From an uncultured archaeon (GTDB lineage: Archaea > Thermoproteota > Bathyarchaeia > Bathyarchaeales > Bathycorpusculaceae), in NCBI GenBank assembly GCA_963782915.1, contig CAWALK010000012.1, positions 288,001 to 352,000 of the forward strand: a DNA stretch of 64,000 nucleotides, given 5' to 3'. Position 1 is the first letter of the stretch; every line of letters begins with the position of its first letter. Below are positions 1 to 64,000 of the stretch, piece by piece. The notes beneath the pieces are model-generated. The model did not search any database. It saw only the letters and a list, made by a program, of their open reading frames with translations, and had not been told where the DNA came from. The translations under genes were made by a program, and so were the position numbers.

Positions 1-192
1 CAAATTGTCCTCATTAACTACGATAAAACCCCGTTCAGACATCCAAGCTAAATATTTCACCAATTTATCATATGCCAAACCCGTGGAAGTGGCTAGAGCA
101 GTTTTGTTCATTTTATTTTTTTCTTTCAACGCCTTTATTATGCGGGCGATGACGTAGAGGTCGGGTTTAGAACTCTGCTCGCTCAAGCTCAT
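1..192 (-). CDS. Winged helix-turn-helix protein (partial, runs off window start)
   Basis: Manual translation MSLSEQSSKPDLYVIARIIKALKEKNKMNKTALATSTGLAYDKLVKYLAWMSERGFIVV fits an archaeal wHTH pattern; overlaps the end of the upstream gene; not in the ORF track. Confidence 0.75.
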   Translation of the reverse strand, partial: MSLSEQSSKPDLYVIARIIKALKEKNKMNKTALATSTGLAYDKLVKYLAWMSERGFIVVNEDNL

Positions 193-859
193 TGCTAAAC
201 CACCGCAACTCCCAAAGTAGCTTATCTAAAGCACGAATTTCTGCATAACGTCTTGACAGATCACGTCTCAACAAAAGGTAAACCAGTGGAAAAGAGAGTA
301 GGAACAAAATTGGTCCACCAAAAAAGACATGCCCTAGGTCAAATATGAAAGAAATACTGCTAACAACAAGACCAATCGCAAACAGAGTTATTACCCAATA
401 AGCAGCCGCCTTCAATAGCCCATAAGCTGCATAACCGACTCGACCTAAGGAGATTTCATCAAATGTCGCAGACCAATCAATTTCTAACAATATCTTAACT
501 GCTGAGGGAAAACCCTGTGTAAGCTCCTCTTTCCATTCGCCTTTTTTTACGGATCGAATTTTTCTTCGAATATAGAGTACACCGACGATTACCCCTGAAA
601 TTGGAAGAAGTAACAGAAGAAGAGAGAATGTAAAGAAGAGAGAGTTATCGGGAGCCGCTGTCAGGTTTAAGAAGTTTAAGTATCCGCCGATTGCCAGAAA
701 AACCATTAGAGCACTAAGAACAATCAAAGCGAATGGCTTAAGTGATCGGTATAGAGCGTTGTATTCTTTGACGTGATCAAGAGTCTCCATTAGCTCAGCT
801 ACTTTTTTTACTACTGTTTGTTCTGTTAACTGTGAGGTTTGGGCGGTTTTTTCTTCCAT
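167..859 (-). CDS. Hypothetical integral membrane protein (about 4 TM)
   Basis: 230 aa ORF with two pairs of hydrophobic helices. Confidence 0.7.
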   Translation of the reverse strand: MEEKTAQTSQLTEQTVVKKVAELMETLDHVKEYNALYRSLKPFALIVLSALMVFLAIGGYLNFLNLTAAPDNSLFFTFSLLLLLLPISGVIVGVLYIRRKIRSVKKGEWKEELTQGFPSAVKILLEIDWSATFDEISLGRVGYAAYGLLKAAAYWVITLFAIGLVVSSISFIFDLGHVFFGGPILFLLSFPLVYLLLRRDLSRRYAEIRALDKLLWELRWFSNELERAEF

Positions 860-1004
860 TTTTTACATCGGAGACTCCAGAAGGAGGCTTGTATCAAAGC
901 ACTAAGGTTAATTTCAGGGGATATAAATTGAACTCCCTCCGAATGAGCAGCGCAGCTACACACTGCCAAAAAAAGAATAGGGTTTGCTTAGCAAACAAAC
1001 CTCA

Positions 1005-2249
1005 TCAAAGAATGAATGGCAAGATAGCCCCTGCCAATACCAAGCCCAAGCAAGCAACAGCCACAATTACCGTTACTTGGTAAACGCGGTTCTCACTCAT
1101 TCGTTTGCCCGCAAGCTTCTTCAGCGTTATGTTGAAGATTCTGCCGCCGTCCATTGGGTAAATCGGCAATGCATTAAAGATTGCCAAATTGAAGTTAACG
1201 AACCATATCCAGAAGAGCAAGTTTGCAACAATCGCCCAACCAGAACCCAGCGGACTCGTATAGAATGGTGCCAATGTGTCTGAGAAGGGAATGTAGCCTG
1301 CGGCAAGTGTTGGAGGAACCATGTACATGGCGAGGCGTTCTATGGAGAATGTCTGGTAATTAGCTAACCGCTCCTGAGTTGCTAAGTCAAAGATTGAAAC
1401 GCCCATAACTGTGCGGTTATCCGATACAGTTACGTTTACGATGGTTGTGAATGTATCCTGCCAACTGTCGCCCCTTGCCACAGTTACCTGTATTGTGTCG
1501 CCTGCGGTTTTGTTATCCATAATCGCCTTAAGCATAGTAGAATTGGTAACAGACATGTTATCGATGGAAACAAGGACATCTTTAGGCAGCAAACCAGCAG
1601 TTTGAGCAGGCATACCAGCCGTAACATCGTTAATGTAAACACCGTTAACCATCGGAGTCAAACCGCCCACCAAAACGATAAGGCATAGCAAGCAAGCTGC
1701 ACCTACTAGCATGTTTCCGCCGACGCCTGCAGCCATAACTTTGAGGGATGGTCGGGGTTTTGCAGTTTTCAGTTGCTCTTCATCGACATCCACGAAGGCG
1801 CCTATGGGGATAATTAGGAAGAATAGTAAACCGCTGGATTTTACGTTGAAGCCGTTGTTTCGGGCGACGATTCCGTGTGCTCCTTCGTGTAATGCAATTG
1901 CTAGCACGATAGCTACCCATCCGTAAACTATGGGGAGCATTGGGTTGATTCCAGGGAGCATCAACAAGGCACCTGGGCCCATTTCTTTTACAACTTGACC
2001 AACCGCGGGGTTGTTTATCAAACTGATTAAGCTGCCCACTATGAGGTAGAGTGCAATCCCAGCTACAAGGGGCACCATGGCAAGGAACAGCCATGAAATG
2101 TAGCGTGCACCACGCATGGAGCCTAACTTGTCGAAGATAAATGAGAAACGTTTAGTCCTCACGGTTAGCATTGGAAACTTGAAATCAACTGTTTTCTCTT
2201 CAGATTGTTGTTCAGTTGGCTGATTTTCGCCTTCGCTGTCTTGTGTCAA
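1005..2249 (-). CDS. Site-2 protease (peptidase M50) with PDZ domain
   Basis: HEGAH zinc motif, NALPIYPMDGGR motif, PDZ-like segment (PAQTAGLLPKDVLVSID). Confidence 0.93.
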   Translation of the reverse strand: MTQDSEGENQPTEQQSEEKTVDFKFPMLTVRTKRFSFIFDKLGSMRGARYISWLFLAMVPLVAGIALYLIVGSLISLINNPAVGQVVKEMGPGALLMLPGINPMLPIVYGWVAIVLAIALHEGAHGIVARNNGFNVKSSGLLFFLIIPIGAFVDVDEEQLKTAKPRPSLKVMAAGVGGNMLVGAACLLCLIVLVGGLTPMVNGVYINDVTAGMPAQTAGLLPKDVLVSIDNMSVTNSTMLKAIMDNKTAGDTIQVTVARGDSWQDTFTTIVNVTVSDNRTVMGVSIFDLATQERLANYQTFSIERLAMYMVPPTLAAGYIPFSDTLAPFYTSPLGSGWAIVANLLFWIWFVNFNLAIFNALPIYPMDGGRIFNITLKKLAGKRMSENRVYQVTVIVAVACLGLVLAGAILPFIL

Positions 2250-2382
2250 TGCCTAAATCGCTCAACTAAAAACAGGTTTTCAACAACATAAACCTAGCGC
2301 AAATTCCGCCCCATTACTGTTTTGGCTCGTAATATATCGATTTTAGAAATCTGCTTCTTAAGCAAAGTCAGCAAATTACTGT

Positions 2383-2763
2383 TTGAGAAGGAAAAGAGAA
2401 GGAAGGAGAAGGCTTACGTACCACCTTAAGACAGCGGTGCTTCCGAGTTTCGTACTAGTGCTCATGGGCTCAATCGACTGTATAACTACGGTTATCGGCA
2501 TTCTGTACTTTGGCGCAGTTGAGCTTAATCCAGTGTTAGCAGGAGTAGTCAGCAACATTCCGCTGTTTATGGTGCTTAAGCTTTCAGCGACATTCTGCAT
2601 TGGGGGCACCTACATTTTAGCCAGAAAAATATTGAATACTGCCCACGATAAATCGACCAAAAGCTTCCGATACTCAAACATCCTAATGAAAGCTGTTTAC
2701 GCAGGCTTAGTTATCTTCTTAGTTACAGTTGTAGTTAACAATTTCACGGTCCTCTTAGCCTAA
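2383..2763 (+). CDS. DUF5658-like small membrane protein
   Basis: DCITTVIG..FGAVELNP..A motif, 3 TM; paralog at 50774-51166; start uncertain. Confidence 0.75.
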   Translation: MRRKREGRRRLTYHLKTAVLPSFVLVLMGSIDCITTVIGILYFGAVELNPVLAGVVSNIPLFMVLKLSATFCIGGTYILARKILNTAHDKSTKSFRYSNILMKAVYAGLVIFLVTVVVNNFTVLLA

Positions 2764-2936
2764 ACCATTTTTTATTAGTCTGAACCTTCCCGTCGAAGAC
2801 AGACTACAGTGCTTTTGAGCATAAATCAAATATTGGTCTACCTACAACTCTAAAATAGTCAAGCACCAAGAGCAAAAAATAAAGAAACGCTTAACTGTAA
2901 AAGCACACGATATATGAAGCTTGAGAGGACGAAATA

Positions 2937-3575
2937 ATGCCGTTCAATCTATTCCGCAAAAAGAAAGAAACAGAACAGAAAACTCTAGCAACGCCAACGC
3001 AAGAACCACCACAAGAAACGCCAACTCAAGAAGCACCACCTCAGGTTACACCCGAAGATGCGCCTGAACATATCGTCCCAGAAGAGGAACCAACCCCTGA
3101 AGCGGCACCCCAACCGGCAGAGGCTGTTGAGGAGCAACCGCAGGAACCCGAAACAGTAGTAGCTGCTGAGGAACAACCACAAGAAACACCCGCACTGGCG
3201 CCAGTCCAAGAACCGCCACAAGAGCAACCATCAGAAGCACAGCCAACGGAACAGAAACCAACCCCAGTTGAACCGGCAAACAAAACCTACCTAAAAGCTA
3301 TGCCACTAAAAGAATTAGCGGACATAGACAACGTCAAAAACGAAGTTAGAAACGGCAACATCATAATTCTACGAGTCACACCTCTTGCAGGAAAAAGCAT
3401 CGAGGACGTAAAAACCGCAGTTAACGAGTTATTCTCATTTGCCGAATCAATCGGCGGCGACATCGCACGCCTCGGAGAGGAACGTGTAGTTGTTTGTCCT
3501 AAACAAATTAGAATTTGGCGGGAGAAAACTCCAGCGCCAGTAAGGGATAATCAACCGGTTCCTACAGTAGCCTAA
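2937..3575 (+). CDS. sepF: Cell division protein SepF with long P/E/Q-rich linker
   Basis: C-terminal EVRNGNIIILRV...GGDIARLGEERVVVCP is the archaeal SepF core; N-terminal MPFNLFRKKK amphipathic peptide. Confidence 0.85.
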   Translation: MPFNLFRKKKETEQKTLATPTQEPPQETPTQEAPPQVTPEDAPEHIVPEEEPTPEAAPQPAEAVEEQPQEPETVVAAEEQPQETPALAPVQEPPQEQPSEAQPTEQKPTPVEPANKTYLKAMPLKELADIDNVKNEVRNGNIIILRVTPLAGKSIEDVKTAVNELFSFAESIGGDIARLGEERVVVCPKQIRIWREKTPAPVRDNQPVPTVA

Positions 3576-5487
3576 AGGTTTCCAGTGTAGCTGGAACTAC
3601 TGTATTTATTCCGGCTTTTTGGTCTAAGAAGTTGCCGAAGTTTAATGTTTTCTGTTTTTCGCCGTGGACTACGAAGATGCGTTCTGGTTTTGGTGTTAAA
3701 TGTGTTAGGTAGTTTACGAGTTGTCTGCGGTCGCTGTGCCCTGAGAAGCCTTCGATGGTGTTTGTGCCCATTTTGACGCTGAGTGCACCCATTTTGCCTT
3801 CGTTATCCATCATGGTTACTTCGCCGACGCCTTTCTGTACGCGTCTGCCCATGGTGCCTTCAATTTGGTAGCTTACGAAGATGATTGAGTTGCGTTCGTC
3901 TGCTGCCCAATTCTTGAAGTACTCGATAACTGGTCCGCCTTCAAGCATACCTGAGGTTGCCAAGACAATGCATGGTTCGCCTTCCATTATGCTGCTGCGT
4001 TGGCTTGGGTGATCAACAATGGTGAAGTAGTCGGATTGGAATGGGTTGACTTCTTCGTGTAGGATGCTGTGGCGTACTTCTCTGCCGAGGTATTCTGGGT
4101 AAGCGGTGTGGATGGCTGTGGCTTCGCTGATCATGCCTTCGATGAATACTGGGGCTTCCTTCATCATGCCGCGTTTCATGTAGCCGTCGATGACAAGCAT
4201 AATTTCTTGTGCACGTCCGACTGCGGGGACGGGGATGAGGACTTTGCCTTTGCGTTCAAGAGTGGTGTTGATGACTTTGGTTAATGCCTCTTCTGCTTCT
4301 ACACGGCTAGGGACGATGTCGTCTGGGCCGCTGTAGGTGGATTCGGTGATGACTGTTTCGATGCGTGGAAACTCTGTTGCGGCTGCTTCGAGTAGCATGG
4401 TTCTGCCGAATTTGTAGTCGCCTGTGTAGACGATGTTGTGTAAGCCTTCGCCTATGTGTAAGTGAACCATTGCGCCGCCTAAGATGTGCCCTGAATTGTG
4501 CAGGGTTAATCTGATGTCTGGGGCAATGTCGGTGACAACGCCGAAGCGCAGTGGAATAGTGTGTAAGACGCATTCGCGGACGTCTTTTGAGTCATAGAAT
4601 GGTGTTACACCCTGCTTGTTAGCGACATCCAAGTAGTCCAACTGGAGCATAGTCATTAAGTTGGATGTTGGAGCTGAACAGTAGATTGGTCCGTCATAGC
4701 CGTATTTGTAGAGGAATGGGACTAAGCCGCAGTGGTCAAGGTGGGCGTGGCTGATGACGACGGCGTCTAATTGGTCAATCTGGAATTCGGGTGAATCGAA
4801 CCTTGGGAAAGACTCGAAAGGTCGATTGGTGCCCGGGTGAATACCGCAGTCCAACATTACGCTGCTTTCGCGGGTTTTAAGCAGGAAGCATGAGCGACCT
4901 ACTTCTTGTGCGCCGCCCAAAACGGTTAATCGTATGTCTCCGACATCATAGGTTTTTGGTCGGAAGATACGTTCGCCGACGTTTCGCAGGATACGTTCCC
5001 GTTCTTTGCTCTCTGAGTGGAGGTAGTGGCGCATGTGAGTGATAATTTTGGATTTAATCGGCGGACTCCTAAGTACGTGGGGGCGCCATTTTGTTTTCTT
5101 AATGATTTCTTGGAGGACTGCACCGTTTCTGCCGATGACTAAGCCTGGCTTTTTGGTTTCAATGATGATTTCGCCTAGGCTGGGATCAAAGTTTATGTCC
5201 GTTATTTCGGCTTCAGGTGCGATTAATTCACGTGTGATTCTTTCCGCTTCAGCTTCTGGGATACGTACGGATGGGTCGGGGCGGATGACGATTCTTTTTC
5301 TGATAACACCGACTATCTCCGCTACGATGCTGCTTTGATCAACCAAAATTTCGGGTCGTTTAGTATAAACCGCAAGCATAGGTCCCTCGTATTCGATACG
5401 GGTGACTTCAGCTTCACGGGGAACTTTTTCTAGAATATATTGACTTATTTCTATCTTATCTCTATCTTTTTCTTGTGTTCGCGCCAC
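3562..5487 (-). CDS. fttA: beta-CASP ribonuclease aCPSF1 (transcription termination factor FttA)
   Basis: N-terminal KH domains (KPGLVIGRNG), SHAHLDH metallo-beta-lactamase motif, FSGHSD, VHGE; usual synteny with psmB. Confidence 0.96.
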   Translation of the reverse strand: MARTQEKDRDKIEISQYILEKVPREAEVTRIEYEGPMLAVYTKRPEILVDQSSIVAEIVGVIRKRIVIRPDPSVRIPEAEAERITRELIAPEAEITDINFDPSLGEIIIETKKPGLVIGRNGAVLQEIIKKTKWRPHVLRSPPIKSKIITHMRHYLHSESKERERILRNVGERIFRPKTYDVGDIRLTVLGGAQEVGRSCFLLKTRESSVMLDCGIHPGTNRPFESFPRFDSPEFQIDQLDAVVISHAHLDHCGLVPFLYKYGYDGPIYCSAPTSNLMTMLQLDYLDVANKQGVTPFYDSKDVRECVLHTIPLRFGVVTDIAPDIRLTLHNSGHILGGAMVHLHIGEGLHNIVYTGDYKFGRTMLLEAAATEFPRIETVITESTYSGPDDIVPSRVEAEEALTKVINTTLERKGKVLIPVPAVGRAQEIMLVIDGYMKRGMMKEAPVFIEGMISEATAIHTAYPEYLGREVRHSILHEEVNPFQSDYFTIVDHPSQRSSIMEGEPCIVLATSGMLEGGPVIEYFKNWAADERNSIIFVSYQIEGTMGRRVQKGVGEVTMMDNEGKMGALSVKMGTNTIEGFSGHSDRRQLVNYLTHLTPKPERIFVVHGEKQKTLNFGNFLDQKAGINTVVPATLETFRLL

Positions 5488-5492
5488 AGTAA

Positions 5493-6137
5493 TTAACTTC
5501 CTGCTTTAAGCAGATTAGATTTCTCTTCGTCGGTCAATTCCTTGTAACCATGCTCGTTAATGACGATGATGTTGTAGCTGTTGCCAGATGCGACATCGCG
5601 TTTCATGGCTGCGTTGACGGCTCTAGCGATTATGGGTAATATCTCGCTTATGGGCTTGTCTTCCTTGAATTTGTCTTCGAGGACACCGTAAGCAACCGGT
5701 GAACCGGAACCTGTGGAAACCATCTTTTCCTCAGTTAAGCTGCCATATGGATCCAAGTTGTAAACGTGTGGTCCGGTGTCGTCTATGCCTCCGACTAGGA
5801 CCTGAGTTGCTAATGGAATATAGCGTGCTTGGAATAGCAGGTTAGCGACTAATCTTGCCGCTGAAGAAACTGGGATGGGACGGTTCATGTTAATTTTGTA
5901 TAAGTGAGCGTTTGCGATTAGGATGTCTACGACGCGTTGGGCGTCAGCGACGGTTCCGGCGATGGTCATGCCGATGTGGTCGTCGATTTTGTAGACTTTT
6001 TTGCCTGCTTTGTGAGCAACATAATAGCCCATGGTTACACGTGTGTCTGATGCTAAGATTACACCGTCTTTGCAGACGACGCCGATTGTTGTGGTTCCTT
6101 TAAGGACTAGTTGGCTAGCTACATTATTTTGTGACAT
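5493..6137 (-). CDS. psmB: Proteasome subunit beta
   Basis: Propeptide then G|TTTIGVVCKDGV, plus GSGS and RDVASG; ATG at 6137 preferred over the track start. Confidence 0.96.
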   Translation of the reverse strand: MSQNNVASQLVLKGTTTIGVVCKDGVILASDTRVTMGYYVAHKAGKKVYKIDDHIGMTIAGTVADAQRVVDILIANAHLYKINMNRPIPVSSAARLVANLLFQARYIPLATQVLVGGIDDTGPHVYNLDPYGSLTEEKMVSTGSGSPVAYGVLEDKFKEDKPISEILPIIARAVNAAMKRDVASGNSYNIIVINEHGYKELTDEEKSNLLKAGS

Positions 6138-6300
6138 AGTTTGATGCTCCCTAAAACTCCGTTTTGCGGAATGCCCATCCACTAGGAAGTAGCATGATTT
6201 AATCTTTCTAAGGCATTAATTAAAGATTTCGCCAACTCTGATACAGTCATGTGGAGACGTGGGCTAAAGGTTTTTAGGAAAGTTGATGATTTTTAGTGCG

Positions 6301-6366
6301 CATTGGCGGGTGAGTGGTTCTCCTACCCGTTCCGCCAAAGAAAATAAAACCCGGGAGTAGGGAGAA
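6301..6366 (+). promoter_or_regulatory. Structured 5' leader of queT-queC; candidate riboswitch
   Basis: Stem TTGGCGG (6303-6309) / CCGCCAA (6332-6338); loop TTCTCCTACCCG is complementary, with bulges, to CGGGAGTAGGGAGAA directly before the ATG at 6367; A-rich linker between. Confidence 0.45.
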
Positions 6367-6923
6367 ATGCATTTGAAAATAGGATCAAAAAACTTAGCTT
6401 TAATTGCAATGTATGCTGCGTTGTATGCAGCGCTTAGTTATCGGTTTAGGACTTCTTGTCTTATGGGCCGCTTCAAGTTCGAGTGGCAGATTCAATGGTT
6501 GCTGCGGTGCCGATTTTTGGCTTAGCAGGCGTTTTAGGCCACACACTTGGAGTGTTCATCGCTAATCTTGTTCTCCACTGCAGGGTTACTTGACTTGTTA
6601 AACACAATACCCTCCTTTGTCATGGCTTACTTGTGTATATTATACTTACAACGAAAACAAGCAATGACTACACAGTAATCGTAACCTGCATCGCTTATTC
6701 AGCGGTTCTGGGTATAACAGTCGGCTGGATGCTATCTTACCTCTATGGGTACCCATTGCTTGTAACCATCGGCTATGTAATCATTGGAAACATTATTGCC
6801 AGCGTACTCATTGGATGGCCACTGTTTAAGGTCCTAAAAAAAGCGGGGATTCAGAGATGGTTTGAGAATGGACGGGGCAAATATGCTCATCCTCCCCAAA
6901 GTCAAAAGGAAAGTGAACAATGA
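6367..6923 (+). CDS. queT: QueT-family 7-deazaguanine precursor transporter (frameshifted in assembly)
   Basis: Re-joined frames give LALIAMYAALYAAL...SYGPLQVRVAD...LGVFIANL; overlaps queC (ATGA). Confidence 0.8.
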
Positions 6924-7579
6924 TGAATCAGGCAAAGAAATGTGTAATCGTTCTTAGCGGCGGACCAGACTCAGCCACCGTCGCTTATTGGGCAAAAGCA
7001 GAAGGCTACCAAATCTACCCCATCACATTCAACTACGGACAAATCGCCGTCAAAGAAACCCAATCCGCCCAGCAAATCGCAGAGAAACTCGGCACCACCA
7101 CCAAAATCATCGACCTCTCAAACCTCAAAACTATCTTCAGCGGCGCCACCTCACTCGTCAACCGAGACATCCCCCTAACAGCCGAATTCAGCAGCCCCAT
7201 CATCGTACCCTTCCGCAACGCCATCTTCCTCTCAGCCGCCGTCGCATACGCAGTCACCGTAGGCGCAACCCACATCTTCTATGGCGCACAAGGCAGCGAT
7301 GAACCCAACTACCCCGATTGCAGGCGCGAATTCTATGAAGCCTTCGAAAAAGCTGCACGACTAGGAACAGAGCAGGAAATAACTATTGAAGCACCCTTTA
7401 ACGGATACAAAAAATCGGAATTGCTCAAGGAAGCCGTTAAGTTGGGAGTGCCGCTTGAGCTCACATGGTCCTGCTACCGTGATGGCGAAAAGCATTGCGG
7501 AAAATGCGAGTCCTGTGTTAACCGCAAAAAAGCGTTTGCTGAAGCAGACTTAGCTGACCCCACAACGTATGAAACTTAA
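6920..7579 (+). CDS. queC: 7-cyano-7-deazaguanine (preQ0) synthase
   Basis: SGGPDS PP-loop, VPFRN, YPDCR, TWSCY and CGKCESC. Confidence 0.96.
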   Translation: MMNQAKKCVIVLSGGPDSATVAYWAKAEGYQIYPITFNYGQIAVKETQSAQQIAEKLGTTTKIIDLSNLKTIFSGATSLVNRDIPLTAEFSSPIIVPFRNAIFLSAAVAYAVTVGATHIFYGAQGSDEPNYPDCRREFYEAFEKAARLGTEQEITIEAPFNGYKKSELLKEAVKLGVPLELTWSCYRDGEKHCGKCESCVNRKKAFAEADLADPTTYET

Positions 7580-7669
7580 CTCTTATTTTTCAGTAAATTA
7601 AATATCAAGCTCCAAACCTTTGGTAGCATATGGCATTGAGTAAGCTCAAGACTGAGCCTAGCAATAATA

Positions 7670-8980
7670 TTGCTTTTGCTGTTCGCCTTCCAACCTATAC
7701 TTTCAGCTCAAGGGGAGATAACGGCATCCAGCCAACTAGTTGATGCACGGGGTACTGGTGGCCAACTGTTCCTTGATTCACGGAATATCCCACACATTTT
7801 TTATCTACATGAAACTCAGGACGTAAGAGACCCTCCAAGCCCATTGTATTACGCTGTTTGGACAGGCCAAAACTGGAGTATAAACGTTGTAAAAGAAGCC
7901 AGCGGAAACAAACTATTAGTAGACTCAAACAACAAACCCCACCTAATTAACATCATCAATGGCTCATTCGAAGACTACCCTTTAATTGGCGACAATTGGG
8001 AAATCGCTAATCTTGGGTTATCTCCTGTGTCAGGCAAAACGCTGGCATTAGATTCAAATGGTAAACTGTACCAGCTTTATGCTAATTATACCCACATCAA
8101 TAGCACTTATACGTCTACGGTGAGCGTTGCCATTTGGACTAAGTCAGGCATGACACATGAGAAAGTAGATGAAAAAATAAGCAACTCGCCTCTAGAGACT
8201 TTGACCCCTGATTCCTTAGTTCTTGACTCCATGGGAAGACCGCATGTCACCTATACGGAGACAGCACTGAATACAATTGAGGGAAACCAACAAACATTTA
8301 CGGTTAACAATATCAAATATGCGATCTTAATAGGCCAAAATTGGATAACCCAAACTGCCGCTACAAATATGGTCTCGCTTTATCCGCGAATGAGCGATAC
8401 TGTTCTTGATTCGCAAGGGCTGCCTCACTTATGCTTTGTTTACGATAATTCAACCTATCTTCCTGATGGCTACTCCACAGATAGGAGAGTTCTTGAATAC
8501 CTTTACTGGAACGGTTTCTCATGGATCCAGCAAGTTGTTAACCCAGAGGCTCAGTATATCACTTCCATGAATCCAGTTGTTCATTTGGACAGCTTGGGCA
8601 AACCGCAAATATATTACTATAATCAAAACTATCAGGACGAAAACAAGTCGGGTTTGATGGTCGCGTATTGGACAGGGGCAGCATGGGAGAATCAAAAGAT
8701 TTGGCAATTACCGCATAATGATTACGGCTCTCAATCCCAATATATCTCCAACCTAGAATTCGATTCTAATGGAAACTTATACTTTACCTACCGTTCAGCA
8801 ATGGGGACTTACCACAGTGCATTGAGGTACGGCAACTTAACCTATGTCTCCTTAGAAGCACCCAATTTCATTGAAGTACCATCAACGCAAATAGTACTGC
8901 CGGTTCTCATTATATTCACAGCAATTTTACTGGTTGTCTGTGTCCTTGGAAGAAAAAGGCTATTATCAAAGAAAAGATGA
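7670..8980 (+). CDS. Secreted, C-terminally anchored beta-repeat (propeller-like) surface protein
   Basis: Repeated LDSxGxPH.xY units, C-terminal TM plus basic tail; true start possibly ATG 7630 with an indel. Confidence 0.7.
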   Translation: MLLLFAFQPILSAQGEITASSQLVDARGTGGQLFLDSRNIPHIFYLHETQDVRDPPSPLYYAVWTGQNWSINVVKEASGNKLLVDSNNKPHLINIINGSFEDYPLIGDNWEIANLGLSPVSGKTLALDSNGKLYQLYANYTHINSTYTSTVSVAIWTKSGMTHEKVDEKISNSPLETLTPDSLVLDSMGRPHVTYTETALNTIEGNQQTFTVNNIKYAILIGQNWITQTAATNMVSLYPRMSDTVLDSQGLPHLCFVYDNSTYLPDGYSTDRRVLEYLYWNGFSWIQQVVNPEAQYITSMNPVVHLDSLGKPQIYYYNQNYQDENKSGLMVAYWTGAAWENQKIWQLPHNDYGSQSQYISNLEFDSNGNLYFTYRSAMGTYHSALRYGNLTYVSLEAPNFIEVPSTQIVLPVLIIFTAILLVVCVLGRKRLLSKKR

Positions 8981-8982
8981 TT

Positions 8983-10044
8983 TTAGAAGAGGGTTTTCTG
9001 TTTTTCACAGGATACCAAACTGGAAACCCTAACACCAATCAACCTCATTTTCCGCTCCGTATACAGATAGGGCAGCAGTAGTTCTTTGGCGGTTTTCTTT
9101 AGGTCTTCAACTCGATTAGTTAGGCGGGGTAGGGTTTTGCTTTTTGTGTGGGTTTCGAAGCCTTGGTAGCGGATTTTGACGGTTACTGTTTTGAAAAGCA
9201 GTTTTTGGTCGGTGGTTTCTTTGGCTACGTTTTCGCAGAGTGCGTCGAGGGCTTGAAGTATAGCGGCTGGGTCGGCTGTGTCTTCTTCGAAGGTTGTTTC
9301 GTGGCTGACGCTTTTGACGCCCTCACGTTCCTCCACTTCGCTACGATCCAAACCTTTAGCCATTAAATGCATCTGCATCCCCATCACCCCAAACATGGAA
9401 CTCAAAACGGAGGGGTCGTATCGGGCTAAGTCGCCGATGGTGTTTATGCCTAAGGCTTTTAGTTTAGGCTCAGTTTTCTTTCCTACCCACAGCAGCTTGC
9501 GCACTGGCAAGGGGTCGAGGAATTTTTGGGCGTCCTCTTCTTTGACGATTGTTAAGCCGTCGGGTTTTTGGAAGTCGCTGGCGACTTTGGCGATTAACTT
9601 GTTGGGTCCTACTCCGATTGAGGCGGTAAGGTGCTCAGTGTTTTTTATGTCCTGTTTTATCTGGCGTGCCAGTGTTTCAGCTTCTGTCCAATCCTTCACT
9701 CTATCAGTTACGTCCATGAAGGCTTCGTCGATGCCCCATTGCTCAAATTTGCCGGCGTATTTGCGGGCTATCGCCATGATTTCACCCGAGACTTTGATGT
9801 AGAGTGGAAAGTTGGGCGGCAGATACACAGCTTTTGGGCAGAGCCGCCAAGCCTGCGAAATAGGCATTCCTGAACGTATGCCTGAGGCGCGGGCTTCATA
9901 GTTGCTTGTGCTCACTACTCCTCTGCCTTTGCCCTCTTTAGGGTCTGAACCGACTATGACTGGGTTGCCTTTGATTGTGGGGTTTTCCCTTTCTTCGACT
10001 GCGGTGTAGAAGTGGTCCATATCTAAGTGGAAAATTATCCTCAT
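8983..10044 (-). CDS. dinB: DNA polymerase IV (Y-family)
   Basis: HLDMDHFY, SNYEAR, GIDEAF, NKLIAKVASD..KPDG. Confidence 0.95.
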   Translation of the reverse strand: MRIIFHLDMDHFYTAVEERENPTIKGNPVIVGSDPKEGKGRGVVSTSNYEARASGIRSGMPISQAWRLCPKAVYLPPNFPLYIKVSGEIMAIARKYAGKFEQWGIDEAFMDVTDRVKDWTEAETLARQIKQDIKNTEHLTASIGVGPNKLIAKVASDFQKPDGLTIVKEEDAQKFLDPLPVRKLLWVGKKTEPKLKALGINTIGDLARYDPSVLSSMFGVMGMQMHLMAKGLDRSEVEEREGVKSVSHETTFEEDTADPAAILQALDALCENVAKETTDQKLLFKTVTVKIRYQGFETHTKSKTLPRLTNRVEDLKKTAKELLLPYLYTERKMRLIGVRVSSLVSCEKQKTLF

Positions 10045-10534
10045 GCCGATGTCACCCGCACCTTACTTTCCCTTTTTCTTGCTTGACTATTAGGCTTTTC
10101 TACCCTCGGTCTATGGCTACTCAATCAAGGTTTTCTCCAAGAGTCCAAACAAACCAGCTTGCCAGTTCCTCAGAACTCGCGTCTCGATCCCGAATTACCG
10201 CAAGTTATTACGCTTAAACGCTTACGCAAAAGTTCTCTATAATAAAGAAACAACTCGAGAAGTAGCCGAGCACTGTACTTGTAGTATTATTGGGTAAGTC
10301 AGATTTTTTTTGGCTTGTTAACTTAAACTATATCTCTAAACTCAAGAAAACTTTTTCTATTTTCTCGGGAAAACAAAGGAAAGATAAGCAAACCATTTGA
10401 TCATAAGATGCGATTTTGCCGCCGCCATAGAAGCGCTGACTTACCTGTTAATTCTAAATTTTAGGGAATGCGCTGTTGAGACACACAAAGGGTAATTATA
10501 TACAAGCGGTATTTGTCGGTATGAGTTCGTTCAG

Positions 10535-11059
10535 ATGGCTGAAACGCTAACGCTTGATGTAGGCTGTGGTAAATTTCCCAAAGGCGATGTGAATGCAGAT
10601 ATATCCAGAACAAAGGAAGTTAAAATCCCAAATTTTGTTATTGCTGACACACGTTATTTACCCTTCAAAGATCGCTGTTTTGTTACGGTTTTCTCCAGCC
10701 ATACGATTGAGCATGTGGAAAATCCTCATAAGATGCTTGATGAGTTATGGCGAGTTTCCATGTCGAAAGTTATTGTTAAGTGTCCATATAGATTTGGGAG
10801 TGGGGCAAAGAGACCGTCGCATATTAATTTTTTTGATAAAAAATGGTTTAAGCAAGAATTTGATAGACGAGGGGTTGGGCATTGTGAGCGTATTAGTGTG
10901 TTTGATTTTCCTTTGACAAATAGGCTCTCAAACGATTTTAACGATTATGCTATAAGAGTTGACAAGGGTTTTGGTTGGAGAATTGTTCGCCACATTGAAT
11001 TTGTCTTTAGTCATTTGTTTAATATTGGTTTTGAGGTTGAATGTGAAGTAACAAAGTAA
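10535..11059 (+). CDS. Class I SAM-dependent methyltransferase
   Basis: LDVGCG motif I, LPFKD..F..V.SSHTIEHV; noticeably T-rich codon usage. Confidence 0.85.
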   Translation: MAETLTLDVGCGKFPKGDVNADISRTKEVKIPNFVIADTRYLPFKDRCFVTVFSSHTIEHVENPHKMLDELWRVSMSKVIVKCPYRFGSGAKRPSHINFFDKKWFKQEFDRRGVGHCERISVFDFPLTNRLSNDFNDYAIRVDKGFGWRIVRHIEFVFSHLFNIGFEVECEVTK

Positions 11060-11265
11060 GCCCTTTGCATAGTCCTCGTTACCCTTATTAGGTAACTTCA
11101 GATTTTGTTTTTATCATAATGACTTTGACGGATCATTTCTGAGTGTTAATTAGAGTCGTGAAGCTTTTTTTAGTTTTTCCAATAATGTGTCAAGTGTAAC
11201 ATCAAATAAGGTAATTTTTAGCTCAGAGTCTCCATTTACAGGAAAAGGAAATTGTAAGAAAGGGT

Positions 11266-11322
11266 CTATTTCCAAAGAAAAGCATGCATGTCTAAGTGGA
11301 AGATGAAGCGTTTAGGGTGCAT
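11266..11322 (-). pseudogene. Possible remnant of a dinB 5' end
   Basis: MHPKRFIFHLDMHAFLWK* resembles the DinB N-terminus MRIIFHLDMDHFY; shares TCTAAGTGGAA with 10022-10032. Confidence 0.4.
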
Positions 11323-11599
11323 TTCGTTCAAGAAGCCTTGTGCTTGTTGGGGATTTGAACTTATCGAAGGAAAGGATGCTTTGTTGTTTAGTGTAACAGA
11401 AGACTGTAGGTTTCTTGTTTTTCTCAGAGTGTTGTTGCCGAAAACTCCCAATATACATCAACAATCAGCAGATTGTGCGGTAGATTGCTTTTTGGCTTCT
11501 GCATTGGGTTTGGGTTGCAGGTTGGTTGTGGAGACTTCTGCAAGCAGACCAGACTTTTCATGCATGATAAGGGAGAGGGTAACGCAAGAAACGTTCGAT

Positions 11600-12517
11600 C
11601 TACGGCTTACCTATGTATTGATCCATAGTTTGTGAATTTTCATCCTGAATTTTGGCAGGCTCAACAATCACATTCATTTCAATAATATCACTGTATTCTT
11701 TCATGGTTTTAGCTTCGATTTCTGCCGAAAGTTTCGCCGCTTCCTTCACAGTCATGTTACTATCAACGGTAATGTGCAAGTCGCCGATAATGTATGAGCC
11801 AACCTTACGCAAGCGTATATTGTGCACGCTCTTCACCTGTTCGAACGTATTAGCTATGGATTCTACCGCTGCGACGGTTTCTGGTGAATGGAAAGCGTCG
11901 AGCAGTACAAGCGAGGCTTCCTTGATTATGGTGTAGACCATGGTGAAGACGAATAGGGAAATGATTATACCCGCGATGGCGTCGGTTTGGGCTATGCCAA
12001 AATATGTGCCTAATGCAATGCCGACGAACGCGGTTATTGAGGTGAGTACGTCTTTGATGGAGTTGGTTGCGTCTGTTTTAAGCGCCATTGAATCGTATTT
12101 TTTGGCTGCTCTGCGCTTGTAAACCAATAAAACGGCAGATACAGAGGCGGCGGCAAGTGCTACAATCATGGCTACTTCGGGGTTCGCTACGGGTTTAGGG
12201 TTGGATAAATTCTGATATGACTCGAATAATACGACTATACCCAGTGATGCCATGAATACGGCTGCGATTATGCTGCTTAGGGTTTCAAAGCGGTAGTAGC
12301 CGAAATGGAAGCTTCGGTCAGGCGCTTTTCTTGAGATGCGCAATCCAATCCAGACGATGAGTGAGACGCCTGCATCAGCGAATGATTGGGTACCGTCAGC
12401 GATAAGGGCAATGCTTAACGTGAATATGCCCATAACTACTTCGACTAAACCCACCATTAATTGAACTAAAAACGATTTTTTTGCTACTTTTCCGCCTTGA
12501 ACAAGGTTCGATGCCAA
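11600..12517 (-). CDS. Cation diffusion facilitator (FieF-like)
   Basis: ALIADGTQSFAD, PD..FHFGYYRFE, C-terminal dimerisation domain. Confidence 0.92.
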   Translation of the reverse strand: MASNLVQGGKVAKKSFLVQLMVGLVEVVMGIFTLSIALIADGTQSFADAGVSLIVWIGLRISRKAPDRSFHFGYYRFETLSSIIAAVFMASLGIVVLFESYQNLSNPKPVANPEVAMIVALAAASVSAVLLVYKRRAAKKYDSMALKTDATNSIKDVLTSITAFVGIALGTYFGIAQTDAIAGIIISLFVFTMVYTIIKEASLVLLDAFHSPETVAAVESIANTFEQVKSVHNIRLRKVGSYIIGDLHITVDSNMTVKEAAKLSAEIEAKTMKEYSDIIEMNVIVEPAKIQDENSQTMDQYIGKP

Positions 12518-12592
12518 CTATTTTCAACTGTGAATCTCTTATGTGAACTACGCTAAAAAGATTGACCTACAATAAAGTGAGCAGTTATGTTG

Positions 12593-13757
12593 TTAAGTTA
12601 TTGTTTGGTTCCAATAGAAAACATGGCTGTAATTGCTTAGCAGGGGTGCCGTGACTTCCTGTTCGTCATAGAGAATGTCCAATTGGGCGCCATACTGATT
12701 TGTCAGTGCCTCTACGTCATGGTAGATTTTTGCCGATAAAGTATCATTGGCGAATAAGCCCCAGATGCGGTCGTCTGCAGTTCGGAAGCCAAACCCATAA
12801 TCCTTCGGCACTACATAGGCGACTTGGGGCTGGTTTAAGCCGAAACTATCGGGGTCAGCGTGAAGTGCATTCCAGAAGTTTTGGAGAGCCACAAAATGCT
12901 CCTCTTCAAGGATGCCGTATTGGTTGCCAGTTAAGTTGGGGTAGCTAAAAACGAAGGCGTATTTGGCGCCCGAACTGTAAGATAATGCTAAATCATTATA
13001 CAACTCTTGTCCGCTTTCAAGATAATGCGGTTCCTGATTGTATTTCCAGTTGATTATCACACCCCAATCTCTGTTGAACGCTGATGCGGCACCCCGATTC
13101 AAGGCGATGATGCGTTGCCTGCTTTCGTTTCCAACGAATTCAGCGAAGACTGCGGTATAATTTGCTTTGTAATCAAACCAGTTAAGCGCGTAGTCGGCAG
13201 TGAAAACTCTTGGCGTATAGGGATAGTAGTAGTTGGTCATTTGTGAGAGGTTACCGACGTAGCTTTGTGAGGCTTCACTGTAGCTTGTGGCGTTATGGAT
13301 TATTGCGGATAAGCCTTGGTCGAGTTGGTTTCCGCCTGGTTCATCGATTTTATAGATTCCTAAGAATTTTTCGCCATATTTTTGTTGTGCGTCAACCATC
13401 CAATTGGTGATATTGTAGTTGTCTGACCAATTGTACTGGTCTAAGCCAGTGAAGAGGACAATAAAGTTTAGGTCCGACTGGGTAATGTAGTCGCATGATT
13501 CGATCCAAAGCAGTTCGGTTAAACGAAATAGCAGGTGAACCTATGACGAAGAGGTTTGTGTAATCCTTGACTTTGTCAACTAACGCCTTGAGTGGGGCTG
13601 TGTCGTTTGCATAAGCGTATTCAACCCCCACGTAGAATGGTCTATGCTGAGTTGGGGGACTAAAATAGCCGTTGGCAAAGAATACGGATAGCGAAACTGC
13701 TGCTATGAGTAGAATGGTGGTTGCGATGGCAAGTTTTCGTTTCAACTTTTCAGCCAA
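12593..13757 (-). CDS. Membrane-anchored hypothetical protein, putative TIM-barrel/glycoside-hydrolase-like (frameshifted)
   Basis: N-terminal TM, FYVGVEYAY, VDKVKDYTNLFVIGS, DEPGG; two ORFs joined across an indel. Confidence 0.6.
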
Positions 13758-13840
13758 CCGTGAATACTATTGAATTCGCTGTGTATTTAACATTAAACCT
13801 TCTTCGCCATAAGCATCGGCATTTTTTGGGTTGATTTGTT

Positions 13841-13880
13841 CTTTATATAAGGGGAGGGGAGGTAGCGCAGAGCAACAAAG
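13841..13880 (+). repeat. Dispersed TATA/G-tract element, copy 1
   Basis: CTTTATATAAGGGGAGGGGAGGTAGCGCAGAGCAACAAAG. Confidence 0.75.
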
Positions 13881-13967
13881 CCCATCTGCGACGCCTTATC
13901 GCTATACCTTTAAGGCTCAAACTAATATCTCACAAACGAATTTACTATCATAGGGAAGCAACCGAAC

Positions 13968-14520
13968 ATGGATGTTTTTGAAGCAGTCCAAGAACGAAAA
14001 TCAATCCGCGCCTACCAAGACAAACCCATTCCAAGAGAGAAACTTGAGCGGATACTTGAAGCAGGAAGATTAGCACCCTCAGCGATCAATAGGGAACCAT
14101 GGCATTTCATTGTGGTAACAAACAGTGAAAAACGCAAGGCACTCTCAAAAGGGCTCTATGCCAAATTCGTAGCTGGGGCACCGCTTGTGATTGTTGTTTG
14201 CGGCGACAAAAAAGCTTCACCAGAATGGTACGCCGTCGATGCTTCTTTGGCAGTGGAAAATATGGTTTTAACTGCTGTAAGCGAAGGTTTCGGTACATGC
14301 TGTGTGGGAAGCTTCAACGAAGCCGACGTCAAAGCCCTGCTAAAGATTCCTGAGAATTTTGAAGTTATAGTTATGATTCCAATCGGTTACCCACAGGGAA
14401 AAACTGGATTTATCCAGCAAACTCTTGCATTTGGTGAGGTCAAGAAAAGTAATCAGCGACGTTGCAAGCGAAGAAGAATTCGGCAAACCGTTTGTGCCAC
14501 AAAAAATCTTTGAATCCTAA
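13968..14520 (+). CDS. Nitroreductase family protein (3' frameshift)
   Basis: RKSIRAY, APSAINREPWHFIVV, GFGTCCVG, IPIGYP. Confidence 0.9.
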
Positions 14521-14621
14521 CTTTTCACCCCCACCTTTGGAAACCCAATCCACACTTAGTAACGGCTAAATACAACAAAGCCCAATTCCGTTGATATTCA
14601 GAAGCGTGGGAAGATCCTAAA

Positions 14622-15953
14622 ATGACTGATTTGCCCGATATAGTTGCACATTTAATTGAAGCATCCAAAAAACACGAGCAGTACCGCGACAAAGAATGCA
14701 TAAACATGATTGCCAGCGAAGGCATAAAATCCCCAGCTGTTTGCCAAATGCTCGACATGAGCCATGACCTTGCCACTCGTTATGCAGAAGGCGAAAACGA
14801 TGCGGTTGGCCATGTTAAGAAGCGGTATTATCAAGGGCAAAAATACATGTCCCAAATAGAGGACCTCGCCACAGACTCAATTAAAAGCTTATTTGGCGCC
14901 TCTTGGGCGGATGTCCGCTTAATCTCAGGCACCCACGCCAACACAGCCACCTTCAAAGGCTTATCCTTAGCATCAAAAAACAACAAAATGGTCGTCACAC
15001 CACTGAGCTGCGGCGCACACATAAGCCATGACTACACAGGCTTAGCAGGCAGCATCCTTGGCATCGACAACATAAACCACGTTTACAACATAGACGAATT
15101 CAACATAGACGCAGAAAAATCAGCCTATGTCATCCGCGCAGCTAAACCAGGCATCGTCACGTTTGGCGGCAGCCTATTCTTGTTCCCACATCCAATTAAA
15201 GAACTCAAAGAAGTCTGCAACGAAGTAGGCGCATACATAGCCTACGACGCAGCCCACGTTTTGGGTTTGATTGCAGGCGGCCAATTCCAGGATCCACTCC
15301 GCGAAGGCGCAGACTTCATCACCGCATCCACCCACAAAACGTTCCCAGGTCCACAGGGAGGAGTCATAATGGGCAACCCAGACACCCCCGCAAAAGAGAA
15401 AGCTGTGCGAAAAATCCAGCACTCAGTGTTCCCATTAACTGCATCCAGCACCCACCTCGGCAGACTACCCGCATTGGGCATTGCCTGCTTGGAAATGAAG
15501 GTGTTTGGCAAAGACTTAGCATTCCAAATCGTCAAAAACGCTCAAACCGCAGGTCAGTACCTCTGCGAAAACGGCGTTAAAGTGCTTGCTGAAAAGAAAG
15601 GCTTCACACGCAGCCACCAAATCGGACTCGACGTAAGAGGCTTCGGCGGCGGCAACCGTGTCGCACAAGAACTCGAAGACGCCAACATTATCCTCAACAA
15701 GAACCTGCTGCCATATGATGATCAAGCAAGCAAAGAAAACCCATCGGGCTTGCGCGTTGGTTTCCAAGATATTACAAGGCGCGGCATGAAAGAAGGTGAC
15801 ATAAAACACCTCTGCGACTTAATGATGGACATCATCAAGAGCAAACGCAAGCCATCTGAAGTTAAGGTAGATGTTTTAGCGCTTAAGAAGGAGTTCTGCG
15901 GCGTTAAGTATGGCTTCCAAAGTGTTGAAGAAGCTCTCAAATACGTAAAGTAG
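14622..15953 (+). CDS. glyA: Serine hydroxymethyltransferase
   Basis: INMIASE, RYAEG, YDAAH, STHKTFPGPQGG (PLP lysine), NKNLLPYD. Confidence 0.96.
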   Translation: MTDLPDIVAHLIEASKKHEQYRDKECINMIASEGIKSPAVCQMLDMSHDLATRYAEGENDAVGHVKKRYYQGQKYMSQIEDLATDSIKSLFGASWADVRLISGTHANTATFKGLSLASKNNKMVVTPLSCGAHISHDYTGLAGSILGIDNINHVYNIDEFNIDAEKSAYVIRAAKPGIVTFGGSLFLFPHPIKELKEVCNEVGAYIAYDAAHVLGLIAGGQFQDPLREGADFITASTHKTFPGPQGGVIMGNPDTPAKEKAVRKIQHSVFPLTASSTHLGRLPALGIACLEMKVFGKDLAFQIVKNAQTAGQYLCENGVKVLAEKKGFTRSHQIGLDVRGFGGGNRVAQELEDANIILNKNLLPYDDQASKENPSGLRVGFQDITRRGMKEGDIKHLCDLMMDIIKSKRKPSEVKVDVLALKKEFCGVKYGFQSVEEALKYVK

Positions 15954-16172
15954 TCACGGCCCTTTTTTTGGGGGTCTTTCAAAGATTTATTTTATTTTTT
16001 AAGCGCAACAACGTTTGAGCAGTTAGATGCCGATATTATCAAATTTATTAAGTGAAATCATCAGACTTCAAAGAGAAAGAATAGACAGCTACCTCTTTGC
16101 TTTGGGCAACCGAATCTGCAGGTTTTTCCTAAAGATTAATTAGTTGACAGCATCAATTTAGCTCTGAAAACT

Positions 16173-16460
16173 ATGTCACTGGATTTCCTAACAGGGCTAT
16201 TCTTGGTCGTAGCAATAGGCTTCCTAATCCTCATGATTTTGCTGCCAAGGTATGGTCCACACTACACATCCAAGCTGACTTGCCCCAGTTGCCGCAAAAG
16301 CTTCAATTTCCACTGGATACCAGGGGCCACCATAGCCTCACTAATACGCCGCAACTACCGAGTCCTCAAATGCCCCTACTGCCACAATAAATCCACCTTT
16401 GACATTATGGCAACAAGAGTTGCATCAGCAAAAAAGCCCAAAGTTAAGCAGAAAGCGTAA
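16173..16460 (+). CDS. Small membrane-anchored zinc-ribbon protein
   Basis: N-terminal TM, CPSC...CPYC. Confidence 0.7.
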   Translation: MSLDFLTGLFLVVAIGFLILMILLPRYGPHYTSKLTCPSCRKSFNFHWIPGATIASLIRRNYRVLKCPYCHNKSTFDIMATRVASAKKPKVKQKA

Positions 16461-16541
16461 GTAGCAAGCGTTTAGGGCAGAGAACTTTATTATCAAGCTA
16501 AGCAATCACTTTTTCAATTAGAATTCAAGGTGAATCTTGGC

Positions 16542-17726
16542 ATGAAGGTATTACTTAATGATGGTTTAGAGAAAGAGGGCTTAGCGATTTTCCAGCAAGC
16601 TGGCATAGAAACAGACACTAAAAAACGTGATCCAGCACAGCTTGTAGCTGAAATAGGCCAATTTGACGCCCTAGTTGTTAGAAGCGCCACAAAAGTTACC
16701 CGCGAAATCATAGAAGCAGGCGCAAAGGGAAAACTCAAAATCATCGGACGCGCAGGCGTCGGATTCGACAATATCGACGCAGTTGCAGCCTCCGAAAACG
16801 GCATCGTCGTAAAGATTGCACCGTTCGGAAGCACAAACGCTGTTGCCGAATTAGCATTAGACTTAATGTTATCCATCTCACGTAATACACCCCAAGCACA
16901 CCATTCGCTGAAGAATGGGGTTTGGATAAAAAAGAAGCTTGAAGGCAGAGAACTCGCCTACAAAACGCTAGGCTTAATTGGGTGCGGCAGAATCGGCCAA
17001 AAAGTCGCTAACATTGCCAAACGCGGCTTTGAAATGGAAGTTATCGGCTATGACATTAAACCCTGCCCAGAAAGTGGAATCAAATTCTTAGCAACCAAAG
17101 AGGATGTGTTGGCTAAAGCGGATTACATCAGTGTCCACACAGGCGGCAAAGACGTCATCATCGGCGCAAAAGAACTCGCAATAATGAAGCCAACAGCCTA
17201 TATCATCAACACATCCAGAGGCAACAACATCGACCAACAAGCCCTCTACACCGCGTTAAAAGACGGCAAAATCGGCGGCTACGCAACAGACGTCTACAAA
17301 GAAGAACCCAAAGCAGAAAACGACCCCTTCACAGACAAACTAAAAGAACTCGACAACGTCGTATTAAGCAGCCACCTCGGCGCCTCTACAGTTGAAGCGC
17401 AAAGGGAAACCTCAACTGAAATGGCACGCGTCCTCACCAGTTACCTCTTAGGCGGAGACTTCACAAACGCAGTAAACGCAGGCGAATCCATTGAAGTCGA
17501 AGAAAAACAGGTCTTCACACTCTTCATCCATCACAAAGACGTCCCAGGCGTATTCGCAAATATCGACAAAGTCCTCGCAGATTGCAACATAAACATCCGC
17601 GCAAACTACAGCCGCCAAATCAACACAGGCTACGCAATCTCAGTCTACGTACTCCACCAAACCGCTACACCAGAAATCGTTGCTAAACTCAAAGCAGTCC
17701 CCAACGTCTGCAACGTTAAATTCTAA
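16542..17726 (+). CDS. serA: D-3-phosphoglycerate dehydrogenase with ACT domain
   Basis: RAGVGFDNID, GCGRIG, HLGAST, C-terminal ACT (HKDVPGV). Confidence 0.9.
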   Translation: MKVLLNDGLEKEGLAIFQQAGIETDTKKRDPAQLVAEIGQFDALVVRSATKVTREIIEAGAKGKLKIIGRAGVGFDNIDAVAASENGIVVKIAPFGSTNAVAELALDLMLSISRNTPQAHHSLKNGVWIKKKLEGRELAYKTLGLIGCGRIGQKVANIAKRGFEMEVIGYDIKPCPESGIKFLATKEDVLAKADYISVHTGGKDVIIGAKELAIMKPTAYIINTSRGNNIDQQALYTALKDGKIGGYATDVYKEEPKAENDPFTDKLKELDNVVLSSHLGASTVEAQRETSTEMARVLTSYLLGGDFTNAVNAGESIEVEEKQVFTLFIHHKDVPGVFANIDKVLADCNINIRANYSRQINTGYAISVYVLHQTATPEIVAKLKAVPNVCNVKF

Positions 17727-17749
17727 GGGATTTTTTCCCTTTCTATTTC

Positions 17750-18415
17750 TTAGGGTCTGTCGCGTAGCTTCTTTTGATTACCATACGGTTTAGCCATACT
17801 TTTCCAGCCCATATTAGCAAACATAGTTAACAGAAACTTAGGCATGACTGTTTTCGCAATCAACTCCGTGGCTTCTTTAGACACAGTTGAGCCCTCCAAG
17901 AGGTTCTGTGCGGTTAAGTCAAGGGCTCTTTTAACGTTTTTCATCATCGGTGCTTTCTCGAGTGGCAAGCCATTTATCATGGCTCCAGCGCCTAGCGTTA
18001 ATCCCCCAGCCCACTCATACCCCGCCTCTTTGGAAAATTGTTTGCAGATTGATATGGCGGTGGCGTTTTGTTTGCTATCTGGAAAACCGTTGTTAACGAT
18101 TGCTAAAATTCGTGTGAGTTTAGTTAATGCCGTTTTTTTGCGGTTTTCAGCTATTTTTTCTAAGGCTAAAATTAGGCCTGCAGGGGGCGAGTCTACGTAG
18201 AGGGGAAACGCTAAAATTAAAAGATCGCTGTCAGCGACTTGTGATAACATTTCTGCTTGTTTTTCTTGATTGTGTATTGCGGCTTGAGCATGTATTTTGC
18301 TGATTTCGTACCCGCCATTTTGCAGCTTGTCAAGCAGGTATGTACCTAAAGAGTTAGAAGTGCTGTTAAAACCGTGCGGGCTGCCTATGAATAGTAATGC
18401 TTTTTTTGAACTCAA
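17750..18415 (-). CDS. Flavodoxin-fold NAD(P)H-dependent oxidoreductase
   Basis: GSPH..S.S, AFPLYVDS, NNGFP. Confidence 0.8.
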   Translation of the reverse strand: MSSKKALLFIGSPHGFNSTSNSLGTYLLDKLQNGGYEISKIHAQAAIHNQEKQAEMLSQVADSDLLILAFPLYVDSPPAGLILALEKIAENRKKTALTKLTRILAIVNNGFPDSKQNATAISICKQFSKEAGYEWAGGLTLGAGAMINGLPLEKAPMMKNVKRALDLTAQNLLEGSTVSKEATELIAKTVMPKFLLTMFANMGWKSMAKPYGNQKKLRDRP

Positions 18416-18984
18416 CTTTTTACCTCCAGATTGGTAAGTAAGCCGCTGATTTTGCTTGCTACGGTTGCGTGGTTGTCTGATTCGTATATTATTGTCGTAG
18501 CCTGTTTTGGTGCTTGCCAGTTAAGCGAATTCCGATAAAGGAGCGTTTTGAAGATGGTTTCGCTTTCTGGGTCAGGTTGAGGCAAGACGCCGATTGCTGC
18601 GATATTATGCTTTTTATCGTACCGTTGCGGATGATGAATTTCGCCTTTGTATTTTTCCATAAATGGCAATATTGTGGGGATTTGGCGGTCAAGTACCTTT
18701 TTGAGTTCATACGAGTAACCGCCGAAAACTATTGGTGTCACATAAATAAGTAAATCCGCATGGGGTAACTTGGATGCTATTTCTCTAGCTGGGTCATCTA
18801 TTACGCATTGACCGGGGGTTTTAACCCAGCAACCGAAGCAACCTAAGCAATCCGAGACTTTAAGGTCACGCAGCCTATAGGTTGAAACGTTGCCGACCTT
18901 TTGCAGAGCTAATAGTAGCGTTTCGTTTGATTCGTCAACTTTTCGGTCATTGGTTCTTGCTCCGTTTAGCACCACTACATCCAA
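18412..18984 (-). CDS. Iron-sulfur flavoprotein / flavodoxin family protein
   Basis: CLGCFGCW.KTPG.C..DD, TPIVFGGYS..LK..LDR; start probably near 18978. Confidence 0.85.
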   Translation of the reverse strand: MDVVVLNGARTNDRKVDESNETLLLALQKVGNVSTYRLRDLKVSDCLGCFGCWVKTPGQCVIDDPAREIASKLPHADLLIYVTPIVFGGYSYELKKVLDRQIPTILPFMEKYKGEIHHPQRYDKKHNIAAIGVLPQPDPESETIFKTLLYRNSLNWQAPKQATTIIYESDNHATVASKISGLLTNLEVKS

Positions 18985-19080
18985 GTGAATACACTCACCG
19001 AATTGGCTTTTTTAACGCAAGTTGTAGATAGATTTTTGCCCCATCGATATATAAGCTGGATTAGGGCTAAAAGGTAACCT

Positions 19081-19763
19081 ATGAAATTAGGCGTGTTGTT
19101 TTCAGGCGGCAAGGATTCCACTCTTGCCCTACATTTAGCGGCAGAAAAAGAGCAGGTAGCATGCCTAATCACGCTTGTTTCCCGCAACCCTGAAAGTTAC
19201 ATGTTTCACACGCCAAACATCGAAGTAACAGTTTTGCAGGCTGAGGCGTTGGGGTTGCCGATGGTTTCAGTGGAAACGGAGGGTAAAAAAGAGGAGGAAC
19301 TCGCCGATCTGGAACGCGCTATCGCCGAAGCTAAAAGCAAAATTTGGTATCGAAGGCGTCGTGACTGGAGCGGTGGAATCTGTGTATCAGGCGTCGCGGG
19401 TTCAACGCATCTGCAACAATTTAGACCTCTGGTGCTTTAACCCCCTTTGGAAGCATGACCAAAAAGCACTCCTCGAAACACTAATCACTAAACAGTTCCA
19501 AGTTATCATTTCAGGTGTCTTCGCTTATCCGTTGGATGAGAAATGGCTGGGCAAACCACTCGATATCCAAATGATAGCGAAGTTAGTTGAGCTTCAGGGC
19601 AGATACGGCATCAGCCCCTCAGGAGAAGGCGGCGAAATCGAAACAACAGTACTCGACGCACCGATGTTTAAACAAAAAATCATAATCACTGAGTTCAGCG
19701 GTTGAGTGGCGGGGTAGCTCTGGAGTTTACGTTATCAAAGATGCTCGTCTGGTGCCAAAATGA
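19081..19763 (+). CDS. dph6: Diphthine--ammonia ligase (frameshifted)
   Basis: FSGGKDS, SYMFH, TGAVESVYQ..R, GEGGEIET; re-joined frame stops at TGA 19761-19763. Confidence 0.88.
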
Positions 19764-20305
19764 TACTGGTCATAGACATGAATTACAAGCGGGATTCGCT
19801 GGGGTATAACGAATTCGTTTTGCCCATTGTTTCAGTCCTTGAACCGCTTGAGAAGTGTGTTGCGAAGCACTTCTTGGATGTTGACCCTTCGGACCTGGAT
19901 GGTTACAGTAGAATCATCCTGTCTGGAACCACGCTCAAGGACTTCGAGGCCCAAAGACACCTCGACACCTTGCAGTGGATAAAAAATTGCAACAAACCCA
20001 TCTTAGGAGTTTGCGCAGGCATGCAAATCACAAGCCTCATCTACGGTGTGCCCTTAACGCCATGCCTGCAGGTGGGAATGACGGAGATCACCACACAAAA
20101 AGCCAACCCGCTATTCGAAGGTACCTTCCAAGCCTACACTCTCCACAGCCTCTCAGTTAAGCCATCGGAAACCTTTGAGGTCTTGGCAAATTCAGCAAAA
20201 TGCATCCAAGCCGTTAAACATAAACAAAAACCAATCTATGGAGTCTTATTCCACCCCGAAGTGCGAAACCAAGGGATTTTAAAAAAATTCTTGCAGGTTC
20301 AATAA
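19760..20305 (+). CDS. Stand-alone class I glutamine amidotransferase
   Basis: PILGVCAGMQ (Cys nucleophile) and FHPE (His/Glu); ATGA overlap with dph6. Confidence 0.88.
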   Translation: MILVIDMNYKRDSLGYNEFVLPIVSVLEPLEKCVAKHFLDVDPSDLDGYSRIILSGTTLKDFEAQRHLDTLQWIKNCNKPILGVCAGMQITSLIYGVPLTPCLQVGMTEITTQKANPLFEGTFQAYTLHSLSVKPSETFEVLANSAKCIQAVKHKQKPIYGVLFHPEVRNQGILKKFLQVQ

Positions 20306-20338
20306 AAAAGAGGGAAAAGTAGGGAAATTAGGGCTGTT

Positions 20339-21452
20339 TTAAGTTGCGGCTAAACCAGTCGTTGATGCAGGTAATCCTGCTATGTTCGTTACTTGCCAGA
20401 GACCGCCGTCGGTTGGGTACACTTTGAACCCTGTGATGTTGTTGCCGTTTAAGTGCATATAGAAATTCACTGTTGTTGCTTAATGCCAAATCGAGCGCTG
20501 GAGAACTGACTTTTGCTGCGATTGAGCTGGATAGGAGTAGAATGCCGTTAGATGCGATTGCATAGGTTGAGATTGTTCCGCTTGCAGCGTTAGTTGTGAA
20601 AGCCCAATCACCAGCGGTTGTTGTTAATAGCCAGCAGGGAGCCATTTGGAAGTCTGGCAATGCGCCGCTGATTGTTCGCAGTGAACCGTTAGGAGTCCAA
20701 GTGAACGAGGACACAGTGTTGGATGCTGCTTCACTCATAACCAGAAAGCCGTTTGGTGTGAATGCGAATCCGAAGGGTCCGTTGCCTACTGAAGTCATCA
20801 TGTTAGGTGCGCTTGCTACTCCTGTGCTTGAAACAGCGTAGATGTCGGTCATGTTGGCGGCTTTTTCAGTGACGACCAGCATTGTTCCAGTGGGGTTGAA
20901 TCCGATTTGTTCTGGTGAACTATTCTTGACTCCGCTTAAGGGTTGAGTTGATCCCGCAATGAAGGTTAACTTTCCAGTCTGGTTAACCATGAATCCTGCG
21001 ATGTTGCCAGCTACGGTTGCTGAACCATTATTGAGGACATAGACCCAGTTGCCGTTGACTGTAATGCTTATTGGTGCCATGCCATGCGAACTAACAACGT
21101 CTGTAAGTGTTAATGCTGTGTTGTTGACTTGGAACACGGATATGTTGTCGCTGCCTGCGTTGACGACAAAAAGCCATTTGCCATCCTGACTAAGGGTGAC
21201 TGCGCCTTGACTGTCAAGTTTACTGCCAGTGCCATTGCCCATTGTTGGGGTACTGCCAGAAACCACCAATGTACCGTCGGACATGCGGTTGAATTGCCAA
21301 ACATTATTCGCCATTGCATTGTCGATTGTGTAGACTTTGCCGACCACTGTTACCGTTGTTGCATTAATCATTGTTGCTGCAGAGACCATCGCTAAAACAG
21401 CTACTAAAATTGTTGCGATTGCTAAAAGTTTCTTTCTCATGCTTTGTTTCAT
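20339..21452 (-). CDS. Secreted 7-bladed beta-propeller, lactonase family (3' frameshift)
   Basis: Signal peptide, LSQDGKWLFVVNAGSDNISVF, GPFGFAF, APCW. Confidence 0.8.
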
Positions 21453-21649
21453 CCTCTTTTACTAGTTGAGGATACCTTCATCGGAGGAAAACCGTGTTTA
21501 TACGATTATGTGGGTTGGATTGATTCAATTGCGGGAAGCCGCAGCTACAAGAAGATAGTCACAGGCGCACGCATGTTACCGTTTGGCAAAAAAGGTTAAA
21601 AGTTAAGACATCATTCCTTTTGTAGTGAAGTTTTAGGAGGATTTTTGTT

Positions 21650-24070
21650 TTGGTTAACAAGTTACCAGTAGAGAAACTTAGGAATGTCTGTGACGCTAAT
21701 TTTATGCATTGCGAATCAACAAAGGATTTGGTGCCACTAGCTGAAATTATTGGGCAAGAACGCGCTGTCCGTGCCCTCAAGTTTGGGTTAGGCATCAAAA
21801 ATCACGGCTTCAACATGTATGTAGCTGGGTATCCAGGGACAGGGCGAAAAACTGCGGTCAAAAGCTTCGTGGAAGCCCAAGCTAAAACGCAACCTGTACC
21901 CGCTGACTGGTGCTACGTGAACAATTTCGGCAACCAATATGAACCCAAAGCGATCCAGTTGCCGCCAGGTAAGGGCAAAGAATTCCGCGAAGACACCAAA
22001 AGCTTCATCGAAAACGTCAAAACCGCACTTCCGAAAGCTTTTGAAAGCGAAGATTACGTGGCAAGAAGAGAAGCAACCCTGCGGGGCTTAGAGAATAATC
22101 GAAAACAACTCATCGATGCCCTAAACGCAAAAGCACAAAGCGAAGGCTTCGTAATCCAAACAACCCCCGTTGGCTTGCTGCTCATTCCAGTTTTAGACGG
22201 CAAACCACTCAGCGAAGAAGAAATACTTGCGTTACCACAGAAAACGAAAGATAAGTTAGCTGAGAAGCGGGAGAAACTTGAGAAAGAATTCACCAACACA
22301 ATGCGTCAACTCATCGATATGGAACGGCAGATTCATGAGGCCTTAAAGAAGCTCAACAAAGAAGTGGCTCTGTATGCTCTTGGTAGCCAAATGCAGAATC
22401 TACTGGAAAAGTATCAGGCTACTTCCGAAGTTACGGGTTTCCTCAAAGCCGTCGAGAATGATATTTTGGATAATTTAGCCCAGTTCGTCCGAAGAGGCGG
22501 CGCAGAAGCCCAACAGCAGCTGCCCTTTGCGATGCCATGGATGAAAGAGGAACCATACAAAAAATATGAAGTCAACGTCGTCATCGACAACTCTGAAACC
22601 AAAGGTGCACCCGTAGTCGTGGAAACCAACCCAACCTACCATAACCTGCTGGGCAGAACCGAGAAGGAAGCTCAATTCGGCGCGTTAACCACCGATTTTA
22701 GCATGATCCGAGGAGGCTCCATCCACAAAGCCAACGGCGGCTACCTTATCATACCAGTCGAGGATTTGCTGCGCAACCCCTTCAGCTACGACGGCTTAAA
22801 ACGGGACCTAAGAGACGGTAACATGGCTATCGAGGAACCCGAAGAACGCTATGGATTTTTGAGCGTTAAAACCCTCAAACCCCAACCTATCCCATTAACA
22901 GCCAAAGTCATACTCATCGGAGACCCCAACATATACCAGATGATGTTCAGCTTAGACCCAGACTTCCGTGAACTCTTCAAAATCAAAGCTGAATTCGATA
23001 CCACAATGCCTCGTACCGAGGAGAAAGTCAGACAGTACGGAGCCTTTGTATGCGGCTTATGCGAGAAAGAAAACCTAAAACATCTCGATGGTGGCGGATT
23101 AGCCAAACTAATCGAATACAGCTCAAGAATCATAGAGGACCAGTATAAACTCTCTACACAATTCTCCCATATCGCTGATGTCGTAAGAGAAGCGAACTTC
23201 TACGCGGAACTGGACAAGTCTGAATTTATCACAGCGGATCATGTCAAAAGAGCGATAGAAGAAAAGATCTATCGCAGCAAACTCATTCAAGAAAAAATCC
23301 AAGAAATGATAGCCCGAGGCTTCTTCCTCATCGATACCCATGAACAGACGGTGGGGCAAGTCAACGGCTTATCCGTTATGGGCTTGGGTGACTTTGCGTT
23401 TGGCATGCCTTCACGTGTCACTGTTAGCATCGGATTGGGCAGAGAAGGCGTAATCGACATTGAAAGAGAAGCCAAAATGGGTGGACCCATCCACACCAAA
23501 GGTGTACTGATCTTAAGCGGTTACATGAACGACAAATACGCACGCGACAAACCACTAAGCCTCAACGCCAGATTGGTTTTTGAGCAGAACTATGAGGGCG
23601 TCGAAGGCGACAGCGCATCCAGCACCGAACTCTACAGCATCCTCTCCTCACTCAGCGGACTGCCAATAAAACAGAACCTCGCCGTTACGGGCTCAGTGAA
23701 CCAGAAGGGCGAAGTGCAAGCTATCGGTGGCGTCAACGAGAAAATCGAGGGTTTCTTTGAAGTCTGCAAAGCCAAAGGACTCAGCGGCGAGCAGGGCGTC
23801 ATGATTCCTGAGAGCAACGTGCAGAATCTGATGCTAAAAGAAGAAGTCTTGGATGCGGTGAAGGCTGGGCAATTCAATATCTACTCGGTGAAGTCGATTG
23901 ATGAGGGCATCGAAGTTTTAACTGGCACAAAGGCTGGGCAACGGAAAGTAGACGGCACCTATGAAGAGGGCACAGTGAATTTCTTGGTGGATAAGGCGTT
24001 GCGGGAGATGGCGGATAAACTCAAAGAGTACCCAGCTGTTGAGATGAAACCCAGAAAAACCGAAGAGTAA
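21650..24070 (+). CDS. LonC-type soluble Lon-like protease
   Basis: GQERA, long coiled-coil insert, VEGDSAS Ser and EKIEGFF Lys dyad; no TM segment; degenerate Walker motifs. Confidence 0.92.
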   Translation: MVNKLPVEKLRNVCDANFMHCESTKDLVPLAEIIGQERAVRALKFGLGIKNHGFNMYVAGYPGTGRKTAVKSFVEAQAKTQPVPADWCYVNNFGNQYEPKAIQLPPGKGKEFREDTKSFIENVKTALPKAFESEDYVARREATLRGLENNRKQLIDALNAKAQSEGFVIQTTPVGLLLIPVLDGKPLSEEEILALPQKTKDKLAEKREKLEKEFTNTMRQLIDMERQIHEALKKLNKEVALYALGSQMQNLLEKYQATSEVTGFLKAVENDILDNLAQFVRRGGAEAQQQLPFAMPWMKEEPYKKYEVNVVIDNSETKGAPVVVETNPTYHNLLGRTEKEAQFGALTTDFSMIRGGSIHKANGGYLIIPVEDLLRNPFSYDGLKRDLRDGNMAIEEPEERYGFLSVKTLKPQPIPLTAKVILIGDPNIYQMMFSLDPDFRELFKIKAEFDTTMPRTEEKVRQYGAFVCGLCEKENLKHLDGGGLAKLIEYSSRIIEDQYKLSTQFSHIADVVREANFYAELDKSEFITADHVKRAIEEKIYRSKLIQEKIQEMIARGFFLIDTHEQTVGQVNGLSVMGLGDFAFGMPSRVTVSIGLGREGVIDIEREAKMGGPIHTKGVLILSGYMNDKYARDKPLSLNARLVFEQNYEGVEGDSASSTELYSILSSLSGLPIKQNLAVTGSVNQKGEVQAIGGVNEKIEGFFEVCKAKGLSGEQGVMIPESNVQNLMLKEEVLDAVKAGQFNIYSVKSIDEGIEVLTGTKAGQRKVDGTYEEGTVNFLVDKALREMADKLKEYPAVEMKPRKTEE

Positions 24071-24162
24071 TCTTATCCTCTTCTTTTTATTTTTGTGATT
24101 GTTGCACTCGCTGTTGTTTTGGTTGCTGCGTTTTAGCGAAGAAAATAGCCTTGCCTATTTAT

Positions 24163-24185
24163 CCTTTAAATAAGGGAGGGGGTAG
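24163..24185 (+). repeat. Dispersed TATA/G-tract element, copy 2 (core only)
   Basis: CCTTTAAATAAGGGAGGGGGTAG. Confidence 0.65.
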
Positions 24186-24545
24186 GTGCTTTGAGGTAGG
24201 TAGGCCAGTGTGTTTTGCCAACCGTATCTGCTTGTGGAAATCTCCATAACCAACCTGCAATCTCCATTTAACGCAGAAACCACTAAGCAGCCGCCAGCAA
24301 AGCCTACAGAAAAAAGAAGGGTAAAGGAGCGCTCTACCTTATTCTAACAATAAAAACCCTCTGCCAAAAAAAACAAGCAATCAACCGATTAAAAACGGGC
24401 ATAGGCAGATTTGCATGTGTATATCTGTTCTTCAGTAACAAGAAACTGGCGCAAAACCAAAAGAATTAAGACTACTGATACCGATTTCTGCTCAAGATTG
24501 TAGCTAATCAAAGCTTAACTACCCAACCTTAGAATAATTTGTCAG

Positions 24546-24782
24546 GTGCAAGCGGTGTCAAAGAGAAGAATTCAGCGTAAACGAAGCAAAGGCTTAGTAT
24601 TATTACTGCTTCCCGCGCTTATCTTCATCGGCGTCATCGGTTGGCTAGCTTATACGTTGGAACTGCCAAGTCGAAAAGCCCCAAAACACCAGCCTAAGAC
24701 ACTCCGAACCCAAACTGGCGACGACGGCGTAACATTATTCCCAGCAATCTACGAAGAAAACCAAGAATTACCCAATCAATAA
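24546..24782 (+). CDS. Small single-pass membrane protein
   Basis: Basic N-terminus, one TM helix. Confidence 0.6.
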   Translation: MQAVSKRRIQRKRSKGLVLLLLPALIFIGVIGWLAYTLELPSRKAPKHQPKTLRTQTGDDGVTLFPAIYEENQELPNQ

Positions 24783-24878
24783 CCCGTTTGCGCCACAAAA
24801 ACCTGGGTTAATCGCTTACTTGTTGTACACCTGACACAGTCACAACACCATTTATAGTCGGTAAAATAATATTTTTTT

Positions 24879-25081
24879 GCGAGAAATAGCCATCCAAGAG
24901 GTACACCCAAGCTTGGCGGGTCAGCAGGTTAAAACGGACGCATCATCCCCCAAGACCCATAAGAAGGATATGGGATCTACTTTTGATGTGCGCTGCGGGT
25001 TAACAGTGGCGATCCGTCCAGGCATACTTTTGGATACTCACTTTTAGTCACCTCTCCCCTCTACAGGCATGTCGTTTCTGC
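24879..25081. ncRNA. Candidate structured non-coding RNA containing a C/D-box (K-turn) hairpin
   Basis: Several nested helices; minus strand CTTGGGGG-ATGATGC-N15-CTGA-CCCGCCAAG; no ORF of 60 aa or more in the track. Confidence 0.35.
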
Positions 25082-25132
25082 ATCGGTACTTATTAGCGCT
25101 ATGAAGCAAATGCTAACTTCCGTGAAACTACA

Positions 25133-25513
25133 TTGAGTTACAAAGAACGTATGCACCCAAAAGTAAGCAAAGCAGAAATCGACCTCTTCAAAGCATTAAG
25201 CCAAGCTAACCTAACAACCGGCATGGTTACACAGCAACAAATCATCCTAAAATCCACCCTACCCGACTTCTGCTGGATGGAGAAACGCAAAATCGTCTAC
25301 CTCGACGGCAACCCGGTGCATAAAAAAGACAAACAACTAGAACACGACGAAGAAATCGACAATCTCCTAACAAAACAAGGTTGGGATGTGTTGCGCATAA
25401 AGTATGATCCGCCATTAACCGAGAAGGGCTTGGCAAAGATTATGGCGCAGGTTAAAGAGTTTTTAAACGCGGACGAGGAACCTGTCAGGTACGAGCCTGA
25501 GCTTTTTCCGTAA
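25133..25513 (+). CDS. DUF559/Vsr-like PD-(D/E)xK endonuclease domain protein
   Basis: PDF...IVYLDG..H...D...L...GWDVLRI. Confidence 0.75.
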   Translation: MSYKERMHPKVSKAEIDLFKALSQANLTTGMVTQQQIILKSTLPDFCWMEKRKIVYLDGNPVHKKDKQLEHDEEIDNLLTKQGWDVLRIKYDPPLTEKGLAKIMAQVKEFLNADEEPVRYEPELFP

Positions 25514-25569
25514 CGTTTTAGTTAACCAACAAATTTCTAGTGGTACAGCAATTTTTTGAGGTTTAAATT

Positions 25570-26497
25570 ATGAGTCAAAAGGCAGACGTAGTCATCATCG
25601 GCGCCGGACCGGCCGGATTGAGTGCAGCCATCTACACATCATGGCTTGGACTAAAAACAACCGTTTTAGAGTCAGGGATTTCAGGCGGCAGAGCATATTT
25701 AGCGCCGAAAATCGAGAATTACCCCGGTTTCCCCGAAGGAATCAAAGGCAGCGAACTCACCGAAAAAATGAGAATGCAGGCAGAACGCTTCAAAGCCCAA
25801 TTGCAAAGCGACGAAGAGGTTGTAGGAATCGAAATCAAGGACTCAAAGAAACAAGTGATTTCGCGTAAGCAAACCTATGAAGCCTCCGCAATCATCATAG
25901 CCACCGGAACACAGAGACGAAAACTCCGCGTTGAGGGCGAAACAGAATTTTTGGGCAGAGGTGTAAGTTACTGCGCCACCTGCGACGGACCCTTCTTCCG
26001 CAAAAAAGCGGTGGCGGTGGTTGGTAATAGTGAGGAAGCAGCGATTGATGCGTTGGCACTCTGCGACTTAGCCTCCAAAGTTACTATCGTTAGTCAAGAG
26101 GAGAGGCTTGAAATGGAGGGTGCACTGCTTGATAGGTTGAGGACTAAAACTAACGTTGAATTTGTTATGGGTAAAGTTACCCAAATCGAGGGCGACCAAG
26201 TGGTGAGTGCCATAAAAATCGAGGATTTCCAAACCAAACAGGAACTAGAGCGTGAAGTTAAAGGGGTCTTTGTTGCTTTGGGCGGGGTTCCACTTAACGG
26301 CGATAGTACAGAAAGCCGGTATAGCTACGGATAGGACAGGATGTTTAACGGTTGATAGGCGTCAGCAAACCAATGTTGCCGGTGTCTTCGCTGCGGGAGA
26401 CTGCACCTGCGGAGGTATGCAGGTTGTTACGGCTGCCGGTGAGGGCGCAATAGCAGGGATGAGGGCTTCGGCGTATATCAGAAGAGGCACCGCTTAA
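25570..26497 (+). CDS. trxB: Thioredoxin reductase (frameshifted)
   Basis: GAGPAG, GVSYCATCDG, VFAAGD, AAGEGA. Confidence 0.92.
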
Positions 26498-26543
26498 CCT
26501 CTTCGTTTGATTGCTTCCTTTTTAAAAATTAATCCAAATAGTA

Positions 26544-27734
26544 TCATTTTACGTTTCGGAATAAATACCAAAACAGAACAATCGAAACAAGATAGATTAT
26601 CCCTGATAAAATAAAAGGCGCTGCCAAAAGCCCCAAACTCAACAGGTAAGCACCCAAAAAAGTGCTCAAAGCATTAGGCAAACTCCACAACGCCGAACTT
26701 ATCCCTGAAGCTACACCCCGCTCATCCTCAACTACAATACCCATAATCAGCGACTGCTCCAGTGGAGTGGACAGATTTATCAGAAAACTTCGAACTGTAT
26801 ATGTAAACCCAGCCAAAATAAAACCTGGCGCAAAAGGAGTTGCAAACATGAAGATTGTTGAGACCCCCTGAGTAATCGTGATAGCTTTAACGATACCGAC
26901 TCTTTTTGCTAGCCAGGGTCCAGTTAACGTTGCTGCTCCAGTTACCATGGCAGATAACCCCAGTATGGGGCCGCTGACTGTATCTAAGATGCCATATTGT
27001 AACCCCAGCCATGCAGTCATCAATGGAACCACCAAGCCTGCGCCCACAGCAACCAAGGCACTAGTGAAGATATATCGCAATAACGGATCAGTCGATTTAT
27101 GAGGCAAAAGATTCCGCCAGGCGACTCCATGTCTTTTGACTCTTCGGGGTTCACTGACGCCTAACATGAACAAGGTTGAGCTTAGGCTCAGGATTGCTAA
27201 AATGATGTAGAGTAGAATGTGCCCTTCTTGGTTGTTAAACCCATAACTCTCAAAAATGAGTATTACAGGAATAATCAAGCTGCCTACACCAAACGCTAAA
27301 CTTTGCACAAAACCAAACAACGAGTAGGCGCTGGTTCGCCGTTTTTCCTGTGCTTTCTCGGCAAGCAATGCGTTGGCAGAAGCCGCAAAAGCCGCTTCAG
27401 AAACTCCTTCTATAACTGCTGCTGCCAGCAAAACTGCAACGTTGGTGGTTAATGCGAAGACTGCGATTATGGCGCTTGCCATTATGTTTCCGACTATGTA
27501 GAGCCTTTTTCTTCCGTATTTGTCAGCGGCAGCGCCCAAGGGGATGCTTGCAACAAAAGTCGATATCCCCATAACCGTTATAATTAAACCCATTATTGGA
27601 ATTGATAAGCCCTGAACTGCAGTTAGGAAGAAAGCGATGTCAGTGTAGAACATGCCGTAGGCAACAAAAGGCAATGCAGCTGAGTAAATCAGGTATTTAG
27701 CCTCTCGGGGCAATCCACGGTAACTGCTGAACAA
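26544..27734 (-). CDS. MFS transporter
   Basis: About 12 TM; G..ADKYGRKR motif A. Confidence 0.9.
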   Translation of the reverse strand: MFSSYRGLPREAKYLIYSAALPFVAYGMFYTDIAFFLTAVQGLSIPIMGLIITVMGISTFVASIPLGAAADKYGRKRLYIVGNIMASAIIAVFALTTNVAVLLAAAVIEGVSEAAFAASANALLAEKAQEKRRTSAYSLFGFVQSLAFGVGSLIIPVILIFESYGFNNQEGHILLYIILAILSLSSTLFMLGVSEPRRVKRHGVAWRNLLPHKSTDPLLRYIFTSALVAVGAGLVVPLMTAWLGLQYGILDTVSGPILGLSAMVTGAATLTGPWLAKRVGIVKAITITQGVSTIFMFATPFAPGFILAGFTYTVRSFLINLSTPLEQSLIMGIVVEDERGVASGISSALWSLPNALSTFLGAYLLSLGLLAAPFILSGIIYLVSIVLFWYLFRNVK

Positions 27735-27906
27735 AATATATTCATCTGCTAAAAATTAGCTTATCTATAGGATAATGTGGCGTTTTCTGACTTATCCTTT
27801 GCTATACCAAAAACAGCTAAACCCCACAAAGAGCATTAATCGTCCAAAAAAGCGTAAAACAATGGAAAAAACATCAGCTTTTTGAGTATCTAACCTATAT
27901 AGGGAA

Positions 27907-28650
27907 ATGTACAATGTAGGATGTCGGTTTTCAAGAAAGAGTCCAACCCAGTTGGGGGTCCTCGCTTTTTCAAGACAGCTCTGGCAAACAAAAATCGGAA
28001 GAGAAAAGAGTTTGAACCACAAAAAACCTGCAGTAATGGAGTATCTCGCATTCCTATCGATAAAGAACGGCATGTACCTCAGCGAAATCTACCAAGCCTT
28101 AGTTGTAGCCAGAGAAAAACAGAAAACCACCTGCAAAGACCTAACGGTTGAGTACCGAGGCAGCGTAAAAAGAGAGGCTATTTTCCTAATTACCAAAGGT
28201 CCAACCATGATTGGGCAATTCCGAGTGGCAGAAGAACTACTGCGCAAAACAGACATCTGTTTCGAAAGCTGGCTAGACACCGACAAAATACGCAAACAAC
28301 TGAATAGGCGCACACCGAAAATGGCAGTTATGGTTCAAGACATGCGCCATGGAATGAAAAAAGTCAACTTAGAAGCAAAAGTCATTGAAACCCCAGAAGC
28401 GTCAATAGTGCAGACACGTTATGGAAACAGCGCCAAATTAACCAACGCTATGGTTGCTGACGAGACAGGAAAAATTAAGCTTTGCCTCTGGAATGAACAA
28501 GCTGACCAAATAGCGGTTGGGGATACCGTGCAGATTAAAGATGCGTCAGTCGCTACTTTTAAGGGTGAGAGGCAGTTGCGTCTTGGCAAAAATGGGACAA
28601 TTACGGTCATGCCCAAAATAGTGGAAATCAAGCCAGTTCAGAAGAGCTAA
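27907..28650 (+). CDS. OB-fold ssDNA-binding (RPA/SSB-like) protein with N-terminal extension
   Basis: VADETGKIKLCLWNEQ...GDTVQI...FKGERQL; start uncertain. Confidence 0.82.
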   Translation: MYNVGCRFSRKSPTQLGVLAFSRQLWQTKIGREKSLNHKKPAVMEYLAFLSIKNGMYLSEIYQALVVAREKQKTTCKDLTVEYRGSVKREAIFLITKGPTMIGQFRVAEELLRKTDICFESWLDTDKIRKQLNRRTPKMAVMVQDMRHGMKKVNLEAKVIETPEASIVQTRYGNSAKLTNAMVADETGKIKLCLWNEQADQIAVGDTVQIKDASVATFKGERQLRLGKNGTITVMPKIVEIKPVQKS

Positions 28651-28780
28651 AAAAGCTTCATTTATCCTTTTTAGATAACACGCAAAAAGCAACAGTGCCA
28701 ACTGGGCAAATTTACGATGACTTTAGCTGCTGGACTATAAGAAAAATTTAGATGCAATCAACGCATAACATGCCTGCAAG

Positions 28781-29467
28781 GTGTGACTGAAAATAAACGA
28801 TTTTCCGCCCGTAACCTTCAAACTCGGAAACGGCGAAACAAAAAGCGACCGCGAATGGCTAAAAAAGAAAAAAGAGTACCTTGACAAACTATGGGGTACA
28901 AGCGGCCCAAAAATACTGCGGAAAATCGAAGAAGCCTGCGGTGACACCTTCACAAACACCTCCAAACAAGACGGAATCATAGTTCTACTGCACAAGAAAA
29001 CGCCAAAAAGCGAAATCAGCGGTTTCCTCAACGAGGAGAATCCCCTTGAAATCAACTTGTTTCTAACAAAAAGTGATGCCACCGATTCTTTAAAGGAACT
29101 TTTGGTCCGTACGCTTGCTCATTCGTTTATTCAGCAACAGTATGAGTTTCATTTTAGGATGAGGGAGCAAACATTGTTTGAGGACATTTTGGCGGATGAA
29201 CTGGTTACTTCGATGGTTAGTTTTACGGTGTTGGGAAGAAAGCTTGGAAAAGCAAACTGCGCCGAAGCACTTGACCAAGCTATAGAGCAGACAGTTTATA
29301 GGTTATCACAGAAGACAGCGCGAACTAAACTGGTGGATACCCTGTACGGTTTCTTTCAAGAGCAACCTGCAAACGGTAAGAACCAGAAAAGGGATGTTTT
29401 AGCAAGCCGAGAAGAGTTAATATCCAAACTACTTGAATTCTTACCCAAAACCGATAACATCAATTAA
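28781..29467 (+). CDS. Hypothetical protein (5' frameshift), zincin-like with degenerate HExxH
   Basis: The frame of the 29057 ORF is open from about 28800 (FPPVTFKLGNGE...); LVRTLAH sits where HELAH would be expected. Confidence 0.55.
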
Positions 29468-29479
29468 TTATTAAGAATT

Positions 29480-29595
29480 TGGCGCCGAGAGGGGGATTCG
29501 AACCCCCGTGGCCCCGAAAGGCCACAAGCTATCAGGTAACCTCCTGAAGAGGTGAATCTCCAGGCTTGCTCCCTGCCTGGCTAGGAGACCTCGGC
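29480..29595 (-). tRNA. tRNA-Ser(GGA) with 27-nt canonical 37/38 intron (29531-29557); CCA encoded
   Basis: Acceptor GCCGAGG/TCTCGGC, anticodon arm CAAGC-CT-GGA-G|A-GCTTG, long variable arm GTGGCC-TTTCG-GGGCCAC, GGTTCGAATCC. Confidence 0.93.
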
Positions 29596-29886
29596 ATACA
29601 ATGTACCAGTAGCCAGTGGCTGGTTTGCACAAGTTCTCTGACTTTTGCAGAATTTAAAGCTTTATCGAAGTTAAGCTATGCTGAATCGTTGAGCAACTGT
29701 TATTAAAACAATCAAGCAGAAAGAACGGCCTTCAAAGAGAGGAAAAGCCGTCAATTGGCTGTATCGGTAAAGAGATGGATGCACCTGCCCAATCAAGTCT
29801 GAGTATATTCAGGTTAATCACGAAGCTATGCATAGGATTATTGAGGGATAGGTAACTATTTGGGATTATCCAGCCAAAAATTAGTG

Positions 29887-29925
29887 CTATATATAAGGGA
29901 GGGGGGTCTGTGCAGAGCAACAAAA
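29887..29925 (+). repeat. Dispersed TATA/G-tract element, copy 3
   Basis: CTATATATAAGGGAGGGGGGTCTGTGCAGAGCAACAAAA. Confidence 0.75.
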
Positions 29926-29936
29926 TCGGTGGCATG

Positions 29937-30392
29937 TTAGTTTATGGGTTTTTTCCATCCGCCATTGCTAAACCGTGCAATGCAACCAAACGGAAGTGCC
30001 AGTACAACCACATCAATCACGGCTATAAACGTAAACGACAGCCCCAACGCCGTCTGTAACACGATATTCGCCGTAGAGAATGCCAAGAGCAGGAATATGC
30101 CGTTTAACCAGAACCCAACTTGCCAACCCTTCGTTCCAAACAGCAAGTTAATGATGAAAATGTTTAGCACCCCCACAATTATCGGTTGAATCAGGTAGGT
30201 TGTGAACATTAAAAAGAAGAAACCCAGCGGCGGCATATACGTCATGAAAGAATCTCTTGCACCCTCCAACGCCACCTGAATCGCAATCAGTATGACTGCT
30301 AAGGTTAAGCCTTGAAGCAGCAACTTCTCTATCAAGCGTAAACTCTGCAATCTGTTACACAGTTTATTTAGCATTGGCAGCAATCCATTCAC
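29937..30392 (-). CDS. Hypothetical membrane protein (4 TM)
   Basis: Hydrophobic ORF overlapping the end of the upstream GH-like gene. Confidence 0.65.
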   Translation of the reverse strand: MNGLLPMLNKLCNRLQSLRLIEKLLLQGLTLAVILIAIQVALEGARDSFMTYMPPLGFFFLMFTTYLIQPIIVGVLNIFIINLLFGTKGWQVGFWLNGIFLLLAFSTANIVLQTALGLSFTFIAVIDVVVLALPFGCIARFSNGGWKKPIN

Positions 30393-31299
30393 CTACCGCA
30401 GTTTCTGTTGGAGTATCCCTTATACCGTAACTATCATAGGCACTGTTCCAGTAAACAAGCCAGCATCCCTTAAGACCCATATTCTTGTAGAGTTCCAGTC
30501 CTTTAATCATGAAGTCGCTTTGGGCTTGATGATTAGTTGTTGACATGCCAAACTCTGTAATCACCACGTCTCGGTCTGTTATTTTTTGGAGGTTAGTAAC
30601 GAAATGAGGGGACAGTACCACGAAGGCATCCATGAAAACGTCCAAGCCCACAAAATTCAGTTTCGGGGCTAACTCAATGGGTACATTGCTTCTTAGGATG
30701 TAGCCTATTCCAAAGTTAGTGTAGTATTCGACTGAGAGATGATGTGCCTCAATGGTGTTGTACATGAGGTTAAATTTGGAGGTTATTTCATCGTCGGTAA
30801 ACATGGAACCAAGAGACCAAGTCGAGGATAGTTCTGGTTCATTGAAGATTTGGATGTACTTGAGGTGTCCACCCCAGCGGTCAAGGTAGTAATCTACTTT
30901 CGAAGCTTCATCAAGGTTTTTGACAACCAATGCAACGGCTAAACCATAACTATCCGTCGCTGAAAAGAAAGCGTCATTCTTTCGGTTCTGGATGTTGTTG
31001 ATGTCGGTTGGGTTGCATTCAAGAGTAATCCTGATCACTTTAAAGCCCAAATCATGGATGCGACCGACCTGCCCATAAATCTGGTCTAACTCGTCCTGCT
31101 CATACACGTAGTGTATGCCGACTTGGAACTCAGAGTTCCCTTTCTGGGCTGAAGCAAAATATTGATAGGGGAAAAACACTTGGACAAAGAAGAACAATAT
31201 ACACATCGTAATAACGATTAAGTTTTTGATTAAGCTCCTGTTTGTGAAGCCTACAAAACCGTGAACGATACCCGAAACGATTTTGCTCATAGCCACCAT
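30364..31299 (-). CDS. Membrane-anchored putative clan GH-A glycoside hydrolase
   Basis: N-terminal TM, LGFKVIRI, IFNEP (acid/base), VVITEFG (nucleophile). Confidence 0.72.
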   Translation of the reverse strand: MVAMSKIVSGIVHGFVGFTNRSLIKNLIVITMCILFFFVQVFFPYQYFASAQKGNSEFQVGIHYVYEQDELDQIYGQVGRIHDLGFKVIRITLECNPTDINNIQNRKNDAFFSATDSYGLAVALVVKNLDEASKVDYYLDRWGGHLKYIQIFNEPELSSTWSLGSMFTDDEITSKFNLMYNTIEAHHLSVEYYTNFGIGYILRSNVPIELAPKLNFVGLDVFMDAFVVLSPHFVTNLQKITDRDVVITEFGMSTTNHQAQSDFMIKGLELYKNMGLKGCWLVYWNSAYDSYGIRDTPTETAVGEWIAANAK

Positions 31300-31383
31300 A
31301 ATGGAGGCAAGCGCTTTTATATTTAATCAAAAGAAAGGTGCTAAAACAAGAAAACGAAATTAAAAAATAAAGAAAAAATTTGT

Positions 31384-32535
31384 TTAGAAGAAGCCCTGAA
31401 TTGGGGAATCTTCTTTGGCAATTGCGCCCTTGATTTCTTCGATTTTGGTCTTTGTCAAATGTTTAATGTCGTTAAAGCTTGACATTTCACCATAGCTAAC
31501 CAAAGTAATAGCGGTGCCTTCTTCGCCTTTGCGTGCTGTTCTGCCGATGCGGTGGAAGTACACTGGTGGGTCGTTGGGTACGTCATAGTTGATGATGTGT
31601 GTGATGCCTTCGATGTCTAAGCCTCTTGCTGCAACGTCAGTTGCTACGAGTATGTTGCGTCTGCCATGTTTGAATTCCATGATTGAGCGGTCGCGTTGTG
31701 CTTGTGTGAAGCCTGCGTGGAGGACGTGTGTGTGGAAGCCGTGTTTGTAGAGTTGATCAGCTAAGCGGCTGGTTTCGTGGCGTGTTCTGCAGAATACAAT
31801 GACTTTTTCGACGCGGTCATCTTGTAGTAAGTCGCAGAGGGCGTTTAGTTTGCCGCCTTGATTTACTACGGCATAGTATTGTTTCATTTGGGTTAGGGCG
31901 ATTTCGTCTTTGCTTACGAGGATTTTCTGTGGGTTCTTCATGTACTTGTTGGATATGCGCATGACGCTTTCGTCCATGGTTGCGCTGAAGAGGGCGGTTT
32001 GGCGGTCTTTAGGTGTTTTTGAGAGTATGAATTCGATGTCTTCGATGAAGCCCATGTCTAGCATGCGGTCTGCTTCGTCTAAAACGACAAAGCGGACTGA
32101 GGCTAAGTTTAGTACACGTCTTTCCATGAGGTCGATGAGTCTGCCGGGTGTGCCGACGACTATTTGGACTCCGTTAGCAAGTGCATGCACCTGCTTGTTG
32201 ATGGATTCTCCGCCGTAAACAGCGAGAACCTTCACCTTTGCGAATTTGCCAAATTTAGCTATGTTTTCAGCTACTTGGTTGGCTAACTCGCGAGTAGGAG
32301 CCAAAACGAGTGCTTGTACTCCGCGGACTTCACGGTTTAGTTTCTGTACCATAGGGACGCCGAAAGCGGCAGTTTTGCCTGTTCCGGTTTGTGCTTGCCC
32401 GATGACATCTTTACCTTCTAGTAGGGGCATTATTGCTTGAGCTTGAATAGGAAAAAGTGCATCAAACCCGAGCTCGTTTATACTTTTTAGGACTTCTGGT
32501 GATAATGGTAAGTCCTTAAATGATTGAACTTGCAT
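31384..32535 (-). CDS. DEAD-box RNA helicase
   Basis: Q motif, AQTGTGKT, PTRELA, DEAD, SAT, HRIGRTAR. Confidence 0.96.
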   Translation of the reverse strand: MQVQSFKDLPLSPEVLKSINELGFDALFPIQAQAIMPLLEGKDVIGQAQTGTGKTAAFGVPMVQKLNREVRGVQALVLAPTRELANQVAENIAKFGKFAKVKVLAVYGGESINKQVHALANGVQIVVGTPGRLIDLMERRVLNLASVRFVVLDEADRMLDMGFIEDIEFILSKTPKDRQTALFSATMDESVMRISNKYMKNPQKILVSKDEIALTQMKQYYAVVNQGGKLNALCDLLQDDRVEKVIVFCRTRHETSRLADQLYKHGFHTHVLHAGFTQAQRDRSIMEFKHGRRNILVATDVAARGLDIEGITHIINYDVPNDPPVYFHRIGRTARKGEEGTAITLVSYGEMSSFNDIKHLTKTKIEEIKGAIAKEDSPIQGFF

Positions 32536-32733
32536 TTTATCGATTTATCTTCTGCCACAGATGTTTCTTCATGGATTCCTAAAAGCTAAAGCCTTTTGTG
32601 ATACATGAGTTAATGTGACAGCCTCCAATGGTGTCGGGGCGTATAAAAACATTTAGCAAAAATCTAAGCAAAGCAGATGTCATTGAAACCTGAAAATACT
32701 AGGAACACCGCAAAGCTGCTTGAAGGGTTATTT

Positions 32734-32799
32734 TGGGTCAGCGAAATTTGACGTGCTCTCACAGCCATAGGCTCGAAGCCGTCGCCTCACATCATCCCA
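32734..32799 (-). ncRNA. C/D box guide sRNA
   Basis: TGGG-[C ATGATGT]-GAGGCGACGGCT-[D' TCGA]-GCCTATGGC-[C' TGTGAGA]-GCACGTCAAATTTCG-[D CTGA]-CCCA; 66 nt with terminal stem; AT-rich box about 25 nt upstream. Confidence 0.65.
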
Positions 32800-32867
32800 C
32801 GCTATGAAGCAGGGCAGGGAAATTTATCTATTTTGATGACAAAAGAAGAGAAAGAAAAAAGCTATTT

Positions 32868-33434
32868 TTAGCCGTAAACTTGATTGACAAAGTCAGATGC
32901 TCGAGCGTTAAGGTTTTCGCTTTCCCCGATTTTAACCACAACAGCGTTTGACAATGCACCGCCGCTTTGCAAGGCTGGAACAGCATCTTTAATTTGGGCA
33001 ACATCTGAGTCTGTGGTTGAACCCTGACCGCTGCCAAAGACGCCTACTTTGGTGTCAGCGTCATGTTTGAGGTTGCTTAGGGCATCTTTAACTGAGCTGG
33101 TGGGTGCGCCTGCATAGATGGGTCCGCCGATGATTATAATGTCGTAGCCTGTGGTGTTAGCGGCTGACGTGCTTTTTATGCCTGCCACTGTAACTGTCAT
33201 GTTCTTTGCCAAAAGGTCATTTGCGACTTGGTTGGCGACACGTGTTGATGCGCCGGATAATCCCGGGTCATAGAGCACCAATGCTGTTCCCATGGGTGCC
33301 ACAGTCGGTTCCATGGTCTGTGAGCCCGTTGCGGTGTAAGCAACCAAATCCAAGAAGAATACTGCGCCGACAACGGCGACTATTATGATTAATACGGCAA
33401 ATATTGCCAAGATTATTTTGAGTATTTTCCTCAT
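32868..33434 (-). CDS. Membrane-anchored flavodoxin-like protein
   Basis: N-terminal TM, YDPGLSG.S..VA, YDIIIIGGPIYAG. Confidence 0.78.
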   Translation of the reverse strand: MRKILKIILAIFAVLIIIVAVVGAVFFLDLVAYTATGSQTMEPTVAPMGTALVLYDPGLSGASTRVANQVANDLLAKNMTVTVAGIKSTSAANTTGYDIIIIGGPIYAGAPTSSVKDALSNLKHDADTKVGVFGSGQGSTTDSDVAQIKDAVPALQSGGALSNAVVVKIGESENLNARASDFVNQVYG

Positions 33435-33646
33435 AATTCTGCCTCTTTTTCGTTAGTTGTTATTCGGGGTTTTTTCCATAAAAAACTTGTGTATCAGCCA
33501 AAAATCGTACAAAAAACCAATGCACAAAACATGGTTTATCCCTCAAAGTCCAATCGTGCTTTAACGACAAATGACGAATCTAAATCCTTAAACCGCTCCG
33601 AGAGAAGGATAGCATAATGCGTGTTATGGTGGAGGTGAAAAAGAGA

Positions 33647-33718
33647 ATGATATTCCGCGAAGAAGAGGATGAATGGGAAGAAGGCGAAGATGAGGAATGG
33701 GAAGAAGAGGAATGGTAA
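33647..33718 (+). CDS. 23-aa acidic Trp-rich micro-protein
   Basis: GGAGGTGA RBS at 33631-33638; MIFREEEDEWEEGEDEEWEEEEW*; T-rich tract downstream. Confidence 0.6.
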   Translation: MIFREEEDEWEEGEDEEWEEEEW

Positions 33719-33920
33719 GCTTGCCGGCTGAAGTATCTTTTATTATCTTTCTTTTAGGTTTCGGTTAGGGTTTTGAGGTTGTTTTTTTGGGTAACCGATG
33801 AGAACACCAGTGCTGTTTTGCCCAAGTATGCGGGGTTGTGTTGTATCTACGTTTAATCAGCTTTTTTGCGGTCTTAAATTTATAACTGGGTAGTTGAATT
33901 CAAGTAGTGGACGTTTACTA

Positions 33921-35741
33921 ATGACGCGACTTGCCGTATTAAACACCGACAAATGCAAAACCAAAAAATGCAACCAACTCTGTGTACACTTCTGCCCAAT
34001 GGTACGCAGCCGGACAGAAGCCATCAGAGTCGAAGGCGACAAAGCCATAATCTCCGAAACACTTTGCAGCGGATGCGGCATCTGCGTCAAAAAATGCCCC
34101 TTCCAAGCCATATCCATAGTCAACTTACCCGACGAACTCGAAAAGGATTGCAGCCACCGCTTCGGCGAAAACAGTTTCAAACTCTTCCGCCTACCAATGC
34201 CTGCACCCGGCACAGTCTTGGGCTTGTTGGGGCAAAACGGCATAGGCAAAAGCACTACCCTAAAAGTTTTCTCAGGCGAAATCAAACCCAACCTAGGCAA
34301 ATACGATGATCCGCCGGAATGGAATGAAATCATCCAGTACTACCGGGGTTCAAGCCTTCAAGATTACTTCACAAGGCTTAGCGAGAAAAAAATCAAAGTC
34401 AGCAACAAACCCCAATACGTCGACAAAATTCCCAAAGCCATAAGCGGCAAAGCAGGCGATTTGCTCGATAAAGTGGATGAACGCAATCAATTGGACGCCA
34501 TCGCTGACGAGTTGGAGTTACGCAAAATTTGGGACCGCCCACTGGACGTGTTGAGCGGCGGCGAATTGCAGCGTGTAGCTGTTGCTGCGGCGCTTAGCAG
34601 AGATGCAGATGTGTATCTTTTCGATGAACCCTCCAGTTACTTAGACGTAAAACAGCGCCTCGTCGTAGCACGGGCAATCCGCAGCTTAAAAGAGCAACAG
34701 AAAACCGTAATCGTCGCCGAACATGACTTAGCCATCATCGACTACCTCTCAGATCAAATCTGCGTCTTCTACGGTGAACCAGGCGTCTACGGAGTCGTCA
34801 GCCACGTACACGGCGTAAGAACAGGCATCAACATTTACCTCCAAGGCTACATTCCCGACGAAAACATAATGTTCCGCAAAGAAAGCATCGTTTTCCACGA
34901 GAAACCCCCAAGCACAGGAGAAAACATCGGTGCACCCCTGCTCAAATGGGAGCGGATGGAGAAGACTTTCAAGGGCTTCAAACTCGCAGTTGAACCCGGC
35001 GAAATCAGAAGCGGCGAAATCATCGGCATCTTGGGACCCAACGGCATCGGCAAAACCACCTTCGTGAAAATGCTTGCCGGCATAGATGAAACCGATGATA
35101 AACGGCAAATTAGCAAATTAACCGTGAGTTACAAGCCCCAATACATCGCCCCAGACTTCGAAGGCACAGTACAGGAACTGCTGATGAGTGTGGCTAAAGA
35201 GAACTTTATTTCCAGCTGGTACAAAACCGAAATCGCCACACCCCTGCGCCTGCAAGTTCTCATGGACCGCAATGTTATGGAACTCAGCGGAGGAGAACTC
35301 CAAAAAGTCGCCATCGCCGCATGCTTAAGCCGCAAAACCGACCTATTCCTGCTCGACGAACCCAGCGCATACCTCGACGTTGAAGAACGCCTAAACGTAG
35401 CCAAAACCCTACGCAGAGTCGTAGAAGCCCACGGCATCCCCGCCTTCGTCGTCGAACACGACGTAGTCACACAGGACTTCATCGCAGACCGCCTCATGGT
35501 CTTCAACGGCGAACCCGGCGTCAGCGGCCTCGCCCATCCACCGACCACACTGAGAGGCGGCATGAACACCTTCCTCAAAGAAATGGACATAACCTTCCGC
35601 AGAGACTCCACCACCTACCGCCCACGCGTCAACAAAGAAGACTCACAGATGGACAAATTCCAGAAGAGCATCGGCGAATACTACTACACCAAAATCAACA
35701 AAGAAGCAGACAAAGAGGAAGAAGCCAAGAAAAAGAAGTAA
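33921..35741 (+). CDS. rli: Ribosome recycling factor ABCE1/Rli1
   Basis: N-terminal FeS cysteines (C..K.C...C...CP; CSGCGICVKKCP) and two ABC cassettes (GQNGIGKS, GPNGIGKT, LSGGELQ twice). Confidence 0.97.
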   Translation: MTRLAVLNTDKCKTKKCNQLCVHFCPMVRSRTEAIRVEGDKAIISETLCSGCGICVKKCPFQAISIVNLPDELEKDCSHRFGENSFKLFRLPMPAPGTVLGLLGQNGIGKSTTLKVFSGEIKPNLGKYDDPPEWNEIIQYYRGSSLQDYFTRLSEKKIKVSNKPQYVDKIPKAISGKAGDLLDKVDERNQLDAIADELELRKIWDRPLDVLSGGELQRVAVAAALSRDADVYLFDEPSSYLDVKQRLVVARAIRSLKEQQKTVIVAEHDLAIIDYLSDQICVFYGEPGVYGVVSHVHGVRTGINIYLQGYIPDENIMFRKESIVFHEKPPSTGENIGAPLLKWERMEKTFKGFKLAVEPGEIRSGEIIGILGPNGIGKTTFVKMLAGIDETDDKRQISKLTVSYKPQYIAPDFEGTVQELLMSVAKENFISSWYKTEIATPLRLQVLMDRNVMELSGGELQKVAIAACLSRKTDLFLLDEPSAYLDVEERLNVAKTLRRVVEAHGIPAFVVEHDVVTQDFIADRLMVFNGEPGVSGLAHPPTTLRGGMNTFLKEMDITFRRDSTTYRPRVNKEDSQMDKFQKSIGEYYYTKINKEADKEEEAKKKK

Positions 35742-36074
35742 CCGCTTTAGGTTTCTCTGTTTTCTTTCATTTTTTACTTTATGCAAGGGAGTAGCTTTGG
35801 ACCAGTTTGCTCCACAACACCAGTAACCCACAAACCCAGACGCCACAACACACGCCCGCCTCTGCTTCGAAATAAATGATCCACACCAACAATAAACAAA
35901 CAAAGCCAAACCGCACCCCAACCACAAACAAACACCCCTAAAAACACCAAAAACCGCTTTACCCATAAACACCAAACCCAACAAGCACCGCAAGAAGCCT
36001 TAAAGTTTATATTTGCGTTCGGATTTTGCAATAATCCGAATTAAACAAGATTCTACTAAAGTAGGGATAACGAT

Positions 36075-37722
36075 ATGGCGTATTTAACAACAACAGGTTC
36101 AGGACAGCCAGTCCTCATCCTCAAAGAAGGAACAACCCGCAGCAGAGGCAAAGAAGCCCAGCGAAACAACATTATGGCAGCCCGAGTAATCGGTGAAGTA
36201 CTAAAAACAACCTTAGGCCCAAGAGGCATGGATAAAATGCTCATCGACAGCCTAGGTGACATCACCATCACCAACGACGGCGCAGCCATCCTAAAAGAAA
36301 TCGACGTAGAACACCCCGCTGCAAAAATGATGGTTGAAATCGCCAGAACACAAGACGACATGGTCGGCGACGGAACCACCAGCGCAGTAGTCCTAGCAAG
36401 CGAATTACTCCGCAAAGCCGAAGAACTCCTCGACCAAAACATACACCCAACCATCCTCGTCAGCGGCTACCGCAAAGCAAGCCAAAAAGCCATCGAAGTC
36501 ATCAACAACACCGCAGTACCACTCGACATCAACGACCGCAAAAAACTCCTCACAGTCGCATTAACCTCAATGAGCAGCAAAGCAGTCGGCTCAGCAAAAG
36601 ACCACCTCGCAGAAATCAGCATCGACGCAGTCAAACAAATCGCTGAAGTCCGCGGAGGCAAAACAATCGCTGACATAGACAACATCCAATTAATCAAGAA
36701 AACAGGCAAAAGCCTCCTTGAAACACAACTAATCCAAGGCATCGTCATCGACAAAGAAGTCGTCAACCCAGGCATGCCCAAAAAGAAAGAAAACGCAAAA
36801 ATCGCACTACTCGACTCAGCCCTCGAAATCGAAAAAACCGAAATCACCGCTGAAATCAGAATAAAAGACCCCTCACAAATGAAAGCCTTCCTAGACCAAG
36901 AAACCACCATGATCCAAGACATGGTCACAAAAGTCAAAGCCTCAGGCGCAGACATCATCTTCTGCCAAAAAGGCGTAGACGACATGGTCCAGCACTTCCT
37001 CGCAAAAGAAGGCATCATGGCAGCACGCAGAGTAAAAGAATCCGACATGGAAAAACTCGCACGCGCCACAGGCGGCAGAATCGTTAGCGACCTCGACGAC
37101 CTAAAGAAAGACGACCTAGGATTTGCAGGCCACGTTGAAGAACGCAAAATCGGCGACGACAAAATGATCTTCGTCGAAAAATGCAAAGACCCACACAGCG
37201 TAGCCATCCTTATCCGCGCAGGCTTAGAACGCATGGTTGACGAAGCCGAACGCGCAATGGTTGATTCACTCTCAGTCGTATCCGACGTCATCGAGAACAA
37301 CAAAATCGTTCCAGGCGGCGGCGCAATCGAAATCGAAATGGCAAAAGAACTCCGCAAATACGCAACCAAAGTCGGCGGACGCGAACAACTCGCAGTTGAA
37401 GCATTCGCAGACGCAGTCGAAGTCATCCCAAGAACACTCGCAGAAAACGCAGGCCTCGAACCAATCGACATCCTCGTTGAACTCCGCCAAGTACACGACA
37501 AAGCAGACGGCAAATACATGGGCATCAACGTATTCACAGGCAAACTCCAAGACAGCATCGCAAACGGCGTCATCGAACCAATCATGGTCAAAGAACAAGC
37601 AATCAAATCAGCATCCGAATCCGCAGCTACTGATCCTACGCATCGACGACGTAATCACCGCCAAAGCACCAAAAGGCGGTCCGGGCGGCCCAGGTGGAAT
37701 GGGCGGCATGGGCGAAGAATAA
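36075..37722 (+). CDS. ths: Thermosome (group II chaperonin) subunit (3' frameshift)
   Basis: TLGPRGMDKM, TNDGA, GDGTTS, re-joined ILRIDDVI and GGMGGM tail. Confidence 0.97.
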
Positions 37723-37870
37723 ACTTCCCCACTTAACTTTTATTTTTGTTTTAATCCTTTTACAACTTAGCAAATAATCATCGATTCTGCGTTATTTTTT
37801 GTTTTTTGAGAGGTTGGTTTATTAAAACGGACTCAATACGTGAGTGTTAACAAGTTGGCGAGCGTAAGCA

Positions 37871-38808
37871 TTGTCACTGGTTGAGTCAATACTCATAGTC
37901 GCTGGGTTAATCGTCTTTGAGGTAGTTAACAGTGTTGACAACGCCATCGTGAACGCCAGCGTTCTAAAAACTATGAATGCTCTTTGGCGCAAACGTTTCC
38001 TGCTCATCGGCATCTTCACATCAGTCTTCTTAGTCAGGTTCATTCTTCCACTGATTATTGTTTGGATTTCTGTGCCCACCATAAGCGGCCAAGACCTCTT
38101 CCTAGCCTTTACAGGGCAAAGTCAAGTTGCAGCAGACGCTATAGAAGCCCAAAAACCCCTAATTCTAATGTTCGGAGGCGTCTTCCTGCTATATCTCTAC
38201 GTACACTGGCTATTCCTCGAAAAGAAAGAACCCCTCTTCATTGAGCGCTTCCTAAAAGAGAAGCATGGCGTATGGTTCTTTGCTTTGCAGCTATACATCT
38301 TGGTCATTGTAATGTATCTTGCACGGGCAGACTCGATGGTTATGCTTGCAGCCGCCATCGGCAGCGCCACCTTCTTTATACTGTACGGTTTAAAGCAGAC
38401 TGCTGAGGAAGGCGAACGCAACCTAGTTCAGGGTGCTGGCAGCATGAGTAACGCCTCAAAATTCCTATACCTAGAAGTCTTGACATGACTTTTAGCTTCG
38501 ACGGCGTCATCGGAGCCTTCGCATTTACCATAAACCTAATCTTGATTTTAATCGGTATCGGAATCGGCGCTATTGTGGTCAGGGAATTAACCATCAGAGG
38601 TATCGATACCATCGCCAAATACAAATACCTCAAAAACGGTGCCTTAACCTCAATTGGTTTCCTCGGTTTGTTTATGATACTTGAAGCCTTCCACGTCGAG
38701 TTGCCAACAGTTTTACCAATAATCATCACTTTCGCGCTCGTCGGCGTAGCATTCTGGCTGTCAAAGCGGGCATTACCCAAAACCGCCCCTGCACAATCAA
38801 ACGCATAG
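37871..38808 (+). CDS. DUF475/TerC-family membrane protein (frameshifted)
   Basis: FEVVNSVDNAIVNA, FLYLEVL + TFSFDGVIGAFAFT, YLKNGA. Confidence 0.85.
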
Positions 38809-38896
38809 AACCAAGCAAGCCTTACAGACAGGTTTTGTTGTAAACTTACGAAAACCTATTTATTTCTAAGAGAGCAACAACTGTTGGCTCAAACGT

Positions 38897-38971
38897 GCTC
38901 CGGTAGTATAGTCCGGTCAAGTATGCCGGCCTCTCGAGTCGGCGACCCGGGTCCAAATCCCGGCCGGAGCA
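38897..38971 (+). tRNA. tRNA-Glu(CTC)
   Basis: GCTCCGG/CCGGAGC acceptor, CCGGC-CT-CTC-GA-GTCGG anticodon arm; T loop reads TCCAAAT. Confidence 0.92.
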
Positions 38972-38998
38972 CTTCAACTTCTCTCAAATTTCGGCTTG

Positions 38999-39950
38999 CT
39001 AATTGAGACCGAATGTTCTTTTTAAAATTGGATCAAGGATATACGGGCTTGCAGATTCATAGCTTCATTAGTTAAAATGTCGTGGTCGCCTTCGATTCTA
39101 ATGAAATGTGTTTCAACGCCTGCTGCTTCGAGTTTAGCATTGAATGCTTCGGCGACTTGTATGGGCACAATTCGGTCGTTAACGCCATGCACAAAGACAA
39201 AGGCTGGGTCGCCTGAGGAAAGTAGGTTACTGGTGAAGCTTCATTCCATAACTCGGGGTTTTGGCTGTAGGTAACGCCGCCAAATTGGCTGCTCACAATT
39301 GTAATTAAGCAAGTTGAGGTTCTCGGTTTTATTTTGCCCCACGAACTCTAAATCTTCCACTCCATCATAGTTGACTACTAAGCAGACTTGGCTATGGATT
39401 GTTCCGTTAAAGTTGTGGTTATTCAAGAAAGACTCATTTCCGAAAGCGTTCCAATTAGCGAGGCTAAGTGTGCTCCAGCGCTGCTTCCCATTACAGCGAT
39501 TTTTTGTGTATCCACATGATAGTTAGCCGCGTTTGCTTGGATGAAGGTGAGTGCTGAAATTACGTCTTCGATGTTTTGTGGCCAAGCTGTTCGGTTTGGA
39601 GCCGCGAGGGTGTAGTCGATTGAGAAACCCGCGATTCCCCGTTTAGCATACAGTTGGGCTATTTCGCTGAAGTCGCTGCGGTTGCCTTCTGCCCATCCGC
39701 CGCCATGGATGTATATTATTGCTGGGAATGGTCCGTTGCCTTCTGGCAGATAAACATCCATAAGGTGGTATGGGTTAGAATCATCCACGTATCGGATGCC
39801 TGATTGCGTGGTAAAAGTTGTTGTTTCTGGCAGCAGCGTCGATTCACCCAGTTGTTGGTTGCCTAAAAATGCAAAGAGGGATACAGTGACTACTACAACT
39901 ATTATGATGGCAATTGCTGGGTAGCGTTTTCTCAAAGCTCTGGTCCTCAA
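38999..39950 (-). CDS. Membrane-anchored alpha/beta hydrolase (HSL-like esterase), multiply frameshifted
   Basis: HGGGW oxyanion motif, GSSAG nucleophile, later HG.ND..VP and GDH fragments. Confidence 0.8.
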
Positions 39951-39976
39951 CTAGGCCTTAGCTTTAAGTTAACACT

Positions 39977-41089
39977 TCAGCGTCGAACTAAAGTATTCTT
40001 ATAAAAAACCACCATTTGACCAATAAAGTGGTAGAAAAGAATCTTTGGTCGATACTTCAAAGCCATCAATACAAGCGGAATGCCACCGAGCAAAACCCCA
40101 ATTCTTACCGCTTGATAGAGATAAAACATTGGTCCGCTGGCAAACAAAGCTTCGCCCTGCCCAAAAATGTAGGTTAAGATTACGAAGCTGATGAAGGGTT
40201 CTGAGAGGTAGATGAAGGCGCTGTGGTCGGCTATCTGTTTGGCGAAGCCGTTAACTGGGATCTTGATTTTTCTCAATGCGAGCAAAGCTAAGAGGACTAA
40301 TCCCATTGTTAGGGCGATGCTGCGGCAGTTAAAGTAAACGTTTGCTACTAAAGCGTTAAGAACGGTGTTGTAGTTGAATAATCCTGAGAAGTCAATTGCA
40401 AACATTGCTACTATGGGTGTGGCTACTAAAGCCATTTTGTAGTTCATTAATTTCTCGTAGAGCTTGAATTTGCTGATGTAGAAGCCAAAGACGAAAACGA
40501 GCATGTATTGATTGAATAATCCGTCAAGCCGTAATGGTGCTTCATAGGTCCAAAGTATAGTTGTGCCGATGAGCACGCTGGTAATTGTGAGCAATTGGGT
40601 TTTTGTGTTTTTAACGTATCTTTCGAGTACACAGGTTATGACCATGAATAGCAACATAAAGGGTATGAACCAGAGTGTTCCCCAATTGTAGACCGAGTTT
40701 AACCCAGCGAAAACGTTTAGCATAGAAACTTGGGAGAATAGCGCCATCGGTGTAGTTTGTGCTCCCATGGCTGAATCTAGTAACAGATAAAACACTACTG
40801 CTGCTACGAATGGGACGTAGAGTGTTAGGGCTTTTGATTTGAAGAATTGTTTGAGGCTTTTTCCTTTTTTCAAAAACGATGAATATGCTAAGTATCCGCC
40901 GACGAAGAAGAATGTGCTCAGCAAGAACCATTCGGCTGGTTTCATGATGTTGGGGTATGCAAAGAGGAGGTCGCTGTGGACGAAGATGAGTAGCACTAGG
41001 GCGGTGATTTTTAGGATGGTCAATTCGGAGATTGGCTTAGAATGTGGCTGAACCTTGACCTGTATTTCATCGTAAGTCATCATATACAC
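39977..41089 (-). CDS. Acyltransferase-3 family membrane protein
   Basis: LK..A.VLLIFVH, FFFVGGY, LWFIP; about 10 TM. Confidence 0.8.
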   Translation of the reverse strand: MYMMTYDEIQVKVQPHSKPISELTILKITALVLLIFVHSDLLFAYPNIMKPAEWFLLSTFFFVGGYLAYSSFLKKGKSLKQFFKSKALTLYVPFVAAVVFYLLLDSAMGAQTTPMALFSQVSMLNVFAGLNSVYNWGTLWFIPFMLLFMVITCVLERYVKNTKTQLLTITSVLIGTTILWTYEAPLRLDGLFNQYMLVFVFGFYISKFKLYEKLMNYKMALVATPIVAMFAIDFSGLFNYNTVLNALVANVYFNCRSIALTMGLVLLALLALRKIKIPVNGFAKQIADHSAFIYLSEPFISFVILTYIFGQGEALFASGPMFYLYQAVRIGVLLGGIPLVLMALKYRPKILFYHFIGQMVVFYKNTLVRR

Positions 41090-41299
41090 CAGTATTTTCT
41101 CAGCTACACGCCAAGTTACCTTTTAACTGTTTCGGTTGAAAAACAAGCGCTGCTCCCAAAGCAATACGGCTGAGAAATCTATCGAGAATAAAAAGCCCCA
41201 AATTCAAGAATGTCTAGTGGTACAACACATATTCACAAAAGCCCCAAAATCCACTAAAGTCCAATCTTGGGAAAAAGTGGTAATTAAAAAGGAGTTTTT

Positions 41300-42400
41300 T
41301 TATTTGTAGGTTAAGGTTGAGCAGAGGTCTTCTACAGTGCGGTTAAGCGTTAATTCTGCCATGTTGCGGCTGTAATCCATGATGCGTCTTGTGCTGTCGA
41401 AGATGAGGCGTAGAATGGATACGACGTTGGGGTCGAATTTTTTGCTTGAAATCAGCATCATCAACTCGTTTTCTGTGGCGACGATTGATTCGCGTTTTGA
41501 GATGAGTTTTTCTGCGTCTTTGTAGTCGCGTTTGAAGACTGCTTTGACTGCGTCTTCATATTGCTGCTGGGCTAAGGTGAAGTAGCTGACGAGTTGCGAG
41601 TAGACTTCTTCGTCTAAACGGTTTTTTATGAAGAGTGTTTCGTTGTCGATTAGTTTTTGGAAGGTGCCGATGTGGTTGACGATGTTTATGGCGTTTTCGC
41701 CGATGTTTTCTATGTCGTTGACGGCGATGCGGTAGAGTAGGAATTCTTTGGGTGTGCTGAAGCCGAGTTCGCGGTATAGGTTGCGTTCGATGCCGTATTT
41801 GAGTTGGCGCACTATGTAGAGGCCGAGGCGGTTTACGTCGTTTCGGCAGTGGATGACGTTTTCGAAGAGTTCTGTGGTTGGGTCTTTGAGTGATCCGATG
41901 GCGTCTCGGTTTGCTGCTAAAGCTACGATGGCCATGCGGCGGATGGCTTTTTCGATGCCGAATTCGGAGTGTTTGATTAGGATTTGGAGTGTTATTTCGT
42001 CTGGTGTTTCGTCGATGATTTCTGCTCCGAGGAATTTGTCGCGGACGAAGTTTTTGGTTTCTGTTTTATATTTTTGGATGTCTTGGCCTTTGAAGTGAAT
42101 CCGTATGATGTCGGCGCCGATTGCGTAGAGTGCTCTTATCATGCGCAGGGCTGATTCGGGGCCTTCTTTGGGGTCGACGTTTATGCAGTATTCTTTGGGT
42201 TTGGCGGTGTTGTTTTTGCCTTCTTTTTCCATGATTTTTCGTGGGACTAGGGTTATGGTGTTGTCGGGTTGGATGTTGAACGCGATTTCGCTGCCTCGTT
42301 TTAAGCCGATGTCTTCTACCCATTCTTTGGGGAGTGAGATGATGTATGAGCCTCTGCCTGTGCATTGGACTCTTCGGTATCCAAGGTCTTTTTCTGCCAC
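41300..42400 (-). CDS. phoU: AbrB-PhoU-type regulator
   Basis: RRVQCTGRGSYIISLPKEW AbrB N-terminus followed by PhoU helical repeats; GTG start at 42400 preferred. Confidence 0.88.
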   Translation of the reverse strand: MAEKDLGYRRVQCTGRGSYIISLPKEWVEDIGLKRGSEIAFNIQPDNTITLVPRKIMEKEGKNNTAKPKEYCINVDPKEGPESALRMIRALYAIGADIIRIHFKGQDIQKYKTETKNFVRDKFLGAEIIDETPDEITLQILIKHSEFGIEKAIRRMAIVALAANRDAIGSLKDPTTELFENVIHCRNDVNRLGLYIVRQLKYGIERNLYRELGFSTPKEFLLYRIAVNDIENIGENAINIVNHIGTFQKLIDNETLFIKNRLDEEVYSQLVSYFTLAQQQYEDAVKAVFKRDYKDAEKLISKRESIVATENELMMLISSKKFDPNVVSILRLIFDSTRRIMDYSRNMAELTLNRTVEDLCSTLTYK

Positions 42401-42680
42401 ATTCTTCACCGTGGTAAATGTTTCGTGTATATAGCATTCTTCGTTAACTAGCATATAAATGATTTTCAACAAAGTTATATAGAATACATGCCATTTGGTG
42501 CCATTATCAACCGAATGAAGGATCGAAGATGCCGCAAAACACCTGCAAAATAGTAATCCAAGACCATAACACAACCACTGTAAGTAAGGGTGTTTTCAGC
42601 ACAAAAGATGTTGAACTACACATTCTCATGCTTACCTACAGACCCTAAAAATCCCAAAAAAAGAGAGGGTTGAATTATAG

Positions 42681-43124
42681 ATGAAGAAAATTATTGCTAA
42701 GCAAGAAGCCTGTATCGGCTGCGGACTATGCGAAGTCTACTGCACCACCGCGCATTCAAAGTCCAAAGACATAATCAAAGCCTACAACAGCGAACGCCCC
42801 AAACCCATAAGCCGCGTCCGCCGAGAAGTGCAAAAACCAGTCTCATTCGCCATCCAATGCCGCCACTGCGAAGACGCACCCTGCGTTACCGCCTGCCTAA
42901 CAGGCGCCATGACTAAAGATGCCAAAACAGGCGAAGTTAAACATAACAAAGAAAAATGCATGGGCTGCTGGACCTGCATAATGGTTTGCCCATACGGAGC
43001 CATAAAAATGGACAAAGAAAACAAAGTTGTCGCCAAATGCGACCTCTGCCAAGACTTAGCGGAGCCAGCATGCGTAGCCAACTGCCCCAATCAGGCATTG
43101 GTATTCAAAGAGGTAAAATCCTAA
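42681..43124 (+). CDS. 4Fe-4S dicluster electron-transfer subunit
   Basis: CIGCGLC, CRHCEDAPCVTAC, CMGCWTCIMVCP, KCDLC...C...CP. Confidence 0.92.
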   Translation: MKKIIAKQEACIGCGLCEVYCTTAHSKSKDIIKAYNSERPKPISRVRREVQKPVSFAIQCRHCEDAPCVTACLTGAMTKDAKTGEVKHNKEKCMGCWTCIMVCPYGAIKMDKENKVVAKCDLCQDLAEPACVANCPNQALVFKEVKS

Positions 43125-44404
43125 TGGCAAAGTACGTAATAGTTGGGGCTTCTGCAGCTGGCATCGGCGCAGTTGAAGCCATACGAACCGTTGATCCAGT
43201 CGGATCCATAGCTGTCATTTCGGATGAGGCTTGTCCACATTATAGTCGCCCCATGATTAGCGATTTTGTCAGCGGTAAAGCAGATTTTCATAAGATGAAG
43301 TGCCGAGAAGACGGCTTCTGGAAAGACAAAAGCGTAGAGACCCTTACAGCCCAAAAAGTGATTTCCCTAAACTTAACCGAGAAAGTAGTGATGCTTGAAA
43401 ACGGCGAAAAGGTACCATACGAAAAGCTTCTGCTTGCAACAGGCGGCAAACCCTTCGTCCCCAAAATGGAAGGGCAAGAAAAAGACGGCGTATTCACATT
43501 CACCACCATACAAGACGCACAGCGCTTAACAGCGAAAATCGAAGCCATAAACGCAAAGTCTGCGGTAGTTATCGGGGCAGGCTTGATTGGCTTAAGCGTA
43601 ACCGAAGCCTTGAACAAGCGGGGTTTGAAGGTTACGATGGTTGAGTTGCAAGAAAAAATCCTCAGCTTAATCCTTGACCCCAAAGCTTCCGAACTCGTCG
43701 AAAGCACCGTTCGAGCAGCAGGCGTGGACATCGTAACTGGGCAATCAGTCCAGAAAATCATAGGCAAACAAGATAACGAAAGCATGGTCGGCGGCGTAGT
43801 CTTAACCAAAGGCAACACCGTACCCTGCGACTTAGTCATAGTAGCCATCGGCGTAATCCCCAGAACCGAATTGGTAGCGGGCACAGCCATAAAAACCAAC
43901 AGAGGCATAATAGTAGACAACACAATGCAAACCAACCTCCCAGACGTTTACGCTAGCGGCGACGTAGCAGAAGCCTACGATTTCATCCTAAACCAGAACC
44001 GCCTCCTCCCACTTTGGCCCTTAGCAATCCAAGAAGGCCGAATAGCAGGCCTCAACATGGCAGGACAGAAAACCCTCTACAACGGCGGGACAAACATGAG
44101 CAGCCTAAAATACTTCGGCATCCCCATCGTTTCCATCGGTTTAGCTAACCCCAAAGACGACCCAACGCTTGAAGTGCTCATAAAAGCCGATGTTGAACAC
44201 AAAGTCTACAAAAAAATTGTCCTACGAGGCAACATCATCGTTGGCATGACTTTAGTTGGCTGCATAGAACGCGCCGGCATACTCTTCCACCTCATGAAAA
44301 ACGCAGTAACCGTTAAGAAGTTTAAGGAGCAACTGCTCGCAGACGACTTCGGCTTAGCCACATTGCCGGTTGGTTTGCAGAAGAAAATGAGTGTGATACA
44401 ATAA
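43124..44404 (+). CDS. FAD/NAD(P)-dependent oxidoreductase (NirB/Nox-like)
   Basis: GASAAG, LLLATG, VIGAGLIG, YASGD; ATG at 43124. Confidence 0.9.
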   Translation: MAKYVIVGASAAGIGAVEAIRTVDPVGSIAVISDEACPHYSRPMISDFVSGKADFHKMKCREDGFWKDKSVETLTAQKVISLNLTEKVVMLENGEKVPYEKLLLATGGKPFVPKMEGQEKDGVFTFTTIQDAQRLTAKIEAINAKSAVVIGAGLIGLSVTEALNKRGLKVTMVELQEKILSLILDPKASELVESTVRAAGVDIVTGQSVQKIIGKQDNESMVGGVVLTKGNTVPCDLVIVAIGVIPRTELVAGTAIKTNRGIIVDNTMQTNLPDVYASGDVAEAYDFILNQNRLLPLWPLAIQEGRIAGLNMAGQKTLYNGGTNMSSLKYFGIPIVSIGLANPKDDPTLEVLIKADVEHKVYKKIVLRGNIIVGMTLVGCIERAGILFHLMKNAVTVKKFKEQLLADDFGLATLPVGLQKKMSVIQ

Positions 44405-45522
44405 TGGATCAATTTGACCAGAAAACAATAATCAACCCATACGGCGACGACAAAGACTTCTCAGCCTGCGGCATATTCGCCATGATGAACACCAGCGGAG
44501 CACGCTTCGGCTGCAAAGACCCAGTCAAAGCCATGGTTAACATGCATGACCGAGGCAACGGCTTAGGCGGAGGCTTCGCAGTCTATGGCATCTACCCTGA
44601 ATTCAAAGACTACTACGCATTCCACGTCATGTACCTAAGCAAGGATGCTAAAGAAAGAACTGACCGCATACTAGCATCCCACTTCGACATCATCTACGAC
44701 GAGGAAATGCAGACACGCCCCGCTAACGTACGTGATCCACCCGTGGTTTGGCGCTACTTCGCATCGCCTAAAAAGCGTCGCCCAGCAGGCCAAAGTGAAG
44801 AGGACTACGTGGTAGACGCTATCATGCGCATAAACACTGAGAGCGGTAAAGCGTTCGTGTTCTCAAGCGGCAAAGACATGGGCGTCTTCAAAGGTGTTGG
44901 TTTCCCGGAGGATGTTGCGGATTTCTTCTGTCTCGAAGACTATCAAGGTTACCTATGGTCATGTCACAGTCGTTTCCCAACAAACACACCCGGCTGGTGG
45001 GGCGGAGCACACCCATTCAACATCTTAGATTGGACAGTCGTACACAACGGTGAACTCTCATCCTACGGCATTAACCGTCGCTACCTCGAAATGCACGGTT
45101 ACAAATGCACCATGGTCACAGACACCGAAGTCATCGCCTACGCAGTTGATCTCTTGATGCGGCGCCAACACTTGCCCATAGAGTTACTGGTGAAAGTGTT
45201 TGCTTCACCCCTATGGAACGAAATCGACACTATGGAACCTAAACAAGCCGAATTAATGCGTATGCTGCGCCAAACCTACGGCAGCTTACTCATGAACGGA
45301 CCATTTAGCATAGTAATCGCCCACCACGGTGAAATGATTGGATTAACTGACCGTATCAAGCTGCGTCCAATGGTTGCAGGCCAAAAAGGCGATGTAACCT
45401 ACATTTCCTCAGAAGAAGCAGCTATGCGATTGGTCTCCCCTCAACTGGATCGTTTCTGGTGTCCACGAGGCGGAGAACCCGTAATTGTCCGACTAAAGAA
45501 CCAGAAGAACGGAGGACTCTAA
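44404..45522 (+). CDS. gltB1: Glutamate synthase amidotransferase subunit (class II GATase)
   Basis: A|CGIF Ntn cysteine, RGNGLGGG, HSRFPTNT, HPF, HNGE. Confidence 0.88.
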   Translation: MDQFDQKTIINPYGDDKDFSACGIFAMMNTSGARFGCKDPVKAMVNMHDRGNGLGGGFAVYGIYPEFKDYYAFHVMYLSKDAKERTDRILASHFDIIYDEEMQTRPANVRDPPVVWRYFASPKKRRPAGQSEEDYVVDAIMRINTESGKAFVFSSGKDMGVFKGVGFPEDVADFFCLEDYQGYLWSCHSRFPTNTPGWWGGAHPFNILDWTVVHNGELSSYGINRRYLEMHGYKCTMVTDTEVIAYAVDLLMRRQHLPIELLVKVFASPLWNEIDTMEPKQAELMRMLRQTYGSLLMNGPFSIVIAHHGEMIGLTDRIKLRPMVAGQKGDVTYISSEEAAMRLVSPQLDRFWCPRGGEPVIVRLKNQKNGGL

Positions 45523-45523
45523 C

Positions 45524-47044
45524 ATGACTAACATGAAAAGCTACATTAACCCGGAATATCTCGTCGAACGTGACCCTCGACGTTGCATCCGCTGTAAAGT
45601 ATGCACTAACCAATGCACCTACGACAGCCACTGCTATGACGCCGAAAGCGACACCATAGTCAGCAAGGACGAGAACTGCGTTAACTGTCAACGTTGTGTA
45701 ACTTTCTGTCCCACACACGCTATTACCATACGCAAGAACCCCAACGCAAACCGAGACAACGCCAACTGGACAGTGGAAGCCATCCGCGACCTCAAGCGTC
45801 ATGCGGAAAGCGGCGGCGTACAAATCACCGGTATGGGCAACGATAAACCCGCATTCAGCTACTGGGACCGCTTACTGCTAAACGCCAGCCAAGTCACCAA
45901 CCCATCCATCGACCCTTTACGTGAACCTATGGAAATCCGCACTTACCTCGGCGCAAAACCTGACCGCCTAGAATTCAACTTCAAAGATGACATGCCCGAA
46001 CTCAAAACCAAACTTACCCCCCAGCTCTGCCTTGACACCCCAATCATGTTCTCGGCTATGTCGTATGGCGCCATTAGCTTAAACGTTCATGCGTCATTGG
46101 CGCGTGCAGCATCCGAATGTGGCACATACTTCAACACAGGTGAAGGCGGCTTAGACAAGAGCCTCTATCAATACGGCGACCGCGCCATCGTTCAAGTTGC
46201 GTCAGGCCGCTTCGGAGTACACCCAAGCTACCTAAACGCGGCAGCAGCTGTCGAAATCAAGATTGGTCAAGGTGCAAAACCCGGCATCGGCGGCCATTTA
46301 CCCGGCGAAAAAGTCACCGAGTTAGTCGCGAAAACTCGTATGATTCCGCAAGGCACAGACGCGCTGTCACCCTATCCGCAACACGACATATACTCCATCG
46401 AAGACCTCCGCCAACTAATCTACGCCATCAAAGAAGCCACCAACTACACCAAACCTGTCTCAGTCAAAGTGGCAGCGGTACATAACATCGCAGCCATCGC
46501 AAGCGGCATCGTTCGTGCAGGCGCAGACATAATCGCCATGGACGGCGTTCGCGGTTCAACAGGTGCAGCTCCAAAAGTTATCCGAGATAACGTCGGCATA
46601 CCCATCGAGTTAGCATTAGCCCAGGTGGACCAGCGTCTACGTGACGAAGGCATCCGTAACCAAGCTTCCATCGTTGCTGCAGGCGGCTTCCGAAGCTCAG
46701 CAGACGTCTTCAAAGCCATCGCCTTAGGTGCCGATGCAGTTTACATTGCAACCGGCGCATTGGTCGCTATGGGCTGCACGGTATGTCAGAAATGCTACAC
46801 AGGCAAATGCCCATGGGGCATCGCAACCAGTGACGCCTGGATTGGCAAACGCATTAACCCCGACATCGCTTCACAACGCCTCATCAACCTACTCCACAGC
46901 TGGAGTCATGAAATCAAGGACATGATGGGCGGCATGGGTATCAACGCAATCGAAAGCTTACGCGGCAACCGATTGGCACTGCGAGGAGTCGGCTTAAACG
47001 CGCAAGAGCTTGAGACTTTAGGCGTTAAAATGGCAGGAGCATAA
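45524..47044 (+). CDS. gltB2: Glutamate synthase FMN-binding subunit with N-terminal ferredoxin
   Basis: AMSYGAIS, NTGEGG, QVASGRFG, EIKIGQGAKPGIGGHLPG, C..C..C...CP.G. Confidence 0.93.
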   Translation: MTNMKSYINPEYLVERDPRRCIRCKVCTNQCTYDSHCYDAESDTIVSKDENCVNCQRCVTFCPTHAITIRKNPNANRDNANWTVEAIRDLKRHAESGGVQITGMGNDKPAFSYWDRLLLNASQVTNPSIDPLREPMEIRTYLGAKPDRLEFNFKDDMPELKTKLTPQLCLDTPIMFSAMSYGAISLNVHASLARAASECGTYFNTGEGGLDKSLYQYGDRAIVQVASGRFGVHPSYLNAAAAVEIKIGQGAKPGIGGHLPGEKVTELVAKTRMIPQGTDALSPYPQHDIYSIEDLRQLIYAIKEATNYTKPVSVKVAAVHNIAAIASGIVRAGADIIAMDGVRGSTGAAPKVIRDNVGIPIELALAQVDQRLRDEGIRNQASIVAAGGFRSSADVFKAIALGADAVYIATGALVAMGCTVCQKCYTGKCPWGIATSDAWIGKRINPDIASQRLINLLHSWSHEIKDMMGGMGINAIESLRGNRLALRGVGLNAQELETLGVKMAGA

Positions 47045-47048
47045 GGCA

Positions 47049-47858
47049 ATGCAAGTACCACAACGAGTTAACTCTACAGAAATCGACCCCCAATACCAAA
47101 ACCGAGTAGTTTACCAAGACAAAGTCGTTAAAGTTGACGCTGAAGGCATCTACTACCGAGACCTCAACAGCATCCTGCGTGCACTGGTGCAGAGAGGCGG
47201 CATAGAAAAAATCGAAATCCACAACGTATGCGGACAACGCTACATCGGCACCGACCTAAACACCAACATCATAATAGAAGTCTACGGCACCCCCGGCAAC
47301 GATTTAGCAGCATTCCTAAACGGACCCAAAATCGTCATCCACGGCAACGCACAAGACGCAAGCGGCAACACCATGAACGAAGGCGAAATCGTCGTCCACG
47401 GACACGCAGGCGACTTAACAGGCCACAGCATGCGGGGCGGCAGAATCTTTGTCAAAGACTATGTTGGCTACCGCGTCGGCATCCACATGAAAGAATACGA
47501 GCAGAAAGTACCAACCATTGTCATCGGCGAAACAGCAGGCGACTTCCTAGCCGAGTACATGGCAGGCGGCGTTATTTGCGTCTTGGGCTTGAATCTGAAA
47601 GAGGGTGAAAAATGCATGTCCCGCTTTGTTGCCACTGGAATGCATGGGGGCGTTATGTATGAGCGTGGAGAAATCTTTACTCCAGAAGCAGGCACCAAAG
47701 TCGAACCCGCTGGCAAACGCGACATGAAAACCATCGATAAATTAGTCAATGACTACTGCGGCTACTTTGGCGGCGACGCAAAAGCCATCCTGTCAGCGAA
47801 GTTCTACAAGATATTGCCGCTTTCGAAGCGTCCATACGAGAAGCTCTTCTCACACTAA
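47049..47858 (+). CDS. gltB3: Glutamate synthase GXGXG beta-helix subunit
   Basis: GQRYIG, GTPGNDL, AGDFLAEYMAGG. Confidence 0.88.
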   Translation: MQVPQRVNSTEIDPQYQNRVVYQDKVVKVDAEGIYYRDLNSILRALVQRGGIEKIEIHNVCGQRYIGTDLNTNIIIEVYGTPGNDLAAFLNGPKIVIHGNAQDASGNTMNEGEIVVHGHAGDLTGHSMRGGRIFVKDYVGYRVGIHMKEYEQKVPTIVIGETAGDFLAEYMAGGVICVLGLNLKEGEKCMSRFVATGMHGGVMYERGEIFTPEAGTKVEPAGKRDMKTIDKLVNDYCGYFGGDAKAILSAKFYKILPLSKRPYEKLFSH

Positions 47859-47981
47859 ACCTTTCTTTTTGTTTTCTCTTCTTTTGTGACTGCCAAGCCT
47901 CAATCACATACCAATAAAAGCCGTCTACAGCACATTCTGTATCGAGAGCTAAACCGTCAAAATCAAATTTACTTGAGGTAA

Positions 47982-48260
47982 ATGAAAATGAGTAAACCTA
48001 AACCGAAAAAGGCGCCCCCATACCTCTATGAGGGTCCATCCCCAACCAAAGATGACATGGTTGAAGAAACTGACGATGTCTATGATACCGACCAACGAGA
48101 GGCTATGCTTGACGATGACGAAGTTACCGCTGCCGAAGCAGGCTTCATGGAGGGCCACGAACAGGAACCTCCAAGCAAAAAGGAAACCCGCAAAAACGCA
48201 ATTAGCCACACTGACGAAGTTGCCACCGAGTTAGCGAAGGAAGACGCAGAAGACGACTAA
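47982..48260 (+). CDS. Small acidic hypothetical protein
   Basis: GAGGT RBS; D/E-rich with LDDDEVTAAEAGFMEG. Confidence 0.65.
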   Translation: MKMSKPKPKKAPPYLYEGPSPTKDDMVEETDDVYDTDQREAMLDDDEVTAAEAGFMEGHEQEPPSKKETRKNAISHTDEVATELAKEDAEDD

Positions 48261-48308
48261 ATTTTGGCGCCCTTTGGGGCATTCAACGAAAGTTGAAGCC
48301 TAAGTTAC

Positions 48309-48352
48309 CTCTATAAATAGGGGGAAGGGTACCTCGGCAGAGCAGCAAGAGC
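48309..48352 (+). repeat. Dispersed TATA/G-tract element, copy 4
   Basis: CTCTATAAATAGGGGGAAGGGTACCTCGGCAGAGCAGCAAGAGC. Confidence 0.75.
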
Positions 48353-48550
48353 TTAGTTGTGTCCATATTTATGTTCTGAAAAAGCAGTGACTATGCATTT
48401 GCTGAGGGCATATGGTTCCACTCCGCACTAATGCCAACTAAGCTGCTGCAAGTGCATACCAAAACAGGTTTTACCTAACATTCAGTTATCTTCAACAGCG
48501 CCCTCTCAATGAGTGCAAATCTAAAGTTAGATAAAAACTGCAAACGCACA

Positions 48551-48593
48551 GTCTATAAATAAGGGAGGGGGTACCTTGGCAGAGCAACAAACC
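48551..48593 (+). repeat. Dispersed TATA/G-tract element, copy 5
   Basis: GTCTATAAATAAGGGAGGGGGTACCTTGGCAGAGCAACAAACC. Confidence 0.78.
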
Positions 48594-48922
48594 TATTTTT
48601 TACGAATATTACACTGAACCACTTTAGGACAAACCAAACATTCATCCTGCATACTGCCCGCTGGAGCATTAAGCAACCCGTTGAAGTGGGCGCATTTTGC
48701 GGGTGAATCAAAAACCATCGGGTACTCAGCGGCTCTTACATCCACAACTTTGGATTTCTCGGTTACTATGTTGAGCCGTGACATGCAGTAGGGGCAAGCA
48801 TAATGCGATTGCCTGGGAATAGTTGAGGTGTCGGTAATCACGGTTGGCTTATCAAAGTGCTTTTCGCAGCCCTTGTAGGGGCATCGTAGCTTGTCTTGTG
48901 AACCGTGGTTAAAAAGTTGCAT
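48593..48922 (-). CDS. Small double zinc-finger protein
   Basis: CPYKGC...CPYC and CAH...CLVC....C; GAGAGGT RBS before ATG 48922 (the longer track start overlaps tRNA-Thr). Confidence 0.72.
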   Translation of the reverse strand: MQLFNHGSQDKLRCPYKGCEKHFDKPTVITDTSTIPRQSHYACPYCMSRLNIVTEKSKVVDVRAAEYPMVFDSPAKCAHFNGLLNAPAGSMQDECLVCPKVVQCNIRKK

Positions 48923-49014
48923 ACCTCTCAAGCCTAACATTGCTGTATCGTAAACTTTAATAAACGTATCCAAAAACCGCTGTTTTGTCTGATTTGTGCT
49001 ACAGGTAAACAGAA

Positions 49015-49091
49015 TGGAGCCTCGAGCGGGCTTTGATCCCGCGGCCTGCTGCTTACGAGGCAGCCGCTCTACCAGGCTGAGCCATCGGGGC
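49015..49091 (-). tRNA. tRNA-Thr(CGT), CCA encoded
   Basis: GCTGC-CT-CGT-AA-GCAGC anticodon arm; D arm GCTC/GAGC; T arm GCGGG-ATCAAAG-CCCGC; C4:A69 mismatch. Confidence 0.9.
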
Positions 49092-49164
49092 ACCAATGGC
49101 ATACTCAATGAAAACACCAATTTTTAAATCTTCACAAACCAAACAGTAAGGTTAGTGAACCAGC

Positions 49165-50170
49165 ATGAAAAAAACCGCCAATACGCCTGAGCTTGGGGAA
49201 CATCGTATCATCGAAATCATCCAAAGTCTCCTCACACCCATGCCTAACATAGCGGTGCCCTTTGGCGACGATGTCTCAGCCATAAACCTCAACAGCAAAC
49301 AAGTCGCAGTCCTAAAAACCGATATGCTTGTAGCTAAAACAGACGTTCCCAAACAGATGAGCCTCACCCAAGCAGCCCGCAAAGCAATCGTCATGAACAT
49401 CAGCGACTTCGCATCCAAAGGCGTCCAGCCAACAGCTGCTTGGTTGCACTTGGCTTACCCCGAAGCTTCACAGAAAAAGATGTCCAAGCCATCGCAGAAG
49501 GATTAGATGCCGGTGCCAGGGAATACGGTGCATACGTGGTCGGCGGCGACACCAGTGAAGCCCAAGACCTAATCATCTCAGTCATGCTTTACGGGGTTGC
49601 AGAAAAGTCATCGTTGATGCTGCGAACAGGTGCACAAGCCCGGTGACATTTTGGCAGTCACTGGCCCATTTGGTAAACCCTCTGGCTGGATTACGATTGC
49701 TTCTTAACGATTGCAAAGCCCCTGAAGTCTTAAGGAAAACGCTGCTGGACTCAGTTTTCATGCCCAAAGCACATCTTGCAGAGGGATTGGCGTTGGCTGG
49801 TTGCGGGGCGGTTTCGGCTTCTATGGATTCCAGCGACGGCTTAGCTTGGAGCTTGCATGAGTTGGGGCGATTAAGCAACGTGGGTTTCTTGCTTGAATCA
49901 GTTCCTATCGCACCGGAAGCAACCGAATTTGCAGAACTAAATGGTTTAGATGCTTGCGAATTGGCGCTTTACGGCGGCGAAGAATACGAGTTAGTATTAA
50001 CCATAAAACCGGAATGCTGGGAAGTTGCCCAAGCTGCTGTAAAAGCTGCAGGCGGACAACTAATACGCTTAGGAAAAGCTACAGAAAACAAACAAATCCT
50101 GCTCGAAGCCAACGGCAAAAAAACAGCGATTGAACCACGAGGCTGGGAGCACTTTAAGAGTCACGTTTGA
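49165..50170 (+). CDS. thiL: Thiamine-monophosphate kinase (two frameshifts)
   Basis: GE..II, GDD, NISDFAS.G, VGGDT, MDSSDGL, GGEEYEL, GWEHF. Confidence 0.92.
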
Positions 50171-50774
50171 GCTGCCGATCAAGCGTATAGTTGATTATGT
50201 TTATGCATGACATCGCAAGGTAAGGTGTCTTGCCTAAACTGATTTTTTCGCCAAACCGTAATGCAAAATCTTCCGCTCTCTTTGGTAATCCCACATGGTC
50301 ACCTAAGACAAAGAGGCTGTTTTCTGGAAAAGTTATCTCATTTACGTCTTTACCGCCCTCTTCCAGCACATAGACTTGGTGGGTCTGCGCTTTAGCTTTC
50401 ATGAGCGTTTCAAAGGCTGTTTTGTCTTTGCTTATGCCCGGGTGGGTTTTGCCTGCGAGTGTTTTTCTGAGGATTTGCTGCCACGTTTCCATGTCGGTGC
50501 GTACGTCATAGAGGGTTTCTCCGTTGATTTGAATATGCACTGGCGGGTTCGGTGGACCGTTTAGGATAGCATGGAAGGTTACGTCTCGGCGTATGCCATG
50601 TGAAAGGAATAAACTGGTAACGATGCATTCATGCACAATGTCGAGTCTGCCTGCGTCATGTAGGTTAGTAAAGCTTGAATCGGTTTTTCCCATCCGCGAA
50701 AACAGCACAAATTCTCTTGGCAAAGCATTCACTGCCAATGGGTATGCTTGAGTTACTTTAAAGCCCTTCGCCAC
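50154..50774 (-). CDS. trmY: tRNA (pseudouridine54-N1)-methyltransferase
   Basis: AGRLDIV, LFLSHGIRRD, FVLGDHVG, ISLG (SPOUT fold); true start likely near 50721. Confidence 0.9.
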   Translation of the reverse strand: MAKGFKVTQAYPLAVNALPREFVLFSRMGKTDSSFTNLHDAGRLDIVHECIVTSLFLSHGIRRDVTFHAILNGPPNPPVHIQINGETLYDVRTDMETWQQILRKTLAGKTHPGISKDKTAFETLMKAKAQTHQVYVLEEGGKDVNEITFPENSLFVLGDHVGLPKRAEDFALRFGEKISLGKTPYLAMSCINIINYTLDRQLKRDS

Positions 50775-51166
50775 TACAGCGTACTCAACAGAACCATGAT
50801 ATTGTTTATCACTACTAAGAGCAGGAACACAACTACCCCAATGGAAGCAACTCTCAACGTAACATACGCAGCCTTAAACGACTTATCATGAACATTGCTA
50901 TTGCTCAATAGCGCTTTTTCCGCTAAAACAAAAACAACCCCGACAGAAATTGTCACAGCCAACTTTACAGCCACAAAAGCCGGCAGGTTCGTGTTAACTA
51001 AACCTGCGATTATGGGGTTGAGTTCTTGTGTGCCAAAATATACGGTTCCTATAACCGTGGTTAAGCAATCCATGGGACCCATAAGAATCAGCATTAAACT
51101 AGCCGTATACTTGACAGCAGACAAAAACTGTTCCTCCGCTGAAAAACCAAGCGAACCCACTATCAA
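50774..51166 (-). CDS. DUF5658-like small membrane protein (second paralog)
   Basis: DCLTTVIG..YFG..ELNP..AG motif shared with 2383-2763. Confidence 0.75.
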   Translation of the reverse strand: MIVGSLGFSAEEQFLSAVKYTASLMLILMGPMDCLTTVIGTVYFGTQELNPIIAGLVNTNLPAFVAVKLAVTISVGVVFVLAEKALLSNSNVHDKSFKAAYVTLRVASIGVVVFLLLVVINNIMVLLSTL

Positions 51167-51316
51167 CGAACAGGCACGATAAAGGAAGACGTTCTCTAAA
51201 GGGATTTAGTGGATAACCAAAATTGGATTCGACTTTTCAGCCAATAATACAAACAAATGAGTCTTTTTATATCTTAACTAGGCTGGGTATGCTGCAAAGA
51301 AAAAAGCGCTCTCATC

Positions 51317-51718
51317 TTAGAGGAGGATTCTTTTAACAATCCAAGCATGAGTGCAGGTTTTATCCATAAAGACCGCCATCCTGTTCCCGCCGATGCACAT
51401 GCAAAGCACCTTAACCGATTTCCCTTCAACAAGTGCGCTCTCTACATCCGTTAAGTTGAACTGTTTTGAAATTGCGCGGCTGCAGTCGTGAATTTGGCTG
51501 GAAAGCGAGGCATATTCAATTACGGCTTCTTTTTGGGTTAGGTCGATGATGGCTGCTGTGTTGCTGCGAAGGATATAGCCGATGACGCCTTTGAGTTTGC
51601 GGATTTCGCTTAAGGTAGCTGCGAGGTTTGCGAAAACAGAGTTATCCCCGCCAACAACAATGACTGGTGCAGTGTCTGTGAGTTGTTCTGTTTGGGCTAT
51701 GTCCATTTTCTGTTTCAA
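51317..51718 (-). CDS. Roadblock/LC7 domain protein
   Basis: L.EI..LKGVIGYIL ... A.LSS ... VESALVEG...VL ... MAVF pattern. Confidence 0.72.
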   Translation of the reverse strand: MKQKMDIAQTEQLTDTAPVIVVGGDNSVFANLAATLSEIRKLKGVIGYILRSNTAAIIDLTQKEAVIEYASLSSQIHDCSRAISKQFNLTDVESALVEGKSVKVLCMCIGGNRMAVFMDKTCTHAWIVKRILL

Positions 51719-51728
51719 TGTATCACCT

Positions 51729-52481
51729 TTATTCGATTACTGGTTTAACGATGACCAGTTTGCCTTTGCTGCTCTGCAGGGTTTGGAGGATTTTGTCTGG
51801 GATCCCGATTATGCCTTTGGCGTCTTTTTGGGGTTTGAATTTGCAGGTTACGGTTTTGCCCTCTAAGGTTTGGATGGATACTGCGGTGAAGGTTTTTTTG
51901 TCATAGAGGTTTTGCCAGTTCTCGATCACTTCGCTGTCGATGCGCACTGTGTCCGATGGGACTAGTAAGCCGCCGATTTTTTCTACCATAAACTGGGTTG
52001 TTGGCGCTTTGGGCAGGTATGGTTCAGGCGGCGATTCTAGATCAGGAATAGTTCTTTCCGATTTCTGCTCGGTCAAAATAGCTTCAACTTTTGACGGCGC
52101 CTTTTCAGGTAGAACCCTCTGCTTTTCCACCACAACCGTTCCTTTAGCTAACTGGATAACGGTGGGTGCAACAATTTGGGTTAGGGACTTGATTATTTTT
52201 TGGTCTGCGGTTCGAGAAGAAACCGTCGCTAAATAAACATCACCTACAGCGGCAACAGAAAGTTGAGTGTTGAGGTCTTGGATGGTTAAACTCTCTATGC
52301 CGCCGATGCATCCAGCGTGAGTTATGCCGTTTAGGTTGGCGATTAGCGTTTGTGTTTGCTCTGGTGTGGTGCCTTCGCTGGCAGCTAAGGTTTCGCCCTC
52401 CAAATTGAAAACTATGGTGTTGGCGATGTCTGGGCTTAGGGTTTTGAATTCGCCGATTACCGTTTGGAGCGCTTCAGTCAA
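51729..52481 (-). CDS. Roadblock/LC7 N-terminal domain plus C-terminal small beta-barrel domain
   Basis: SPDIANTIVFNLEGETLAAS...IESLTIQ; P-rich linker; DTVRID...GIIGIP...KG.LV.VKP. Confidence 0.65.
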   Translation of the reverse strand: MTEALQTVIGEFKTLSPDIANTIVFNLEGETLAASEGTTPEQTQTLIANLNGITHAGCIGGIESLTIQDLNTQLSVAAVGDVYLATVSSRTADQKIIKSLTQIVAPTVIQLAKGTVVVEKQRVLPEKAPSKVEAILTEQKSERTIPDLESPPEPYLPKAPTTQFMVEKIGGLLVPSDTVRIDSEVIENWQNLYDKKTFTAVSIQTLEGKTVTCKFKPQKDAKGIIGIPDKILQTLQSSKGKLVIVKPVIE

Positions 52482-52506
52482 AGGTTTCTGCTCCTTTTAC
52501 GCGGCC

Positions 52507-52932
52507 CTAAGCAATTTTGAATAGGATACGTTCTGGGATTCCTTCGTCTTCGAGTACAAGATATTTTAGGCCTTCTGTATCGCCAAGTTGGTCAAGCCAT
52601 TTTAGTGCTTCCCGCACTTTCTGCAGTACCAAGAGCCGTTCTTGGTGGCTGCGTACGACTGATTCAATCGCTGACAACTCATGATATGGTGTTGCATCTA
52701 AAACGATGTTTAGGGTGCCTACGGTGATTTCGCTGGGGTTATCGTTGGAGGGTTTTTTGCCTGCTAATTTCATGACTGTGTCGCGGATTTTTTTGGATTT
52801 CTCAGCCAAGGTGCGGATGTCGTCGAGTTTGCGCAGGTACTCGCCCAGTACGCTTTTGGTTTCGGAGAGTTGTTTGTCTAGTGCTTCGGCGATTGCTTGG
52901 GCTGAGGTGTATTCTTTAATTTGTGTTACCAT
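52507..52932 (-). CDS. Hypothetical coiled-coil hairpin protein
   Basis: 141 aa, two long heptad-rich helices; GGAG RBS. Confidence 0.7.
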   Translation of the reverse strand: MVTQIKEYTSAQAIAEALDKQLSETKSVLGEYLRKLDDIRTLAEKSKKIRDTVMKLAGKKPSNDNPSEITVGTLNIVLDATPYHELSAIESVVRSHQERLLVLQKVREALKWLDQLGDTEGLKYLVLEDEGIPERILFKIA

Positions 52933-52979
52933 GAATTTTTAACTCCTAAATTTTTTTTAAAGAGAGAAAAGGAAAATTT

Positions 52980-52999
52980 AGGTGAACGGTCCTTCACCT
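52980..52999 (-). terminator. Hairpin plus pyrimidine tract downstream of the pilin gene
   Basis: AGGTGAA-N6-TTCACCT followed on the minus strand by TTTTCCTTTTCTCTC. Confidence 0.4.
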
Positions 53000-53028
53000 T
53001 ACCCCGAAGGATCTAAACTATATTGGAT

Positions 53029-53494
53029 TTATGGGTTGTTTATGGTTGCAGTTGCTGCGAAGACAAGTTGTTGCCTTTTGCTGTGATTAGTTTGACTGTG
53101 TATTCTTGACCTAGAAGTCCAATGCAGCAGTCTGTTCAGTGCTAAAGTTGTATCTGATGCACATCTTGGCAGTAATTGTAATGCGCTGCTAGTACAACTC
53201 GGCAGTAACATTGCTACTGCGTTGACAAAAGCATTGCGTAATTGTTACAAGTTTCGCCTGTATTTTGAACGGTTACAATTATTGTTGCTGGTGGCTGCGC
53301 ATCATCGAAAAGTCCTATGTTTGTGATTGTTGCTTGTTCTGCGTTCCCATTAGTCTGATGGTCATTCCTCCCATCCATGCTGCGACGACGACGCTGACTG
53401 CGACGGTGACTGCGATCAAAATGATTGATGCTACTACTGGGCTTAGGGCTTTCGAGTTTTTCTTTAATTTGTTGTATAGTTTATTGTAGTTCAT
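53029..53494 (-). CDS. Archaeal type IV pilin-like protein (frameshifted)
   Basis: MNYNKLYNKLKKNSKA|LSPVVASIILIAVTVAVSVVVAAWMGG class III signal peptide; later VQNTGE motif; N-terminus absent from the ORF track. Confidence 0.82.
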
Positions 53495-53651
53495 TTTTTT
53501 GACCTTCTAACTTCCTTGTTTTAATTCAGATTCTGAATAAAGCATTTAAGTCTTGTGACTCAATACATGCTACTATATACCTGTTGAACAGAAATACAGT
53601 TCCCTGAAAAATTAAAGAAAATTAGAAACAAAGAATAGAAGGTTATAATTT

Positions 53652-53987
53652 TTAAGCTTCGACGTCGTCGAAGAATTCGAGAAGCAGCTTTGCGACTTTT
53701 TCGCCCAACTCAGTTTTTATATAGTATTTTTTGAGTGGGTCAATGCGTTCGCTTTTGGCTAAACCCAAAGATTCAATTTCAATCATTCGAGCCCTGAAAG
53801 TGCCGTCACTTAGGGTTAGGTTGTTTTCTCGCATGAAGTCTTTGGCATCTTTCCACTTGCCTCGTCCTACATGGAGCAAAAGCAAGCAGTCTATAGCGTG
53901 GTCTTTCTCTAGCATGGCTTTGATTGAAGCCATCCTTGGGTCGGTTAGCACACGCTTAATCTTCTCTTCGTCCACATTCTTCACCAT
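53652..53987 (-). CDS. Winged-helix transcriptional regulator
   Basis: LSDGTFRARMIEIESLGL...YYIKTELGEKVA; AGGAG RBS before ATG 53987. Confidence 0.78.
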   Translation of the reverse strand: MVKNVDEEKIKRVLTDPRMASIKAMLEKDHAIDCLLLLHVGRGKWKDAKDFMRENNLTLSDGTFRARMIEIESLGLAKSERIDPLKKYYIKTELGEKVAKLLLEFFDDVEA

Positions 53988-54280
53988 TTCAATCTCTCCT
54001 TTCTTTTCAATTATTGGTATAGCGTCTCTCAATATAAACTATATTACGAATTACGAAATATATCTCCAGACGCCTATCTCCCGAATATCAATATCTTAGC
54101 CACCACTTAATAAATATAAGCAGACAAGCAAGCGTTGGTATCAACTGCAACATGCCTTATTGGGGATGTAATGCAAAAACAATGCTTTTGTCTGGTTTAA
54201 AAAGGTGGGTTTGGGGTTTGGTTGGTTATCGAAAGGCTTAACAGAACCCAAAAAGCATCCATCCGTATCGAGGCAGTTGT

Positions 54281-54874
54281 TTGGCAAGCGATATCCAATA
54301 CGAAATTCCCACATGGAGCCAAATCTATGACATGCTCCTAGTGCAGGCGCAGAAAATCCAGGCTGCCAACTATAAGCCCGACGTGGTGGTTGCAGTTATC
54401 CGGGGCGGTTTAGTCCCTGCGCGAATTTTAACTGATTTGCTTGAGGCGCCGGTGCTTGCCACTATACAAATCGAATTCTACACGGGTATCGCCCAAACCA
54501 TGCAAGCGCCAACAATTAAGCAAGCCCTTACGGTAGCAGTAGGCGGCAAAAAAGTCTTAATCGTCGATGACATCGCTGACACAGGCAAAAGCCTCCAACT
54601 CGCCAAAAACTATCTCCAACAGCGAAGCGTAGGCGAAATCAAAACCGCAACTCTATACTATAAACCGCAAAGCATAACCAAACCCGATTTCTATGAGAAA
54701 CAAACCGGCAGCTGGGTTGTTTTTCCATGGGAAACCCGTGAGACCCTGCGCGAAATACTCAGAAGCCGCCAAGGCAAACGGCAGATTAATCAGGAAATCG
54801 CAAAACTCGTAAGATCAGGGTTTCCCCAACACTTGGCTGATAAACTCTTAGCAGGCATGCAGGAGCCCACCTAA
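54281..54874 (+). CDS. Purine phosphoribosyltransferase (Gpt/Hpt-like)
   Basis: RGGLVPAR, VLIVDDIADTGKSL, WVVFPWE. Confidence 0.9.
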   Translation: MASDIQYEIPTWSQIYDMLLVQAQKIQAANYKPDVVVAVIRGGLVPARILTDLLEAPVLATIQIEFYTGIAQTMQAPTIKQALTVAVGGKKVLIVDDIADTGKSLQLAKNYLQQRSVGEIKTATLYYKPQSITKPDFYEKQTGSWVVFPWETRETLREILRSRQGKRQINQEIAKLVRSGFPQHLADKLLAGMQEPT

Positions 54875-55432
54875 TGCTGCACCACATCGAAGAGTTCGGC
54901 AGATACGTCGAAATCACAGGTTACCGCAACATAGCTTTCGCTCAAGCTGAGGCTTTTTTGAAGGCTCACCGAAAACAAGCCTGCACCAAGTTGAGCTTCA
55001 ATTCTTCGACGCCGACCTAATCGCCACAGAAGAACACCTCTACTTCGCAGTCCTAAACGCATTGCAGGCATTCAAGGGCAAGACTAACATTTCTAAAAGT
55101 GTCGCTATGGAAACGATGCTTTTTGCTTCGGCTCAGCGGCAAATCCAAAAATCAATCGAGCACATCGGCGTTAAACCGCAGAGCAAGAATTTGGCTGTGG
55201 TGATTGTTGGCGAAGACTCTAAACAGATAGAAGCTCAACTAAAGCCTTAACAGAATGTTTAGGCACTCAACCCGACGCATCCGTCCTCCAACTTACAGCG
55301 GATAAACAGAAAAGAATCCGAGCAGCCTTCCAAATCACCGAAGAGGAAATAAAAACAGAAAACAGCCCAACGGAGAAGGCTATTGTGAACCTTGTCATCG
55401 AGCACGTTGCGTTATTGGCAACGCAGCTTTAG
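54874..55432 (+). CDS. cgi121: KEOPS complex subunit Cgi121 (frameshifted)
   Basis: QFFDADLIA..EHL..A...A...NISKS.AME.ML.ASAQRQI.K.I...G. Confidence 0.85.
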
Positions 55433-55952
55433 AGCATTTTCTCTTTAACAACCGCCAAAATATCAGTTGCTTAAGCAGCGAAACCCCAGTTAAAGCGCCC
55501 AAAACCTCAATCTGCAAAATCCAATCAGGGCTATGCAAATCAACTTTGGCTTTGATGTCGCCTACTGCTGCTTCGATTATGTCTTTTGAGTGAAGTTCTG
55601 TGTAGCGTTTTTCAACTGTTACCCTAAACGATTGTGTTTCCTCGATTTTTGCGGATAGTTCTGCGGTTGCTTTTTTGATTTCCTCCAAATCCGTTGTACA
55701 ACCTGTTGAATGGGTACGATGCGTGGGCATAGCGGAATTCGTATGGGCGCTCGGCGAGGATTGCGCGGAGTTTTTCCATGACGGCGATGGGGTCTATGTG
55801 GTTTTGGCTACGATTAAGCCGCGGATTTTGGTTTTGCTTGTTTTGGCTTCGGCGTCGCCAAGTTGGTCTTTGAGGATGTAGAACATTTCGTTGCACATGG
55901 CTCGTTCGTTGCCGCGGGCTGTGGTTGCTAAGAGGTTGAAGTCGTTTATCAT
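55429..55952 (-). CDS. Stand-alone THUMP domain protein (frameshifted)
   Basis: FNLLATTARGNE, SFRVTVEKR, VDLHSPD.ILQIEVLG..TGVS. Confidence 0.85.
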
Positions 55953-56068
55953 GAGGGTTTTCCCAGTGGAGATTGTGGGTTGCTGGTTATTTTTGCTTTG
56001 TGCCCAAAAATCGGCGCGTGTATGCTTGATTAGGTAACTAATGAAAACACGTGGCCTCTTGTGATTTT

Positions 56069-56093
56069 TGTCTACCCCCTCCCTCAATAGATG
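56069..56093 (-). repeat. Dispersed TATA/G-tract element, copy 6 (core, reverse strand)
   Basis: Minus strand CATCTATTGAGGGAGGGGGTAGACA. Confidence 0.55.
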
Positions 56094-56136
56094 AAAACAA
56101 AAAAGCATTTATCTGTATTAGTTTAAGCAGAGGTTA

Positions 56137-56640
56137 TGAATCGAGCAGTCCCTCCTATCACTCACTGTTATAATTTGTACTAGATTCTACTGCTGGGGGA
56201 TTAGTTTATCTGGATATCAATTGTCCAAATCAGTCTATTGAACCTCTTAATGTAACAATAATGGCTTCAATCTGACAGGCTATTACAACCCAGTTGGAGT
56301 TGTATGGAATGATATGTTCCTTCTTACCTATGCGAATAATGGATTTAACTGATGTTGACAACGCAACAATTACTTTTAGCACAAATAGCACCTTTGAAAT
56401 GAATAGAGAAAATAGATGTCTTTGAACCAGCGCCCCCAAATAATCCTATTCAAACTTTTATGATGGACGAGCCATATTCTTGGGTACTATCAAAGCGAAT
56501 GAAACAAAAGAATTTCATGGTTGCATCAGGAATTATCTTGTGTGATTCTTTTAGGTCATGGATTTGCCTTTACTGCTACCTTAAAATCAAATGATACTTT
56601 CATAGACCAAGAAGCAATAATGATTCCACCACTCAAGTAA
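56137..56640 (+). pseudogene. Degenerate or multiply frameshifted AT-rich hypothetical gene
   Basis: GAGG RBS plus ATG, hydrophobic start and beta-rich fragments (LGTIKANETKEF) interrupted by stops. Confidence 0.3.
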
Positions 56641-56857
56641 TAATCAGATACCTTGGACTTAGTTAAGTAAAGATGTATGATTGCAAAGCTATTGAGTAAA
56701 CAATTACAATTGGTGGATAAAGAGCCTCTTAGGATACAAAAAGTTTGTCAACAAACCTTGACTAAAAAAATCGGCTCTTAGTCCAGAAACCTTGACAAAA
56801 ACGCTTTTTACAGCACCAAAGCCCCAATGAAATCAGCTCTGAAGGAGTATGAATCCG

Positions 56858-58649
56858 ATGGGAAAGTCAGCCTCAAATTGGAGCATCCAAACAAAAACAC
56901 GATTTACCCTAAAAATCCTCGGCGTTATCGCCGCTTGCCTAGTTTGTCTTCTCCCACCTGGATATTTCAAGCCAGCGGCGCAGCAGCCTCTACCATACAA
57001 ACCGTGGATGCATCCCCAAAAGTAGGTTCCTACGTATCCATGGCTCTAAATTCACAGGGCAACCCCGGCATCAGCTACTACGACTTCAACAACACCAACC
57101 TCAAATACGCTTACTGGACTGGCACCAACTGGGACGTCCAAACCGTCGATGACCAAGGCTTCAACGGCTTGCACACCTCAGTAGCCTTTGACTCAAAGGA
57201 CAATCCCCACATAAGCTACTTCGGCGAAAACGGCGGCTTAAAGTATGCAGTCTGGAATGGAACCGCTTGGAGCCTCCAAAAAGTCGATGTCGCAGGAAGC
57301 TTCACATCCATCGCTATAGACTCCAACGATCACCCACACATAAGTTACTTTAGCATCCAAAATGGGGCTGATTTAAAGTATGCCGCTTGGAATGGTACCT
57401 CTTGGGAACTCCAAACCCTCGATTCAGAAGGGGGAACAGGCGAATTTACCTCCCTCAAACTGGACAACAACAGTTATGCCCACATAAGCTATTTCGACTA
57501 TACAAATCGCAGTTTGCGGGTAGCTTGGCAGAATAGCACAGGCTGGCATACCCAAACTGTTGACGCAACAGTTGACGTGGGCAAATTCAGCTCCTTAGAC
57601 TTAGACGCCAACGGCACCACCCACATAGCCTACTGCGACAACGCTAGCCGAGACCTGCGATATGCAGTTTCGAATGGTTCAGGCTGGAACATTTCAGGTG
57701 GTTGATTCAATCGGCGATGTCGGCACAGATTCCTCTCTTGCTTTAGACTCACAGGGGTATCCGCACATCAGCTATACCGATAACACAAACCATGTGCTGA
57801 AATATGCCTCATGGAACGGCAAACTGGAATATCCAAACCCTCAGTTACGCAGGTTACGTGGGCGAATACACCAGCTTACCCAACGACCAGACATCAATAA
57901 AAATCGATAGAGACGATGACGCCTGCATTGCGTACTGTGACTGGGGTAACTACTGCTTGAAATACCTCACATTGCCAAACTCCACAGGATACGCAACTAA
58001 ATACGTTCAACCAAGTGTTTTCTTAACAGTCACTCCAAATCCTGTTGAAATCGGAAAAACAGTCAGCATAAACATAACCCTAACACCAAAACCGCCCATG
58101 ACAACGGATTATTACCAAAATATAACCCTAAAGATAACCAATCCAGATGAAACAACGATTACACTCGGACCTTTTGCCTCAGACAACGGCACAGTATTTA
58201 CCTTATTTACACCGACACAGGTCGGCAACTACTCATTACAGGCAAAATATGGTGGCCAATTATTCCTCCGAATGTTCCCAGTCAACGACGTTACCTACTT
58301 TGCCACCCAAAGCAACGTAGTAGCCCTTATGGTTCATCAGGAACCAACTGCAACGCCAACGCCCTCTCCTTCTCCCACACCAACCCCAGCACCCGCTTCC
58401 AACCAAACCACAAAGACAACCTACACTCAAAGCAACCAGCAGACAAGCAGCAGCGAACCAAACTGGCAATACAACCAGCAATACACCCAAGATACAAACC
58501 AATACGGCGGCTCATCAGACACAGGATACCAACCGCCTAAGGTTCACCAAGACGCCGGACCCTTCCCCGTCGTTGAAACCGCAACTGCTTCGTTGGTTGC
58601 CTTTGGAATCTGCGTGGGTGTGATTCTCTTCTTGAAGAGATGGGAATAG
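56858..58649 (+). CDS. Cell-surface protein: beta-propeller repeats, Ig-like domain, PT/Q-rich stalk, C-terminal TM (frameshifted)
   Basis: At least six S.ALDS...PHISY...LKYA.W.G..W..Q.VD repeats, [13 protein letters not shown], terminal TM plus KR. Confidence 0.78.
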
Positions 58650-59053
58650 TAACAAAAAGCCTCCATGTTCCTCCAACCTGTCGGCGAAGTCGAAGAGAGA
58701 GGGGGCTTTTTCTACTTTTCAATTTAGCGGCTGCTTGCGCATTATCCATAACCAATCGGCAACCTAAAGCAAACGCTAAGGATACATACAAGTGACTTCA
58801 CAAATCGTTGGTCGATGTGATTTTTAGAGGTCTTTTGTCAGGATCTGCATTCAGAAATCGACCTTTTTACATGCAAATTCCAGTAACATAAGCGTTTATT
58901 TGACATTTCCATTGCAAAACCCACCATCAAAGCATGTTAAAGCGAACCTGAAAAAATGTGGCATTTAACCCTACAGTGCAGTTAACTTAAAGAACAAGCA
59001 GCAAATATACTAAGCAATCTAAATTAAAACGGGGAAAGTGGTGTAAGCAGCAA

Positions 59054-60578
59054 GTGGCTCAAGCAACCTTTGAAGAAATGAGTGCATCCGACTTTTTCTA
59101 CCGAAACCGCGACATCGCAGGCTTAACCAACCCATCACGCAGCCATCTTCGTTGCAATCCGAGAAATAGTCGAAAACAGCCTTGACGCAGCAGAAAGCCA
59201 AAAAATCCCCCCAGACGTCTACGTGCGCTTATCCTTTGAGGCCGAAGCCACCAAAGACACCCAAATCTACAAGCTCCGAGTCGAAGACAACGGCTGCGGC
59301 ATCCCACCGCGTTTCATCCCATCCGCCTTTGGCCAAGTCCTCTACGGCAGCAAATACAAGCTCAAACAGGTCCGAGGCACTTTCGGCTTAGGCGGAAAAA
59401 TGGCTGTTCTCTACGGCCAAATCACAACCCACCAACCAGTCGTTGTAACCTCAAGCACTGGGCAAGAAAAAATTTACACTTTCAAATTAATGATTGACAT
59501 CCAGCGCAACAAACCCATAATTTTGGACCGCAAAGTCCTCATAAACAAGGACAACTGGCAAGGAACAATCGTTGAATTCACCCTTGAAGGCGACTACCTC
59601 CGGGCGATGCCGAAAATCATCGAGTACTTCAAACAAACCGCCATGGTTAACCCATACGCAAACATCACTTTTGTTGACCCCAAAGGCAGACTCTACAAGT
59701 TCATCCGGGCAACAACAGTCATGCCTGAACCCCCAAAAGAAACCATGCCTCACCCATACGGCGTAGACGTAGAACTCCTACAGCGGCTAATCCAAATAAC
59801 AGAATACAACAACATGTCTGATTTTCTAAAAGGGCATTTCCACCGCGTCGGCGAAATCACTGCACAAAAATTCCTCGAATTCGCAGGTATCCCGCCAACA
59901 AAAACCCAAAAAAACTCTCCCATGAAGAAATCGTGCGGTTAATGCAGAACCTCAAAAAATACAAAGACTTCCTACCCCCAGACGCAAGTTGCCTCTCACC
60001 CTGGGCGAAGATCTCTCAAAGCAGGAGTCATGAAAGAACTAAAGCCTGAATACCTTGTTGTTCACCAACGTAAACCCTCCACATATGCGGGTCACCCATT
60101 CATTGTCGAGATGGCTATGGCATATGGCGGCGAAGTGCCTAAACGCGGCAACTTTGTAATTTACCGTTTCGCCAACAAAATCCCCTTGCTCTACGATGAA
60201 GCAAGCGATGTTTCTTACCGTGTAATTTCAGCTATGAATTGGCGACGCTACAAAGTTCACACCTGACATGCCAATCGCGATTGTCGTGCATATTTGCAGC
60301 ACAAAAGTCCCATACAAAACCGTGGGCAAAGAATTCATCTCTGACCGCCCCGAAGTACGCCGAGAAGAAGCCAACGCGTTGCGTGAGGTTGCACGTCAAA
60401 TGCAGCATTTCCTCGCCGGCAAGAGCATGTGCATAAGGAAAAGAAGCGGCTGGGAATCTTCAGCAAGTACCTGCCTAAAATCGCCGAGTTCTCAACGATC
60501 TTAGCTGGGGAAAGAAGGAATCCTGACATCGAAAAATTACTGAAGAGTGTGCAGAAGTATGGCGCAGAAGAAAGCTAA
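59054..60578 (+). CDS. top6B: DNA topoisomerase VI subunit B (several frameshifts)
   Basis: FFYRNRDIAG, REIVENSLDA, VEDNGCGI, RGTFGLG, PHPYGVD, RFANKIPLLYD, ICSTKVPYK. Confidence 0.95.
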
Positions 60579-61682
60579 GATAACTGAGAGAAAACAAGAG
60601 GTCATAAAGGGGCTTAAAGACCTTTGGCACTAATATTTACAATCAACTAGACCAAGGCGTTTTCCCAACAGTTAACATGCCCAGCCGCTAGCACCGAAAA
60701 CATCACCTACGACCCCGCGTTGCGCCAATATCATTTTAGGCGAAAAAAGCGTAGGCAGAAGCGCCCGCAACATCCGCCACATTAAACCCTTTACGCAACT
60801 TGCTTGGGTTGCAATGTTCAGCAACGAATTACCAGCCAACGAAAACCTCAACGTTAAGAGATGTCTACTACTCCGCACAAGCCTACGAGATGACTTTCAC
60901 TGACCAGCAGGAATCAAACAACATCATCACCGACCTAGAAACCCTCACAGGCTTTGCACGAGAAGACTTCAGCATATTCCCCGAAGAACGCAGCGCAATC
61001 TTTGGCGACTTAGACATCGGCTACACCGTGCCCGGGTATGAAGGCAAAACAGTGAATTTAACCAGCCACCCAGACGGCGTACTCATCGGTCCAGCCGTAA
61101 CCTCATCAGAATTCATAAAAACCACCGCTAACAAAGTCATAGCCATCGAGAAAGGCGCACTCTTCACAAGATTCATCGAAGAAAACGTCCACAACAAACA
61201 CAAGTCGCTTCTTGATTTCCTGCGGTGGACAAGCGCCAAGGCAAACCCGAAGCTTCATACGCCGACTCCACGACGAACTCGGCTTGCCAGTTTACATTTT
61301 AACTGACGGCGACCCATGGGGAATGCACATTGCTCAAGTCATCATTTCAGGTTCAGCCAACGCCGCCCACCTAAGAGACCTAAACACGCCTGATGCGGTT
61401 TGGAGCGGGGTTTGGGCAAGCGACATCGTCGAATACAAACTACCCACTGACCCACTGGACGAAGTAGACATTAAACGTCTATACGAGTTGCAAAAAGACC
61501 CAAGATACCAAAACGACCCCATCTGGCAACGTGAAATCAAGATGTTCCTCAAAATCAAGCGAAAGACGGAACTTGAAGCTTTCAGCAGATACGGCTTAAC
61601 TTACATCGTAGACGAATACTTGCCTACAAAACTTGAGCAGAAACCTAAAGAGAGCCCCCGTAAAACAGGCAAGAAACTGTAA
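60559..61682 (+). CDS. top6A: DNA topoisomerase VI subunit A (frameshifted)
   Basis: STLRDVYY (catalytic Tyr), QQES, IEK, GGQ, TDGDPWG, ELEA. Confidence 0.95.
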
Positions 61683-62141
61683 AATTAAACCCAAATATTA
61701 TTTGAAGGTGAATGCTTTGCGTGTCGGCATAACAATAATAGAGAAGCGAATGTAGTTGCGTGACCCCCTGACCTTAGCAAGTCAGCAAACCTCGATGAAA
61801 TAATTTCCGAAGCTTCGCGCTCTTAAATAGAAATTGAGAAGAACGGCAAAAAAACCGTTCCACTATGTTTAAAAAAAATCACTCACTATTCTTAAAAATA
61901 CCATGCATTTCTACTTTGAACACAACTCTGTTTAATCAAATAAGCTCCTCTTTAAAAAAAAAAGTCAGTAGAAACCCGTAGTAAAATGCTTTGTAAGCGA
62001 ATGATTTATCAGTAAATCAAATGTAAAACGCTACTGACCAGAGATGTCCATGAGACCAAACCGTTCCCAACGACGCTCACAAGCACCCTGCCCCGTTCCC
62101 TCTATGTTCCGCAAAGAGACCCCCGTGCCAACCTCCGCGAA

Positions 62142-63531
62142 ATGGTTGACTCAGTATTTTCAGATAAACTCATGATTTTCCTCTCACTAATTCTTATCCC
62201 GCTTATTCTGCTTCCGTTCATCTTCCAGTTAAGCAGTACCGTTCTGGGTTTTTTTGAAATCTGCGATGTAATCATCGTTGTATTGTTCGTGGCAGAATAC
62301 ACCACAAAACTCTACGCTGCCGAGAACCGCTGGAGCCACTTTAAATCGCCCTGGCATCTGGTCGATTTACTAATTATCACTTTACCATTTATGCAATACT
62401 TGCCCCTGTTTCGATTACAATTACAGGTTCACCTTCACTGCTGCTTCGACTGCTGCGGGTGCCGCGGGCGCTTGCAGTAGGAAGCAAAGTAATCGTGAGC
62501 AGAAGAAACAACACCATCGCACTAAAACAAGAAACCGCCGACCACACTACCGTCATTAGGCAAGTCGGCTCTGACCTCACAATAACCCATAATCTCTCTT
62601 GGGATGACCTCAAAACTCATATAGCAGACGAAAACCGCCACGAATGGCTTGACCTCCACTACGTCTCAAACGAAGGCTTCGCCCAACTAAGCAGTATTCT
62701 GGGGATCCCTGAACCCCACTTCAAAAGCGCCTTAGTAGACGAAATCTATCCCCACATAGACTACGTCCAAAAAGCCTCCTTCATCTTTGTACAATCAGGA
62801 AGAATACGCTACCCCGCCGAGGACGTCGCCAACTACTTGACGATTTCCCGCTCAGGAGTCATAGTAATCTGCGACGGCAAAAAAATCATTACCGTTTCAA
62901 GACAAAACGTTGACCTGTTAGACGAAGTCCTTCACTCCGTCCAGCAGAAAAACAACGAAACGCCTTTGTCGTTCCCGTCCTCTACAGCATCCTCGAACAC
63001 ATGCTAAACGATTACCGCTCAATCCTCTCCGAAATAGAACTCGAAGTACTGCAAATCGGCAACACACACCGCTCAAAACTCCCCCGAGACTTTCTTGAGC
63101 GCATATATCAATTAGACAAAGAAGTCTCACGCTTAGTCTCTAACCTTGTCCACTTCAAAGACATGTTAAGCATCATAACCTCCAAAAAAGTGCCCCTCGA
63201 AGGCTTCAACAAGCAATCAGAAGAAGCCTTCCATGTCCTACAAGACGGCGCAGGCTACCTAACCGAATTATCCCATGACTTAATCGAGAATCTACGCTCA
63301 AACATCGACCTATACATCAACCAGACATCCTTTGAAACCAACAGAATCCTAAAAATCCTCGCAGTAATCACCGCCATCTCCGTAATTCCCACAGCCGTAA
63401 GTGGCATACTGGGCACAAACCTCTTGGATGTACCCTATGGTGCTTCTCTTTGGCAATTATCCTTCATCGTAACTGTGAGCGTTGCATTCGTAACCTACAC
63501 ATTCGTTAAACTCGGATGGCTAAAGACATAG
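62142..63531 (+). CDS. Voltage-sensor-domain (S1-S4) / CorA-family divalent cation channel fusion (two frameshifts)
   Basis: S2 LFVAEY..KL, S3 PW.LVDLLII, S4 LLRLLRVPR in frame with the CorA domain (WLDL, YP.ID, TN.ILK.LAVIT, GTN at the GMN position, GWL); start may be further upstream, near 62034. Confidence 0.8.
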
Positions 63532-63536
63532 ATGTA

Positions 63537-64000
63537 CTACAGTTCCGCAGTTAACCATGCATGAATAGTCTCGAATACCCCATCCGAGGACTCATCCAAC
63601 CCATGCCGGTTTCCCGCCAATATCTCCAGCTTTTTGTGCCCTTGCGCTTTGTCAAAAATTATTTGAGAATTCGTCGGCGAAAGCGTTTCATCGTCTGCCC
63701 CATGAATAAGCAGAATCGACGCATGCGCAGCCAACGTATCCACTGCTCCAGCGCCAAAACTTTGAGCGGCAAGAGTAACCACCGTTTTAGCCCAATCCAA
63801 AGTAATTCCCGCTTGAATAACGACTGCTCCGCCAAAAGAATGCCCCACCAAACCCAAAGCCTCCACGCCCTCTGAATGCAAAAATTTAGCTCCAGCTAGC
63901 ACATCCTGCACGGATTCCTCAAGCAAGGTTGGAAACCTAAACTGCACCCGCAAGACGCTTATGCCTTCGCTGGATAGTTTCGCGGCGAGTTTGGGGTAGA
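63537..64000 (-). CDS. Alpha/beta hydrolase (partial, starts beyond window end)
   Basis: GHSFGG nucleophile elbow, LLIHGADD, G.RH.L. Confidence 0.88.
   Translation of the reverse strand, partial: YPKLAAKLSSEGISVLRVQFRFPTLLEESVQDVLAGAKFLHSEGVEALGLVGHSFGGAVVIQAGITLDWAKTVVTLAAQSFGAGAVDTLAAHASILLIHGADDETLSPTNSQIIFDKAQGHKKLEILAGNRHGLDESSDGVFETIHAWLTAEL

Follow-up and report, generated by a model that had tools for sequence, protein, structure and literature searches.

A candidate 7-deazaguanine riboswitch of the pseudoknot type in the queT leaders of Bathyarchaeia

We describe a strongly conserved RNA element in the leader of a queT-queC gene pair, found in 64,000 nucleotides of DNA from an uncultured archaeon (this whole stretch is called the window below, and all positions refer to it). 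On comparative sequence evidence, we consider it probable that the leader (6303-6366) is a cis-acting, off-switching riboswitch built as an H-type pseudoknot, that it belongs to an undescribed class and that it probably senses preQ0.

A sequence-only reading of the window had listed a set of leader features at 6271-6369, all of which we found. The T-rich promoter-like box is TTTTTAGG at 6271-6278, directly preceded by TAAAG, and the 7-bp stem TTGGCGG (6303-6309) with CCGCCAA (6332-6338) is present in the sequence. The loop sequence TTCTCCTACCCG lies at 6318-6329, the A-rich linker at 6337-6349, and CGGGAGTAGGGAGAA occupies 6352-6366, directly adjoining the ATG at 6367-6369. The leader is also GC-rich, as described, with 53% GC (61% in the P1 hairpin) against 37% in the remaining intergenic region and 46% in the 64-kb window. 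The minimum free energy of the single window sequence is ordinary (-22.2 kcal/mol, z = -0.41), with 69 of 200 shuffles equally or more stable; the signal comes from conservation, and none of it from single-sequence thermodynamics. The features are as follows, with the evidence for each in brackets.

6266..6278, + strand: putative archaeal promoter, BRE-like TAAAG and TATA-like TTTTTAGG (sequence; alignment of upstream regions)
6303..6371, + strand: whole conserved RNA element (covariance-model match)
6303..6310, + strand: 5' strand of P1/S1, core GGCGG at 6305-6309 (pair counts; RNAalifold)
6311..6317, + strand: L1, UGAGUGG, nearly invariant, unpaired in the favoured model (columns invariant or at least 90% conserved)
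6318..6324, + strand: anti-SD UUCUCCU, 5' strand of pseudoknot helix S2b (pairs with 6360-6366)
6326..6331, + strand: L2 region, CCCGUU (CCG and UU invariant)
6332..6338, + strand: 3' strand of P1/S1, CCGCC at 6332-6336 plus AA (pair counts; RNAalifold)
6339..6351, + strand: L3, A-rich linker with invariant AAA-n-CC at its end (AAA and CCC invariant in 75/75)
6352..6359, + strand: CGGG, 3' strand of candidate helix S2a, and AGUA spacer (alignment A1)
6360..6366, + strand: Shine-Dalgarno (SD) region GGGAGAA, 3' strand of S2b (pairing counts; duplex energies)
6367..6923, + strand: queT, ECF-type S component, frameshifted here (Pfam QueT, 52.9 bits)
6920..7579, + strand: queC, 7-cyano-7-deazaguanine synthase, intact (Pfam QueC, 213.4 bits)

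The prediction that orthologous leaders would be conserved was borne out. A blastn search of 60 relatives with 6190-6460 recovered the core (6302-6364) at 73-94% identity, even across families of the order. Homologues were taken from among the matches listed in a pattern scan of genome contigs, two pattern matches without the element (L130, L155) being left out before counting, and 75 of them (alignment A1) were used to build the covariance model R1. This model matches the window copy at 6303-6371 with 70.4 bits (E = 1.4e-16), the sole copy in the 3.28-Mb assembly, and did not find the element at the genome's two other QueT-like genes. A second match in the genome, on contig C25 (16.8 bits, E = 0.23), was taken as noise.

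Searched with R1, 93 of 151 sampled Bathyarchaeia genomes, spanning 53 of 79 genera, carry the element and 58 have no match. Outside the class, 15 genomes of the phylum also carry it (counted by family, 9/15 in f44, 3/3 in f56 and 2/2 in f60), with copies that are nearly identical in sequence. Homologues are 62-72 nt long, about 65 nt, and 21 columns are invariant among the 75 sequences of A1; conservation of this extent and spread is well beyond what the intergenic background would give. The length of L3 differs from lineage to lineage, the AGUA spacer becomes UU in lineages where the 5' strand has no A after the anti-SD, two sequences (L205, L206) are without four bases of L1, and a divergent group (L208-L213) is without the CGG of S2a. 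Three weak or degenerate model matches (L214, L195:1214, L210) were kept in alignment A2 and its P1 GC to AU count, and stand outside the promoter, outer-pair and 114-sequence duplex counts given below.

The element appears to begin the mRNA. Two blocks recur in 115 non-identical upstream regions, one A-rich at -40 to -36 and one T/A-rich at -34 to -28 from the first G of P1, and this BRE/TATA-like signal at a fixed distance implies that the element is the 5' end of the transcript. Archaeal transcription starts at a customary distance from the TATA box, from which a start at about 6299-6302 is predicted, 3-6 nt upstream of the stem and not downstream of it. No RNA sequencing run containing this sequence was found. 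A leader peptide, encoded by a 14-codon TTG open reading frame across the stem, was also considered and rejected, as homologue loop lengths differ by non-multiples of three.

All five core pairs of P1 form in 75/75 sequences (100% of cells paired), with compensatory changes from GC to CG in 9/75 and to UA in 2/75 sequences of A1, and from GC to AU in 15/47 of A2. Of the seven pairs first proposed, only these five are conserved; the other two involve U6303 and U6304, are lineage-specific, and are formed in 74/115 (sixth pair) and 52/115 (seventh) sequences. G6310 may pair with U6331 as a closing G.U, and P1 with this pair is the sole nested helix predicted by RNAalifold.

The proposed pairing of the loop with the SD, which would complete an H-type pseudoknot, gains clear support. 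In the helix S2b (columns 21-27 against 66-72 of A1, a MAFFT alignment that is not structure-fitted) 91.9% of pairs are formed and five of seven carry double-sided changes. Its covariation score is 0.309 against 0.157 +/- 0.010 for shuffles, none of 500 reaching the observed value, and slid controls stay at or below 0.12; such shuffle tests overstate the support, because related sequences are not independent. Energies point the same way: the window duplex of anti-SD (6318-6324) and SD (6360-6366) comes to -9.9 kcal/mol, and duplexes between each loop and its own SD have a mean of -12.28 kcal/mol, compared with -10.80 +/- 0.23 when the partners are permuted (0/1000 permutations reach it, and 0/2000 when repeated with 114 sequences). 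The leader thus has what a riboswitch is expected to have in this respect, a conserved 5'-leader structure with covariation.

In the mechanism that we propose, GGCGG (6305-6309) pairs with CCGCC (6332-6336) as S1, the loop anti-SD (6318-6324) pairs with the SD (6360-6366) directly before the ATG, and the A-rich linker (6339-6351) bridges both helices. The ligand pocket may lie at the helix junction, lined by the unpaired invariant UGAGUGG, UU and AAA-n-CC. An abundant 7-deazaguanine end product, most likely preQ0, would stabilise the pseudoknot, bury the SD and presumably lower translation of the transporter. An upstream anti-SD could also hide an SD with no ligand at all, and the ordinary fold energy of the single sequence would suit a constitutive anti-SD:SD structure or an RNA thermometer that damps translation of a membrane protein or stabilises the mRNA. 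We regard such a ligand-independent structure as very unlikely, since a plain anti-SD hairpin has no need of the invariant boxes (UGAGUGG, CCGUU, AAA-n-CCCGG) that different classes have in common, and a restriction to 7-deazaguanine genes (103/112 downstream reading frames) would not be expected of it.

Pairings inside the pseudoknot are less sharply defined. In the candidate helix S2a the loop CCCG (6326-6329) would probably pair with CGGG (6352-6355). Three of its pairs never vary; the fourth is CG in 39 sequences and UA in 8, and 27 have no pair there. An L1:L2 helix, AGUGG(G):(C)CCGUU, reaches 89% pairing in A1 and 92% in the model-fitted A2, and GUGG:CCAC is 93% paired, each with little covariation; the two are mutually exclusive, and AGUGG:CCGUU is impossible in short-loop lineages. 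The CCG box has three mutually exclusive pairings, each about 90% paired, and covariation cannot place L1, L2 and the CCCGG box because the core is mostly invariant. The second of the two exclusive folds in the sequence-only reading, a hairpin CGGGT-GAG/CTC-CT-ACCCG tying up the anti-SD, fails as a conserved structure: it is 94.5% paired without covariation (A1 columns 5-12 against 23-32), has 0 compensatory pairs, and all 500 shuffles reach its observed value on each measure. It is also broken in 9/75 sequences at G7, the position that covaries within P1. A K-turn at the GUG bulge was set aside as well; K-turns need GA, and the opposite strand, judged by eye, has UU.

The L1 box invites one further reading, in which the leader mimics a tRNA D-arm and is bound or base-exchanged by ArcTGT. 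The tRNA D-loop reads A14-G15-Y-G18-G19, which the AGUGG of L1 resembles, and arcTGT is present in the genome. We consider this reading extremely improbable: several variants that look functional have lost or replaced the A (GUG-GUGGG, GUGGGGGG, GUGGUUG), L205 and L206 are without most of the box, and there is no evident acceptor-stem-like partner.

The riboswitch reading is further supported by the genes that the element precedes. The expected 7-deazaguanine gene context holds for 103 of 112 downstream reading frames, of which 101 encode QueT and two (L070, L081) a QueE-like protein whose five best NCBIfam matches are QueE models, below the curated cut-offs; five more encode an as yet unassigned membrane protein, 232-234 aa long, resembling the S component of ECF transporters. 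The element therefore stands before several genes of one pathway, as is looked for in a riboswitch. In the window, queC is identified by NCBIfam TIGR00364 (195.2 bits, cut-off 150.3), and its 5' end overlaps the 3' end of queT; the neighbours, a proteasome subunit and FttA, lie on the opposite strand. The queT-queC pair is a recurrent operon, and in two cases (L031, L204) queC directly follows a shortened queT.

Conservation, covariation and gene association would look alike if the pseudoknot were instead a translational operator, bound by a protein (a regulator or a member of the pathway) that signals 7-deazaguanine status, with no small molecule binding to the RNA. We think this unlikely. 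No conserved candidate regulator gene adjoins the element, and an SD-hiding pseudoknot of 65 nt that has some 20 unpaired invariant nucleotides and an A-rich linker, and that stands before genes for the transport and biosynthesis of one metabolite, follows the pattern of the small bacterial preQ1 riboswitches as set out in the consulted part of a recent review (PMC11625349).

Genome content bears on which ligand a riboswitch would sense. Both arcTGT (contig C3, 3865-4840) and QueC were detected in the genome; QueF was not detected, and neither QueD nor a clear QueE was found, in an assembly that is 93.5% complete, so that these absences are not proof. Archaea incorporate preQ0 into tRNA for archaeosine, according to the extract available of PMC5372724. 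With arcTGT and QueC present and QueF undetected, preQ0 would be the end base of the pathway, and we infer from this and from the use of preQ0 in archaeal tRNA that it is the likely ligand. The missing QueD and clear QueE leave room for the import and sensing of 7-carboxy-7-deazaguanine (CDG), the substrate of QueC, in place of preQ0; these absences, with that of QueF and the recurrent queT-queC operon, make CDG import followed by the QueC step conceivable. We see only a small chance that a riboswitch of the same architecture serves CDG or another ligand such as preQ1, guanine, archaeosine base or queuine. The element also stands before queE-like genes (L070, L081), which act upstream of CDG and fit feedback by a late product, and preQ1 is an unlikely ligand where QueF is undetected (in this 93.5% complete assembly).

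The placement upstream of queT-queC needs one qualification in this assembly: queC is intact, but the queT reading frame from the ATG at 6367 runs for just 52 codons. By three-frame translation the queT reading passes across frames 0, 1, 2, 0 and 2 up to 6923, the Pfam QueT match contains one TGA and one TAG, and alignment with six relatives shows about five extra bases. Contigs from runs X1 and X2, 95-99% identical to the window, are without those extra bases that lie close to 6434 and 6451/6452; they span only 6150-6552, and the later queT frameshifts lie outside their reach. By read support, the best run contained 0.26 of sampled words. We conclude that the frameshifts are probably assembly indels, and, because the regulated queT is frameshifted here, it cannot be taken for granted that the switch works in this organism. 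Three of the extra bases can be placed directly after an in-phase CTT codon, and both +1 programmed frameshifting and four-base decoding were considered for such codons. They were rejected: in the run contigs the differences fall at 6434 and 6451/6452, other sites in queT have a CTT before G that is decoded normally, and the CTT pattern is an artefact of alignment gap placement.

To our knowledge, Archaea have very few documented riboswitch classes. If confirmed, the element would be a new RNA fold that recognises 7-deazaguanines, and would place the supply of the archaeosine precursor in archaea under RNA control. As a compact aptamer of about 65 nt, strongly conserved in most sampled Bathyarchaeia, it would provide a natural SD-hiding switch with which translation of leadered archaeal mRNAs could be studied and engineered. 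It would also aid annotation of the genes downstream, including the transporter-like family.

Comparison with the known preQ1 riboswitches supports a separate class. As the sequence-only reading had expected, the Rfam models of preQ1-I, preQ1-II and preQ1-III have no match: no Rfam family reaches E <= 10 in 5500-7500, no PreQ1 model does so in 20 diverse homologue loci (38,288 bases), and the whole 64-kb window has no PreQ1 match at the gathering score. No archaeal preQ riboswitch was found in the literature searched. The consulted part of a 2024 review of the preQ1 family recognises three classes, assigns II and III to bacterial taxa and nowhere uses the word 'archaea' (PMC11625349).

Of these classes, preQ1-II (RF01054, the COG4708/queT motif) resembles the archaeal element in its position before queT, its similar size (about 70-80 nt) and its control of translation only, with the full SD inside a pseudoknot helix. 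It is described, in the excerpts available, as a pseudoknot of the HLout type whose four paired regions include an inserted hairpin, P4, and whose pocket floor contains U-A-U triples, restricted to Bacillota (PMC11625349, PMC11602147), whereas by RNAalifold P1 is the lone nested helix of the archaeal element and the HLout P1-P4 arrangement is absent. preQ1-III (RF02680) likewise occurs before queT and docks a hairpin-loop anti-SD on a 3' SD. The accessible sections of the review give it about 100 nt, five helices, an aptamer separate from the expression platform and a distribution in Ruminococcaceae (PMC11625349); the archaeal element, at 62-72 nt, does not have this size or its five helices.

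There is also a likeness to preQ1-I (RF00522, types 1-3), especially the fully SD-occluding type 3. Set beside preQ1-I as portrayed in the same review excerpts, the archaeal element agrees in topology, an H-type pseudoknot with a 5-bp P1, an A-rich linker after it and a loop paired with the 3' tail; both hold the SD within or beside the second helix, and both lie in the 5' leader of genes for transport or synthesis of Q precursors (PMC11625349). The ligand of preQ1-I is itself a 7-deazaguanine, and known members also bind preQ0, as stated in that text (PMC11625349). preQ1-I binds preQ1 via a loop cytidine, and the archaeal element has the invariant, unpaired C6350-C6351. However, preQ1-I measures about 34 nt against about 65 nt here, and the archaeal element has a much longer L1 (7-12 nt), a longer second helix (about 7 + 3-4 bp), a GC-rich core and other invariant boxes. 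The presumed natural ligand would also differ, being preQ0 in the archaeal element and preQ1 in preQ1-I. We lean towards regarding the element as a fourth structural class of 7-deazaguanine riboswitches, which would be the first class restricted to Archaea and also the first with preQ0, the archaeosine precursor, as its natural ligand in place of preQ1. It would extend over Bathyarchaeia and three or more further families of the phylum, and would point to the ECF-S-like family among its downstream genes as a new 7-deazaguanine transporter.

We conclude that the leader RNA preceding queT-queC (window 6303-6371) is a real, strongly conserved cis-regulatory element, and comparison of its homologues suggests that it very probably represents a new riboswitch class, which would hide the Shine-Dalgarno sequence (SD) and thereby control how 7-deazaguanines are transported and made in Bathyarchaeia and related archaea. 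The region 6183-6366 lies between a minus-strand proteasome subunit gene and plus-strand queT-queC, and the features listed for the leader in an earlier, sequence-only reading were all present in the window sequence.

Features of the leader (window positions, plus strand)
6266-6278, +, TAAAG followed by TTTTTAGG
6303-6309, +, TTGGCGG, 5' strand of stem P1
6310-6331, +, loop GUGAGUGG-UUCUCCU-ACCCGUU
6332-6338, +, CCGCCAA, 3' strand of P1
6339-6351, +, A-rich stretch with CC at its end
6352-6366, +, CGGG-AGUA-GGGAGAA
6367-6369, +, ATG, start of queT

The genes divergent from the leader, encoding an FttA/aCPSF1-type beta-CASP termination factor (3562-5487, minus strand) and the proteasome subunit (5493-6182, minus strand), are archaeal housekeeping genes. 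Right after queC stands a 436-aa ORF (7670-8980, plus strand) without a Pfam family, in which a C-terminal hydrophobic stretch is followed by basic residues. The A-run between SD and ATG (6364-6366) differs in length among close populations, being one A longer in a contig from sequencing run X3 and one A shorter in one from run X6.

Across 115 non-identical upstream regions, an A-rich block at -40 to -36 and a T/A-rich block at -34 to -28 from the first G of P1 recur, arranged like an archaeal BRE and TATA box. Given the usual spacing of these boxes, the predicted transcription start lies 3-6 nt upstream of P1, around 6299-6302 in the window. Folded singly, the leader is unremarkable (minimum free energy -22.2 kcal/mol, z = -0.41; 69 of 200 shuffles equal or better). 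In a MAFFT alignment of 75 elements, 21 columns are invariant and the five core pairs of P1 are paired in all 75 sequences, with G-C changed to C-G in 9 and to U-A in 2; beyond these, 74/115 sequences have a standard sixth pair on the outer side and 52/115 a seventh. Among 47 more divergent matches, which were aligned to the covariance model and are hence biased towards the modelled structure, 15 have A-U as the outer pair and 10 have C-G as the inner one. The single nested helix that RNAalifold predicts is P1 extended by an invariant G.U pair.

The proposal that the loop pairs with the ribosome-binding site as a pseudoknot is borne out by covariation. In the MAFFT alignment, which was fitted to no structure, 91.9% of cells are paired between anti-SD columns 21-27 and columns 66-72, and five of the seven pairs show double-sided changes (pair 21-72 is GC in 16, UA in 12, GU in 7, CG in 3, UG in 3 and AU in 1). 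The covariation score of 0.309 was reached by 0/500 shuffles (0.157 +/- 0.010) and fell to 0.12 or below when the partner was slid by 1-3 columns as a control. Cognate loop:SD duplexes were also more stable than permuted ones, with means of -12.28 vs -10.80 +/- 0.23 kcal/mol (reached by 0/1000) and, across 114 sequences, -14.59 vs -13.19 +/- 0.19 kcal/mol (0/2000). Matching variants include UUCUCCU:GGGAGAA in the window, UGCUUCCC:GGGAGGCA, UUCACCUCC:GGAGGUGAA and GUCUC:GAGAC. We hold it highly probable that the element is a conserved SD-sequestering pseudoknot.

The alternative hairpin once suggested to tie up the anti-SD (CGGGT-GAG/CTC-CT-ACCCG) found no support among the homologues. Three pairs between CCG of loop L2 and CGG of the tail never vary, and at a fourth position 39 sequences have CG, 8 have UA and 27 are unpaired. 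The same CCG could instead pair with UGG of loop L1 (89% paired), and a further GUGG:CCAC pairing is 93% paired. We prefer the pairing with the tail, as in the extended pseudoknot of the sequence-only reading, because short-loop lineages without the GG of L1 still keep it, because one lineage has a smaller internal loop with both of its strands shortened in concert (A/AGUA to none/UU), and because the resulting loop lengths are typical of a classical H-type pseudoknot: 1-2 nt in L2, 7-15 nt in the A-rich L3 opposite a stem S1 of 5-7 bp, and 7-12 nt in L1 opposite a loop:tail helix S2 of about 11 bp. Confidence in the exact pocket and helix arrangement is low.

The element is widespread in its class. 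In a blastn search of 6190-6460 against 60 relatives, the core (6302-6364) was present in most genomes of the genus and also, with 73-94% identity, in further families of the order; the flanks were unconserved. A scan for an IUPAC pattern of two boxes, with one genome per prokaryote species, gave at least 121 stretches. Among the matches listed, the complete element is present in 38 (36 that include the tail box, together with variants L090 and L103), and all 38 are archaeal MAGs titled Bathyarchaeia/Bathyarchaeota, Methanomethylicota (one), 'Nitrososphaerota' or 'archaeon'. The remaining 83 of the matches listed, judged by the tail box, are box-only chance matches without it and with GC-rich sequence downstream, in mostly bacterial records among those with titles (available for 80 of the 121). 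A covariance model built from the alignment found a single copy in the source genome (70.4 bits), and the element in 93 of 151 genomes sampled across the class (53/79 genera), mostly once and two or three times in a few. Among 151 genomes sampled across the phylum it was found in 28, of which 15 lie outside the class (families f44, 9/15; f56, 3/3; f60, 2/2; and one more), and few positions in these copies deviate from the consensus. Two variants, L205 (genome G194) and L206 (a second copy in G146), are missing four bases from the otherwise invariant GUGAG box, and L208-L213, from one family-level group, have GUGGUUG in L1 and CCCCAAAA replacing CCCCGG in the tail. These variants may serve as natural mutants for structure work.

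The genes behind the element are mostly queT: QueT matched 101 of 112 automatically called downstream ORFs (Pfam, E <= 0.001), 99 above the gathering cut-off. Four ORFs were mis-called; L036, L054 and L175 start QueT-like in another frame by eye, and L007 is a frameshifted queT. L070 and L081 encode radical-SAM proteins whose five best NCBIfam matches are all QueE models (E = 1e-16 to 1e-31, below equivalog cut-offs). The other five encode a 232-234-aa membrane protein without a Pfam or NCBIfam family.

Loci of the 232-234-aa membrane protein
L066, 75-770, minus strand
L186, 1565-2260, plus strand
L189, 1568-2269, plus strand
L196, 1568-2269, plus strand
L156, 1-270, minus strand

BLASTP found no similarity between this protein and QueT. 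In a protein atlas its neighbours are clusters labelled 'ECF transporter S component' (score 0.94, 212 shared features), which is a lead only, and we regard it as a candidate new 7-deazaguanine transporter. By eye, in three-frame translations, queC directly follows queT in L007 and L122, as in the window, and L031 and L204 have a shortened queT followed by a QueC-like ORF. Some queT homologues that follow an intact element show none of ATG, GTG and TTG at the expected start but CTG (L122, L134), ATT (L032) or ATA (L135, L174), where relatives have TTG or ATG.

The window's queT runs from ATG 6367 to 6923 through frames 0, 1, 2, 0 and 2, and alignment with six intact relatives places about five additional bases in the stretch from 6434 to ~6665. 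Contigs from the public runs X1 and X2 (one study, 95-99% identical), which bear on the first two insertion sites only, read in frame near 6434 and 6451/6452, where they have none of the additional bases. Elsewhere in the source genome (G000), one extra base splits arcTGT (L224, C3:3865-4840) between two frames, two class-I aminoacyl-tRNA synthetase loci (C17:252-1971, C23:98872-100531) contain in-match stops or frame changes; together with queT, these suggest scattered indel errors in the assembly. RpoB is clean. Because pseudogenization is ruled out for essential genes, the queT frameshifts more likely stem from indels introduced in assembly or basecalling. Real decay of queT is the less likely reading; relatives also carry frameshifted copies (three shifts in L007, one in L008).

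QueC, QueT and arcTGT are present in the source genome. QueF and QueD were not found in this 93.5%-complete assembly, nor was a clear QueE, for which there were weak radical-SAM matches only. Thus, the organism may depend on import, salvaging preQ0 or the QueC substrate CDG instead of making it from GTP. With no QueF found, preQ0 would be the final free base and so the most plausible effector, CDG being possible; the element probably senses preQ0, or a molecule closely related to it, directly. Two more weak QueT-family matches lie side by side at C15:309669-310870 (L002, L003; 36.5 and 33.4 bits). The element is absent in front of both, and their products may be other ECF S components.

Neither window 5500-7500 nor 20 diverse homologue loci of the putative 7-deazaguanine riboswitch matched RF00522, RF01054 or RF02680 at E <= 10. 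No other Rfam 15 family matched the 20 loci at this threshold; window 5500-7500 gave only two chance CRISPR-repeat matches, and the whole window at gathering score two tRNAs only. No archaeal preQ0/preQ1 riboswitch was found in the main texts of openly accessible papers. A 2024 review of the preQ1 riboswitch family (PMC11625349) describes three classes, assigns classes II and III to bacterial taxa and nowhere uses the word 'archaea'; binding pockets of these two classes are treated in PMC11602147, and queT, qrtT, yhhQ and likely preQ0 salvage in archaea in PMC5372724. The element is a member of no known preQ1 riboswitch class. It differs from the bacterial classes in how large it is, in the lengths of its loops and in its invariant boxes, whereas its H-type pseudoknot, A-rich linker, occluded SD and position before queT or que biosynthesis genes liken it to the small bacterial preQ1 riboswitches.
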